DNA of 64,000 bases from an uncultured delta proteobacterium. Lineage in GTDB: Bacteria > Myxococcota_A > Polyangia > Fen-1088. The stretch lies in the NCBI GenBank assembly GCA_963796685.1, contig CAWCMR010000025.1:448001-512000 (forward strand), in the 5' to 3' direction. Within the stretch, counting starts at the first letter, position 1, and every line of letters starts with the position of its first letter. The translations under genes and the position numbers were made by a program. A model generated the notes under the pieces. It ran no database searches and was not told the DNA's origin. It worked only from the letters and a program-made list of their open reading frames with translations. Below, piece after piece: positions 1-64,000 of the stretch.

Positions 1-623
1 CCGGGTTGCAGGCCGTGGCCACGGCCAAGCGCTTGGGCGCGGTGGTCTGGGTTTCCGACGTTCGCCCCGTGGTGAAAGAGCAGGTCGAATCCCTGGGTGG
101 CAAGTTCATCGATTTGCCGGTGCAAGCGTCGCGAGAGTCGCAGGAGTCAGGCGAAGGTCAGGGCGGCTACGCCAAGGAAATGAGCAAGGAGTTCCTGGGC
201 CGCCAGCAAGCCATCATCAAGGAGCACATCGCCAGCGCCGACGCCGTCATCACGACTGCGCTCGTTCCCGGCAAGCCCGCGCCACGGCTGCTCACCGCCG
301 AGATGGTGCAAGCCATGCGGCCCGGCTCGGTGGTCGTGGATCTCGCCGCCGAGCAAGGCGGCAACTGCGAGCTCACGGTGGCCAATCAAGAGGTCGTCAG
401 GCACCGGGTGATCATCCTCGGCCACACCAACCTGCCCTCGACCATGCCCCACGACGCCAGCACGCTGTACGCGCGCAACGTTCTGGAGCTGGCCTTGCTG
501 GTCTGGAAGGGCGGCAAGCTCACCCTCGATCTGAACGACGAGATTATCCAGGGCGTCTTGCTCACGCACGACGGACAGATCACCCACGGCCCCACCGCCG
601 CAGCGGCCAAGGCGGCCCCATGA
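1..623 (+). CDS. pntA: NAD(P) transhydrogenase alpha subunit part 1 (domain I, NAD(H)-binding); 5' end lies outside the window
   Basis: GLQAVATAKRLGA, DVRP, GGYAK, ADAVITTALVPGKPAP, DLAAEQGGNC motifs; the frame is open from the window edge. Confidence 0.95.
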   Translation, partial: GLQAVATAKRLGAVVWVSDVRPVVKEQVESLGGKFIDLPVQASRESQESGEGQGGYAKEMSKEFLGRQQAIIKEHIASADAVITTALVPGKPAPRLLTAEMVQAMRPGSVVVDLAAEQGGNCELTVANQEVVRHRVIILGHTNLPSTMPHDASTLYARNVLELALLVWKGGKLTLDLNDEIIQGVLLTHDGQITHGPTAAAAKAAP

Positions 624-904
624 CCGGCGGCCTGCTCGTCTCGCTCTATCTGTTCACCCTGGCTGGCTTTCTCGGTCTCGATGTGATTCGCAAGGTTCCG
701 CCCACCCTGTACGGCGCCCTGGCCGCCGTCCTCGGCGCGGCGGCGGCCCTCTCCGTGGCCGCGGCCATCGCGGGCGCGATGGCGGGTGGTGAAAATTCCG
801 CCACGCTCTTGAGCACGATGGCCGCCGCCGTGGGCGCGGCCGGGGTGGTCGCCGGACTGGGGCGCGCCAAACGCATGCTCCGCCGAGGAGGCGCCAAACG
901 ATGA
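620..904 (+). CDS. Degenerate transhydrogenase alpha part 2 (membrane, 3-TM) paralogue
   Basis: LYLFTLAGFLGLDVIRKVPPTL matches the alpha2 N-terminus, but the HTPLMSxxNA motif is replaced by YGALAAVLGA; ATGA overlaps on both sides. Confidence 0.8.
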   Translation: MTGGLLVSLYLFTLAGFLGLDVIRKVPPTLYGALAAVLGAAAALSVAAAIAGAMAGGENSATLLSTMAAAVGAAGVVAGLGRAKRMLRRGGAKR

Positions 905-2178
905 CGGGCGAAAGCACGGTGCCTTCCGTCCTCGTCAGCCTGCGCGCCTATGCTGTTCCGTCTCTCTACATCGCCTCGGCCATCTTCTTCATCCTCGGCC
1001 TCAAGGCCATGTGCAAGGTGCGCGGGGCCGGCCGAGGGACGACCTGGCTTGCCACGGGATTCGTCTTGGCTCTGGCCGGCCAGGCCCTGGAGGTCGCGGG
1101 GCGCGACCCGACCCTGGCCCTGGTCGGCGTGAGCGCCGGTGCCGCCGTCGGATGGCTGCTCGGCCGGCGCACGCGAGTCGCATTCGGCCGTGGGTTTGGG
1201 CCCTTGCTGGCCGGCGCGGGTGGGGTGGCCTCCACCCTGGTTGCGGTGGCTGCGTTTTTTCGCGGCGAGGATTGGCCGCTCGCTGGCGCGCTCGCGCTCG
1301 CGGGAGGTTTGCGCGGAGCCGTGCTCGGGCTTGCCGTGTTCGCCGGGGTCTTCGCCCTCGTGCTCGCGGGCCTGGCTGCCTTCGGCCCGGCGGCGCGCGC
1401 CTCGGGCCAACCCGCGGCCGTGGCGCTGTCGGCGTCGGCCTCGGGTCTGGCGACGGCGGCGTTGGGTGTTGCCTTCGGCAACCCCATCGTGGTCACCGTC
1501 GGCGGGCTGGTTGCGACGGCGGCCTGGAGCTTGGCCGGGCTCGTGGCGCAGGCGCTCGGCCACAAACCCTCCGAGATCGTGCTTGGATCGAGTCACAAGA
1601 CGAGCCAGGCGCGCGACGAATACGACAACGTCCAAGCCTGCGGGTCGGAAGAAGCGGCCATGGTCTTGGAAAACGCCGGCAAGGTCGTGGTGGTCCCTGG
1701 CTACGGCATGGCCGTGGCGCAGGCCCAGCACGCGCTCCAGGAGGTCGCCAAGATGCTCGAACAGCGCGGGGCCAAGGTCCTCTACGCGATTCACCCCACC
1801 GCGGGACGGGTTCCCGGCCACATGAACATCCTGCTCGACGAGGCCAACGTTCCCGCCGCGCAGCTTGTGGATTGGCAAGCCGCCAACGCCGAGCTGGCCG
1901 ATGCCGATGTCGCCCTGGTGGTAGGCGCCAACGACATCGTGAACCCCGCCGCCGAGAACGATCCCGGCAGCGCCGTGTTCGGCATGCCCCTCCTCGACGT
2001 GGCCCGGGCGCGCACCGTCTTCGTCATCAAGCGCAGCCTGCGTCCGGGGAGCGCGGGCGTGAAGAACGCGCTCTTCGAGCGCAGCCACGTCACCATGGTC
2101 TTCGGCGACGCCAAGAAGGTCCTGCAGGCCATCGGCGCCGAGCTCAAGGCCCAGCTTCCCAAAGCGGCGGCGGCGTAG
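901..2178 (+). CDS. Transhydrogenase beta-subunit paralogue with degenerate membrane domain and intact domain III
   Basis: C-terminal VVPGYGMAVAQAQH, HPTAGRVPGHMN, GANDIVNPAA, GMP, KRS, FGDAK are conserved; the N-terminal TM region is Ala/Gly-rich and lacks the channel motifs. Confidence 0.85.
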   Translation: MTGESTVPSVLVSLRAYAVPSLYIASAIFFILGLKAMCKVRGAGRGTTWLATGFVLALAGQALEVAGRDPTLALVGVSAGAAVGWLLGRRTRVAFGRGFGPLLAGAGGVASTLVAVAAFFRGEDWPLAGALALAGGLRGAVLGLAVFAGVFALVLAGLAAFGPAARASGQPAAVALSASASGLATAALGVAFGNPIVVTVGGLVATAAWSLAGLVAQALGHKPSEIVLGSSHKTSQARDEYDNVQACGSEEAAMVLENAGKVVVVPGYGMAVAQAQHALQEVAKMLEQRGAKVLYAIHPTAGRVPGHMNILLDEANVPAAQLVDWQAANAELADADVALVVGANDIVNPAAENDPGSAVFGMPLLDVARARTVFVIKRSLRPGSAGVKNALFERSHVTMVFGDAKKVLQAIGAELKAQLPKAAAA

Positions 2179-2180
2179 CC

Positions 2181-2492
2181 ATGGACAGCGGGCTCATTCT
2201 CTGGACCGTGATGATGTTCGTGCTGGCGGCGTTCGTCGGCCATCACGTCATTCACGGAGTTCCTCCCCTGCTGCACACGCCCCTCATGTCCGCGACCAAC
2301 GCCATTTCCGCCATCTCGGTGGTAGGCGCCATCGTAGTGGCCGGCTCGCACTACGAGAGCGTGCGCACCATCCTCGGTGTCACCGCGGTGGCCGCCGCCA
2401 TGTGCAACGTGGTGGGCGGCTTTCTCATCACCGAGCGCATGCTCAAGATGTTCAAGGGCGGTCGCACCGACCCGAAAGACAAAGGCCACTAG
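2181..2492 (+). CDS. pntA: NAD(P) transhydrogenase alpha subunit part 2 (canonical)
   Basis: ATG at 2181 inside the listed ORF 1011..2492; VPPLLHTPLMSATNAISA and NVVGGFLITERMLKMF. Confidence 0.93.
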   Translation: MDSGLILWTVMMFVLAAFVGHHVIHGVPPLLHTPLMSATNAISAISVVGAIVVAGSHYESVRTILGVTAVAAAMCNVVGGFLITERMLKMFKGGRTDPKDKGH

Positions 2493-2494
2493 CC

Positions 2495-3886
2495 ATGTCG
2501 CCCGAGCAAATCATCGAGATCGCCTATTTCGTCGCGGCGGTCCTGTTCATCCTGGGCCTCAAGCTGCTGGCATCGCCCAGCACCTCGCGCCGGGGCATGC
2601 ACCTGGCCGAGATCGGCATGGTGGTGGCCATCGCCGGCACGCTGCTCGATCACCACATCCTGACCTACACGTGGATCGTCACGGGCGCGGTCATCGGCAC
2701 GGTGGCGGGCGTGATCATCGCGGTGTGGACGCCCATGACCGCCATGCCGCAACGAACGGCGCTTTCGCACGCCTTCGGCGCCGCCGCTGCCGCGCTGGTC
2801 GGGATCTCGCACTTCTATTCCGAAGGCGCGCATCTCGAGGCCGGCACCATGGTCGCCCTGGGCATCGAGGTCCTGCTCGGCAGCCTCACTTTCACGGGCA
2901 GCATGATCGCCTTTTCCAAGCTGCAGGGCTGGTTGCCCGGCATGCCCATGACCTTCAAGGGCCAGAACATCTTCAACATGTCGCTCCTGGCGGGCCTCGT
3001 CACGGCCACGGTTTGGGTGATCGTCAATCCGCAGACGAGCTGGCTCTTCTACGCCGTGGTGGCGTTGGCGCTGGTGTTCGGCGTGCTCTTCGTCATTCCC
3101 ATCGGCGCGGCCGACATGCCGGTGGTGATCGCCATCCTCAATTCCTATGCCGGTCTCGCCGGCGCCGCGACCGGCTTCGCGCTCGACAACAAGATCCTCG
3201 TCATCGCCGGCACCCTCGACGGCGCCTCGGGCCTCATCCTGTCCATCATCATGTGCAAGGCCATGAATCGCTCCATCACCAACGTTCTGTTCGGTGCCTT
3301 CGGCAAACCGCCCGAGGCCGGCGCCGATACCGGCGTGAAAGGCAACATCCGCGCCATCGGCGCCGATCAAGCGGCCGACCTCTTGGCCGCCAGCGTGAGC
3401 GTGGTCGTGATCCCGGGCTACGGTATGGCCGTATCGCAAGCCCAGCACGCGGTCAAGGAGCTCGCCGACGCGCTCGGCGAACGCGGTATCGACGTCCGGT
3501 ACGCGGTTCACCCGGTGGCCGGGCGCATGCCCGGGCACATGAATGTGCTGCTCGCCGAGGCGGGCGTCCCCTACGACCAACTCTTCGACATGGATCACAT
3601 CAACGACGACTTTCCCCGCGTCGACGTGGCCATCGTGATCGGGGCCAACGACGTGGTCAATCCCGCGGCTCGCAACAACAAGTCGAGCCCGATCTATGGC
3701 ATGCCCATCCTCAACGTCGACCAGGCCAAGTCCGTGCTCGTGCTCAAGCGCTCCATGGCCACCGGATTCGCCGGCATCGAAAACGAGCTCTTCTACATGC
3801 CCAATTGCATGATGGTGTTCGGCGACGCCCGCAAGACCGTGGGCGAGCTCTCATCGGCCCTCAAGCGCCAGGCCAAGGCCGCGTAG
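2495..3886 (+). CDS. pntB: NAD(P) transhydrogenase beta subunit (canonical)
   Basis: MTAMPQRTALSHAFG, GAADMPVVIAILNSYAG, MCKAMNRS, PGYGMAVSQAQH, HPVAGRMPGHMN, GANDVVNPAA. Confidence 0.95.
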   Translation: MSPEQIIEIAYFVAAVLFILGLKLLASPSTSRRGMHLAEIGMVVAIAGTLLDHHILTYTWIVTGAVIGTVAGVIIAVWTPMTAMPQRTALSHAFGAAAAALVGISHFYSEGAHLEAGTMVALGIEVLLGSLTFTGSMIAFSKLQGWLPGMPMTFKGQNIFNMSLLAGLVTATVWVIVNPQTSWLFYAVVALALVFGVLFVIPIGAADMPVVIAILNSYAGLAGAATGFALDNKILVIAGTLDGASGLILSIIMCKAMNRSITNVLFGAFGKPPEAGADTGVKGNIRAIGADQAADLLAASVSVVVIPGYGMAVSQAQHAVKELADALGERGIDVRYAVHPVAGRMPGHMNVLLAEAGVPYDQLFDMDHINDDFPRVDVAIVIGANDVVNPAARNNKSSPIYGMPILNVDQAKSVLVLKRSMATGFAGIENELFYMPNCMMVFGDARKTVGELSSALKRQAKAA

Positions 3887-4324
3887 GGCTAGCCGCAATG
3901 CCGTTCGGATAAGCCTAGGAAAGTGCTGTTAGGCGACCCGCCGGCTTCGGCGTGGCGGGTCCTGTCAGCTCGGGTTTGCTCCCCGTCGTGTGCTGCGGTC
4001 GATTCAATTCGCAAATTGCACAAAGCGACGATCCCGGAGTGCGCCTGCAGCACAGGCGGCACGCGACCTCACGTTGGAGGGCTTCGACACCTCGCCCAGC
4101 GAATGCCGTCATAATTAGAACCGGTGCTTGCGCTCGATCAGCCGATGCCGCTGTAGGACATGTCCCTGCGATCAAAAGCGTCCGAACGGGCATCGACGGC
4201 GCTCCTGCCCGATCACCACCCTTCTTCATTCTCCGTGCTTCTGCTACGCTTTCTCCTTAGCCTTTCGCGGCGAAAGCCGACCCAGCTTGATCCACGGATC
4301 GAACAGCGAGGAAAGGAAGCCCCC

Positions 4325-6366
4325 ATGACCCCAGCGGCCCGAACGAATTGGTTCATGGTCCTGCTTGTCAGCGCCTCGATGGGCGTGGTCGCGTGCGGAC
4401 AGGACGCTCCTTCATCCGCGCGCCCTCGCGATGCTGCCGCTGGAGGTGCGGCCGGCGGGTCCTCGGGCGGCAACAGCGGCGAAGTGGGAGGTTCGGGGGC
4501 AGCTCGGGCCGCGCCGGTGCGGGCGGCGCAGCCGGCAGCGGAGGTGCCTCGAGCGGCTCGGGCGGTGGCGCGGGAGGCGTCGGCGGCAGTGCCGGCTCGG
4601 GAGGTGCGAGCGGCAGGGGCGGATCGGGTGGATCCGCGACGTCCAATGGCGGATCGAGCGGTGCCGGCGGATCGGCTGGCAGCTCGGGCGGTGCGAGCGG
4701 CTCCGGTGGCTCGAGCGGAGGCCGCGATGCGGCCGCCGATCTCGCCAAGTCGGATGGCAGCGCGCCGAATCGCTTCGACACGGCCCCGGACCTGGCTGGG
4801 CGAGATACACCCGGCGCGCCCGACTTGGCGGGAACCGATGCGGCCTGTCCGGACGGGCAGGCGTTGTGTGGCGCCTCTTGCGTCGACATCACCACGACCG
4901 CTCACTGTGGCGGATGCACCATCGTCTGCGGCGCGAACCAGGCCTGCATCGCCGGCGCGTGTGTGGAAGGCGGCAGCACCAGCGGCGACGGTTGCACGAG
5001 CAACCTTGCCAGCAACCTGACCCTGCAACAGATCGCCGTGTACCAGACGGTCAAGATCCCGGTCATGAAGGACGGCGCCGAGGTCGCGGCCGCCTCGCGC
5101 AACGCCGGCGTGATCCAGGGGAAGAGCGCGCTCTTCCGGGTCTTCGTGACCCTGGGCAGCGGCTGGGTCGCGCGCGATCTCGCCGCCCGCCTGACGGTGA
5201 CGCCATCCGATGGGCAAGCGGTGCAGTACTATTCGAAGAAGACCCTCAGCGCTTCGTCGGTCGAAAACGACCTCAAGACGACCTTCCAGATCTTCGTTCC
5301 AGCGAGCGCCATGGCCGGCTCGCTTCGCTATTCCGTCGAGGTTGACGAGTGCGCCGACCAGTCGGGCACCGCCGGACAAGCCCGTTTCCCGGCCAGCGGC
5401 GACATCGACCTCGGCGTGAAGACCACGGGTGGCCTCAAGATCAAGGTCATCCCGCTAGAGTTCAACTCGCTCTTGCCCGACACCTCGCCGACTGCTCTGG
5501 CGGTTTATGCCGACGAGATGGCGACCGAATATCCCATCAGCGACCTCTCGATCACCGTGGGTGACACGCTGACCGCGACCTCGCCCATCGACTGGAGCGG
5601 CATGCTGGATCAGGTTCGCGCCAAGCGCAGCGCCGACAAGCCGGCCGCCGACGTCTACTATTTCGGTCTGATCAAGCCCGCCGACACCCTTCGCACCTAC
5701 TGCCAGTCCAGTTGCACCACCGGAATCGGATTCGTCGTGACCAGCGCAACAGGCACCACGGCGGGTTCCGGCCGGGCCGCCGTGGGCGTCGGTTTCGCGG
5801 ACAAGACGTCCGCCCAGACCATGTCCCACGAGGTGGGCCACAACCACGGACGCAACCACGCGCCCTGCTCCACCGCCGGCACCATCACCGGGGTCGATCC
5901 CAACTTCCCCTACACCAACGGATCCATCGGAAGCTGGGGCTTCGACTACCGCACGCAGGCGCTGCTGGACCCGGCCAAGTACAGCGACATCATGGGCTAC
6001 TGCAACAACAAGTGGATGAGCGACTACACCTACAGCGGTATCGGCACGCGGGTGGCAGCGGTGAACGGCGTCGCCTTGGTCTACACGCCCGCCTACGCGC
6101 TCGCGCGCTGGCGAATCCTGCTGGTCGACGAGCGCGGGCCACGCTGGGGAATTCCCGTCACCCATGACGCCCCCGCCGAAGGCGAAGCCGAGTCGGCCAC
6201 GATTTACGACGCCACGGGCGCAGCGCTGGCCAGCGTTACGGTCTACCGCACGGACATCGCCGACGTGTCCGCCAGCATGTACATGGTTCCCGAGCCGCAG
6301 CCGAGCTGGTACGCCGTATCCGTGGCCGGCGAACCGCCCCTGCCCTTCGCGGCGCGGACGAAGTAG
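4325..6366 (+). CDS. Lipoprotein zinc metallopeptidase (M66-like) with Gly/Ser linker and Cys-rich module; one frameshift near 4495-4500
   Basis: Signal peptide with lipobox VVAC in one frame joins the Gly-rich frame at the G5 run near 4495; CxxGQxLCGxxCVD...HCGGC module; HEVGHNHGRNH zinc motif; SDIMGYC Met-turn. Confidence 0.75.
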
Positions 6367-6410
6367 TCACTCGGAGTCGTTACCCGAGGAGGCCTCGCCG
6401 CCGACAGCCG

Positions 6411-9108
6411 CTACGATTTCCGACGCCGGCGAAGCAACACCAGCCCCACCAGAACCATCGCCAGGTAGGGCGCGGACGAGGCTCGAGCGTGGCGAGGCGA
6501 TGGCGCAAAATCCACCCCCTTGTAGTTTCAAGTCTTCGGCGACCGGAGCGGCATCCTTGTTGGCCGGCATGGCAGCGTCGTCCTTCGTCACAGGGCTGGC
6601 GGTATCAGGGTTCGGCTCGGGCCCCGGTTCGGCGCCCGAAGCCAGCGTGTCGGCCAGAACATCCGGAGCGACGTCGGCCGCCGGCTCTTTGGTATCGGAC
6701 ACGTTTCCACCGTCGAGGAAGGGCAAGAGATCTTCCTTCTCCGTGTCCTCGGTCGCATCGAGGGCGACGACGGGGGCGGTGTCGTCGCCCACGCTCACCG
6801 CTGAATCGGGGCCCGAAAGAAGATCTTCGTTTGCAAGGGCATCGGCGCCCTCGGCATCGACGAACGCGGGGGGCGCGTCCTCGCCACCGAGATCCGGCGA
6901 TGGGGATTCGGCATCGACGCCTCCGTCGAGCCCAAGCGCGTTCGCCTGCACGGTCCAGGTGAAAACGGGCGGATCCGTTTCCACGTTTCCGGCCTGATCC
7001 GTCGCGCGCACGGTGAGGGTGTGCGAGCCGTCGCTCAACGTCGGCGTGGTGTAGCTCGCGGTGCACGACGTCCAGGTGGCTCCGCCATCGAGGCTGCACT
7101 CGTAGGTCACCGGGCTCTCGCTGTTCGTGAAGGTGAACGTGCCGGTGGCGGTGTTCGACGGATCGTCCGGATGGGTCGCGATGGTGGTGACCGGCGGAAC
7201 GGTGTCGACGAGCCAGGTGTGAGTCACCGGAGGATCCTCGACGTTGCTACTCAAATCCGTCGAACGGACCGACAGAGTGTGCGAGCCGTCGGCCAACGCG
7301 GGCGTGGTGTAATTCGCGGTGCAGGCCACCCAAGTGGTCCCTCCATCGAGGCTGCATTCGTAGGTCACCGGGCTCTCGCTGTTCGTGAAGGTGAAGGCGC
7401 CCGTCGCGCTCTTCGAATGATCCGGCGGGAAGGTCGCAATCGTGGTGACCGGCGCCGTGGTGGTCCCGCAGTAGGGGAAGAGGCTGGCGTTGCCATTGGT
7501 CAGGCCGGCGTGGCCGGCGGTGGCCCCGTTGGTACGGAAGTTGGCCATGGCCGACGCTGCCACGGTGGTCCTGCCGCCAAGTGCCCCCGCCGCCGAGAGC
7601 GAGGGCGTTCCACCCGAGACAGCGACATATCCGCCGCCGCCGCCGCCGCCAGGGCCCTCGACCTCGTTGGCGTTGATGCCGTTTGTGTGGTTCCCGCCGA
7701 TGCCACCGTTGGCGGTAACGGTGATGGTCGCGGGAAGGCCGCCCGAGTTGACAACCACCGTGCCGCCGCCGCCGCCGCCACCGCCTGCATCTCCGGCCGT
7801 ACCCGCAGCACCTGTCGAGCTACCGCCGACATCGCCGTCGGCGTGCAAGGCGCCACTTCCGGCCACCGCGCCGGCGATGATGAAGATCAAGCCACCGCCA
7901 CGTCCGCCGGGACCCGCCACGCCGTTGTTGCCGTCGCCCGCCCCGCCACCGCCGCCCATGAATAGGCGCGTTGCAGGATTGTTCGGCACCGGGTGCCCGC
8001 CAAGACCGCCGATCACGCGGCGATCATCACCGCCCCAAGCGGGCAGGCCCGGCGCCCCGGTGTTGGTCGTCGGATCGAGGTTGCCGCCGCCGTTGGCAGA
8101 GTACGAGTAGCCGCCACGACCACCGCCCTCGGAGTTGGCAAGTGTGGTGACTTCGAGGGGCCAGGCGAGGGTGCCACCCACGACGTCAGGCTCCACCAGC
8201 ATCACGCCGAGGCCGCCATTCCAACCGGCGGGATCTCCCGCATTGGCACCGCCGCCACCGCCGGCATTGTGCGAAGCCCCACCCCCACCGGCGTTGGCCG
8301 GCGCTCCCCGACCGTACTGCCCCGACGTGTACTCGGCTTGGTATCCGGCAATGCCTTCACCCTTTTCCGCGCCCGTGGTGGCATCCATCGAGCCGTACAC
8401 CACCGGCGTCAGCCCCGTGGTGTTTCGGCTGTCGTGCGCGACGCCGCCGCGGAAGCCCTTGGCCGAAACGTCGACGCTGCCGTCGAGCTGCAAGGTGGTC
8501 TCGGCGTGAACCGCGACCATGCCACCCGTGACCCCGTCCCATGCACGAGCGGTGATGGAATTCCCGGCGCCGACCGTCAGGGTCGTGTACTGCGGAACCC
8601 GGATGACTTGCGTCTTGCCACTGCGGCTGTAGCTGTTCTTGAGTCCGCACGCCAGCGTGATCACGCCGCCGGCAGCCACACTCTCGACCCCTGCGAATTC
8701 GTAGTTGCCGGCGCCTCCCAGGTTCGAGACTGCGCCATAGGTTGCGGTGTCCGTGGTGTCGATGGTGGCACCGGCCATTTGCACGATGAGCAGAAGGTCG
8801 CCTTGCGATACGGCGCTCAGGAAGTTCGCGTTGACGTCGGTCACCGTGATGGCGGTGTCTCCGGCCACGGGATCGGCAGCACCGGCGAGCTGCGCGTAGA
8901 GGTTCACGATCGTGTTTGCTCCGGGGACCACCAACGCGCCGTCGCGCCCCACCTCGGCTTGCCGGATGTGCGTCGCCCGCTGCGTGCTGCTCTCGAACAG
9001 CGAGGGACAACCCGCGCCGGCCACCATGAGAAAGGCGACGGGCACGAGCACGAAGCCCCGCGCCACTGCACGCCGCAATGCCATCTTGATGCGATTCCTG
9101 CGTTTCAT
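6411..9108 (-). CDS. Gly-rich surface adhesin (AgmC N-terminal-like) with two Ig-like repeats, acidic linker and MYXO-CTERM tail; frameshift near 6480
   Basis: ATG at 9108 overlaps the upstream TGA; GDLLLIVQMAGA, GNYE, VIRVPQY, AWDGVTGG motifs; removing one base near 6480 gives GGGFCAIASPRSSSSAPYLAMVLVGLVLLRRRRKS* (TAG at 6411-6413). Confidence 0.78.
6946..7460 (-). repeat. Two tandem ~85-aa Ig-like repeats inside the adhesin
   Basis: Duplicated PVTTIAT...FTFTNSESPVTYECSLDGG...DGSHTL.VR.TD...NVE.PP...TW; boundaries approximate. Confidence 0.85.
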
Positions 9109-10769
9109 GGTGTCCCCTCGCCATTCTTGCTGGTCTTTTCCAAGATCTTGAACTGCACGCGGCGGTTCTTCTGCCGACCCTCGGGGGTGTCGTTGTCCGC
9201 AACAGGCTCGTCCATGCCGTAGCCGCGCGACGTGAGGCGGCTGGCGTCCACGTTGCCCCGCTTGACCAGCCACTTGACCACGGCCGCGGCGCGCTTTTCG
9301 CTGAGCCGCTGGTTGTACTTCTTGCCGCCGCGGTTGTCGGTATGCCCCTGCACCTCGATCTTGAGGATCTCCGGGTGCTCCGAGAGCACCACCGCCACCT
9401 GGAAGAGCAAGTCGTCGCTGGCCTTCAAGATCACGGCGCTGCCGGTCTTGAACTGCACCTGTTCGAGGATCACGATCTCTTGATCGGTGACCCGCACCGA
9501 AGTCGGGCAGCCGTTCTTCTGCGGATCGGGATCGGGCTTGCCCTTCTCGTTGGGGCACGCGTCCACGTCGTCCCGGATCCCGTCGCCATCGGTGTCGGGG
9601 GGACAGCCGTTCTGGGTCGGGTCTTCGCTCTTCACACCCTTCAGATCCGGGCAGGCATCGTCCCTGTCGAGGATGCCGTCGCCATCGCGATCCGGCGGCG
9701 GCGGCGGACAACCGTTCTTCTCGGGATCGTCGCTCTTCACCCCCGGCTCGTCGGGACAGGCGTCGACCCTGTCGTAGATGCCATCTTTGTCGCGATCAGC
9801 TGGTGGAACCGGCTTCTTGCGCGGTCGCGGCGGTGGTGGTGGTGGCGGCGGCAGCGGGGCGTAGGCCACGCTGGCCACCGCACGCAGGGTCGGGGTGCCG
9901 AGACCGCGGGTCATGCCAGGGCCGGCTGCCAGGCCCAGCACCAAGGGGCCGAGCCGCAGCCGCGCGCCCACGAGCCCCTCCACGTTGGTGGTCGATTTGG
10001 TGAAGCGGTCGCTGCCCACCATCACTGTGGTGCCATAGACCTCGGGCCCAATCTGCAGCATGCGATCAGCGAGGAGCAACGCGGCGGCGGCCCCGAAGGT
10101 GAGCTCGGAGCCGAGGGCGGGGCTGAGAATGACGGAGGTCGAGCCGCCGCTCTTCTTTTGCACGTCGGCGCCGGCGTTGACCGCGTAGGCGAAGCTGTCA
10201 CCCTCGCCGGAGAGCACCAGCGCAGGCATGCCGTGAACCTCGCCCGAGCTGGTGTACTTGTCCTGCTTGCCCGTGGGAACGAACAGGTATCCCGACACGC
10301 TGAGGCTGGCCAGCGAGCGGTTCTCGCCCAGCAGGCGCACGCGCAGCCCCAGCCGCAGATCGCCGGCCGCGACCCCCGACGGGGAAGCGATATCCGACGG
10401 ATTTTGGCCATTCGTGTAGAGAGCGAGCGGCATGTCGGCGAAGCCCCACAAGCGATCCCAAAGCGCGATGCCCGCGGCAGCGTGGACGATCAGCTGATTC
10501 GACACCACGTTGCCGACCGCTTGGTCGTCGCTGGCGCGGTAGAGCACGAGCGGCTTGTAGGCGTAGTCGCCGAGGAGCATGAATCGGGGCGACAGAGCCC
10601 CTCCCGGATCCCCGCCTTGCACACCGAAGAACCTGTCCCCGGCGGGCGACGGCTGAAACCGATCCAGGGAGAAACCGCCCTGCGCGTGGGTCGTCGCGGC
10701 GATGGCAAGCACCGCGATGAGCGTGGAACCGGCCACGAGCCGCTTCGTCCTAGCGTTTGTCATATCCAC
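9105..10769 (-). CDS. OmpA-family outer-membrane protein (N-terminal barrel, Pro linker, TSP3 Ca-binding repeats, OmpA C-terminal domain)
   Basis: Signal peptide; repeated DxDxDGIxDxxDACP; GHTDNRG..YNQRLSEKRA, GYG, NRRVQF. Start may be ATG 10763. Confidence 0.9.
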   Translation of the reverse strand: MDMTNARTKRLVAGSTLIAVLAIAATTHAQGGFSLDRFQPSPAGDRFFGVQGGDPGGALSPRFMLLGDYAYKPLVLYRASDDQAVGNVVSNQLIVHAAAGIALWDRLWGFADMPLALYTNGQNPSDIASPSGVAAGDLRLGLRVRLLGENRSLASLSVSGYLFVPTGKQDKYTSSGEVHGMPALVLSGEGDSFAYAVNAGADVQKKSGGSTSVILSPALGSELTFGAAAALLLADRMLQIGPEVYGTTVMVGSDRFTKSTTNVEGLVGARLRLGPLVLGLAAGPGMTRGLGTPTLRAVASVAYAPLPPPPPPPPRPRKKPVPPADRDKDGIYDRVDACPDEPGVKSDDPEKNGCPPPPPDRDGDGILDRDDACPDLKGVKSEDPTQNGCPPDTDGDGIRDDVDACPNEKGKPDPDPQKNGCPTSVRVTDQEIVILEQVQFKTGSAVILKASDDLLFQVAVVLSEHPEILKIEVQGHTDNRGGKKYNQRLSEKRAAAVVKWLVKRGNVDASRLTSRGYGMDEPVADNDTPEGRQKNRRVQFKILEKTSKNGEGTP

Positions 10770-10881
10770 CTGATCAAGTGACGGAGGTTAAGAAGGCGCA
10801 CTGCACGGGGAGTGGGCATCATAAACCCATTTTCGTCTTTCGAAAAACCGCGCTCTTGCCTGCGGCGCTCTTGCCGCCCTG

Positions 10882-11084
10882 ATCCCGCGACAAGCGCAGT
10901 GCTCTCGCGCTAGGCGGCAGAAAGAGACACCTTTCCACGATGGAGGCTCGCACCCAATCGGAACGGCAAGTGGTGGTCGTAGTCGTCCCCGTGGCCGTGG
11001 CCCGTGGCCGTGGCCGACGAAGATCACTCCGGCCACGGCCACGGCCACGACCACGGCCACGACCTCCCGCGCCTATCGCGGGAT
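10882..11084 (+). repeat. Dispersed ~200-bp element, copy 1 (terminal IR ATCCCGCGA/TCGCGGGAT, internal (GTGGCC)n/(GGCCAC)n hairpin)
   Basis: Shares ATCCCGCGACAAG, CACCTTTCCACGA, CACCCAATCGG and CTATCGCGGGAT blocks with 38201..38394 and partly with 22836..22910. Confidence 0.85.
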
Positions 11085-11138
11085 TATGGTGGCGGCGGAA
11101 GAATGAGAATTGCCCGCGCCCTGTGGTACAGAGACGGG

Positions 11139-12146
11139 GTGAGCGAAGAAGAGAAGAAGGCCTTGGGTTTTCCTGACAAGCCTGACACGCCTGACAAGCC
11201 TGGCAACGACCAGAGCGGCCAGGGCGACCAAATTTTGCGCGGCCTCATCGAAGGCGGCCGGGCACGCATCGTGGCTGCCACCGCGACTGCGGCCGTGCGC
11301 GAAATGGTCCTTCGCCACCAAACCCTTGGCCTTCCCGCGGTGGCCCTTGGGCGCGGAGCCCTCGCCGGCCTGTTGCTCGCGACCCTGACCAAGGACGACG
11401 AGCAGGTCACCTTGCAGATCCTCGGCAACGGTCCGCTCGCCGGCGTGACGGTGGACGCGCGCTCGTCGGGGCGCGTGCGCGGATTCGTCAAGCGTCCGTC
11501 GGCGGTGACCTGGGATCCTGGGCTCGCCTCGGCGCCACGCCTGGCCCTCGGCGATGCCATCGGCAAACAGGGCGTGGTGAGCGTAACCCGCGACCTGGGC
11601 TTGGCCCAGAACTACAGCGGCCAGGTTGCCATGAGCACCGGCGAGATCGACGAGGAGGTCGAACGCTATCTCAACACCAGCGAACAGATCGACAGCGTCC
11701 TGCACTGCGAGACCCTGCTGGATGGCGAGGGCAACGTCCAGGCCGCGGCGGGCTTGCTGGTGCAAACCCTTCCCCAGGCCCGTGGCGAGGCGGTGGTGGA
11801 ATTCCTGCGCGACACCTTGCGCGGTCCGGCCTTCGCCTCGGTTGTCAAGGAGGCGGTGACACGCGACCGTCTCGACCCCGAATTCATCGCACGAAGCGCG
11901 CTTGGCCAGTGCGCGGACGGCATGCAGGTTCTCGACCGGCGCGAGGTCAGGTTCTTCTGTCCCTGCACGCGCGAGCGGGCCAAGTCGACGCTCGGCCTGC
12001 TGAGCCAGCAGGATCTGAAGGAGATGATCCTGGAAACCAACGAGGCCGAGGTGACCTGCAATTTCTGCGGCCAGCAGTACCGATTTTCCGAGATCGACCT
12101 CGAACGCATTCGCCGCAAGCGCGGGAAGCCCCAGGCGCAGAGCTGA
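11139..12146 (+). CDS. hslO: Hsp33 redox-regulated chaperone
   Basis: GNGPL, SEQIDS, AAGLLVQTLP, C-terminal CPC...CNFC zinc motif; start GTG 11139 is tentative. Confidence 0.92.
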   Translation: MSEEEKKALGFPDKPDTPDKPGNDQSGQGDQILRGLIEGGRARIVAATATAAVREMVLRHQTLGLPAVALGRGALAGLLLATLTKDDEQVTLQILGNGPLAGVTVDARSSGRVRGFVKRPSAVTWDPGLASAPRLALGDAIGKQGVVSVTRDLGLAQNYSGQVAMSTGEIDEEVERYLNTSEQIDSVLHCETLLDGEGNVQAAAGLLVQTLPQARGEAVVEFLRDTLRGPAFASVVKEAVTRDRLDPEFIARSALGQCADGMQVLDRREVRFFCPCTRERAKSTLGLLSQQDLKEMILETNEAEVTCNFCGQQYRFSEIDLERIRRKRGKPQAQS

Positions 12147-12181
12147 GTCAAGCCAGGCTCGGTGGTGCTACAGTGGCTGGC

Positions 12182-12394
12182 GTGAGTGGAAATTTCCTAC
12201 TTGCCTCCTTGCTGATCGGCTCCGTCGGGATGGGGCTGTTCATGTACGGCAAACGCCAGCGGCGCGCACCTCACCTCGGCATCGGGATCGTGCTGATGGT
12301 GTACCCATACCTCGTCCCGAGCGTGGCGCTCATGTGCGCCATCGGGGTGGCCCTGGTGGGGCTCCTCTGGCTGGCGTCGTACCTGGGCCTCTAG
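12182..12394 (+). CDS. Small membrane protein
   Basis: 70-aa hydrophobic ORF: GSVGMGLFMYGKRQ...LMVYPY. Confidence 0.7.
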   Translation: MSGNFLLASLLIGSVGMGLFMYGKRQRRAPHLGIGIVLMVYPYLVPSVALMCAIGVALVGLLWLASYLGL

Positions 12395-12419
12395 CCCGCC
12401 TCTAGCCCGCCTCTAGTCC
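12387..12419. repeat. 3 x 11-bp tandem repeat (GCCTCTAGCCC) between convergent stop codons
   Basis: gcctctagccc gcctctagccc gcctctagtcc read directly. Confidence 0.85.
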
Positions 12420-13496
12420 TTAGAGTGAACCCACGATGGCGCGAAGGTCGGAGGCATAGCGACCGCCCGGCGCGAGCTCCAGGTAGCGCTTGTAGGCTTC
12501 CTTGGCGGCCTTGCGGTGTCCCGCGCTCTGCTCGGCCCCGCCGATGAAGACGTAGGCGTCGGCGGCATCGGGATCCGCTGCCAGGGCTTTGCGTCCCCAG
12601 GCCGAGGCTTGCGCACCTCTGCCGCGATCGAATTCGATCTTCGCCAGCACCACGGCGATGTCGGCCGCGCTGGTGTCCGCGGCAAATGCCTCCGGACACG
12701 CGGCCAAGATCTCCTTGCTGCGCTTGTCGCTCATGGCCTTCTTGCAGCGGCTCAGCACATCGGCGGCGCCCGTCGCAGCGGCAGGGGGAGCTGCAGGCAG
12801 GGCCGCTTCTTTGTCTTGCTTGTCTTGCCCGGCGGCCGCCGGCTTCGCTTCCCCGGACGCTGCCACTGCAGGCTGCTCGGCCGCAGCCGGTGCTGCCTGC
12901 CCCGCGGTGGGAGCCGTCTGCGACGGCGCAGTAGCCAGTGATGGCGCAGCGGCTGCTGGTGGTGGAGCGGACCCGGCAGCCTGAGCTTCGGCAACGGCCG
13001 GCACGGGCGACGGAGTCGGCGCGGCCATCGGCTCTGCTTGCGTGGGCGCCGCGGCGGCGGACGGATTCCCGGCGGTCGGCGCTGCCTGCGCGGCTGGTGG
13101 GACGGCCGCGGGATCCGCCTGTGCGGGCGCCGCGACCGGGGTGGGGCTCACGCTAGCCGCCGGCTCTGCCTGCGTGGGCGAGGCCATGGCCACTGCGGTG
13201 GCGGGATGCGACTTGGCGCGGCTGCTACGCCACAAAGCGAGGCAGCCGATGATGGCGATGCACGTGCTGCCGACGGCAACGCCCATCATGAACTGGCGCG
13301 AGGGCATGAGCTTCTTGCGAAGGGACGACTCGTCGAAGTCGTCGAAACGCTCGACCTCGACCCCGACGCCGGCGCTCACGTCGTCGCCCTGCTGGAAGAA
13401 CTTGGTTTCGAAGGTGTCGAACTGGCGCTTGGAACCGCCCTGGATGGAAGGGGTGGCGTCAGGCGCTAGCGAGCCACTGTCAGTCTTTGGATTCAT
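12420..13496 (-). CDS. Single-TM protein with Pro/Ala linker and C-terminal TPR-like domain
   Basis: One hydrophobic segment, low-complexity PA linker, ALAADPDAADAYVFIG...AYKRYLELAP. Confidence 0.75.
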   Translation of the reverse strand: MNPKTDSGSLAPDATPSIQGGSKRQFDTFETKFFQQGDDVSAGVGVEVERFDDFDESSLRKKLMPSRQFMMGVAVGSTCIAIIGCLALWRSSRAKSHPATAVAMASPTQAEPAASVSPTPVAAPAQADPAAVPPAAQAAPTAGNPSAAAAPTQAEPMAAPTPSPVPAVAEAQAAGSAPPPAAAAPSLATAPSQTAPTAGQAAPAAAEQPAVAASGEAKPAAAGQDKQDKEAALPAAPPAAATGAADVLSRCKKAMSDKRSKEILAACPEAFAADTSAADIAVVLAKIEFDRGRGAQASAWGRKALAADPDAADAYVFIGGAEQSAGHRKAAKEAYKRYLELAPGGRYASDLRAIVGSL

Positions 13497-13599
13497 TTGG
13501 TTGCCTAGTCCGGGCGGTTTGAGCGAAGCTTAGAACGAAGTCATCAAAGGAACGAGCCATCGAACGTCGATTTCCACGACACGGGGTGTTTTCCAGCAC

Positions 13600-14283
13600 A
13601 TGAAAAATCAGCTCGTTCTCGGCATCGACGAAGCAGGCCGTGGCCCAGGGCTTGGTCCCCTGGTGCTGGCCGCGGTCGCTCTCGATGCTGATGCAGAAAG
13701 GGTGCTCGCGCAAGCCGGGGTGAGGGACTCCAAGGGGTTCGGCTCGACCAGCGCGGGGCGACAGGCGCGCGCCGAGCTGGCCACCCTGATCCGCGAGCAC
13801 GCGCCCTGGTGCGCGGTCGAAGTCTGCGAAGTGCCCGAGGTGGACGCGTACGTCGCGCGCTCGCAGCTCAACCTGCTCGAGCGCGAACGCGCCGAGATGC
13901 TCATTGGCCGGGCGCCAGCATGCGCGCGCATCATCGCCGACGGCCGCGTCCTCTTTGCGCCTCTCGTCGTGCGGTATCCGCACCTCGAGGCCGTGGATCG
14001 AGCCGAATCGGCGCACACGGCGGTGGCGGCAGCCAGCATCTGCGCCAAGGTGCTGCGCGACGAGCTGTTCGAGACCATCGCCAGTCGCTATGAGCCCGAG
14101 TTCGGTGCCCTGCGCGGCGGCGGATACGTCAACCCGGCGACGCTGGCCTTCGTGGCCGAGTACGTGCGGCGCCATGGCCAATTGCCCCCCGAGGCACGCA
14201 AGAGCTGGCCGTGGCGTGGCGTGCCCGACCTCCCCTGTCACAATTCCCCCACAACGGCTTTGCCTGCGCCGTGGGTGCGCTAG
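13600..14283 (+). CDS. rnhB: Ribonuclease HII
   Basis: GIDEAGRG, DSK, VAAASICAKVLRD, GGY motifs. Confidence 0.9.
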   Translation: MKNQLVLGIDEAGRGPGLGPLVLAAVALDADAERVLAQAGVRDSKGFGSTSAGRQARAELATLIREHAPWCAVEVCEVPEVDAYVARSQLNLLERERAEMLIGRAPACARIIADGRVLFAPLVVRYPHLEAVDRAESAHTAVAAASICAKVLRDELFETIASRYEPEFGALRGGGYVNPATLAFVAEYVRRHGQLPPEARKSWPWRGVPDLPCHNSPTTALPAPWVR

Positions 14284-14299
14284 TATACCCCGCCTTACG

Positions 14300-14818
14300 A
14301 TGACCATGACACACACCGCCGAGCTCTCGGTCGACGCAACTCGAGACGCAACTCCCGAAGCTGTCGTCCTCGACGAGCTGCACATGCGCACGGCCCTGGC
14401 CGCCGCCGAAAGGGCTACGCTGTCGGGAGAGGTTCCGGTAGGCGCCGTGGTCGTGGTGCGCGGCGAGGTCATCGCGGTCGCGCACAACCAGCGCGAGACC
14501 AAGAACGACCCGACTGCCCACGCCGAGATCGTCGCTCTGCGCGCAGCCGCGGCCGCACTGAACAGCTGGCGCCTGGTGGACGCGGACCTGTATGTCACCA
14601 TGGAGCCGTGCCCCATGTGCGCAGGCGCCATCGTCAACGCGCGGGTGCACCGCCTGGTTTACGGCTGCGACGATCCCAAGGCTGGGGCGGTTCGAACGTT
14701 GTTCCAGCTCCTTGACGACCAGCGCCTCAACCACCGCGTGGACGTGGTGCCCGGCGTCCTCGGCGTCGAGAGCGCGGCCCTGCTCAAATCCTTTTTCTCG
14801 CGCCTGCGCCTACGGTAG
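14300..14818 (+). CDS. tadA: tRNA adenosine(34) deaminase
   Basis: GEVPVGAV, DPTAHAE, EPCPMCAGA, DPKAGA, LNH. Confidence 0.95.
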   Translation: MTMTHTAELSVDATRDATPEAVVLDELHMRTALAAAERATLSGEVPVGAVVVVRGEVIAVAHNQRETKNDPTAHAEIVALRAAAAALNSWRLVDADLYVTMEPCPMCAGAIVNARVHRLVYGCDDPKAGAVRTLFQLLDDQRLNHRVDVVPGVLGVESAALLKSFFSRLRLR

Positions 14819-14822
14819 CTGC

Positions 14823-14844
14823 GAGCCCGGCGCGCCGGGCTCTT
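14823..14844 (+). terminator. GC-rich hairpin right after tadA
   Basis: Perfect palindrome GAGCCCGGCGCGCCGGGCTC followed by only TT. Confidence 0.5.
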
Positions 14845-14872
14845 GACGCGAAGGCACGATGGGGGTTACGAT
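14843..14872 (+). promoter_or_regulatory. Candidate sigma70 promoter for the Cys-rich lipoprotein gene
   Basis: TTGACG-18 nt-TACGAT. Confidence 0.4.
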
Positions 14873-15034
14873 AGACATCTGCACGCCAGAAGCCGAGGCT
14901 CCGACCTTGAAGCCTTGGAGCAAGCAGAGCGACATGCGCGATAATCGAGTAAATCGGTTCCGAATAGAATCTTTCTGCGCGCACACGGGAAGGCGCCACG
15001 TCGGCCGTAACATCAAATAGCTAGGAGAATTGGC

Positions 15035-16550
15035 ATGGGTAAACAGAGGACCTGGTCTACATCCGTTTTCGTGTGGCTCTTCGGGCTCGCGAGCGCTTTC
15101 GCCGCTTGTGGCGGAGGCTCCGGCAATCCCGGTGGCACTGGCGGTACGGTCGGACCGTCCACCCTGCCTGCGGGCACGGGCGTTTGCCAAAACACCTGTA
15201 CCAAGGACTGCAACCAAGACCAGGATTGCGATATGAGCACAGGGGAACTGTGCTGCAACCTTGCGCCGGCAGGTAAGACCTGCTTGCCAGCCGCCGAATG
15301 TCCCAAGCAGTGCAGCTCGGACACCCAGTGTGATACCGCCAGCGGTCAGTCTTGTGGCCGTCTCAGTCTTGCGGTTCCCCAACTCTACTGTTCCGATGCG
15401 AGCAGCACCATTCGGGCGTGCAGCAGCGACAGCAATTGTTCGACGGGCGATGTGTGCTGCACCATCTACAACCAGCCCATCTGTTTGCCGCCCTCGGAGT
15501 GCCCCAAGGCCTGTTCCGACAGCACCGCGTGCAACACGACGAACGGCGAGATCTGCTGTACCTCGGTCCGCAGCATCGAAGCCAACCTGAGCGTCGACGG
15601 TTTGTGCCTGAACCCGACCTACGAGAAATGTCCCCAGACCTGCACCACCTCGGCGGATTGCAATTCGGCTTCCGGATTGCTCTGCTGCAACGGCCTCTGC
15701 GCCTCGACCTGTGAGAAGACCTGCACGCAAAGCAGCGATTGCACGGGTCAGATCTGCTGCAAGTCTGCGCTGACCCGAATCGATTCACTGAGCACGCACG
15801 TGTTTACGGTCGGACCGACCTGCAAGGGAACGCCCTATTCCTGCTCGCTGTGTGCATCTTACGGGACGTGCACGCTGTGCCCAGGCTGTAGCTACCCGAC
15901 GGGGGGAACGTGCAGCGGAACGCCGGATTCATGCTCCTATTGCGCATCCTACAATGGCTCGTGCAGCAGCTGCCCGGGCTGCACGTCAACTGGGACAAGC
16001 GGATGCAGCGGGACGCCTTACTCGTGCGCAGAGTGCGGAGCGTACTCCGGATGCAGCTCCTGCCCCGGGTGCAGCCTCTGGCACGGCAGGATCCTGCACG
16101 TCGCTGCTCTCGTCGTCCTATCCGTGCTCGACCTTCGATTACGACAGCTCCACGTGTGCGTCCATGACTGGCTGCACCTACAACTCGAGCACCAGCTTGT
16201 GCACGGGTACGCCCGTCGCCTGTACGAGCATCACATCCGCCACCGAATGCGATAGCGACATTGTGTGCATGTGGTCGTCGAGCAGCTGCACGGGCACGCC
16301 CACGCCCTGTTCCAGTATCACCACCTCGAGCACCTGCTACGCCAACCCGGGATGTTCCTACTCTTCCTCCGGGACCTGCACGGGCACGCCCACGCCTTGC
16401 TCAGGCCTCACCTCCAGCACCTGCGACCAGAATCCTGGTTGTTACTACTCATCCTCTTCCTCGTGTTCGGGCACGCCCACGGCGTGCAGCCAACTGTCCA
16501 CGACCACCTGTAGCTCGAACCCAGGTTGCTATCTGAGCACGACTCCCTAG
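15035..16550 (+). CDS. Very Cys-rich repetitive lipoprotein; frameshift near 16075
   Basis: RBS AGGAG, lipobox FAAC; Cys-rich repeats (CC-containing units, then CxGTPxxC units) continue in the next frame after AGCCT at ~16073. Confidence 0.78.
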
Positions 16551-16692
16551 CCTGCGTGGTACGTGAGTGCCGTCGGACCCGGCCCGTCGGCGCTCACGAA
16601 GCTTGGCGCGATGACCTTGGGGCACGTGGTCGGAGGTGCCCCGTGAAACGCGCCGGATGGGCAGCTGTCGCACCCTGCCTCTGCGCCCTTCT

Positions 16693-17475
16693 TCACCTCT
16701 GCGCTCTCTCCGAACCGGGACGGGGCGCGGTGGTCATGGGCTCCTTGAGCCCCCGCTGCTCGCGGCTGCGCAGGTCGGTGATGGCGCCGGCCAAAGCCGT
16801 GGCGATGGCGCGCTGGCCTTCCTCGGAAAGTAGATACGGTCCCTCCTCGGGGTGGTCGAGAAAGCCGATCTCCACCAACACCGCGGGCATCTCAAGCCCT
16901 TGCAAGACATCGAGGGTCGCGCCTTCTTGCTTGATGCCGCGGTCACAATCGTGCCCCAAGGCATCCGCAAGACGCCATTCGATGCGGCGGGCGGCGGCCA
17001 GGCTTTGTTCCGCTGCGGCCCTCATCTGGTGGCCGGCCCAGGCTGCTTCGCTGTCATCGGGGGCAAGCAACGCCACGCGAGCCACCTCCTTGTCTACTTC
17101 ATCGACCGGTAACAGATAGATCTCGAATCCCTCTTGGCTGCCCGGCTTCTCCGCGGGGCCGGCGGCGTTCGCGTGCAGGCTGATGAAGAGCCGCGCCCTT
17201 GCCTGGTTTCCGCAGCGCACGCGCGCCCGGATGGGCAAGTACGCGTCGGTGTCGCGGCAAAGCACGACCTTGAGATCCTTTTCGGAGGCCAGCATGCGCT
17301 GCACGCGCTTGGCGATGGCCAGGGTCAGGTGCTTTTCGAAGTAGCCCGGCCTCTGCGTGGGCGCCCCGCGATTCGATCCGCCATGTCCCGGATCGATGAC
17401 CACGATGAACCCTGGCGCACCCGCACCCGCCGAGAGGAGCAGCGAGAACGCAAGGGTGACGACGCCGAAGGCCAT
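16693..17475 (-). CDS. N-acetylmuramoyl-L-alanine amidase (Amidase_3)
   Basis: VIDPGHGG, EK, FISLHAN, PAVLVEIGFLDHPEE. Confidence 0.92.
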   Translation of the reverse strand: MAFGVVTLAFSLLLSAGAGAPGFIVVIDPGHGGSNRGAPTQRPGYFEKHLTLAIAKRVQRMLASEKDLKVVLCRDTDAYLPIRARVRCGNQARARLFISLHANAAGPAEKPGSQEGFEIYLLPVDEVDKEVARVALLAPDDSEAAWAGHQMRAAAEQSLAAARRIEWRLADALGHDCDRGIKQEGATLDVLQGLEMPAVLVEIGFLDHPEEGPYLLSEEGQRAIATALAGAITDLRSREQRGLKEPMTTAPRPGSERAQR

Positions 17476-17609
17476 GGAAGGCCAGCTTAGCAGTGGCAGG
17501 GAGGGACCTCCATTTCAATCCCCGAGGAACGCCTGGCCAACGCTTGGCGAACGCCTGGTGGATCGTCGGGGTTCAAGATTCCAAGGGGAACCGGCGATCA
17601 AGTACCAGC

Positions 17610-18899
17610 ATGAAATCCGCGTTTGCATCTCTCGCTCTGGCTGGCGCAAGCCTCGTGCTGGCACTGCCGGGCACGGCCACGGGCGAGCTTGCGTCGGGGC
17701 TGCACAAGACCGTGGTGACGGTGGAAGCACCGGTGGCCATTCCGCTCAGCGAGCCCTTGCGCGATCGCTTTGGCCTGGGCACCATGCCCGCGCTCTCCGC
17801 TGCCGTCCCGGTTGGGCCGTGGACGCTCCTCGGGCTGCGGCTGCGCGGCGGCTTCCTTGCCAACGGGCCGGCGCCCACCAATCCCGCCATCAAGGATCCG
17901 GGCACGGGCGGTCTCGTGGCGCTGACGGCATTGGCCAGGTTTCGGCCGCTGGCCGGGCACCATCCCGATTCGCGCGCCGTGGGCCCGTGGATCGAGGTCG
18001 GCGCGGGGGCCGGTCTGACCGGCAGCCTCACGCGCGCCGTGGCCGAGGCCGCGGTGGGCTGGAATTTCCAGTGGCGTCCCGTGACCTTCGGTCCCTCGCT
18101 GCGCTACCTGCAGGTGGTGCAGCCGGCGAGCAGTCTCGACAGCGCGGACGCGCAGCTCGTGCTCGCGGGCCTGGACATCGTCCTGCACGACACACACCAG
18201 GCCCAAGCGACGACGCCTGTCGTGCCGCGCGACGTGTCCGTCGAAGTGGCCAAGGCTTCGGATCGCGACGGCGACGGCATTCCCGACGCGCTCGACAAGT
18301 GCCCCGACGAGCCCGAGGATAGAGATGGCTTCGAGGACGAGGACGGCTGCCCCGATCCCGACAACGACAAGGACGGCATCCCCGACGCCGCCGACGCCTG
18401 CCCGAACCAGCCCGAAACCGTGAACGGATTCCAGGATGAGGATGGCTGCCCGGACAGCGCGCCTATCGTGGTGAAGGAGAACCGCATCCTCCTCACCGAG
18501 CTGGTGCTGTTCGACACCAATCGGGCGCGGGTGAATGCCGAAGGCCGCCCCGCCTTGGCCGCGGTGCTGAACCTTTGGAAGCAGCATCCCGAGTGGGACT
18601 ACCTGGTGGTCGATGGTTACGCCGATCACCGCGGCCCCGACGGCTTCAATCTCTGGCTCAGCCACTTGCGCGCCGAGCGCGCCATCAAGGTGTTGGTCGA
18701 GATGGGCTTCCCCATCGACAAACTGCGCATCCGGGCCTTCGGCCACCGCCAGCTGCGCGTCCCGGGCGACACCGAGGAAGCCGACAGACAGAACCGGCGG
18801 GTCGAGTTCGTCATCGTCAAGAAAGGCGAAGCTCCCGGACCCGACGCCGCGCCCACCGAACCGCCGGCCCAGGCACAAACAGGAGCTGACGAGCCATGA
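17610..18899 (+). CDS. OmpA-family outer-membrane protein with TSP3 repeats
   Basis: Signal peptide from ATG 17610; DRDGDGIPDALDKCP, DGFEDEDGCP; GYAD, LSHLRA, NRRVEF. Confidence 0.88.
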   Translation: MKSAFASLALAGASLVLALPGTATGELASGLHKTVVTVEAPVAIPLSEPLRDRFGLGTMPALSAAVPVGPWTLLGLRLRGGFLANGPAPTNPAIKDPGTGGLVALTALARFRPLAGHHPDSRAVGPWIEVGAGAGLTGSLTRAVAEAAVGWNFQWRPVTFGPSLRYLQVVQPASSLDSADAQLVLAGLDIVLHDTHQAQATTPVVPRDVSVEVAKASDRDGDGIPDALDKCPDEPEDRDGFEDEDGCPDPDNDKDGIPDAADACPNQPETVNGFQDEDGCPDSAPIVVKENRILLTELVLFDTNRARVNAEGRPALAAVLNLWKQHPEWDYLVVDGYADHRGPDGFNLWLSHLRAERAIKVLVEMGFPIDKLRIRAFGHRQLRVPGDTEEADRQNRRVEFVIVKKGEAPGPDAAPTEPPAQAQTGADEP

Positions 18900-20317
18900 G
18901 CGCGCGACGCGGAGTGCTTTGGCTGGCGTTGCTGGCCCTCCCGGCGTGCCTCGACCCCATCGTGGGAACCGAGTGTGCGACCGGCTACTCGCCTTGCCAC
19001 GGGACGTGCACGGCCAGCGGAACCTGTGTGGGCCTCGATGCCGCAAGCGCGACGGTACCCGACGCCGAGGCCATCGACGCGGTCGCTACGCTCGACAACG
19101 CGGCCTCGGATACGGAGGGTGTCCAACCGGAGGACGCCCAATCAGAAGATGCCCAACCGATCGACGACGGGCAGACCGTCGAGGGCGAACCGCCAGACGC
19201 GGTCATCGCGGCGGACGTACCCGTGCAGGATGATGTTCTGTCGCAAGACGATATCCCCTTGAGCGACGATGGCAGTCCTTCGCCTATCCTCATCGTCGAC
19301 GCGGCCGTGGAGCAAGAAACACCGGAAAGCGGCGTCTTTTGCACGGACTGCGTAGACGCGGAAGGCACCGATGCCGACGCCGGCGAGGCCGGCAGCTACG
19401 ACGCCGACCCTTCGCTGGCCATCGACGGTGCCCTGGTGTGCGCCGACCCGCAGGTGCTCTGCGGCGATCAGTGCGTGGACCCGTCCTTGGATCCCGAGAA
19501 TTGCGGAGTCTGCAACAATCTCTGCGCCTCCGGCGTGTGCAACGACGGCAATTGCCTGATGTGTCTGGCCGAGGAGTCCGTGTGCGGGCGGCGGTGTGTG
19601 AACCTGGCCACCGACCCCGACAACTGCGGGCTCTGCGACCTTGCATGCATGAGCGGCCTGTGCAGCGACGGTCTGTGCGAAGCCGCGGGCACGGGGCGCG
19701 CCATCGTCCTTGGCCACGACTACCTCAAGAACCGGCCGGCCATGAATCGCATCCTGGGGAACGCCGTCTTCTTGTGGCCCGTCAATCCGGTTCACCTGCT
19801 GGTCTACGAAGGCAATGCCAACGCTGCCGCCATCGCGGGTGCCGACGCGGCCATCGCCCAAGTGGCCAATGCCACCGGCCGACAGTGGGTACGCACGGCC
19901 GCCGCCGCCGCCGATGTCCCTGCCCAGCTCGCCGCCACCGACGTCTTTCTCATCTATGGTCAAGAGCTGGCCGACGATGCGACGCTTGGCCAGCTCGGCT
20001 CGGATTGGTCCGCGGCGCTGCTGGCCTTCATGAGCGCGGGAGGGACCGTGGTGCTGTTGGACGGCGCCTACGCGGGCAACAGCGGGACCTGCCAGATTCT
20101 GGCGGGGCCGGGCCTCTTTCAGGTCACGCGCTCGGATTCGGTGACGGGTGACGTGTGCACGGTGGTCGCCCGCGGCGATGCCCTGGCCACCGGGTTGCCG
20201 CGGACGTACCTGTGCGAAGAGAACAGCACCAGCTTTGTCGTCACCGATTTATCGGATAACATCACGGCGGTTGTCCAGGATGTCGATCGAACGGTCGTCG
20301 TACGCAAGCTCTTCTAG
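18896..20317 (+). CDS. Cys-rich lipoprotein (acidic linker, CVDxxxDPxNCGxC repeats, C-terminal globular domain)
   Basis: Lipobox LPAC; two DPENCG/DPDNCG modules; ATGA overlap with the ompA gene. Confidence 0.82.
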   Translation: MSARRGVLWLALLALPACLDPIVGTECATGYSPCHGTCTASGTCVGLDAASATVPDAEAIDAVATLDNAASDTEGVQPEDAQSEDAQPIDDGQTVEGEPPDAVIAADVPVQDDVLSQDDIPLSDDGSPSPILIVDAAVEQETPESGVFCTDCVDAEGTDADAGEAGSYDADPSLAIDGALVCADPQVLCGDQCVDPSLDPENCGVCNNLCASGVCNDGNCLMCLAEESVCGRRCVNLATDPDNCGLCDLACMSGLCSDGLCEAAGTGRAIVLGHDYLKNRPAMNRILGNAVFLWPVNPVHLLVYEGNANAAAIAGADAAIAQVANATGRQWVRTAAAAADVPAQLAATDVFLIYGQELADDATLGQLGSDWSAALLAFMSAGGTVVLLDGAYAGNSGTCQILAGPGLFQVTRSDSVTGDVCTVVARGDALATGLPRTYLCEENSTSFVVTDLSDNITAVVQDVDRTVVVRKLF

Positions 20318-20335
20318 CCCGCACTCTTCACCACC

Positions 20336-21754
<1,419 letters not shown>

Positions 21755-21762
21755 GGAAGACC

Positions 21763-22828
21763 ATGGCACGCCTCGACGAGCTCTTTCGCTTCCTCAAAGA
21801 TACCAAGGGATCGGACCTGCACCTCGGCGCGGGCCTCGCGCCGCGTATCCGCCGCCATGGGCACCTGGAAAAGGTGCCCGACTGGCCGGTGCTGGGCGAT
21901 GCGGATCTGAGACGAGCTGCTGGGCGAGATCGCGTCGCCCAAGCAATGGGAACACTACACGGCGAACCTGGACCTGGATTTCGCCTACGGCCTCGAAGGC
22001 GTGGCGCGCTTTCGCGCCAACTACCTCAATCAGGAAAACGGCGCGGGCGCGGTCTTTCGCATCATCCCCGAGGAGATCATCCCGATCGACAAGCTGAACC
22101 TGCCGCCCGCCACGCTGGAGTTGGCGAATCTCGAACATGGCCTGGTCCTGGTCACCGGTCCGACGGGCTCGGGCAAATCGACCACGCTGGCGTCCATCAT
22201 CGACAGGATCAACCAGACCCACGACCGCCACATCGTGACCATCGAAGACCCCATCGAGTTCGTGCACCCCAACAAGAAGTCCACCATCTCGCAGCGCGAG
22301 GTCGGCACGGACACCGAGAGCTTCGCGTCGGCGCTGCGCGCCGCCATCCGCCAGGATCCGAACGTCATTCTCGTCGGAGAAATGCGCGACTTCGAAACCA
22401 TCTCGCTGGCCATCACCGCCGCCGAAATGGGCGTGCTGGTCTTCGGCACACTGCACACCAACAGCGCCAGCAAGACCATCGACCGCGTGATCGACGTGTT
22501 CCCCACCGATCAACAGCGCCAGGTGCGCTCCATGCTGGCTTCGTCCCTGGCCGCAGTAGCATCGCAGTTGCTCCTGCGTACCGCCGACGGCCAGGGCCGC
22601 GTCGCAGCCCTGGAGTTGCTCCTGCGCACCTCGGGCCTGGCCAACGTCATCCGCGAGGGCAACACCCCGATGATCAACTCCATCATCCAAGGTGGCAAGA
22701 GGGATGGCATGCAGTCCATGGACGACGCCCTCTACGCCTTCGCCAAGGAAGGCCGTATCTCCGGCGAAGACGCCTGGCTCAAAGCCAGCAACAAAAAGCG
22801 CTTCGAGGAATTCGCCCCGCCGGGCTAG
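21763..22828 (+). CDS. pilT: Second PilT-family ATPase; frameshift near 21910
   Basis: GSDLHL N-terminus in one frame; ELLGEI...DLDFAY..RFRANY, GPTGSGKSTT, RQDP, GEMRD, TLHT in the +1 frame. Confidence 0.88.
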
Positions 22829-22835
22829 CAGGACG

Positions 22836-22910
22836 CCTTTCCACGACGGATACACGCCCCCAATCGGGAGCGATGACGGGTGGTCGTTGCGACTATCGCG
22901 GGATGATGGC
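22836..22910 (+). repeat. Dispersed element, shortened copy 3
   Basis: CCTTTCCACGACGGA...CCCAATCGG..AGCGATGACGGGT..CTATCGCGGGATGATGGC closely matches copy 2; 5' part and central hairpin are absent. Confidence 0.82.
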
Positions 22911-23012
22911 CTTCGCTTCAGTGACTAGATCCCGGCGTTAGCGGTTCCCGCGTGATAAAGTAAAGACAACCCACCCGGGTATGTCGTCGGCACCACGCCG
23001 TCAAGGAGACTG

Positions 23013-25109
<2,097 letters not shown>

Positions 25110-25122
25110 CCCGAGAAACCTC

Positions 25123-26232
<1,110 letters not shown>

Positions 26233-26244
26233 GAAGGAACCGTC

Positions 26245-27735
26245 GTGCCGCACCGGAAGTCGCAACTGCCCGAATCGCTGCTCGACATCCAGCACGCCAT
26301 CGAAGAGCACGCGCGCGGCTACGGCCTCGATTTTTGGGAGACCAGCTTCGCGGTTCTCGACTACAAGCGCATGCAAGAGGTGGCGGCGTTCGGCGGCTTT
26401 CCCGTGCGCTACCCGCACTGGCGCTTCGGCATGGAGTTCGATCACCTGAGCAAGAGCCACATCTACGGCCTCTCGCAGATTTACGAGATGGTGATCAACA
26501 ACAACCCGGCCTACGCCTACCTGCTCGAAGGCAATTCCATGGTCGACCAGAAGATGGTCATGGCCCACGTGCTCGGCCACGTCGACTTCTTCAAGAACAA
26601 CTACTACTTCTCCAAGACCAATCGCAAGATGATGGACAACATGGCCAACCACGCCACGCGCGTGCGACGGCACATCGAGCGGTTCGGTCTCGACAAGGTG
26701 GAAGGCTTCATCGATGTCTGTTTGTCCATCGACAACCTCATCGACCCCATGTCGCCCTTCATCGTGCGCCACGAGACGCAGCACCCCGAGGAAGACGAGC
26801 CGCCACCCGTCGAAGTGCCGCGGCTGCGCGCCAAGTCCTATATGGACAAGTTCATCAACCCGCCCGCGTACATGGACGAACGCCGGCGCAAGCTGCAGGA
26901 GGAGCGCGAGAAGCCCAAGCGCAACCCGCCCGAGCCCGAGCGCGACGTGCTGTTGTTCCTGTTGCAGAACGCGCCGCTCGAAGCCTGGGAGCGCGACGTG
27001 CTCGAAATCGTGCGCGACGAGGCCTACTACTTTGCGCCCCAGCGCCAGACCAAGATCTTGAACGAAGGCTGGGCCTCCTACTGGCACAGCAAACTGATGA
27101 CCCAGAAGATCCTGGACGCCTCCGAGCTCGTCGACTACGCCGATCACAACGCCGCCGTGCTCGCGGCCGCGCCCGGCCAGTTCAATCCCTACAAAGTCGG
27201 CATCAGCTTGCTTCGCTACGTGGAGGAGCGCTGGGACAAGGGCCGCTTCGGCAAGGACTGGAGCGAGTGCGACGACTACGACGCGCGCCACGCCTGGGAC
27301 AAGCAGCTCGGTCTGGGACGGCAGAAGATCTTCGAGGTGCGCAGGCTGTACAACGACCTGACCTTCATCGACGAATTCTTCACCGAGGACTTCTGCTACG
27401 AAAACCAGTTCTTCTCGTTCGCGCGCAATGCCAGCTCGGGCAACTACGAAATCGACGCGCGCGAATTCAAGAAGGTCAAGAGCAAGCTCCTCTACCAGCT
27501 CACCAATTTCGGCGAGCCGTTCATCCTCGTCGAGGACAGCAACCACGACAACCGCGGCGAGCTCCTCCTGCACCATCGCCACGAAGGCGTGGATCTGCAC
27601 CTCGACCACAGCCGCGCCACCATGGCGGCGCTGCACCGCATATGGCACCGGCCGATTTGCCTGCAGACCGTCATCGAGGGAAAACCCCGCCAGCTTCGCT
27701 TCGACGGCACCGACCACACCGAGCGAGCACTGTAG
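26245..27735 (+). CDS. spoVR: SpoVR/YcgB family protein
   Basis: [49 protein letters not shown]. Confidence 0.93.
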
Positions 27736-27747
27736 CAGCAACGCAGG

Positions 27748-28263
27748 CTACGGGCGGCGGGCGATCTGCAAGGCATCTTTCGGGATCTCGTCGATCCAGC
27801 CGGCCTTGGAATCGGGAAAGGCGTCGGCGTAGGGGATGTAGGGCTTCACGTCCAGAATGGGCGTGCCGTCGATCAAGTCGATGCCCCGCACGTGCAGGTT
27901 GCAGCCCTCGATGCGCAGCAAGCGGACCGCGGACAGGCCAAGGGGATTGGGCCTGTCGGGCGAACGCGTGGCGAACAGGCTCCGCCGCTCGCGGGTGCCG
28001 CGCGGCGGCCGCACCATGGGCGCCCAGGTGCCGCCGCGATGAAGCCAGCTCAGGATCCAGATGCGTTCCACGCCCACGAGATCCGCGAACGCGCCCGCGG
28101 GCATTCGTTCCGCGTCCATCTCCAGCACCGCCTCGGCGTCCGAATCCACCGCCGTCGCCTGTTGGGGGGTGCCGAAACGCCGATGGTACGGCGACGAGAC
28201 CCAGCCGATGGGCGTCAGCGAAAATGGGCCGTTTGGTCGTTCGCACTTGGAAGACGCAGACAT
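27748..28263 (-). CDS. tsaA: tRNA m6t6A37 methyltransferase TrmO/TsaA
   Basis: PIG, FATRSPDRPNPLGLS, DLIDGTPILDVKPY. Confidence 0.9.
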   Translation of the reverse strand: MSASSKCERPNGPFSLTPIGWVSSPYHRRFGTPQQATAVDSDAEAVLEMDAERMPAGAFADLVGVERIWILSWLHRGGTWAPMVRPPRGTRERRSLFATRSPDRPNPLGLSAVRLLRIEGCNLHVRGIDLIDGTPILDVKPYIPYADAFPDSKAGWIDEIPKDALQIARRP

Positions 28264-28480
28264 GGGTGGACTCTATCGGCGCGGCCCGGCGGTGCCAATC
28301 GCCACGTGCCCGCACCCGGGCCAGGTTGAGCAAAATGACTTTCACACCATGGCGCTCGAATTGACGGCGATCACAGCCGCAGCCTGGACATGACGTGCCG
28401 AATGATTGCGCGAGAAGAGGGCTTCATCTTCGTGCGGTCGGAGGTATGTTTGTCTTCTTCGATCACACGAGGGGGGGAAG

Positions 28481-29167
28481 ATGGCCATTTTTTCCAAGAA
28501 GAACAGCGCGAAGCGGTCCGAGGATCAAGCCAAGGTGATTCTCGACGAGTCATTGGAAGGAAAGCCGGTGGAGAGCCCAGCCGGCAAGGAGTCGGCTGTC
28601 ACGGAGACCGCCGGGGCCCCGGCCGAGCAACCGGAGACCGCCTCATCTCCCGGCGCCGAGCCCGTGGCGACCGAGCCGGAGGCGAGCACGACAGCGAACG
28701 GCGAGGCCGAGCGCGCCAAGGCCGATCATCAGGATGACGTCGAGCCAGAGGCCATCGAAACGCCGGCGGTCGTCCCCATCGAACGTCGCTTCGGCATCGA
28801 CGACGCCATTCAACTGATGCGCTCGCTGCCGGCCGATCCGAATTCGGCCCTGGTGGTGCGCGTGGTGCGCGTCACCCTGGGGGCGGTCAACGTCAGCGTC
28901 GAGGAAATCGTCGAGGATGCGACTCGCAAGGAGACGCGGATCAAGGAGAGCATCTCGGGGCTCGAGGCGAAGATCGTCGAGCTCGAGGGGCAGCTCGGGG
29001 CCTTGCGCCGCGAGATCGCGGCCCACCAAGCCGATCTCAAGGAAACCGTCAACGTGCGCGAGCGGCTGCACCTGGCCGATCAGTACCCGGGACCCAAACC
29101 ACCGCCTACCCCCATCTCGGCGACGCTGGCGCGCCTGACCCCTTCCAAGCCCATCTCGTCGAGCTAG
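28481..29167 (+). CDS. Hypothetical protein (acidic disordered N-terminus, coiled-coil C-terminus)
   Basis: G-rich RBS before ATG 28481; FGIDDAIQLMRSLP followed by a heptad-like helix. Confidence 0.7.
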   Translation: MAIFSKKNSAKRSEDQAKVILDESLEGKPVESPAGKESAVTETAGAPAEQPETASSPGAEPVATEPEASTTANGEAERAKADHQDDVEPEAIETPAVVPIERRFGIDDAIQLMRSLPADPNSALVVRVVRVTLGAVNVSVEEIVEDATRKETRIKESISGLEAKIVELEGQLGALRREIAAHQADLKETVNVRERLHLADQYPGPKPPPTPISATLARLTPSKPISSS

Positions 29168-29212
29168 TAGCCCACTCTAGACCTGCTCGCAATCCTGGGC
29201 CAAGATGCGCCC

Positions 29213-29593
29213 GTGACCAAGGACGAAGCCCTCAAAGCTCTTGAAGATGCCGAGGTGATTCCCTGCGTCTCGGCCGGAATCGCCGATGCCAAGGAAGTTC
29301 TCGAAGCCTGCCTGGCGGCGAACATTCCCGCGGTGCTCGATCGCCAGGATTCGTGCGGCGACCACGGCGGATCCTGTTCGGCGCGCATCGACCTGTGCGT
29401 GCGGCCCGACGACCTGCCCAAGGTCATGGCTATGATGCACGCGCGCTGGCAGAACCTGCTCGATCAGGAGGGTACCCTGCCCGACCGCGGAGGCGCCTGC
29501 GCGGACAGCGACGAGCCGCCCTGTCCCGCCTGCGGCCTCGCCGCGCCCCTGGTCGATGGCGCCTGTCGCGAATGCGGCCTTCAGCTTGAATAG
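29213..29593 (+). CDS. Small protein with C-terminal zinc ribbon
   Basis: CPACG...CRECG. Confidence 0.7.
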   Translation: MTKDEALKALEDAEVIPCVSAGIADAKEVLEACLAANIPAVLDRQDSCGDHGGSCSARIDLCVRPDDLPKVMAMMHARWQNLLDQEGTLPDRGGACADSDEPPCPACGLAAPLVDGACRECGLQLE

Positions 29594-29628
29594 GTTCTTG
29601 CGGCGCTCCGGCGTAGAATAGGCGTCCC

Positions 29629-30210
29629 ATGCCCACCGATGACCTAGCGCCCGGGATGCTCCTGGCGGCACCCAGCCTGCGCGATCCCAACTTCATGCAC
29701 AGCGTGGTCCTGCTCGGACGCTCGGGCGACGACGGAGCGCTGGGCTGGGTCGTGAACGGCCGCGAGCTGATGTCGGTGAGCGAGCTTTTGACCTCCTCGG
29801 AGTTGATTCCGCCGGGAACCACGGTGCCCGACTCGCCGGCCTTCGCCTCGGCCGTTCGCCTGGGTGGTCCGGTGGCGCCCGCGGCGGGCTGGCTGCTCTA
29901 CCGCCGTCAGCCCGACCCCCTGCCAGGGGAGATCACCGTGGGCACGGAAATCGGCGTGACGGGAGAAATGGCCGCCTTCAGCGCGCTCATGGAAGGCCGG
30001 GGGCCGACGGACTTCCGCATGTTGCTTGGTTGCGCCGGTTGGGCACCAGGCCAGCTCGAGGCCGAGATCAGCGCAGGGGCCTGGCTTCCGGCGCCCGTCG
30101 AGGCCGGGCTGGTGATGGATTCCCAAGCCGCCTTTGTCTGGGACGAGGCCTATCACCTGACCGTGGGTACCGAGCCAGCGGCGTTCTCGCGTCACCGCGG
30201 CAAGGCATAG
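29629..30210 (+). CDS. YqgE/AlgH (DUF179) family protein
   Basis: LLAAPSLRDPNF..SVVLL, GGPV, GCAGWAPGQLEAEI..GAW. Confidence 0.9.
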   Translation: MPTDDLAPGMLLAAPSLRDPNFMHSVVLLGRSGDDGALGWVVNGRELMSVSELLTSSELIPPGTTVPDSPAFASAVRLGGPVAPAAGWLLYRRQPDPLPGEITVGTEIGVTGEMAAFSALMEGRGPTDFRMLLGCAGWAPGQLEAEISAGAWLPAPVEAGLVMDSQAAFVWDEAYHLTVGTEPAAFSRHRGKA

Positions 30211-30241
30211 GGGTGGCCCCAGGCCGCCTTCGCCTTCACCT

Positions 30242-30517
30242 CTACTTAACCTCGATGCGGCCCGTGCCGTGGCAGGCGACACATCGCGCGGACCGTCCGG
30301 CTGGACAGGTCGCGTCCGTGACCCACAGCTCGCCGGTGCCGGCGCAAGCAAAACAGCGCAGGCGCAAGAGCGGCTGCGGCGCAGGCTCGTATTCGATGCC
30401 ATGGTCGGCCTTGCCGGCCGGCTGGTCATCATCGTCCGATTCGGTCTCCCGGGCTCGCAGAAGGACTGGCATGCATGCCTTCTCGGCCATGGCGCCGCCG
30501 AAGTTGCGAGCGGACAT
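30242..30517 (-). CDS. Possible small protein with two CxxCxGxG motifs
   Basis: CFACAGTG and CVACHGTG; start uncertain. Confidence 0.45.
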   Translation of the reverse strand: MSARNFGGAMAEKACMPVLLRARETESDDDDQPAGKADHGIEYEPAPQPLLRLRCFACAGTGELWVTDATCPAGRSARCVACHGTGRIEVK

Positions 30518-30637
30518 TCCGTCGGATCGGATCCTGGTAATCCTGGGCGGCCATTCGGCCGGAGGTGCGCTGTATCGGTGCCGGCGGGTTCATGATACAT
30601 TTTTCACTGGGCGTATGAGTCCCTTCGGTCAAGGCAC

Positions 30638-32483
<1,846 letters not shown>

Positions 32484-32498
32484 CGCAGCGAGGTTGAC

Positions 32499-33368
32499 GT
32501 GCCGAAGGACGTAGCGCTGGAGATTCGACAGCTGGTCCAGCGTGGTTTCGACCACCACGAGCACGAGCGGGTCCACGACGCCTTGTCGGACTGGGAGACC
32601 GCCCTGCGCCTGGATGCGCGCAACGCGCAGGTCAAGCGGCTGGTCGAGTTCGCACGCCAACGCGTGATCGAGCTCGAAGCCGGGCAACACCCATCGCCGT
32701 CGCGGCGGGACACCGTCGAGTCGCCCATCCCGCAGTTCCTGGCCGCCCTGACCGAGCGCAAGTCGGACAAGGTCTCGGTTCCCGCCAGTCCCTTGCAAGA
32801 CGGCCCCACGGCCAAGAACGCGGTCGGCAATCGCGAGACCCCGGAGAACGATTGGAGCCTCCTGGGCGTGACGGGCGGCGAGGTGACGAGGAACGTGGCG
32901 GGCCCTGGCGCCGACGACAGGACAGCGTCGGATACCCTCGAGGACTTGCCGGTGGACGCCGCGGATATCCGAGCCAGCGCGAACGAGCTCCTCGGCGAGT
33001 GTCGGGCGGCCCTCAACGAGAATCGCGCCGGTCCGGCCTCCTTGGCTGCAGAAATGGCCTTGCAGCTTGCCGAACGCGCCCCGCCGCCGGGCGTGGACGA
33101 GCTCATCGAGCCATCCATGGCACTGTTCGAGCGAGCCTTCCGCGCCTTCATGGGCAACCCCCACGCGTGTCCGATCCGCGCCATTGCCACCGAAACCATC
33201 TCCGACCATGGGCTCGACCAGCGCGCCGCCTTCCTGATGTCGCGCATGGATGGCATGACCAGCATGGCCGACCTGATCGACAGCTCCGGCATGCCGCGCT
33301 TCGATGCCGTACGCCTGATGGCTTCCCTGCGCCGGGCCAAGGCCATCGACATCCTGCCGCCTTTGTAA
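32499..33368 (+). CDS. Hypothetical protein (TPR-like N-terminus, winged-HTH-like C-terminus)
   Basis: WETALRLDARN; LDQRAAFLMSRMDG..SMADLIDSSGMPRFDAVR. Confidence 0.7.
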   Translation: MPKDVALEIRQLVQRGFDHHEHERVHDALSDWETALRLDARNAQVKRLVEFARQRVIELEAGQHPSPSRRDTVESPIPQFLAALTERKSDKVSVPASPLQDGPTAKNAVGNRETPENDWSLLGVTGGEVTRNVAGPGADDRTASDTLEDLPVDAADIRASANELLGECRAALNENRAGPASLAAEMALQLAERAPPPGVDELIEPSMALFERAFRAFMGNPHACPIRAIATETISDHGLDQRAAFLMSRMDGMTSMADLIDSSGMPRFDAVRLMASLRRAKAIDILPPL

Positions 33369-33402
33369 TGGGAACCCTGGAAGGTTCCCAAACCCTCCCG
33401 CG

Positions 33403-35477
33403 GTCGAGTAGCCAGGGGAGGTTACCCTCCCCCAGCTCTCACAGAACCGGACTTGTGGGCCTCACATCCGGCTCTTCGGGACGCTGGCGTTCGGGAGCGA
33501 CCCGTAGTCCAGCGCCGGCATTGCTGCCCGCAGCTATCCTGGCTCCAGGGCCGGGTCCATGAAGTCCAAGGCGTGATGGTCCTTCCACCGCTCGGCCAGG
33601 CTGACAAGCCCGCGTTCGGCAAAATATGCGTTGCGCAGTCCTCGTTCAACTACCGATGTGTGGCTCAGCGCCCACCAGGAGCGATGCCCCTTGTAGACCC
33701 CTTGCCACGCGGTTTTCGGTCTCACCCCCAGGCTGATGAGGTGTCGTGCGATGAAGCGTCTGCGTTTCCAGTGCCGTAGCACTATCGCTCGCAGCCGCCG
33801 CCTGATGTGTGCGTCGAGTGCCTGCAGCGTCCGCTCTTCCGCGGCCGTGCAGATACAGAAGAAGCCGATCCATCCGAGCAAATACGCGTTGACCTGTTTG
33901 ATGCAGCCCTTGAGGGACTGCCCAAGGTTTCGCGGCGTCAGCTCTCGGACCTTCTCGTCAATGCGGCTTTTGCTCCGCGCCGACAGCAGCACCTCCGCTT
34001 CCCCCGTCAGCGGCTCGCGCCGCAGCCGGAATCCCAGAAAGTGCCGCTCTTCCGGTCGGGCCACCGCGCTCTTGGCCAAGTTCACCTTCAACCGCATCCG
34101 GCCTTCGATGAACTTGACCACGCTGGCCATCACACGCTGACCCGAGCGCTCGCTTCCGACGTAGATGTTGCAGTCGTCCGCATAGCGCACGAAGCGGTGA
34201 CCGCGTTGGGCAAGCTCGCGGTCGAGCTCGTCCAGCACGATATTGCTCAGTAACGGCGAAAGCGGACCACCTTGTGGCACTCCTTCTTCCGTCGCCACCA
34301 CCACTCCGTCGGGCATCACCACCTTGGCTTTCAGCATCTGCCAGATGAGCTCGATGAGCCGCCGGTCCTTAACCCTCTGTTCTAGCCGCGCCACCAGCCG
34401 TTGCCAGTGGACCCAGTCAAAGAACTTTTCCAGGTCGAGGTCGACCACCCATTCGTACCCTTCCTCCAGATACTGCTTGGCCTCGGCGATGGCCGTGTGA
34501 CAGCTGCGCCCAGGTCGGAAACCGTGGCTCGACGGGTGAAACGTCGGCTCATAATGCGGACCGAGCACTTGGTGCACGGCCTGCTGAACCACGCGGTCCA
34601 CCACGTTCGGTATGCCAAGGCCCCGCCGCCCGCCACCGCTCTTCGGTATCCATACCCGCCGGATGTCTCCGACTCGGTATGTCCCGTCGAGCAGCGACCG
34701 CGACAGCGCCGGTATCAGCGTCCCCAACCCCTTCGCCACTTCCCCCACGCTTTGCCGGTCCGGTCCAGGTGCGCCTTTGTTGGCCTTCACTTGCTCGAAC
34801 GCTCTTTTCAGGTTTCCTTCGCTCGCTACCTCCTCCATCGTCATGGGCGGCAAGGTCCTCTCTTCCTCGTTCCCCGACTTCGGCACCTCGCTCCGCGCAG
34901 GCACGGGTTGGCCCGGATCCGCTTGGGCGGTGGACCCTTTCGGGTTGTCGGCTGTCTCGGGAAACAGTCCGAGCTGCCTTGCCTCTTTGCTGGCCGTGGT
35001 CGCCTTCCCTCCCCGCCTTCTGGCGGTTGGAACCGGCTTTCGCCGGCCTTCCGGTATTACGCGACCATCCGACTCCTCTTGTCCCTTCTTCATCTCGTCC
35101 TTTCGTTCTCGATGAATTCCGCTTGCGATTCCTCGCCGCGGAGGCCAAGAGGTCTCTCCGGGTAAGAACGCAGAACTTCGCACCGACTCCGTCGCCACTA
35201 CGCGGGCCGCCCGACGAATATTGGGCTTTGCCGCCGAAGGCCAGCTTGCCCAGCGGTACCCACGCCTTACGGCGCTTCACTTTCGTTCGGTTCGGCGCTG
35301 CACCATAGACTTCCACCAGACACCTCCTCGCGGGAGACGGGCCTTGCGGCCCGTCTGGCCTGGTGCTCCAGACCGGCGCCCTTGTCTCGTAGGTGGGAGG
35401 TTCCCTCCGTCAGGGTCCCCAGAGGACTTGGCTATTTCATGGCTTCACCTCTTGTTCTGCGTCCATGCCGGACGCAC
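33403..35477 (-). mobile_element. Group II intron, class IIC-like, copy 1
   Basis: 5' GTGCGTCCGGCATGG at 35477; domain V GAGCCGGATGTG...GTCCGGTTC (33474-33444); domain VI ending CTACTCGAC at 33403; boundaries confirmed by comparison with copy 2. Confidence 0.93.
33534..35093 (-). CDS. ltrA: Group II intron reverse transcriptase/maturase, no endonuclease domain
   Basis: RBS AAAGGA before ATG 35093; NKGAPGPD, LGIP..DR, SHGFRP, DLEKFFD, GVPQGGPLSPLL, RYADD, FLGF. Confidence 0.95.
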   Translation of the reverse strand: MKKGQEESDGRVIPEGRRKPVPTARRRGGKATTASKEARQLGLFPETADNPKGSTAQADPGQPVPARSEVPKSGNEEERTLPPMTMEEVASEGNLKRAFEQVKANKGAPGPDRQSVGEVAKGLGTLIPALSRSLLDGTYRVGDIRRVWIPKSGGGRRGLGIPNVVDRVVQQAVHQVLGPHYEPTFHPSSHGFRPGRSCHTAIAEAKQYLEEGYEWVVDLDLEKFFDWVHWQRLVARLEQRVKDRRLIELIWQMLKAKVVMPDGVVVATEEGVPQGGPLSPLLSNIVLDELDRELAQRGHRFVRYADDCNIYVGSERSGQRVMASVVKFIEGRMRLKVNLAKSAVARPEERHFLGFRLRREPLTGEAEVLLSARSKSRIDEKVRELTPRNLGQSLKGCIKQVNAYLLGWIGFFCICTAAEERTLQALDAHIRRRLRAIVLRHWKRRRFIARHLISLGVRPKTAWQGVYKGHRSWWALSHTSVVERGLRNAYFAERGLVSLAERWKDHHALDFMDPALEPG

Positions 35478-35845
35478 CTATGGCTACGCCGGGCAAAGCC
35501 CGGCTTCGCCTACGCGATCATGGGAACCCTGACCTGAAACACCTCGCCCCGCGCAGCGGAGCGAAGCGGGGAGGAGAAGGGTCCCATACCCTCGGCCCCT
35601 ACCCGCCACCCGCCACCCCGCTCGCTTCGCTCGGCCTCGCGCGCTATGGCTTCGCCAGGCGAAGCCGGCCTCCGCCTACGCGGTAATCGGAACCCTGGGA
35701 GGGCAGCCCTTTCAAGGTGCGGGCAGTGGCCGAGAGCCGCGCCTCTCCCCATCGGGGACAGGCCGCCGACGTCCGCGGCGGCGGGTGAGGGGTCCGAGGT
35801 GGGCGTGGCTTCTCTTCCCCTCTCCGGCCGCGCTTCGCGCGTCGG
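35478..35845. repeat. Palindromic REP-like mosaic between the two introns
   Basis: Repeated modules (T)GGGAACCCTG, CTATGGCT.CGCC.GGC.AAGCC.G.CT.CGCCTACGCG (x2), CCCGCTCGCTTCGCTCGGC, TCAAGGTGCGGGCAGT.GCCGAGAGCCGCGCCTCTCCCCATCGGGGACAG. Confidence 0.8.
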
Positions 35846-37921
35846 GTCGAGTAGCCAGGGGAGGTTACCCTCCCCCAGCTCTCACAGAACCGGACTTGTG
35901 GGCCTCACATCCGGCTCTTCGGGACGCTGGCGTTCGGGAGCGACCCGTAGTCCAGCGCCGGCATTGCTGCCCGCAGCTATCCTGGCTCCAGGGCCGGGTC
36001 CATGAAGTCCAAGGCGTGATGGTCCTTCCACCGCTCGGCCAGGCTGACAAGCCCGCGTTCGGCAAAATATGCGTTGCGCAGTCCTCGTTCAACTACCGAT
36101 GTGTGGCTCAGCGCCCACCAGGAGCGATGCCCCTTGTAGACCCCTTGCCACGCGGTTTTCGGTCTCACCCCCAGGCTGATGAGGTGTCGTGCGATGAAGC
36201 GTCTGCGTTTCCAGTGCCGTAGCACTATCGCTCGCAGCCGCCGCCTGATGTGTGCGTCGAGTGCCTGCAGCGTCCGCTCTTCCGCGGCCGTGCAGATACA
36301 GAAGAAGCCGATCCATCCGAGCAAATACGCGTTGACCTGTTTGATGCAGCCCTTGAGGGACTGCCCAAGGTTTCGCGGCGTCAGCTCTCGGACCTTCTCG
36401 TCAATGCGGCTTTTGCTCCGCGCCGACAGCAGCACCTCCGCTTCCCCCGTCAGCGGCTCGCGCCGCAGCCGGAATCCCAGAAAGTGCCGCTCTTCCGGTC
36501 GGGCCACCGCGCTCTTGGCCAAGTTCACCTTCAACCGCATCCGGCCTTCGATGAACTTGACCACGCTGGCCATCACACGCTGACCCGAGCGCTCGCTTCC
36601 GACGTAGATGTTGCAGTCGTCCGCATAGCGCACGAAGCGGTGACCGCGTTGGGCAAGCTCGCGGTCGAGCTCGTCCAGCACGATATTGCTCAGTAACGGC
36701 GAAAGCGGACCACCTTGTGGCACTCCTTCTTCCGTCGCCACCACCACTCCGTCGGGCATCACCACCTTGGCTTTCAGCATCTGCCAGATGAGCTCGATGA
36801 GCCGCCGGTCCTTAACCCTCTGTTCTAGCCGCGCCACCAGCCGTTGCCAGTGGACCCGGTCAAAGAACTTTTCCAGGTCGAGGTCGACCACCCATTCGTA
36901 CCCTTCCTCCAGATACTGCTTGGCCTCGGCGATGGCCGTGTGACAGGCTGCGCCCAGGTCGGAAACCGTGGCTCGACGGGTGAAACGTCGGCTCATAATG
37001 CGGACCGAGCACTTGGTGCACGGCCTGCTGAACCACGCGGTCCACCACGTTCGGTATGCCAAGGCCCCGCCGCCCGCCACCGCTCTTCGGTATCCATACC
37101 CGCCGGATGTCTCCGACTCGGTATGTCCCGTCGAGCAGCGACCGCGACAGCGCCGGTATCAGCGTCCCCAACCCCTTCGCCACTTCCCCCACGCTTTGCC
37201 GGTCCGGTCCAGGTGCGCCTTTGTTGGCCTTCACTTGCTCGAACGCTCTTTTCAGGTTTCCTTCGCTCGCTACCTCCTCCATCGTCATGGGCGGCAAGGT
37301 CCTCTCTTCCTCGTTCCCCGACTTCGGCACCTCGCTCCGCGCAGGCACGGGTTGGCCCGGATCCGCTTGGGCGGTGGTCCCTTTCGGGTTGTCGGCTGTC
37401 TCGGGAAACCGTCCGAGCTGCCTTGCCTCTTTGCTGGCCGTGGTCGCCTTCCCTCCCCGCCTTCTGGCGGTTGGAACCGGCTTTCGCCGGCCTTCCGGTA
37501 TTACGCGACCATCCGACTCCTCTTGTCCCTTCTTCATCTCGTCCTTTCGTTCTCGATGAATTCCGCTTGCGATTCCTCGCCGCGGAGGCCAAGAGGTCTC
37601 TCCGGGTAAGAACGCAGAACTTCGCACCGACTCCGTCGCCACTACGCGGGCCGCCCGACGAATATTGGGCTTTGCCGCCGAAGGCCAGCTTGCCCAGCGG
37701 TACCCACGCCTTACGGCGCTTCACTTTCGTTCGGTTCGGCGCTGCACCATAGACTTCCACCAGACACCTCCTCGCGGGAGACGGGCCTTGCGGCCCGTCT
37801 GGCCTGGTGCTCCAGACCGGCGCCCTTGTCTCGTAGGTGGGAGGTTCCCTCCGTCAGGGTCCCCAGAGGACTTGGCTATTTCATGGCTTCACCTCTTGTT
37901 CTGCGTCCATGCCGGACGCAC
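35846..37921 (-). mobile_element. Group II intron, class IIC-like, copy 2
   Basis: Nearly identical to 33403..35477 (about 3 substitutions and one extra G seen), with different flanks. Confidence 0.93.
35977..37537 (-). CDS. ltrA: Intron RT/maturase copy 2; frameshift at ~36946
   Basis: ACAGGCTG here versus ACAGCTG in copy 1 splits the ORF into 36860..37642 and 35977..37080. Confidence 0.88.
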
Positions 37922-38200
37922 CCTCTCCCCGCGTGCCCGCGGGGCGAGGCGATACGGCCGCTACGCGGCCCCCTACAAAACAGCGGTCGGGCTCAGAGAC
38001 GGGCTCTCAAGGTGCGGGCAGTAGCCGAGAGCCGCGCCTCTCCCCATCGGGGACAGCCACCCGCCTCCCCGCTCGCTTCGCTCGGCGGCGCCCTCTGGCG
38101 AAGCCGCGCGGGTGAGGCGGGGAGGTCGAGGTCCTGAAGCACCGACGAAGTCGGTGGGCATAGCCCGGCTACGTCGCTCCGCGTAGCCCTAATCCCGGCA
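37922..38200. repeat. Continuation of the palindromic REP-like mosaic
   Basis: CCTCTCCCCGCG...CGCGGGGCGAGG hairpin; second copies of the ~50-bp TCAAGGTGCGGG... module (~38007) and of CCCGCTCGCTTCGCTCGGC (~38068). Confidence 0.78.
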
Positions 38201-38394
38201 ATCCCGCGACAAGAAAGGCGACAGCGCGGAAGGCACCAGAAGGGGTCACCTTTCCACGACGGACACGCGCACCCAATCGGAGCGATGACGGGTAGTCGTG
38301 GACGTGGACGGCTTACCGTGGCCGTGGCCGTGGCCGTGGCGATCACAAGCGAAACCACGGCCGCAACAACGACCTTCTGCGGCTATCGCGGGAT
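38201..38394 (+). repeat. Dispersed ~200-bp element, copy 2
   Basis: First 80 nt align without gaps to 10882..10961; (GTGGCC)n core; ends CTATCGCGGGAT. Confidence 0.85.
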
Positions 38395-38575
38395 GATGGC
38401 GTAGCTCCGCGCAGCGAGGCGGGACCGGGGGACTGCGAGCGAGAGCGAGCCAGTCCCCCGCAAGATACAAGGGGCTCTGCCACGCTTCTGCGCACCCTCG
38501 GCTCGGGCTCGCGGTCCGACCTCTACGTCCTCTTTTCCGCTCTCTGCGCCCTCTCCTTGTGGTAAGTCGTCGGCC

Positions 38576-39769
38576 ATGAAGATCGTGCTCGCATACTCCG
38601 GGGGACTCGATACTTCCGTCGTCATCGGCTGGCTGCGGGAGAAATACCAGGCCGAGGTCGTGGCCTTTTGCTCCGACGTCGGCCAGCAAGAGGATCTGGA
38701 AGCGGCCCGCAAGAAGGCCCTGGCCTGCGGCGCCATCGCGTGCCACGTGTACGACCAACGCGACGAGTTCGTGCGCGACTTCGTGTATCCGGCGGTGCGT
38801 GCCCAGGCCATCTACCAGGGCGAGTACTACCTCGGTACCTCGCTGGCCCGGCCGTGCATCGTGCGCGGCATGATGGAGGTCGCGGCCAAGGAAAACACCC
38901 ACGTCATCTCGCACGGATCCACCGGCAAGGGCAACGATCAGGTGCGCTTCGAGCTCGGTGCCTACTGGTTCAACCCGCAGGTGAAAATCATCGCGCCCTG
39001 GCGCGAGTGGGACTTCAAGTCGCGCTCCGAGCTCATCGCCTTCGCGCATTCGCACAACATCCCCGTGGAAGCCTCCACGGCCAAGCCATACTCCATCGAC
39101 CGCAACCTGCTGCACACGAGCTACGAGGGTGGCATTCTGGAAGACCCCGACAAGGAGCCCCCGGCCGAGATGTTCCAGCGCACCGTCGATCCGCGCAAGG
39201 CGCCCGACCAGCCGCGCGACGTGGCCATCAGCTTCGAAAAAGGCACGCCCGTCGCCGTCGACGGCAAGGCCATGGGTCCGGCCGCGCTGCTCACAGAGCT
39301 GAACAAGCTCGCCGGCGAGCACGGTGTGGGCCGCGCCGACGTGGTGGAAGATCGCTTCGTGGGCATGAAGAGCCGCGGCGTGTACGAGACACCAGGCGGA
39401 ACCGTGCTCTACAAGGCCCACCGGGGCGTCTCCTCGCTGACCATGGACCGCGAGTCCATGCGCCTGCGCGACACCTTGGCCGTCGAGTATTCCACCCTCG
39501 TCTACCGCGGCTTCTGGTTCTCGCCCGAGCGCGAAGCCTTGCAGAAGCTCGTCGACACCATCAACGAGCCGGTCACCGGCACCGCGCGCTTACGCCTCTA
39601 TAAGGGTGGTCTCACCCTCATCGGCCGCAGCGCCCCGAAGTCGCTGTACCGCGCCGACATCGTCACCTTCGAAGACGACGGCGGCGCCTACGACCAGCGC
39701 GACGCGGGCGGCTTCATCCGCCTGAACGCGCTTCGCCTGCGCACCATGGCGAGCATTCGCGCCAAGTAA
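38576..39769 (+). CDS. argG: Argininosuccinate synthase
   Basis: LAYSGGLDTS, HGSTGKGNDQVRF, YSIDRNL, KSRGVYETPGG. Confidence 0.97.
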   Translation: MKIVLAYSGGLDTSVVIGWLREKYQAEVVAFCSDVGQQEDLEAARKKALACGAIACHVYDQRDEFVRDFVYPAVRAQAIYQGEYYLGTSLARPCIVRGMMEVAAKENTHVISHGSTGKGNDQVRFELGAYWFNPQVKIIAPWREWDFKSRSELIAFAHSHNIPVEASTAKPYSIDRNLLHTSYEGGILEDPDKEPPAEMFQRTVDPRKAPDQPRDVAISFEKGTPVAVDGKAMGPAALLTELNKLAGEHGVGRADVVEDRFVGMKSRGVYETPGGTVLYKAHRGVSSLTMDRESMRLRDTLAVEYSTLVYRGFWFSPEREALQKLVDTINEPVTGTARLRLYKGGLTLIGRSAPKSLYRADIVTFEDDGGAYDQRDAGGFIRLNALRLRTMASIRAK

Positions 39770-39830
39770 CCGCCCGGCACGCGGGGATTGCCCCAGGAAA
39801 CTTTCGACTCGGTGGTGCCGATAGACATGC

Positions 39831-40223
39831 ATGCCACCCACACTACCCCCAGTCGAACTTGTCATAGCGGGAGCTTTCGAGCATGATAGCCGGGCTGTTT
39901 CCATGTGTTCCGGTACTTGGTTCGGTAGGCTCTGGTCTCGTCTTGGGGCCAGCGTTGTGCAAGACATCCCGTCGGGCCTTGAAGAGTGCGAGTCCTGTCG
40001 GGAAGTAGACTGCACGCAAGAGCGCTGGCTAACCTGCGCGAGGCGTCTCGACGCCTTGGCCGAACATGAAAGCGCTTGCTGCCGTGCCGCGCCGTCCACA
40101 GCCGCGCGCTCGGATGAAATGCCCGGTATCGGCACTGCGGATGGCATGCAGGCCCAGCCTGATGAGTCGGGAACCGGCGAGAGCAGCGACCCCAGCGAGC
40201 GTGTCTCGTCGTCTGGCGAGTAA
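39831..40223 (+). CDS. Small Cys-containing hypothetical protein
   Basis: VVQDIP..LEECESCREVDC..ERWLTC; start uncertain. Confidence 0.45.
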   Translation: MPPTLPPVELVIAGAFEHDSRAVSMCSGTWFGRLWSRLGASVVQDIPSGLEECESCREVDCTQERWLTCARRLDALAEHESACCRAAPSTAARSDEMPGIGTADGMQAQPDESGTGESSDPSERVSSSGE

Positions 40224-40232
40224 CGGCTCCAC

Positions 40233-40715
40233 GTGCGGCGGATTCTCGTCTCGCGCTTTTCCGACCTGCTGATGCTGGGAATCGCCGTGCTGTCCGCATG
40301 GCCGGTTCGCGCGCAGAGCATGGCGTCCTGTCCATGGCTATCCGAGCCATCCGAGCTCCCCGAGCTATCCAGGCCTCCGGCCGGCACCATCGAAAGTCGT
40401 ATCGATCCGCCGAAGGGGTTCAGACGCCCAAGCGTCCCACCCGGGAGCTTCGCCGCCTGGCTGCGTGGCCTGCCGGTCAAGCCAGGCCGCCCGCCGGTTC
40501 GACTGTTCGACGGCAGGTTGAAATCGAATCAAGAGGCCCACCACGTGGTGCTGGAAGTGGATGTGGGCAGGCGCGACCTGCAACAGTGTGCCGACGCGAT
40601 CATGCGGCTGCGAGCCGAGTATCTTCGTCATGCCGACCGGGACGGCGAGGTCTGCTTTCGCTTCACGAACGGCACGCCCGCGCGCTGGAGCGAGTGGCGA
40701 AAGGGCATGCGCCTG
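40233..40715 (+). pseudogene. DUF4846-like secreted protein, 3'-truncated
   Basis: RIDPPKGF.R, SFAAWLRGLP, DLQQCADAIMRLRAEY; resemblance stops near 40715 and the frame then runs antisense into the next gene. Confidence 0.6.
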
Positions 40716-40759
40716 TGCGCCCAAGAGCGCGACCAGCGAGAAGGCAGCGAACGCCGGCA

Positions 40760-41485
40760 TCACCCCTTTCCGGCGTGTGCCTGCAAGATGCGCTGTTTGT
40801 CCCGCGCGGGCAGGTGTTTGCAAGCCTCGCGCACGGTCAAACCGGCAGCGCGCGCAGCCCTGGGCAAAAGCCATTCCACCACGCGCTCGGGGGTCTTCTT
40901 GGCGGTCTCGCGCAAGACCCAGCCGATGGCCTTGCGGATGAAGAATTCCTTCTCCGCCAGCATGCCGTCGGCATAGCGGCCGAAGCGTGCGAAGTCGCCG
41001 CCCCCGCGCCGCAAGGGCAAGAGCAAAGCCAGCAGCGCGGATCGGCGCAGCCAAAAGTCGTTGTCCTTGGCCCAGCGATCGAGAACCGGGGCAAGCTTCC
41101 CGGGAAAGCGCTCGACGAGATCGCCCGCCACCGAAGCTGCCAGGTTGTCCACCAGGGCCCAACCGCGTGCTTCTCGCAGCAGCTCCTCGATGAGGCCGAC
41201 GTCCTCAGGCCCGAGCAGGTTCTTCCACAGCTCCAGCACCTCCACCGCCGCCGCCCGCCGCTCGTGAATCGGCTTCTTCCACAGCGTACGGGCCAAACCG
41301 GTCGCCTCGTCGCACCCGAATTCCGGGTGGGCACGCCGAAGCGCCACCACGACCTTGCGTAGAACCGGCACGGTGACGCCCAGGTGCTCGAGATCGCTCT
41401 TGAGATAGCGTTTCTCCTGGGCGGCGCGCTCGGCGGTGCCAAGGACGCGCAACTCAGCTTCGAGTCGGTCTGCCAGGCGTCGCAT
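40760..41485 (-). CDS. DNA alkylation repair protein (AlkD-like HEAT-repeat family)
   Basis: YLKS..EHLGV.VP, WALVD, DFWLRR, EFFIRKAIGWVLRE. Confidence 0.88.
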   Translation of the reverse strand: MRRLADRLEAELRVLGTAERAAQEKRYLKSDLEHLGVTVPVLRKVVVALRRAHPEFGCDEATGLARTLWKKPIHERRAAAVEVLELWKNLLGPEDVGLIEELLREARGWALVDNLAASVAGDLVERFPGKLAPVLDRWAKDNDFWLRRSALLALLLPLRRGGGDFARFGRYADGMLAEKEFFIRKAIGWVLRETAKKTPERVVEWLLPRAARAAGLTVREACKHLPARDKQRILQAHAGKG

Positions 41486-42092
41486 GGGTTGATTCCAAGA
41501 GTGGCGCGAACCCTCGCAGGACCTGCGCAAGCTGGGCGCGCGTCGCATCGAGATCCCCGTTATTGTCGAGCACGTGGTCGGCGGCGCGGATCTTATCGGC
41601 CAATGGACGCTGCGCCCGAATGCGGGCCAGAGCCTCTTCGCGCGAGCAGGCGTCGCGGGCCATCACCCTCCGAATCTGCGCTTCCTCGCTGGCCGAGACC
41701 ACCACCAATCCGTCGAGCTGCTTGTAGGAGCCGGTTTCGACGAGCAGCGCGGCCTCGAGAAAGGCCAGGCGATGGCCGGACGCCTGCAAGGCCGCGGCTT
41801 GCACGGCCACCTGCTCGCGAATGCGCGGATGGGTGATGGCTTCCAGCCGGGCCTGGCTGCCCCGATCCGAAAACACGATCGCGCCCAGCTTCTTGCGATC
41901 GATGCGGCCGTCGGCGGCCAGGACCTCGGGCCAGGCAGCGGCGATCTCACCGTTGGCCGGCCGTCCCGGCTCGACCACCTGGCGGGCGATGGCGTCGGCG
42001 TCGATAACCGGGATGCCACGCTCGCGCAACATCCGCGCGACCGTGGATTTGCCCGAGCCGATCCCACCCGTCAGGCCGATGAGCTTGATCAT
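41454..42092 (-). CDS. coaE: Dephospho-CoA kinase
   Basis: IGLTGGIGSGKST, IDAD, DRKKLG, ITHP, ADHVLDN. Confidence 0.95.
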   Translation of the reverse strand: MIKLIGLTGGIGSGKSTVARMLRERGIPVIDADAIARQVVEPGRPANGEIAAAWPEVLAADGRIDRKKLGAIVFSDRGSQARLEAITHPRIREQVAVQAAALQASGHRLAFLEAALLVETGSYKQLDGLVVVSASEEAQIRRVMARDACSREEALARIRAQRPLADKIRAADHVLDNNGDLDATRAQLAQVLRGFAPLLESTHATPGRPTRS

Positions 42093-42331
42093 GACGGCGA
42101 TCAGTCTACCGGGAACCGAAACCGCTGTGCACCGGAACTCCTGCACCATGCTCCTGCCAGGGGCGCAGAAATCGGGACGAATGCATTCGGCCATGGCGAT
42201 GCGGCGACCACGAAGCGCATGCTGGCTCGACCGAGGCCAGGCGCCCCGCGACATCGCTGCTCTCCTCGCGGGATCACGGATTCGGGATGACAGGAGGCAG
42301 CGGGCCGGGTTCCGCGTACACTGTGCGGGTC

Positions 42332-43000
42332 ATGTCCGCCTCTCTCCCCTCTCCTGTCATGGTTCTGGATGCCGCCTTCGTCGCCGAGGTGCGCGAGGTC
42401 GCGCAGATGCCGATGGGCGGGCCGCCCGAGGTGGCCATCGCAGGCCGCTCCAACGTCGGCAAGTCGACCCTGCTCAACCGCATCGCGGGGCGCAAGGCCC
42501 TCGCCCGCGTCTCGAAGACGCCCGGCCGCACCCGCGGGCTCGTGCTCTTCGACCTGGAGATCCGCGTGCAGGGCAGCCAAGAGGCGCGACAGCGCCTGCG
42601 CCTGGTCGACCTGCCCGGCTACGGCTACGCGCAGGTCTCGCACAGCGAACGCCACGCCTGGCAGGTTCTTGTCGAGGGCTACGTCAAGGAGCAGAAGCCC
42701 CTGGTGCTGGTGCTGGTGCTGGTGGATGCACGCCGCGAGCTTGGCACGGAAGAGCTGCAGCTGATGGAATGGCTGCAGGCGATGCACGTGCCCTGTCACC
42801 TGGTGGTGACCAAGGCCGACAAGCTGGGCGCAGCCGAGCGCGGCATCTTGCGCGAACAGGTCCGCAAGGGGCTCGGCCAGATGTCGGCCTCGGTATCCAT
42901 GGCCTCCGGGGAAACCGGCGAGGGCGTGGACGCCTTGTGGGCACGCATCGCCTACGCTCTCAAAGCCAATAAAGACGACGTGGAGCCCGACCCGGGCTAG
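42332..43000 (+). CDS. engB: Ribosome biogenesis GTPase YihA/EngB
   Basis: GRSNVGKS, SKTPGRT, DLPGYGYA, TKADK. Confidence 0.95.
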   Translation: MSASLPSPVMVLDAAFVAEVREVAQMPMGGPPEVAIAGRSNVGKSTLLNRIAGRKALARVSKTPGRTRGLVLFDLEIRVQGSQEARQRLRLVDLPGYGYAQVSHSERHAWQVLVEGYVKEQKPLVLVLVLVDARRELGTEELQLMEWLQAMHVPCHLVVTKADKLGAAERGILREQVRKGLGQMSASVSMASGETGEGVDALWARIAYALKANKDDVEPDPG

Positions 43001-43043
43001 GATTCCCGTCCGCCCCGATAGTGGGGGGCAAGACCAAGCGACC

Positions 43044-43500
43044 GTGCAGGACTACATCATCGTCAGCAGCACCGAGGCCGATTCTCGAAGGCGTGATGGC
43101 CATCGAGCGGCTCTCGTTCCCGACACCGTGGCAACGCCAAGCCTTCAGCGACGAGCTGGCGCGGCCGTGGGCCCGGCTGGAGGTGCTTCGGCGGGTGGCG
43201 ACCGGCGAGGTGGTGGCCTTCTGCAACTACTGGCTGGTGGCCGACGAGCTGCACATCCTGAACGTCGCGGTCCACCCGGACGAGCGCAGACAGGGCCACG
43301 CCACGCGACTCTTGCAACACATCCTGTCCGAGGCGGACCGCAACAGGGTCCGGGTGGTGTCGCTGGAGGTTCGCGCCTCCAACCAGGCGGCCCAGGCGCT
43401 CTATCGCAAGTTCCAATTTCGGGAGGTGGGCAAGAGAGCCAGGTACTACGCGGACAACGGCGAAGACGCGCTGCTGATGGATCGGGAGCTTTCGCCCTAG
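43044..43500 (+). CDS. rimI: Ribosomal protein S18 N-acetyltransferase; frameshift at ~43083
   Basis: GTG-QDYIIVSSTEAD + LEGVMAIERLSFPTPW after removing one T; ELHILNVAV, LEVRASN, YY..GEDALLM. Confidence 0.88.
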
Positions 43501-43507
43501 GGCGCAC

Positions 43508-44383
43508 ATGTCGATGTCGCTCGTGCTTTGCGCGCTTTGCGCTCGATTGCTGGCCGCCGATGCAGGCGCACCCGTGGACGCGGACACGGAGGCTTTGCCG
43601 GCGACGGCGGTCGAGCCCGAAGCCGGGACGCCGCCGGTCGCACCGGCTGCGCCTTTTGCCATCGCCGGCGTCGCCACCAGCGAGCGGGTAGTGGCCTTGA
43701 CCTTCGATGCCTGCGCGACCAAGAAGCAGGCCAATGGTTTCGATCGCAAGGTGTTCCAGATCCTGGCGCGCGATCGCATCCCGGCCACGTTCTTTCTGTC
43801 GGGCCGCTGGGTCGAGAAACATCCCGGCGCCGCCAAGGCCATCGCGGCCGCCCCATGGATCGAGCTGGGCAACCACACCTACTCGCATCCACGCCTGACG
43901 CTCACGCGCAAAGAGCGCATCCGCTGGCAGATTCGGTACACCAACGAAATCTTGCAGAAGAGGATCGGGCGGCCCGCGCTGTCCTTGCGCCCACCGGCTG
44001 GCGCGTTCAACGCGACCGTCGTCAAGATAGCCAATCAGGAACAGTTGCCCGTGATCCTGTGGAGCGTGATCTCCGGCGATGCCGGCGGCCACGTGCCGGC
44101 CAAGCGCATGGACAGGTCGGTGCTCGAAGAGACCAAACCTGGTTCCATCATCATCTTTCACGTCAACAAACGGGCGCCCTTCACCAAAAAGGCGTTGCCG
44201 GACATCATCGCGGGCTTGCGCAAGGAGGGTTTTCGCTTCGTGACCATCTCGCAGCTGCTCGCCCTGCCCGACGCCGTGCCCATCAAGGCCAAGCCGTCGC
44301 GCTATGGATGGCGCCCGCGCAACAAGCCCCATTCGCCCGAGCTCAAAGAACAAGGCGAGGACCATGCGGATCCGCCGACCTGA
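43508..44383 (+). CDS. Secreted polysaccharide deacetylase (NodB-like)
   Basis: ALTFD, ATFF, GNHTYSHP, RPP, GSIIIFH. Confidence 0.88.
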   Translation: MSMSLVLCALCARLLAADAGAPVDADTEALPATAVEPEAGTPPVAPAAPFAIAGVATSERVVALTFDACATKKQANGFDRKVFQILARDRIPATFFLSGRWVEKHPGAAKAIAAAPWIELGNHTYSHPRLTLTRKERIRWQIRYTNEILQKRIGRPALSLRPPAGAFNATVVKIANQEQLPVILWSVISGDAGGHVPAKRMDRSVLEETKPGSIIIFHVNKRAPFTKKALPDIIAGLRKEGFRFVTISQLLALPDAVPIKAKPSRYGWRPRNKPHSPELKEQGEDHADPPT

Positions 44384-44840
44384 TCCCGCACTGGCCTTCC
44401 GCCAGGCCGAGTGGATCGTGGCCATGGAGCCCTGGCTTTCCCTTGGCTACGAGCGCACGAAGCTTGCGCGCTACCTGCGCCGGATGTCTCGCGCCGAGCA
44501 GGTGCTGGTCGCCGAGGAAATGGGTCGTGTGCTCGGCATCATCGTCTTTCAGCCCGAATTCTTGCTCGGCCGCTTCATCGCGCTTCTGGCCGTTCGCGCC
44601 GAGGCCGCCGGTCGCGGCATCGGGCGCGCCCTCGTCCTGCACATCGAGAAGGAAGCCTTCAAGACGCGGCGCTGGCTCTACGTTTCGTCCGACGGCGCGA
44701 ATCGGGCCGCCGCCCGTTTCTACAAGAAGCTCGGATTCACGCGCGCGGCCCGCTTGCCGGATCTCGTTCGCGACGGCCGGGCCGAGATCTTGTGGCGCAA
44801 GCCACGGCCAGCGACGGCCGCCCGAGGCACGCGCTGCTAG
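44364..44840 (+). CDS. GNAT acetyltransferase
   Basis: LAVRAEAAGRGIGRAL, N.AA.RFYKKLGF. Confidence 0.85.
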   Translation: MRIRRPDPALAFRQAEWIVAMEPWLSLGYERTKLARYLRRMSRAEQVLVAEEMGRVLGIIVFQPEFLLGRFIALLAVRAEAAGRGIGRALVLHIEKEAFKTRRWLYVSSDGANRAAARFYKKLGFTRAARLPDLVRDGRAEILWRKPRPATAARGTRC

Positions 44841-46765
44841 AGCTCGATCTCGCAGCCAAGGGGTTGCGGCGCGTGCGCGGGTCTCGCGCGGGGTGTGGGC
44901 ATGGCAACCATGCGCTCCTCGCGGCTGCCCCGGACGGGCCGCGCGATCGGGACAGTCAGGGGGGTCGGGCCAGGGGCGGGCAGAATCGGCGAATCACATA
45001 GCTCGAAGCTTCCGTAGTGGGTCACCAGGCACGACGGTTCGGGAGCCTGGCGCATCTCCACCGAGCGCTGGTAGCGACGCTGCTCGGCCTTCAGTCTGTG
45101 CGCGACGTAAGGTCCGCCGACCATGGCCGCCAGCTTGGCCTTCCAGCCGGAATCCTTGATGAGACCGTCGCGCAGAATGCGGGCTTGCTCATGGGTGGCG
45201 TTGCCGATGCGTGCGAGATCGCGGCGCATGGCCTCGACCAGCATGGCGTAGAAGGGGAACTTCTTGCGCATCATCTCACGCCGCATCTGCACCAATTCGT
45301 GGTCCCAATCTGCGGTGTTGCGATAGCCGTCGTACTGGGTCTGAATCATGCGCAGGATGGACGGTCCCAGGACCTCGAAGTCGCGCTTGAAGGCGTAATC
45401 GATCTTCTCCGAGATCACGGCGTCGGAAAGATGGGCGTGGTGCCAGTTCTGGACGTGCTGGCCATGGATGTCGGCCCAGGGAAAATTCTCTTTCAGGCGC
45501 TGCTCGGACTTCATCTGCTTCCACAGCGGCGTGCCGGGCATGGCGATGTAGAGCATGAACTGGTTGTAGGTGCACCCGTACGACAGGGCGTGCTCGATCT
45601 CGCGATCGACATCCTCGACCTGGTGGTGCGGGAATCCCAGGATCGTCGAGCCCAAGACCTCGACGCCGTAGGCTTGCAGCTGGCCGATGAGGCCACGCAG
45701 CCCGATGCCGTCCATCTTCTTGTAGGTCGTCCCGGTGGACTCTTCGAGGCCGATCCAGATGAAGCTGTAACCGAGCTTGACCACGTTCTCGACGCCCAGT
45801 CGAAGCAAGGCGTCCGCCGACGAGAACACGGCGTAACGGTGGGGTTTGCGCTGCTCTTCCATGAGCTTGAGCAAGGCAAGAGCGCGTTTGGTGTCGAGCG
45901 AGAAGTTCTCGGACATGACGAACAGCTCGCTCACCCCACGGGCCGTCTGCGCATCGGCCACCGAAAGAATGTCTTCCGCGGAGTGCATGAACTTGACGAA
46001 TTTGCCTTCGAACTTGGCCGAGGTCGTACAGAAGTTGCAGCGCATGGGGCAGCCCACGTCGGGAATGATGAGCCCGGCGGACAGCTCCGGCACCTTGAAG
46101 CCGAGCGCGCGCTTGTCGAAGGTGGCGTCCACCAGCGGCGCGTGAACCACGTCCTCGTCCCGAAGGCCCACGCCCGGCATCTTCGCGTAGTACTCGAGAC
46201 CATCGCGCTTCACGAAGGTCACGCCCGTGCCCTCGCACCCACGCCCGCTCAGCCAGTCAGGAAGCCCGGCCGACAGCGGGGACTGGGAGCGTTCAAAGGA
46301 CGGCTCCCACACGTTGAAGGTCTCGCTCGGACAAGCCTGCAGCATGCGTTCGATCAGCTCTTGGGTCACCTCGTCGTCGTTGACGATGTGGCCACCGATG
46401 TCGATGGACACGTCGGGCAGGGTCTCGCGGACGAGACGCCACGTGACGATCACCTTCTCGAAGTTGGCCATGATCCCCGACAAGCCGACCCGATCCCAGC
46501 GCCGCTCGAGGAGCTTCGCCTTGAGCTGGTCCTCGGATGGGAAATCGAGCACCGCCACGTTGGCGTTCAGGTTCGCGCCAAACAGATCGTACGCGAAGGT
46601 TCGCGAAAACATCTGCACCGAGTAGTGCTGCTGGCCGCGCGTGACCTGGTTGTTCAGCAGGCTCATCGGGTTCTTGTACCGGCTGTGCGGTCCGTCCACG
46701 CCGTGGGGGCCAACGACGGAGCTGAACAGGATGTTGCGGAGCGACATCTGGGCAGGAAGCGACAT
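44837..46765 (-). CDS. Radical SAM protein (probably with B12-binding-like N-terminal domain)
   Basis: GCPMRCNFC; IGGH, ENF, WIGLE, ILGFP, PGTPL; start uncertain (46747-46804). Confidence 0.85.
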   Translation of the reverse strand: MSLPAQMSLRNILFSSVVGPHGVDGPHSRYKNPMSLLNNQVTRGQQHYSVQMFSRTFAYDLFGANLNANVAVLDFPSEDQLKAKLLERRWDRVGLSGIMANFEKVIVTWRLVRETLPDVSIDIGGHIVNDDEVTQELIERMLQACPSETFNVWEPSFERSQSPLSAGLPDWLSGRGCEGTGVTFVKRDGLEYYAKMPGVGLRDEDVVHAPLVDATFDKRALGFKVPELSAGLIIPDVGCPMRCNFCTTSAKFEGKFVKFMHSAEDILSVADAQTARGVSELFVMSENFSLDTKRALALLKLMEEQRKPHRYAVFSSADALLRLGVENVVKLGYSFIWIGLEESTGTTYKKMDGIGLRGLIGQLQAYGVEVLGSTILGFPHHQVEDVDREIEHALSYGCTYNQFMLYIAMPGTPLWKQMKSEQRLKENFPWADIHGQHVQNWHHAHLSDAVISEKIDYAFKRDFEVLGPSILRMIQTQYDGYRNTADWDHELVQMRREMMRKKFPFYAMLVEAMRRDLARIGNATHEQARILRDGLIKDSGWKAKLAAMVGGPYVAHRLKAEQRRYQRSVEMRQAPEPSCLVTHYGSFELCDSPILPAPGPTPLTVPIARPVRGSREERMVAMPTPRARPAHAPQPLGCEIEL

Positions 46766-47067
46766 TGCAATGATCTCCATCGCAGAATGGCCCGAGTCCC
46801 GCAATGTCTGGCGGTAAGTATTATGAATTTATGACGATTTCCAGACATCGTCAGGTCGACTGTGGGCCTTCCAGCTACAGTGGATCGGGGTACCATCGCA
46901 TCGCGTTGACGCGAAGATCACCTTTGAATCCGCCGATCTCGCATCGCGGCCCGAAATCGACAATAGTGCCAAGGCATGTTGGGAGCGCTCGCCTGTCTGG
47001 CATGGACCCTGGCCGTCACGGCAATACCCGTGGACCGGTTGCCGTCACCAGGCAAGCAGAGGACCCA

Positions 47068-47844
47068 ATGAGGAATGCCATGGACAACAAGATTAGCTCT
47101 CGAAATTCGCGTCTTCTCGCTCTCAGCACGGTTTGCTTGGGAATAGCGGCCTTCGGCTGCAGCAAGTCCGATTCCCTCGGCTCGGTGCGAGACGGCGGGA
47201 CGGACGGGATTGGCAAGGACGGGAATAGCAACGCACCCGACGGCGAGGTTTGCGGGGCGGGAGTCCCCGTCCACTACTCGGCGCCCGGTTGTGGCGCCGA
47301 CGCCGTTCCCATTTGCGGAGCGACCAGCCAGGAATGTCTGTCTCTTGACTCTTTCTGTGGCTGCGATGGCCAAACCACCGTGTACGGCGTGTGTCGTACC
47401 AGCCCCTCGCCCTTCCTCTATGTGGGCGCGTGCCCCGACGGAGGGCCGGGTCCCCTTGACCTTCTGTCGGATTCCGGCGGCGACGGCGGTGGCTCGAGTG
47501 GCACCTACCAATGCCAGGTGAACGCGGATGGAACTTGCTCGGCGGTCACACCCGACACCAGCTGCCTGCCCTTGCGAGGGGTGCCATTCGACCAACAAGC
47601 CGACTGTCTTTCTGGCCCGGAAATCACGCTCGCCTGCGCCGCCTGGCAGACAGGCACCATGGGCGGTCTCGCGGCCGCGGAGGGTTGTTACCAGGTTCCG
47701 CAAGATGGAGGGGCTCTGGTCTATCGGACCGACGAAAGCGACATCAGTGATCCCCTCTGGAGAAGCCGGGTCTGCGATGCGAGTCTGGCGGCGCTCGTGT
47801 CGGGCGCGCCTGCATGTGGCTCCGCTCCGGAGGTGGGTCGCTAG
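47068..47844 (+). CDS. Cys-rich lipoprotein
   Basis: Lipobox AFGC; FCGCDG.T motif. Confidence 0.7.
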   Translation: MRNAMDNKISSRNSRLLALSTVCLGIAAFGCSKSDSLGSVRDGGTDGIGKDGNSNAPDGEVCGAGVPVHYSAPGCGADAVPICGATSQECLSLDSFCGCDGQTTVYGVCRTSPSPFLYVGACPDGGPGPLDLLSDSGGDGGGSSGTYQCQVNADGTCSAVTPDTSCLPLRGVPFDQQADCLSGPEITLACAAWQTGTMGGLAAAEGCYQVPQDGGALVYRTDESDISDPLWRSRVCDASLAALVSGAPACGSAPEVGR

Positions 47845-48101
47845 CGAACCGTTTTGATCGTCACGCCGGCAACCTTGACCTCGGCCCAGACCCGATCCGC
47901 TGTGTAGGCAGGGGTCTGCAACCGCTTGGCTAGCGCCAAGCACGCACGGTCACCGAGCAACAGCCCCAGCTTGCGCGTGCCCGCCCACAACCCAGCGGCA
48001 CAGGCAGCATCTTCGGCGTCGAATGGGTACACGTGAACGCCAACCGCGTCGAGGACGGCCTCGAGGCCGTCCGTGGATACCCCAGCAGCGAGCGCCTTCT
48101 G
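47841..48101 (-). pseudogene. C-terminal fragment of a PIN/VapC toxin
   Basis: PFDAEDA..AA, GL.LGDRACLALA, TADR.W; the N-terminal LDAS-type motif is absent. Confidence 0.75.
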
Positions 48102-48405
48102 GGTGGTGGCGGCCGCGCGACCGCGCCTCGTCGCCGCCGTACACCAGCAGTCCGGCCGCATCGTGCGAGAGGTCCAGGTAGCGATCGAGGCCGTCGAGTG
48201 CGTCGGCCGCCACGGTGAGGCCGCTCTTGGCCTCGATGGGGACGTGTCTCGACACCAGATCCACCACGAAGTCGACCTCGTGCCCGCGTGAGTCCCGCCA
48301 GAAGTAGACCGAGGGGCGCTCACCCTGGTGCAAGAACAGCTTCTGCAACTCGGAAAAGACGAAACATTCGAAGATCGCGCCCCGCAGGGGATCCCTCGTA
48401 ACCAT
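48102..48405 (-). pseudogene. Remnant of an AAA-ATPase/DUF4143 gene (C-terminal PD-(D/E)XK-like part)
   Basis: GAIFE.FV.SEL.K, YFWRD..GHEVD, PIEAKSG directly after MVTR; no Walker A. Confidence 0.75.
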
Positions 48406-48432
48406 CTATGATCATTACACATTGCAGCATTG

Positions 48433-48465
48433 GTGCAATATGCACATTTGATGTTCATATTGCAC
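48433..48465. promoter_or_regulatory. AT-rich inverted repeat (operator-like) upstream of the ATPase remnant
   Basis: GTGCAATATG-c-ACAT-ttg-ATGT-t-CATATTGCAC. Confidence 0.6.
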
Positions 48466-48716
48466 GCCAAGGCGCTGTGGCGCAAGCCGGCGGCCTCGTT
48501 CCGTCGGCGAGCGGACCTGGAGGGGCTGATGCCACGCTTTTCCAGTGCGCCACTTTCCACTTTGGTGCCAGCAACGTGTTGGCTGACGTGATGGCTTTTC
48601 TCGAGTGGACAGGTTGCTCATGACTACAAGCGTCAAGAGCCCGCTTTTTTTGGCATCCTCTCGATCTTGGCCGAGGTATAAGCAATCGCTCTCCTACTCG
48701 TCCTTTGGAGGTACCC

Positions 48717-50657
48717 ATGCTTTCGACCAAGCTCCTGACCGCTCGGCGAGATCTTCGCCCGTCGGCCCACAACCCTGACTCTCGTTCGTCCATACCACGT
48801 GCCCTGCTCGCCAGCGGCCTCGCACTCGCGCTCGCCGCCTGCTCGTCCACGACCAGCGGCGGCGGCAACGGCGGGACCACCAGCAAAGGCGGCGCAACCG
48901 GCACAGGCGGCGCGACCAGCAATGGTGGCGCGACCGGCAACGGCGGCGCGACCGGCAACGGCGGCGCGACCGGCAAAGGCGGCACGACTGGCAACGGCGG
49001 CGCGACCGGCAACGGCGGCGCGACCGGTAAAGGTGGCGCGACTGGTAACGGCGGCGCGACTGGCAATGGCGGCGCGACTGGCAACGGCGGTGCGACCGGC
49101 AAGGGCGGCGCGACCGGCAATGGCGGCGCGACCGGCAACGGCGGCGCGACTGGCAACGGCGGCGCGACCGGCAACGGCGGCGCGACTGGCAACGGCGGCG
49201 CGACCGGCAACGGCGGCGCAACCGGCAACGGCGGCGCAACCGGCAACGGCGGCGCGACCGGCAACGGCGGCGCAACCGGCAACGGCGGCGCGACTGGCAA
49301 CGGCGGCGCGACTGGCGGAAGCAGCGGGTGCTCGAATACCGACACGAGCGCGATTAACATCGATTCGTCAGGTTACATCTGCGGCAACCAATGGGGCATC
49401 AAGGGAGCCTGGTATTGTTATAGCTCCGATACGAGTAGCCCCTGCAACCCCACCGGGGTCATTCCGTGGAACTCGTCGTCAAAGGGAATGTGCCTGAGCG
49501 GGACGATCGCCTCCGGCGGCTATGACGGCCTCGGCTTCAAGGTCAACTCGGGACCGCCCGGAGACTCCGCCACGCCCGGCACGTGGGACGCGAGCAAGAT
49601 CGTCGGCTTTGCGATTACCTTGACGGCAGGAGCCAGCGGCAAGGGCACCGGTGGCTCGGTTGTCGGACTCGAGTATGTGACGCCCAATGACCTGGATGAC
49701 AACAATCACAAGGATTCCCCGGGCGTGACGCTCCCCGGTGTCGCGGGCACCTCGGTAACCTATAATGCGCTCTTCTCGGATGCGGTGCTTGCCAACAATG
49801 CGATAGTCAGAAGGACCGTCGATCAGGCCAACTTGACTGACGTCAAGCTGATGATCCCCCCGGACAGCCAGTCGGTTTCCTACGACTTCTGCATCACGAA
49901 GGTCGTGCCGCTGACAGCAGCGCCGAGCCCCGTTGTGCCCACGGGCGCGTACGGACCTGCGTGGTCAAACAGATTGCCTCAGGCCGTGAACGGCATCAAC
50001 GGCTATGCCGTGCAAAGCACCCCGTTCGACGGGACCAACGGGCTTCCGATAACGATGCAAGTCATGGCGACGAGCGGCGGCGTTGGGTTCACGTACACGG
50101 CAAAGTCAGGTGCGTCAGGCAATAGTCCCGCCGCCTTCCCCGCCGTCATCAGCGGCTGGGGGCCCGGTCAGGCCGGTATCCAGCTCTATGGCCCCTACCA
50201 GGCCGACACGACCATCAGCTCACTTCAGACCGTGACGAGCAGCTGGTCCTTCACACCCGGCAGCAGCGGAGACGCGGCCTACGATGTCTGGTTTGGTCCC
50301 AGCAAGGCGCCGACTACGGCTCCGGCCGTTGAATTGATGATCTGGATAAACAACGGTGGCAAGCAGCCCATCGGCGGCGGCAACGCGGCCGGTGCTGCTG
50401 TCGTCGGGTCGGACGGGGTGTCTCGAAAACCGTACACGGGTACGAATACGACGAACCAAAAGGTGGTCAGCTATGTGGCAGACACGGCGTCGGCGACCAG
50501 CGTAACCAATTTCGACTTGCTGCCCTACTTCAAGGACGCGGCGGGCAAATATGCGGGGCTGCAGAGTGGCTACTATCTACTCGGTATTCAGACCGGCTTC
50601 GAGGTTTACAGCGCGGACACCTGGAAAACGACCGATTACAGCATCACCATCAAGTAG
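48717..50657 (+). CDS. Lipoprotein with GNGGAT linker, central beta-rich domain and C-terminal GH12-like glycoside hydrolase domain
   Basis: RBS GGAGG; lipobox LAAC; FPAV, AAYDVWF, ELMIW, GIQTGFEV (both GH12 catalytic Glu positions appear present). Confidence 0.8.
   Translation: MLSTKLLTARRDLRPSAHNPDSRSSIPRALLASGLALALAACSSTTSGGGNGGTTSKGGATGTGGATSNGGATGNGGATGNGGATGKGGTTGNGGATGNGGATGKGGATGNGGATGNGGATGNGGATGKGGATGNGGATGNGGATGNGGATGNGGATGNGGATGNGGATGNGGATGNGGATGNGGATGNGGATGNGGATGGSSGCSNTDTSAINIDSSGYICGNQWGIKGAWYCYSSDTSSPCNPTGVIPWNSSSKGMCLSGTIASGGYDGLGFKVNSGPPGDSATPGTWDASKIVGFAITLTAGASGKGTGGSVVGLEYVTPNDLDDNNHKDSPGVTLPGVAGTSVTYNALFSDAVLANNAIVRRTVDQANLTDVKLMIPPDSQSVSYDFCITKVVPLTAAPSPVVPTGAYGPAWSNRLPQAVNGINGYAVQSTPFDGTNGLPITMQVMATSGGVGFTYTAKSGASGNSPAAFPAVISGWGPGQAGIQLYGPYQADTTISSLQTVTSSWSFTPGSSGDAAYDVWFGPSKAPTTAPAVELMIWINNGGKQPIGGGNAAGAAVVGSDGVSRKPYTGTNTTNQKVVSYVADTASATSVTNFDLLPYFKDAAGKYAGLQSGYYLLGIQTGFEVYSADTWKTTDYSITIK
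48864..49313 (+). repeat. 25 x 18-bp coding tandem repeat (GGCAACGGCGGCGCGACC consensus; GNGGAT)
   Basis: Counted from the sequence and its translation. Confidence 0.92.
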
Positions 50658-50673
50658 TTAACGCCTAGCCGTC

Positions 50674-50697
50674 CCCCGGCGCCACGAGTCGCCGGGG
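50674..50697 (+). terminator. Hairpin after the GH12-like gene
   Basis: CCCCGGCG-8 nt-CGCCGGGG; no U-tract. Confidence 0.35.
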
Positions 50698-50778
50698 AGG
50701 AGCGGCAGGCACCGACAATTGTCGCCTGGTCCGGACTTTTGATAGGCTCGCTTTTGCAGAGCAAATAGGAGTGCAGCG

Positions 50779-51741
50779 ATGCGCAAGCAGATTTATTGCT
50801 CAGGTTGTTCGGTCGTCGGTATGGCCTTCCTCTCTGGACTGGCCGCTTGTGCGAGCAGCCCTAGCCAGGACAGCGGTCAACCGGACTCGACAGCCACGCT
50901 AAGCGATGCGGGCTGCATCATCGGAGACCCGAACGCCACCTACGTCCTGATCGACGACATGGAGACAACGACCCACGGGCCCATCGAGCTCGACACGGGC
51001 ATCGATTCGCCGCTGTCGCCGGGCTACTGGTACAACAGCGGCGCGAGCTACCTTTCCGACGCGGGAGCTAACACGTCGAACGACACGTCGAGCCCGCCGC
51101 AACTTTCGTTCGTCTTCAGCGCGCTCCCCACGCCGACGACCACGTTTAATTGCAAGGCCAGCGCACACGCGGCCCGTCAGTCCTGTACGCTCAACGGCCT
51201 CTACGATACCTGTGGCGTCGGCTTCGAGTTTGCCCAGGTGCCCGACGCAGATGCGGGTGCCCCCAGCAACACGTCGGCGGGCGACGCTGGCGACGCCGGA
51301 CCACCCATCCCCATGGTCACCGTCCCATTCGACATCAGCCGCTACAAGGCCATCACGTTCTGGGGAATGACGACCACGCCTGATCCGACGGCGGGCTCGA
51401 TGCAGGTCAAGGTCCAGTTTCCTGACACGGATACCGACCCGCGCGGCCAGATATGCAACGGCGGCGGCGGGAATACTTCGAAGTGCTACAACAGTTATGC
51501 TGCGTATTTGAACTTCACGACCAGCTGGCAAGAGTTCACCGTATTGCTGGATGCCGGCAAGGGCGGTGTTCCCCCCGCTGGCGGCATCGCCATCGATACG
51601 ACGTGGGGTTACCAACAGGCGCAGTGGCTCCCCACCCAGGTCTACGGCATCAACTGGCAGGCCCAGAGGAACATCGCACCGGAGGCAGGCCCTCCCCTGA
51701 AGACCGAAATCTGGGTCGACGACGTGTACTTCGTAGAGTGA
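50779..51741 (+). CDS. Lipoprotein with putative carbohydrate-binding (galactose-binding-like) fold
   Basis: Lipobox LAAC; LIDDME, G.WY, DISRYKAITFW, IWVDDVYF. Confidence 0.72.
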   Translation: MRKQIYCSGCSVVGMAFLSGLAACASSPSQDSGQPDSTATLSDAGCIIGDPNATYVLIDDMETTTHGPIELDTGIDSPLSPGYWYNSGASYLSDAGANTSNDTSSPPQLSFVFSALPTPTTTFNCKASAHAARQSCTLNGLYDTCGVGFEFAQVPDADAGAPSNTSAGDAGDAGPPIPMVTVPFDISRYKAITFWGMTTTPDPTAGSMQVKVQFPDTDTDPRGQICNGGGGNTSKCYNSYAAYLNFTTSWQEFTVLLDAGKGGVPPAGGIAIDTTWGYQQAQWLPTQVYGINWQAQRNIAPEAGPPLKTEIWVDDVYFVE

Positions 51742-51810
51742 TCCCGTGCCCTGGCGCGGGATCGGGGCGCGCCTTTGCCCACTTTCCCCCGACGTGGCAT
51801 CCTGTGCGCG

Positions 51811-52863
<1,053 letters not shown>

Positions 52864-52867
52864 AGCC

Positions 52868-53820
<953 letters not shown>

Positions 53821-53821
<1 letters not shown>

Positions 53822-55980
53822 TGCACTTCCTCGCGCCCTCCCTGCTGCTCGGTGTTGTAGCCGCGGCCTTGCCCTACCTCATCCACCGCGTGGGACGGCG
53901 GCGTGCGATGCCGGTGCGCTTCGCGGCCATGCAGCTGCTCTTGCGCTCGGAGCGTCGGGTGCAAGCACGGCGAAGGCTGCGCGAAATCCTACTCATGCTC
54001 GCGCGGACGGCAGCGGCGGCCAGCCTGCCCTTGATCTTCGCGCGGCCCTTCTCCGAACGCGCCACCGATCTGCCGGTGGTGACCTTGGATTCCCAGGCGG
54101 CGGTCATCGTCCTCGACGATTCGGCCAGCATGCAGCGCCTGAGCGGTAGCGGCACGCTCTTCGGGCGAGCCAGGTCGCGCGCCCAGGCGCTGGCGCGCCA
54201 GTTTCCCTCGGACTCGGAGCTGGCCTTCCTGCTAACCTCTGCCGGTTCGCCGCCACGCATCGGCGAGCTCGAGCCCGACCGCGCGCGCGTGGTCGAGAGC
54301 ATCGAAGCCGCACGATGCTCGGCGCGGCCCGCGGATTTCACTGCGGCCATGCGCCAGGCCGCGCTCATCCTCGCCGGCTCGTCCCGCGCGCACAAACGCA
54401 TCTACCTTTTCACCGACTTGCAGGCCACCGGGTGGGAGGACGGCGCGGGGCTGCCGGCCGAGGGCGCGCCGGAGGTCATCATCGACGACGTCGCGGCAGG
54501 CGTGACCTTGGAGAACCGGGCGGTCGTCGAGGCGCGGGTGGAGCCGTCGCCCGAAGGCGGGCCGGGCGGGATCGCGGTGACCGCCGAGATCGCGGACTGG
54601 TCCGCGCGGGGGACGCCGGCGCTGGGGGTGACCCTGCGCGTGGACGGCGTGGCCATCGCGCAAGGGGCGGTCGAGCTCTCTGCCGGCGGCCACGCGCGCA
54701 AACGCTTCCTGGCCAGCCTGCCCGGCGCCAGTGGCTCTTCGCACGACCTCGTGGTCGAAATCGACAAGGATGCCTTTCCCCTCGACGATCGCCGGCAGAT
54801 GCACCTGGAAATGGCGCGCACCTTGCGCATCCTGTGCGTCGACGGCGACCCGCGCACCACGCGCAACGAGGACGAAGCCTTCTTCTTCGACGCGGCCTTG
54901 CGCAACGGGATCCCCGACGCGCTGGTGACCACCAAGCTGGTGGACGACGTCACCGCGGACAGCCTCGGCGCCTACACCGTCATCGCGCTGCTGAATGTCG
55001 CACGCCCCTCGCAGGCGCTGGCCGCGGCCATCGAGAAGTTCGTCGAGGCTGGTGGCGGGCTGTTCGTTTCCATGGGGGATCGCGTGGACGCCACGCTGTG
55101 GAACGAGCGCATGGCGAAGCTTCTGCCTCAGCCCCTCGGCCTGGTGCGCACGGCGTCCGCGCTGCCCGGACAGCACTCGGGCGAGACCATCGACGAACGC
55201 CCGGCCGAGCGCTTGCTTCCCCTCGACCGTCGCCACCCCCTGCTGTCGGTCTTTCCCGAGCAGGGCGAGGGATTGGTGTCGGCGCGCTTCTTCAAGTACG
55301 TGCTGCTCGATCCCGTGCGCGACACGGCCGCGCGCGACGTGATCCTGCGCTACGAGAGCGGCGCGCCGGCCCTGGTCGAGCGCCAGGTCGGCAAGGGGCG
55401 GGTCATCCTGCTCACCACCACCGTGGATCGCGATTGGACCGACCTGCCCATCCGCGCAGGGTTTCTGCCCCTGGTGCGCGAAACAGCCCGCTACCTGGTC
55501 GGCGCCAGCGACGAGGACAGCGCCGCCACGCTGCTCGTCGGCGAGCCGCGCATGCTCACCTTCACGGGCGATATGCAGATCCTCGAAGTCACGCGGCCCG
55601 ACGGCTCGGTCTGGGTGGGCAAGCGCGAGCAGGCCGGCGCCGACCATGTCTTGTCCTTCACCGGCACCGACCAGATCGGTCTGTACCGCGTCCGCGGCGC
55701 GAACGCCGACGGCACGTTCACCCGCCAGTCGGCGCAGGACTTCGCCGTCAACCTGGATCCACGCGAGTCCGATCCCACGCTTCTTCCGCCCGACAAGCGC
55801 CCCGATCGCATCGCGGTCAAGACCGGCTCTGGCAAGCCGCCCAAGCACCGGGTCGAGCTTTGGCACGTCCTATCGGCCGCGCTCATTCTCCTTTTGCTCG
55901 CGGAATCGATCTTGACCCTGCGTGGGCGGCGCACCGTCGCCGCGGAAGAGCCTGCCCAAACCAGCGTCGAGACGAAATAG
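53821..55980 (+). CDS. BatA-domain/vWA membrane protein
   Basis: MHFLAP..LLG...LP.LIH N-terminus, DDSASM MIDAS, FTD, C-terminal TM. Confidence 0.88.
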
Positions 55981-57088
55981 GACCCGGGGGCTCCTCCTTG
56001 ACGACAACGCTTCCTTGCCTACTTTCCTGGCCGGCTCCGAGCAATCGCAGCCAGCGGTAGTGCGAGCCCAAGGCCTTGGCTGCGGTCGGGTGGGCGACGT
56101 AGCGCACGCCGTGCTTCAGGCACACGCGCTCGACGATCTTCGACAGGGCCGGGTAGTGGGTGTGGCAGACCCGCGGAAACAGGTGGTGCTCGATCTGGAA
56201 GTTGAGCCCGCCGATGAACCAGGTGAGGGGACCGTTGTGGCGCGCGAAATCCACCGTGGACTCGACCTGGTGGGTCGCCCAATCGCAGCTCAGGGCGTGG
56301 CCAGGGAGCGGCGGGGGGGCGAATTTCGCCTCGCCGAGGCAGTGCGCCAGCTGGAACACGACACCGAGAAGAAGGCCCAGCATCGCGCCGGTGAGAAGGA
56401 AGAACGCGACCACGCGTAGCCAGGGATGGAAGAACATGGGCAGGCCGAGCGCCAGCCCGAAGAAGAGGATCTTGCCGGCCCAGAACAGCGCGTGCTCGCC
56501 CGCGGGCGGACGCGGAACACGCGTGTCGGCGACGCCGGGTTTGACGATGGAGCGAAAATCGTCCAGCAGTTGCCACTTGATGGCCAGCAACGCGTACAGC
56601 AGCCAAACGTAGAGGTGTTGGAAACGGTGAAAACCGCGGCGCCGATCGTGGGGGGTCAGCCGTCCGAGGAAGCCCAGGTAGACGTCGTCGTCCGAGCCCG
56701 CGATGTTGGGATAGCTGTGGTGGGCAATGGCGTGTTTGTAGCGCCAGAAGTACGAGCTCCCGCCGAGCAGATCCAGACTGAAGGCCATCCCGCGGTTGAC
56801 CCTGGACGACGTCGCGTAGGCGCGATGACCGCCCTCGTGCTGCACGTTGAAGCCCACGCCGGCCATGGCGCAGGCAAGCGAGACGGTGGTCAGCACGGCC
56901 AACCACGGTTGGCTGACGACGAAGACCAGCAGCCAGTACGACCCGGCCAGCCACGCGCCGAGCACGGCCGTCTTGAGCCACAGGGCGCGCGAACCCTGGC
57001 GCGGGATACCACCGCGCTCGAAGAAGACCGCGGCCTCCGCATCCAGATCATCGCGGAAGGACGTGCGGGGCGCATAGGTAATGGCCAT
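55883..57088 (-). CDS. Membrane fatty-acid (acyl-CoA) desaturase
   Basis: His boxes HEGGH, HAIAHH, QIEHHLFP; the tail overlapping the convergent gene may be artefactual (alternative stop at 56019). Confidence 0.9.
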   Translation of the reverse strand: MAITYAPRTSFRDDLDAEAAVFFERGGIPRQGSRALWLKTAVLGAWLAGSYWLLVFVVSQPWLAVLTTVSLACAMAGVGFNVQHEGGHRAYATSSRVNRGMAFSLDLLGGSSYFWRYKHAIAHHSYPNIAGSDDDVYLGFLGRLTPHDRRRGFHRFQHLYVWLLYALLAIKWQLLDDFRSIVKPGVADTRVPRPPAGEHALFWAGKILFFGLALGLPMFFHPWLRVVAFFLLTGAMLGLLLGVVFQLAHCLGEAKFAPPPLPGHALSCDWATHQVESTVDFARHNGPLTWFIGGLNFQIEHHLFPRVCHTHYPALSKIVERVCLKHGVRYVAHPTAAKALGSHYRWLRLLGAGQESRQGSVVVKEEPPGPISSRRWFGQALPRRRCAAHAGSRSIPRAKGE

Positions 57089-57233
57089 GGGTGGGCGAGC
57101 TTACGCGCAAACAGGATGGATTTGGTCTGCTTTCGCGAATGCCTTGTCCTTTCAGGTACCTGGGCGAAGATGCCCTGGTCAGGGGCGCGTTTGCGACTAG
57201 ACTTTTCCCATGACCTGCAAGAGCAAGGGACTC

Positions 57234-57761
57234 ATGAGCGCGCGGCTGCTCGGCGCGGCCGCGCTGGGATTGCTGGTGGCTTGCGCGTCCGCGGGCGCGG
57301 CCAAGGGCCCGGATGCCCCGCTGCCGGCCGGCAGCGCCCTACCCGACCTCACGGGGATCGACCAGAATGGCCACCCCGTCCATCTCAAGGCCCTGCAAGG
57401 CAAGCCCTTGCTCGTCTTCTTCTACCCCAAGGCCGGAACCCCGGGGTGCACCAAGGAAGCCTGCGCCATTCGCGACGTCTGGCAACAGTACGAGACGGCG
57501 GGCATTCGCGTGGTGGGCGTATCCCACGACACGGTCGCGGATCAGGCGGCCTTCTCCCGCGAGCACGGCTTTCAGTTTCCGCTCGTCTCCGATGTCGACG
57601 GGCGATGGGGCAAGGCCTTCGGTGTTCCCCTGCACCTGTGGAAGTACTACTCGCGCGTCAGCTTTCTCGTCGGGCGCAATGGCGTCATCGCCAAGACGTA
57701 TCTCGATGTCGATCCCGGCGTGCATGCGACCCAGGTCCTCGCCGACGCCAAGGGACTCTGA
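57234..57761 (+). CDS. bcp: Peroxiredoxin (BCP/PrxQ) with lipoprotein-like signal
   Basis: FYPKAGTPGCTKEAC; LLVAC lipobox. Confidence 0.88.
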   Translation: MSARLLGAAALGLLVACASAGAAKGPDAPLPAGSALPDLTGIDQNGHPVHLKALQGKPLLVFFYPKAGTPGCTKEACAIRDVWQQYETAGIRVVGVSHDTVADQAAFSREHGFQFPLVSDVDGRWGKAFGVPLHLWKYYSRVSFLVGRNGVIAKTYLDVDPGVHATQVLADAKGL

Positions 57762-57771
57762 GGGGCTGCGG

Positions 57772-58131
57772 CTAGCGCCTGCCGTACTGGCCCGTCGCCA
57801 CGTTGACCACGGCGCCCGCCTCGAAGATCACATAGCGGGTGAACGACTGCGGTCCCATGTCGTAGGTCCATTCGGTGATGGGGATCTCGACCTCCTGTTC
57901 CTCGACCACCGACTCCTCGACGTCGCCCACGCGACGGGTGAACCGGTGCTTCACCTTGCGCTTCTCCACCCGTTCGGCCACGGCGTCCGGCTCGCCACAT
58001 CGATCGAGCACGTCGGACATGCGGTCGCCCACGGACACCAGCCGACGGGTCTTGCAGCGAAAGCCATCGTCAGCCAGCGCGGGTCCGGCCAGGATCACGA
58101 GCAACGGTACTAGCGCGAGCGAAATGCGCAT
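57772..58131 (-). CDS. DUF2845-like secreted protein
   Basis: Signal peptide; FRC..RLVSVGD....V...CGEP, EWTYD.GP. Confidence 0.78.
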   Translation of the reverse strand: MRISLALVPLLVILAGPALADDGFRCKTRRLVSVGDRMSDVLDRCGEPDAVAERVEKRKVKHRFTRRVGDVEESVVEEQEVEIPITEWTYDMGPQSFTRYVIFEAGAVVNVATGQYGRR

Positions 58132-58218
58132 GGTTCCCCCCTGGGGCATTGGGACGTCTTTCGTGGGCCGGATATTCATTCCCAGCCAGGTGCTAGACTG
58201 CTTCGCCTCCGACCGCCC

Positions 58219-59262
58219 ATGACCCCGAACGACCACCGCGACAGCGACTTCATCGAGACCCTCGTCAAGCTGGCCTCGACGCTGGGGTTGAACGGGACGC
58301 GGGTGCGTTGGAAGCTCCTGCATTGGCAAAAGGCATTGCAAGAGTGGCGCCAGCGAGCACGGAGCGAAATTCCCCACGTGGGTTACCGACACGCGGTCTG
58401 TCCGCAGTGCGGACAGGTGCAGGATCGGCACGAACGGCGCTGCGTAAACTGCAGTGCCGTGCTGGGGGGACGTACCTGGCAGCTCGTGAATCGCATAGGA
58501 CTGGTCGTGCCCACGGCGCTCTCCGTCAGCACCCTGCTGGGCATGATCATCGCCATCGCCTACTTGCGCCTCATGATCGCGCGGCCTGGTACGGGCTATT
58601 TCAGCGTGCCCGGCGACGACCTCATCTACCTTGGGGCTTACTACCTGCCCGCCCTGCGCGCCGGGCAACTTTGGCGGCACGCCACCGCCATCTTCCTTCA
58701 TATCGGGCTCATCCATCTCGCCTTCAACATGGTGGCCTTGGCCCAGATCGGCCCGGCCGTCGAGGAAGTTTTCGGCCGAGCCCGCATGCTGTTTCTGTTC
58801 ATGCTCACGGGTATTCTCGGCTTCGCGGCCTGCCAGGCCATGGACATGGTCGCCCTTTCCGCGGGCGCGTCCGGCGCCATCATGGGGCTCATCGGCGCCG
58901 CGGCGGGCTGGGGACAGCGGGACGGTACCGGCGTGGGAAGGGGCGTGCGCAATCAGATGCTCAAATGGGCCATCTACACCATGATTTTCGGTGTCATGGT
59001 TCACGCCAACAACGTCGCGCACGCGGCGGGATTTCTGTCCGGCGGAGTCTTCGGCTTCCTCACGCCGGCGCGCTGGTTGCGGCGCGGGCTTTTGCGTGGC
59101 TCCGATATGGCCATCGGAGCGCTGGCCGTGGCCGCGCTGGTCGTGTCTTTCGGGTTGGTTTTGCACCCGCCCAAAACCTCCGAAGCTTGGGCCAAGTCCT
59201 ACGGCGCGGCTCTTCGCGCCTACCACCAGCCGGCACCACCACCGACGGACGAATCCGAGTAG
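58219..59262 (+). CDS. Rhomboid intramembrane serine protease with N-terminal zinc ribbon
   Basis: CPQC...CVNC; WR, H...IHLAFN, GASG, AH.AG. Confidence 0.9.
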   Translation: MTPNDHRDSDFIETLVKLASTLGLNGTRVRWKLLHWQKALQEWRQRARSEIPHVGYRHAVCPQCGQVQDRHERRCVNCSAVLGGRTWQLVNRIGLVVPTALSVSTLLGMIIAIAYLRLMIARPGTGYFSVPGDDLIYLGAYYLPALRAGQLWRHATAIFLHIGLIHLAFNMVALAQIGPAVEEVFGRARMLFLFMLTGILGFAACQAMDMVALSAGASGAIMGLIGAAAGWGQRDGTGVGRGVRNQMLKWAIYTMIFGVMVHANNVAHAAGFLSGGVFGFLTPARWLRRGLLRGSDMAIGALAVAALVVSFGLVLHPPKTSEAWAKSYGAALRAYHQPAPPPTDESE

Positions 59263-59274
59263 TCTCTACGATAG

Positions 59275-59652
59275 CTAGGCCAGCGCGCAGTCGCCCAGCA
59301 CCGTGCGCACGGCCTGGCCAAGCTCTTGAACCAGCGCGCTCTTGGTGACGAAACCGTGCGCGCCCGCCCGCCGTGCGAGCGTGGCATACGGCGATTCGGG
59401 CAGCGAGCTGATGATGATCACCGGCAATCCGGGCCTCGAGGTGCGCAACTCCTTGAGGACATCGATGCCGCCGCAGCCGGGAAGGCGCAAATCGAGCAGC
59501 ACCAAGTCGAAGGTGCGCTCGGCCACCAGGGCCAGTCCCTCCTCACCGGACGAGGCCGCGGTCATTTCCGCATGGGGAACGGCGGCTGCCAAAAGCTCGC
59601 CGATGCGCTGGCTGACTGCCGGATGATCGTCGACGAGAAGGATTCTCTTCAT
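59275..59652 (-). CDS. Single-domain response regulator
   Basis: ILLVDDH, DLVLLD..LP, GA.GFVTK. Confidence 0.88.
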   Translation of the reverse strand: MKRILLVDDHPAVSQRIGELLAAAVPHAEMTAASSGEEGLALVAERTFDLVLLDLRLPGCGGIDVLKELRTSRPGLPVIIISSLPESPYATLARRAGAHGFVTKSALVQELGQAVRTVLGDCALA

Positions 59653-59781
59653 GGGTTGAGGTGCTGCTCCCATGATGACTACTTCGCCAGATTCGGCGCG
59701 TCACGTATGCCGGAAGGACTCCGAATTCGCTGTCAGGCTCGGTCCTACACGCCTGCGTCACAGGTCCGATACGCCGGGACC

Positions 59782-60414
59782 TCAATCGACCAATCCCTCA
59801 CGCAGGGCGTACTGGATCAGCTCTGCGTTGGTGCGCATCTGCATCTTTTCCAGTAGGCGCGTGCGGTAGGTGCTGACAGTCTTCTCCGACAGGGCCAAAT
59901 CGATGCCGATCTCCTTAACGGTCTTGCCCGCGGCCAGGGCGCGCAGAACCTCGAGCTCGCGGTCGGAAAGCCGCTCGTGTGCAGGCCGCGTGGTGTCGTT
60001 GCGCAGGCTCTTGGCCAGGGTCTCCGCCAGGCGAACACTGACATGGGTGCCCCCGGCCAGGACCTTGCGGACCGCGCCCGACAAGTCCTCGGCAGCGCTG
60101 TCTTTGTTGACGTAACCGGCGGCACCTGCACGCAGGGCTCGCAGGGCATAGTGATCCTCGGCGTGCATGCTGAGCACGAGCACCGGCACGGACGGCCGCA
60201 ACCGCTTGATCTCGCGAAGCGCATCCAGCCCACCGCGACCGGGAAGCGAGATGTCCAGCACCACCACATCCCAGTCCTCGCCCTGCAGCTGCTCGATGGC
60301 CTCGGATGGCTTGGCCGCCTCGCCGAAGCTCACCTTGCCCAGGGACTCGGTGAGAATGTCGCGCACGCCGCGCCGGACCACCGCATGATCGTCGACGAGG
60401 AGAATGCGAGTCAC
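59782..60414 (-). CDS. NarL/LuxR-family response regulator
   Basis: AGGAGG RBS before GTG 60414; REC domain plus LSDRELEV...LSEKTVSTYR HTH. Confidence 0.93.
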   Translation of the reverse strand: MTRILLVDDHAVVRRGVRDILTESLGKVSFGEAAKPSEAIEQLQGEDWDVVVLDISLPGRGGLDALREIKRLRPSVPVLVLSMHAEDHYALRALRAGAAGYVNKDSAAEDLSGAVRKVLAGGTHVSVRLAETLAKSLRNDTTRPAHERLSDRELEVLRALAAGKTVKEIGIDLALSEKTVSTYRTRLLEKMQMRTNAELIQYALREGLVD

Positions 60415-60643
60415 CGTGCGAGCCCTCCTGGTTCCCATGCGCCACCAAGATGGACGCGACGCTCATTCGCACTACGAGCAGACGTATGCCGCCGGCTCTC
60501 ATTCGGGGCAGCATTCCAACGGGTCGCCTCACTGTGCCGCGTTCCCCTCATCTCAAGAGTAAATATAGACCATCTCCAAGGTTTGCGGGCAGCAAACCCG
60601 AACGCGGAATTCGCGCAGTCCCAAAAGGAATTGACTGAATTTC

Positions 60644-61816
60644 CTAGTCGTGCCCCAGGTCGCCGTCTTGGCGCCCGGTCAGGTCGATCACGGGCCCGCC
60701 GGTGTCCTCGTCCTGCATCCCGTGCATGAGGCGCGCCCTGACTCGCATCACCTGGCGCTCCTTGTAGCGTTCGTGGCTGTTCTCGCCGAGCTCGTTGGCC
60801 TCCGAGGTACGCGCGTCGACGATCTGAAACTCCGTCAGCACGAAGACCACGTTGCCGGTTTCGGCGAAGATCGGATCGTCGGGCGCAAGCCCGAGCTGCT
60901 TGTCCACACGCACCGGCAAATCCGCGACGAAATTGACCACCCGATAGCTTGGTCCGGAAAACTCGTTGGCTTGCAGCGATCGCTTGTCCGGGGTCTCGTT
61001 CGAAAGCTCGAGAAAGTCGGCGAGGTGGCCGCGCAGGGTGGGGTTGCGCTCGACGAACGACTGCAAGTCGACGATGTCGTTCTGCGACTCGGCGGGGATG
61101 ACGTAGTTGAAGGGGACCAAGCGCTGCAAGAGCTCGCGCAGCACGAAGACGATCTCCTCCTCGGTACGCGTGATCATGCGAAAGCGCAGCTTGTCGTAGA
61201 CGTGGGCCGCGATGTTGTCGCGCTTGGCGAGCAGCTTGGTGATGAGGCTGTCCTGCTCCTTGCGGCTCCACTCGAACTCGACGATCTGGCAACCCGCGCC
61301 CTTCATCTCCTCGACGGTGCGCAGGACCTTGTCCTCGACGACCTGGAAGATCTGGTCCGCGCTGACGGCCAGCCGTGTCGCCAGCTCTCCTGCCGCGAGG
61401 TGGTGAAGCACGTGCATCACCTTGAGCACCACGCAGGCTTGGGTGCGACGCTTGCCCTTCTGGGACGCCACGAGCAGAAGGTCTCGCGCCGGCACCCGCA
61501 CGGCCACATCCTCGGATACCCGGAAGCCCAGGTAACGTTCGAGATACTCGATGGCCTGTTCGCGCAGATCCTCCAGGCGCGCGATATCGTCGGGGTTGCC
61601 GGGATCGATCTCGTTGATGCGTAGGAAGCGGTCGACCTGCTGGCGATCGGTGAAATACAGGCGGTGCCAATCGATGACCGAGCCGCCGCGCAAAAGGTTT
61701 CTGACCGCGGTGAGATCCACGCTGGCGAAGCCGGACACGCGTTCGAGGTCGGACGCGTCCCCCGCGGCGTCGGGGCGCCCGGATTGCGAAGAAGGTTCAG
61801 AGGTTACCAGCGTCAT
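60644..61816 (-). CDS. TIGR04552-like protein with RelA/SpoT-synthetase-like motifs
   Basis: LRGGSVIDW, SRK..SLITKLLAK, YDKLRFR, EFQIVD, NSHERYK. Confidence 0.75.
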   Translation of the reverse strand: MTLVTSEPSSQSGRPDAAGDASDLERVSGFASVDLTAVRNLLRGGSVIDWHRLYFTDRQQVDRFLRINEIDPGNPDDIARLEDLREQAIEYLERYLGFRVSEDVAVRVPARDLLLVASQKGKRRTQACVVLKVMHVLHHLAAGELATRLAVSADQIFQVVEDKVLRTVEEMKGAGCQIVEFEWSRKEQDSLITKLLAKRDNIAAHVYDKLRFRMITRTEEEIVFVLRELLQRLVPFNYVIPAESQNDIVDLQSFVERNPTLRGHLADFLELSNETPDKRSLQANEFSGPSYRVVNFVADLPVRVDKQLGLAPDDPIFAETGNVVFVLTEFQIVDARTSEANELGENSHERYKERQVMRVRARLMHGMQDEDTGGPVIDLTGRQDGDLGHD

Positions 61817-62081
61817 GCAGCCCTAGCCATCGGCCAAAAGTGGCTGGGAGTGTAGGCGCACCGGCACGCACCGGCAAGGTGAATCCACCCAGCAATCGAC
61901 CCCTGTGAAGGTCGGCTGGGCTTGGTCGCGCGACGCCCTAGAGCTTGCCCCGGACGGGCTTACCAATGCGTAGCGTCGCAAGGAAGATGGCCACGGCACC
62001 GAGCGATGTAACGGCGCTTCCAATGACGGGAATTGTAGACATAGATATTACTATATCCTACATGTAGTCAGACGCAAGAAT

Positions 62082-63812
62082 TCACCGTCTGCGCCTGCGG
62101 GCGCGACGCCCTTGCATGATGGCTCCAAGCAGCAACAATCCCATGAAGACCGAAAAGAATAGCGCCACCTTCTCTTCGAGGACCTGCCCGCGACCTTCGT
62201 AGACGAGCGAAACGCAGAAGCTTACGGCGCCCAGGAACCCCCACAAAAACTTGTGCCCCAAAGCATAGAACGCTTCCGCGGATTCCTCGAGGCGACGCAC
62301 GCGAACCTGAATGTCGCCGCGCGTGGCCAGGTTGAGAAACCGCCCAAGCTCGCTGGGCAAGGCGAGGGCCGAGAGCGTGGCTTCCCGGGCGGTCTCGAGA
62401 ACCGTCTCCGACCACTCCTTGCGTTCACCCAGGATGAAGCGGTCGACGTAGGGCTGGATGACGTCGGCCGGGTTGAGCTCGGGCGCCAAGGTCGTGCACA
62501 CACCGAGCAGGAGCAGCAGGGTCCGTTCGAGCAGCACCCATTCGCCCGGCACGTGAAAGGCGTCGCGTAGATCGGCCAAGGAAACGTCCAGCTGACGCAA
62601 GTCGAGCAGGGTGGCGATCTGTCCGCGCAGATCGAGTCCCGAGCTGAGGCTGCCGGTAGAGAACTGCTGGAAACGCATCTGCGAGCGGAAGGTCTCGTAG
62701 AAATGCTCGATGACCCGGTCGAAGACCTCGTGATCCGCGTGGCGCGAGATGAAGCCCATCTCCTTCATGGCCGCGACGATGCGCCCCACATCGCGCGTGA
62801 CCGCGCCTTGCAGGAAGGACACGATCCCCTTGCGCATGCCGGGCGAGACGCGCCCCGTGGCGCCAAAATCGAGAAACACGAGGACGGGATCGCTCCCGCC
62901 GCCGGGACCGGCCGCCAGCAGCAGATTCCCCGGGTGCGGATCCGCGTGGTAGATGCCGTCGACGAAGATTTGTTTGCAGTAGGCCTCGATGCACAAGCGA
63001 CCCGCCTTCATGCGGTCGATGCCCGCGCTGGCGATACCCGGCAGATCGCCGATCTTCACGCCATCCACCCATTGTGCGATCAGCACGCGCGAGGTCGAGT
63101 AGTCGCCGACCACGCGCGGAATGAGAACGTCGGTTCGACCGGTGAAATTGTTGGCGATGGCGGCCATGGCCTCGGCTTCTTGCCGATAATCGAGCTCGGC
63201 CAGAACCATCTTCTTGATTTCGCCGTAGATCACGTTCCAGCCCCAGTCGGGAAGCAGGCGCGCGGCCAGACGCGAGATGCGCTTGAGCGCCCGCAGATCG
63301 GTGGCCACGATGGTCTCGATGTCGGGATACTGGACCTTGACCGCGACCTTTTCCCCCGAGCGCAAGCGCGCCACGTGCACCTGCCCGATGGAGGCCGAGG
63401 CAATGGGGTTCTCGTCGAACTCGGCAAAGACCTCGCGCGGAGACCTGCCGCCGAGCTCTTCGCGCAGGCGAATCTCGATCTCGGCGAAGGGACGTGGCGG
63501 CACGCTGTCTTGCAGGGTTTCGAGCTCCTTGCGGAAGGCCTCGGGAAGCAGGTTGGCCATCACGCTGATGAGCTGCCCCACCTTGATGAAGAGTCCCTGC
63601 AAATCGACGATGGCGGCGAGGACGCGTCGGGCGTTCTTGCGATGCGCTCGATCGGCCAGCTGCACCGCCTTCTCGCTGCTGCGCAAGCGGCGGCGCAGCG
63701 AATAGAGGGCGTACGACAACACCACCTGCATGGTCACGAAGTAGGCGCGCAGCAGGCGCCGGGTGGGCCTACGAAGTGCCGCGGTCCGCGCCGTGCGAGG
63801 GGTGGCTGTCAT
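62082..63812 (-). CDS. ABC1/UbiB/AarF-family atypical kinase
   Basis: FIKVGQ, LQD.VPP, ASASIGQVH, VAVKVQYP, ELDY..EA, HADPHPGN, DFG. Confidence 0.93.
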   Translation of the reverse strand: MTATPRTARTAALRRPTRRLLRAYFVTMQVVLSYALYSLRRRLRSSEKAVQLADRAHRKNARRVLAAIVDLQGLFIKVGQLISVMANLLPEAFRKELETLQDSVPPRPFAEIEIRLREELGGRSPREVFAEFDENPIASASIGQVHVARLRSGEKVAVKVQYPDIETIVATDLRALKRISRLAARLLPDWGWNVIYGEIKKMVLAELDYRQEAEAMAAIANNFTGRTDVLIPRVVGDYSTSRVLIAQWVDGVKIGDLPGIASAGIDRMKAGRLCIEAYCKQIFVDGIYHADPHPGNLLLAAGPGGGSDPVLVFLDFGATGRVSPGMRKGIVSFLQGAVTRDVGRIVAAMKEMGFISRHADHEVFDRVIEHFYETFRSQMRFQQFSTGSLSSGLDLRGQIATLLDLRQLDVSLADLRDAFHVPGEWVLLERTLLLLLGVCTTLAPELNPADVIQPYVDRFILGERKEWSETVLETAREATLSALALPSELGRFLNLATRGDIQVRVRRLEESAEAFYALGHKFLWGFLGAVSFCVSLVYEGRGQVLEEKVALFFSVFMGLLLLGAIMQGRRARRRRR

Positions 63813-63943
63813 GGGGGAGGCAGCATATCCCGGTGGCCGAGCGCATGCACGCGCCGCCGGCAGTAGGTTGCCCGCGTGCAGTGGCGGCCATCGAGGCGGC
63901 AACGGTCGGGACTTTCGCCGAGGGCTGTACTAGGCTTGCGTCC

Positions 63944-64000
63944 ATGGCAGACGAAGCGAAGCGGGACGACCGCCAGACCGGCGAGCCCTTCGAGAACGAG
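63944..64000 (+). CDS. Possible start of a gene running off the window
   Basis: ATG 63944 MADEAKRDDRQTGEPFENE, open to the edge. Confidence 0.4.
   Translation, partial: MADEAKRDDRQTGEPFENE

Follow-up and report, generated by a model that had tools for sequence, protein, structure and literature searches.

A transhydrogenase operon of uncultured myxobacteria with a second alpha2-beta pair that appears channel-dead but selected

Introduction

Why would a cell keep two membrane pairs inside one transhydrogenase operon when one of them seems to have lost its proton channel? Discussions of the transhydrogenase mechanism are framed around two identical protomers that alternate out of phase, and this two-protomer mechanism has been hard to test, because a mutation in the gene alters both halves simultaneously. 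If an operon encodes one complete protomer and one without a channel, and selection maintains both, nature would have supplied an asymmetric enzyme in which the cooperation of the two halves might be tested. Such an enzyme could reveal whether one channel is sufficient, how the movements of domain III (dIII) are linked between the two protomers, and what roles Arg350, Asp213 and Asn264 play. Here we analyse a candidate from a soil myxobacterium: a five-gene operon for a proton-pumping transhydrogenase at positions 3-3886 of a 64,000-nucleotide stretch of DNA (the window). The case is confined to a few uncultured genera and is known here from sequences and models.

Results

The genes are ordered alpha1, alpha2', beta', alpha2, beta (Table 1). 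The window cuts alpha1, whose start lies upstream; the full gene encodes 364 aa (L003 66-1160). Neighbouring reading frames either share an ATGA (620-623 and 901-904) or are separated by 2 nt (before 2181 and before 2495). As read from the sequence, the five genes are translationally coupled; the order and tight coupling described in an earlier note on this DNA are thus borne out, and both primed reading frames are uninterrupted in the window, as that note had stated.

Table 1. Features of the transhydrogenase operon (window coordinates)
Feature	Position	Strand	Description
alpha1, 3' part	3-623	+	domain I, NAD(H)-binding; Pfam AlaDh_PNT_C, E 2e-54
alpha2'	620-904	+	94 aa; membrane subunit of three helices, HTPLMS channel motif absent
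beta', whole gene	901-2178	+	425 aa
beta', membrane domain	901-1620	+	7 predicted helices (AF2)
beta', domain III	1621-2178	+	NADP(H)-binding fold
alpha2, canonical	2181-2492	+	103 aa; with HTPLMSATNA
beta (PntB), canonical	2495-3886	+	463 aa; channel, hinge and dIII residues all present

The downstream pair is canonical, as had been noticed before. Its alpha2 carries the channel motif and scores 112.1 bits against PNTB_4TM (Pfam). Its beta matches PNTB (Pfam) in a single stretch, residues 8-453, with 597 bits, and aligns with Thermus thermophilus 4o9u_B (E 1.4e-125) and E. coli 9l76_C (E 1.3e-113). In the numbering of E. coli PntB (NC_000913.3; MAFFT alignment), used throughout, this beta retains His91, Asp213, Asn222, Arg265 and Arg350. 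The primed subunits are distant from it: beta' is 35% identical to beta (E 3e-70), and alpha2' is 37% identical to alpha2.

The alpha2' protein still passes the PNTB_4TM profile (PF12769; 43.4 bits, cut-off 26.2), and its AF2 model, of low confidence (pLDDT 68), has three helices at 3-25, 28-55 and 60-92. The HTPLMS..NA motif of channel helix TM3 is missing, and PPTLYGALAAVLGAA stands in its place. The alignment reads PPTLYGALAA in alpha2' where alpha2 has PPLLHTPLMSATNA, with Tyr at the position of the motif's His, so the loss of HTPLMS claimed earlier is real. The motif is found in 0 of 20 aligned alpha2' sequences vs 11 of 11 canonical alpha2, and a His at its position persists in a minority (G011, G012, G008). 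Conservation falls from TM2 (0.68) through TM3 (0.48) to TM4 (0.41), inverting the trend of canonical alpha2 (0.74, 0.94 and 0.90). The best-kept part of alpha2' is therefore TM2, which is the dimer interface according to PMC5742237. Asp20 is conserved in 19 of 20.

The membrane domain of beta' has lost considerably more. The protein is above the PNTB cut-off (PF02233; 311.2 vs 31.7 bits) in two stretches, the best being residues 168-411, and it is 38 aa shorter than beta, with an alignment gap at about E. coli 125-175; the shortening of some 40 aa in the membrane part given in the earlier note is thus close to the mark. The four substitutions listed there (His91 to Ala, Asp213 to Gly, Asn222 to Ala and Arg265 to His) all reappear in the MAFFT alignment to E. 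coli PntB. Across 26 beta' and 56 canonical PntB sequences, Asp213 is present in 0/26 vs 56/56, Asn222 in 2/26 vs 56/56 (the two deepest beta', P0010 and P0020), Asn264 in 1/26 vs 56/56 and Arg265 in 17/26 vs 56/56; no beta' has His at position 91, one of the two places of the central channel histidine, which can also be the His of alpha2 HTPLMS. The window's beta' is also without Asn264, and its Asp213-Arg265 pair, the hinge salt bridge of PMC5742237, reads Gly and His.

The AF2 model of beta' (pLDDT 85.6) has seven membrane helices (9-37, 43-64, 71-90, 100-121, 137-161, 170-192 and 195-218) vs nine in the PntB family, numbered TM6-14 with channel helices TM9, 10, 13 and 14 in PMC5742237. The TM10 motif TFTGS..AF.KL (E. 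coli Thr135, Ser139, Lys145) falls in an alignment gap in 25-26 of the 26 beta'. The deletion takes out exactly two helices, so the topology is preserved. Of the polar positions that canonical membrane domains conserve, beta' retains only 2 of 19, and of the near-invariant membrane positions 12 of 43. We looked for conserved polar residues inside the modelled beta' membrane helices, where polar channel residues at shifted positions would have spoken against a dead channel, and found none; the conserved polar residues of beta', Lys35, Arg41, Arg45, Glu64, Arg138 and Asn194, map to loops or helix termini. By alignment and model, the proton path of the primed pair is gone (His91, Asn222 and channel helix TM10 in beta', HTPLMS in alpha2'), and the earlier claim that the pair is channel-dead stands.

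Domain III of beta' (dIII') is better kept. It superposes on bacterial dIII crystal structures with an rmsd of 1.1-1.6 A at 53-55% identity (Foldseek, ranks 4-13), and 39 of 55 near-invariant positions are retained. Gly314, Gly316, Ala348, His354, Asp392, Lys424 and Arg425 are present in 26/26 beta' and His345 in 24/26; the GYG, His345, Asp392 and KRS positions are thus retained in nearly all members. Arg350 is a different matter. It contacts the NADP diphosphate and, in the occluded, hydride-transfer-competent state to which it is linked, forms a pair with Tyr315 (PMC9529548). Present in 56/56 canonical PntB, it is kept by one beta' of 26, that of the window (Arg303, codon CGG 1807-1809); the other 25 have Leu, Val, Cys or Ile. 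The aromatic residue at 431 is retained in 2/26, and Tyr315 is lost in some members. At the family level, then, these coupling-related residues of dIII' (Arg350, the 431 aromatic and in part Tyr315) are lost as judged by alignment, and the loss of Arg350 may make dIII' poor at handling NADP(H). The statement that every dIII motif is intact holds roughly for the window genome, where Ser replaces Tyr431 and Asp replaces Ala360, and fails for the family.

Of 89 genomes of one family, 14 share the five-gene order including alpha2'-beta'; they belong to 6 of its 19 genera, and in 14/14 the canonical alpha2-beta pair lies directly downstream, perhaps as the result of a single ancestral event. Nine metagenome contigs, some duplicating the genomes, carry beta'; eight reach beyond it, and alpha2 is next in 8/8. 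In pairwise comparisons, several with dS above 1, dN/dS was 0.150-0.334 for the beta' membrane part (8 pairs), 0.122-0.184 for beta' dIII (8 pairs) and 0.128-0.381 for alpha2' (6 pairs), values that were often roughly double those of the canonical genes, chiefly in membrane parts. The frames of beta' and of alpha2' are each intact in 12/14 genomes across the 6 genera, and alpha2' in 8/8 metagenome contigs that hold its start. Single-base frameshifts affect primed genes in 3/14 genomes (G002 alpha2', G001 beta' and G004 beta'). G004 has frameshifts in alpha1 too, which indicates assembly error; those of G001 and G002 may be real inactivation, and beyond its frameshift the G001 sequence retains 77-79% identity to G000. 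The presence of beta' in 14/89 genomes with dN/dS of 0.12-0.33 means that it is no recent neutral duplicate. Judged by these ratios, the primed pair is under purifying selection and is not a decaying copy. The earlier note had named absence or disruption in relatives and neutral dN/dS across dIII as signs of decay; instead, beta' is found in 6 genera, mostly uninterrupted, with dIII at 0.12-0.18, and the reading of alpha2'-beta' as channel-dead but selected holds.

The trees change one part of the earlier description, in which the primed pair was the extra one. The beta' sequences form one clade (SH-aLRT 100), nested among PntB of the class and phylum in a clade of 27 rows that excludes the operon's own beta; constraining beta' and beta together costs 75 lnL (p-AU 0.0004, for a group chosen after inspection of the tree). 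The trees come from 'quick' searches, and the beta' stem is long (0.84). In its own tree, alpha1 groups (SH-aLRT 98) with the alpha1 of G396, G033, G246, G301 and G335, which are the same kin as those of beta', and KVPPTL is common to alpha2' and the alpha2 of this lineage. The alpha2 groups (SH-aLRT 93) with the alpha2 of G026, G027 and Acidobacteriota/Planctomycetota records, which are also the kin of beta. This pattern suggests that the primed pair is no added extra, with alpha1 and beta' sharing kin and alpha2 and beta going back to a different lineage. Most probably, the channel-less pair is the resident, older one, and the working pair came separately.

Discussion

What, then, does the channel-less pair do? 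We propose, tentatively and at somewhat below even odds, that alpha2'-beta' is a putative non-pumping pseudo-protomer that shares alpha1 in a mixed complex with the pumping pair. In this view the lineage's three-gene transhydrogenase operon originally contained the two primed proteins as its membrane and NADP(H) subunits; these would have diverged, and a second alpha2-beta pair from a different lineage is now placed behind them. Going by sequence and models, the primed pair is without the hinge residues Asp213/Asn264 and keeps a coherent 3+7-helix module, the interface helix TM2, the dIII fold and the KRS/GYG/Asp392 positions. It would still assemble in the membrane, bind NADP(H) and dock on the shared alpha1 dimer without conducting protons. 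The mixed complex would most likely be (alpha1)2(alpha2 beta)(alpha2' beta'), in which one protomer pumps and the other serves as a structural or gating pseudo-protomer. It is possible that the cell grew dependent on the primed partner after the second pair arrived, by constructive neutral evolution.

An alternative is that alpha1 and alpha2'-beta' form a separate homodimeric enzyme. Nearly all 26 members retain the nucleotide-binding core of dIII', whereas Asp213, Asn264 and Arg350 have gone together, and such a joint loss of coupling elements might be expected once an enzyme no longer has to couple to protons; the trees make alpha1 the native partner of beta', and the conservation of TM2 is equally compatible with a homodimer. 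Yet the five genes are co-translated, so an independent uncoupled enzyme would presumably short-circuit the coupled one and dissipate the pump's output; beta' always occurs with a canonical pair (14/14 genomes, 8/8 informative contigs); and the need for an anchor alone would hardly explain why selection maintains a 10-helix module (dN/dS 0.15-0.38). We consider this enzyme unlikely. Much the same doubt attaches to beta' as a non-catalytic NADP(H) sensor or decoy, whose dIII' would compete for the alpha1 dimer or occupy the membrane module and so tune the pump to NADPH/NADP+. It would suit a domain that keeps KRS, GYG, His345 and Asp392 and has lost the Arg350 tied to the hydride-transfer-competent state in 25/26 and the 431 aromatic in 24/26. 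The 2026 E. coli structures are reported to show an alpha1 dimer unable to engage both dIII simultaneously (PMC13635403). A sensor, however, has no obvious need for alpha2' and seven conserved membrane helices. We know of no precedent for such a role.

Could the pair instead be a slowly decaying, functionless remnant, kept because its deletion would disturb expression of the downstream genes? The three genomes with frameshifts, dN/dS above that of the canonical genes and the loss of most conserved membrane positions (12/43 kept) point this way. We regard it as very improbable, since dN/dS of 0.12-0.38 is far under 1 over divergences with dS to 1 and beyond, the frames are largely intact across the 6 genera, the deletion removed exactly two helices with topology preserved, and the G001 sequence keeps its 77-79% identity to G000 past its frameshift. 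The least probable reading, to which we give hardly any credence, is that the primed pair conducts an ion or proton via a different, unrecognised path. The His at the HTPLMS position in G011, G012 and G008, Asn222 in the deepest beta' and the conserved alpha2' Asp20 would fit it. However, the modelled beta' helices hold no conserved polar residue and TM10 is deleted; canonical relatives carry Glu at the alpha2' Asp site, so the Asp is no new feature.

To return to the non-pumping pseudo-protomer, its strongest form would be an obligately asymmetric transhydrogenase, in which the pumping pair needs the non-conducting resident pair for assembly with the alpha1 dimer. We hold this form to be doubtful. 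If true, the enzyme would have one proton channel per dimer; its H+/hydride ratio might differ from the usual one, or one half might serve as an internal NADP(H) sensor, and the window's reversion to Arg at 350 would be a sign of ongoing tuning of the non-conducting half. Apart from this form, and given the probable history set out above, the operon clearly illustrates how a resident pair of genes can lose its function after the arrival of a second pair and yet be retained.

Comparison with known systems

Our literature search found no description of such a transhydrogenase operon in print. The closest relative is the three-polypeptide transhydrogenase (Thermus thermophilus 4O9U, Rhodospirillum rubrum), which has the same alpha1/alpha2/beta split and domain order; dIII' shares its fold (rmsd as given above), and alpha2' likewise has three helices. 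Unlike that enzyme, the window operon has a second alpha2/beta pair inside, beta' has 7 helices instead of 9, with TM10, the central His, Asn222 and the hinge residue Asp213 all missing, and Arg350 is lost in 25/26 of the beta' family. E. coli PntAB (9L76 and related) belongs to the same family as the window's canonical beta; however, its alpha is one fused chain and it has only one beta, whereas here alpha is split and there are two pairs. PMC13635403 describes the E. coli enzyme as a symmetric dimer of identical protomers.

Several PntB proteins (P0001, P0003, P0004, P0005, P0007, P0009, P0011 and P0014) carry tandem copies of dIII, and P0007 has an extra C-terminal dIII with His replacing Arg350. 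Like the window operon, they are a natural route to more than one dIII per transhydrogenase, but the extra dIII is fused to one canonical membrane domain, without a second membrane module. The soluble, energy-independent transhydrogenase SthA/UdhA is an unrelated flavoprotein fold that is not membrane-bound and has no sequence relation; it might be a functional analogue only if alpha2'-beta' were uncoupled. Finally, hetero-oligomers with a degenerate paralogous subunit are familiar, their pseudo-subunits having been fixed after duplication or acquisition, and to our knowledge no transhydrogenase is among them. Read from the genes, the window operon would follow the same pattern, a dead paralogue under purifying selection beside an active one.

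Operon and gene content

All five genes of the operon (alpha1, alpha2', beta', alpha2 and beta) are assigned to transhydrogenase families by Pfam, and together they form one translationally coupled operon. The diverged, primed pair scores well below the canonical one: PNTB_4TM gives 43 bits for alpha2' against 112 for alpha2, and PNTB gives 311 bits in two stretches for beta' against 597 bits in one for beta. Identity is 37% between alpha2' and alpha2 and 35% between beta' and beta. A promoter/terminator scan gave nothing promoter-like, and its 2 terminator-like sites compare with 2.5 expected. Among the sequencing runs listed for this DNA none was of RNA, and the DNA runs contained it at a small share only. 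The window's contig is 2.1 Mb long, in an assembly of 7.3 Mb (completeness 88.6%, contamination 6.5%). The two ORFs downstream have no apparent relation to the operon.

Genes of the transhydrogenase operon and the ORFs downstream (window coordinates)
Feature	Position	Strand	Remarks
alpha1	3-623	+	cut by the window start; full gene 364 aa
alpha2'	620-904	+	94 aa; ATGA overlap with alpha1
beta'	901-2178	+	425 aa; ATGA overlap with alpha2'
alpha2	2181-2492	+	103 aa; 2-nt gap after beta'
beta	2495-3886	+	463 aa; 2-nt gap after alpha2
ORF	4348-6366	+	672 aa; Gly/Ser-rich, with zinc-protease-like motif HEVGHNHGRNH
ORF	6367-9711	-	1114 aa; Gly-rich repeat protein

Loss of the proton path in the primed pair

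E. coli pntB from NC_000913.3 was aligned with beta, beta' and orthologues of both, and its numbering is used here. The alignment confirms the four substitutions that the earlier note had read by hand in beta' (His91 to Ala, Asp213 to Gly, Asn222 to Ala and Arg265 to His), and all four residues are kept in the window's canonical beta. In PMC13635403, His91, Asn222 and Asn458 make up a hydrophilic pore with His91 as its protonatable group; PMC5742237 describes an Asp213-Arg265 salt bridge, places TM6-14 on beta and the channel lining in TM3, 4, 9, 10, 13 and 14, and allows that the central channel His may be on alpha2 (His42 in Thermus) rather than on beta. Asp213, Asn222, Asn264 and Arg265, each present in all 56 canonical PntB examined, were found in 0, 2, 1 and 17, respectively, of 26 beta', and the two with Asn222 (P0010 and P0020) are the two deepest members. 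No beta' has His at position 91, where 37 canonical PntB have His and the other 19 have Asn. Indeed, only 12 of the 43 near-invariant canonical positions of the membrane part are shared by 80% or more of the beta', and only 2 of the 19 conserved polar membrane-domain positions are kept. A separate protein, the 385-aa PntB P0127, has both Asp213 and Asn222 and seemingly misses part of its membrane domain; it is another kind of shortened beta.

The AF2 model of beta', built from a 71-row alignment (mean pLDDT 85.6), has seven membrane helices (9-37, 43-64, 71-90, 100-121, 137-161, 170-192 and 195-218). These are two helices fewer than the family's nine, and the N-out/C-in topology is therefore preserved; as modelled, this shows the loss of two helices without inversion of the protein. 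The TFTGS..AF.KL block (Thr135, Ser139, Ala142, Lys145 and Leu146) is gapped in 25-26 of the 26 beta', and from its place in the alignment we infer that the deleted block covers channel helix TM10 together with the loop that follows. Polar residues conserved among the beta' themselves (Lys35, Arg41, Arg45, Glu64, Arg138 and Asn194) lie at helix ends and in loops of the model. Polar residues at shifted membrane positions, a way in which a channel might have been retained, were looked for in the conservation table and the model and not found, so the proposed channel loss stands.

The same holds for alpha2', which reads PPTLYGALAA where alpha2 reads PPLLHTPLMSATNA; the HTPLMS motif is indeed gone from that place, and these comparisons show that channel and hinge residues have been lost in the primed pair. 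The model of alpha2' has three helices at low confidence (pLDDT 68). Its conservation pattern is inverted relative to that of alpha2: for TM2, the loop behind it, TM3 and TM4, mean pairwise identity is 0.68, 0.77, 0.48 and 0.41 among 20 alpha2', against 0.74, 0.91, 0.94 and 0.90 among 11 canonical alpha2. TM2 is the dimer interface of the Thermus enzyme (PMC5742237). The channel helices of alpha2' have thus been freed of constraint and the dimer-interface helix has not, a pattern consistent with retained dimerisation with a partner that it does not specify. At the end of TM2, GHHV(I/V)H is found in 11/11 canonical alpha2 of five-gene operons (window 2235-2258 and orthologues); the same site in both kin lineages and in alpha2' holds an acidic residue with basic ones after it (G-L/F-E/D-x-I-x-R/K). 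The canonical motif could reflect co-adaptation at the dimer-interface helix.

Domain III of beta'

[quoted passage not shown] Gly314, Gly316, Ala348, His354, Asp392, Lys424 and Arg425 are kept in 26/26 beta' and His345 in 24/26, and 39 of the 55 near-invariant canonical positions of this domain survive in 80% or more of the beta', showing that its fold and binding core are retained. Other positions have changed: Arg350, Tyr315 and the Tyr/Phe at 431, present in 56/56 canonical PntB, remain in 1, 19 and 2 of the 26 beta', respectively, and the position of Ala360 is Asp in 26/26. PMC9529548 describes interactions of both Arg350 and Tyr315 with the NADP diphosphate, and a hydrogen bond between the two residues in the detached, occluded state. 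Across the family, then, beta' keeps the binding core and has lost residues linked to coupling and occlusion. The one beta' with Arg350 is the window's own (Arg303, codon CGG, 1807-1809); its nearest relatives, G002 and G010, have Leu, and the Arg looks like a reversion. The earlier view that every domain III motif is intact thus stands for the binding core family-wide and fails for Arg350 and the aromatic at 431; since Arg350 occurs in the window's beta' only, that impression was an accident of one genome.

Probable separate origins of the two pairs

In a quick IQ-TREE phylogeny of PntB (75 rows), the 19 beta' fall into a single clade (SH-aLRT 100) whose stem is long (0.84). It nests among ordinary PntB of the other families in the class and phylum, within a clade of 27 rows (100). 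Canonical beta of the five-gene operons (12 sequences) make up a clade of their own (100), and their kin are in G026, G027 and records that carry Acidobacteriota and Planctomycetota labels. Constraining beta' and beta to one group lowers the log-likelihood by 75 units (p-AU 0.0004), in a test whose group was chosen after the tree was seen and which involves a long branch. A recent in-situ duplication of the neighbouring beta was rejected as the source of beta' on the 35% identity, the separate clades and the AU result.

The alpha1 tree (43 rows, without long branches) groups alpha1 of five-gene operons (98) with that of G396, G033, G246, G301 and G335, the genomes that hold the kin of beta', and in the alpha2 tree (50 rows) canonical alpha2 groups (93) with kin of canonical beta. 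The operon is therefore a chimera. The branch of alpha2' is too long and divergent to be placed; its KVPPTL signature also occurs in alpha2 of the lineage akin to beta', and the reading at that site is V(P/S)xLL in canonical alpha2 and the kin of the latter. Alpha1, alpha2' and beta' look like a resident three-gene operon, behind which alpha2-beta appears to have been set as a pair of separate origin, via transfer or as an old paralogue. This reverses the first description of the primed pair as the extra one: the trees put alpha1 and beta' together and alpha2-beta apart, and the "extra" pair would thus be the working one.

Distribution

All 89 genomes of the window organism's family were searched with the beta' membrane part (alignment A3), together with gene maps. 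Beta' is present in 14: 9 of the 13 in the window's genus, one in each of four further genera and 1 of 3 in a sixth. The two-pair operon seen in the window therefore recurs in relatives, in six genera of one family. No pnt gene whatever was found in the other four genomes of the window's genus (74-94% complete), and the remaining 13 genera (69 genomes) have canonical operons alone or none. Canonical alpha2 and beta directly follow beta' in 14/14 genomes, showing strict co-occurrence of the two pairs, and alpha1 and alpha2' stand upstream in 13. In the remaining one, G099 (L148, C33), the cluster is alpha2', beta', alpha2, beta, with a Ser/Thr-kinase-like ORF upstream on the opposite strand and an alpha1 (68% identical) on a separate contig (L256, C2); its beta' is the most divergent seen, with AGLDALNL as loop D.

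A phylum-wide sample of 400 other genomes gave no beta'-type match; all matches there scored at most 91 bits and were limited to the first 110-200 positions. The class's other families (329 genomes) gave none at E <= 1e-26, a threshold that would miss a copy as divergent as that of G099 (E 3.5e-15). A related-locus search of genome contigs gave canonical PntB only among the matches listed, and L037, a candidate full-length beta', turned out to be canonical. Metagenome contigs yielded 9 beta' loci, some identical to those of the genomes and all close relatives of the window's genus; alpha2 comes next in all 8 that run beyond beta'. A profile search of 1.84 billion representatives gave about nine 50%-identity clusters of beta' type, whose public name is simply "NAD(P) transhydrogenase subunit beta" (one member bears the label Polyangia bacterium), so that public annotation makes no distinction for these proteins. 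The five-gene system is confined to a few uncultured genera.

The family has at least three pnt lineages (loci L171-L175, L130 and L132): a fused-alpha type resembling that of E. coli (alpha about 490 aa; G048, G022, G059, G089 and G024), a three-gene type (G014, G100) and the five-gene type. Contig C311 of G023 bears an additional pnt locus.

Selection and possible roles

Nei-Gojobori dN/dS over 8 genome pairs, several with dS >1 and hence rough ratios, was 0.150-0.334 for the beta' membrane part, 0.122-0.184 for its domain III and 0.128-0.381 for alpha2' (6 pairs). The corresponding ranges were 0.083-0.193 for alpha1, 0.092-0.188 for alpha2, and 0.062-0.134 and 0.069-0.100 for the membrane part and domain III of beta (5 pairs each). 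The primed genes (0.122-0.381) are therefore under purifying selection, somewhat relaxed, which is shown for every part of the pair; domain III of beta', where neutrality would have marked a decaying duplicate, is not neutral. This selection makes it improbable that the pair is a remnant on its way out, a reading that draws on single-base frameshifts in three assemblies (G002 in alpha2', G001 and G004 in beta'). In G004 beta' has three frameshifts and alpha1 is broken as well; this pattern, together with the small number of contigs in the assemblies, suggests long-read errors. No interruption of alpha2' is seen in any of the 8 metagenome contigs that contain its start.

We propose that alpha2'-beta' would assemble as a 3+7-helix module unable to conduct protons, would bind NADP(H) and would use the shared alpha1. 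A mixed complex of one pumping and one non-pumping protomer is tentatively favoured, at somewhat less than an even chance, because the membrane module and TM2 are still constrained and because an independent uncoupled enzyme produced alongside the pump would run its gradient down. The latter point makes it unlikely that the primed pair and alpha1 work as such an autonomous enzyme; a role as an NADP(H) sensor or as a decoy for the alpha1 dimer is unlikely to a similar degree, and a cryptic alternative ion path is very improbable.

Searches of full-text literature outside subscription journals, and passages of 10.1101/2025.11.04.686620, yielded no account of a second or degenerate alpha2/beta pair. 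The five-gene system, predicted here from sequence and models, is of real interest to researchers of the alternating-site mechanism.

Other PntB proteins with additional domain III

Several PntB-like proteins (P0001, P0003, P0004, P0005, P0009, P0011 and P0014) have a single membrane domain and, behind it, from two to four or more near-identical copies of domain III in tandem (for example P0001, 969 aa, and P0004, 845 aa); some of these records are N-terminally truncated. P0007 has one more domain III behind a canonical 664-aa PntB; this C-terminal extra is divergent, reads HPLAGHMPGH and thus has His at the Arg350 position. P0007 is a fused counterpart of the degenerate second domain III of the five-gene operons.
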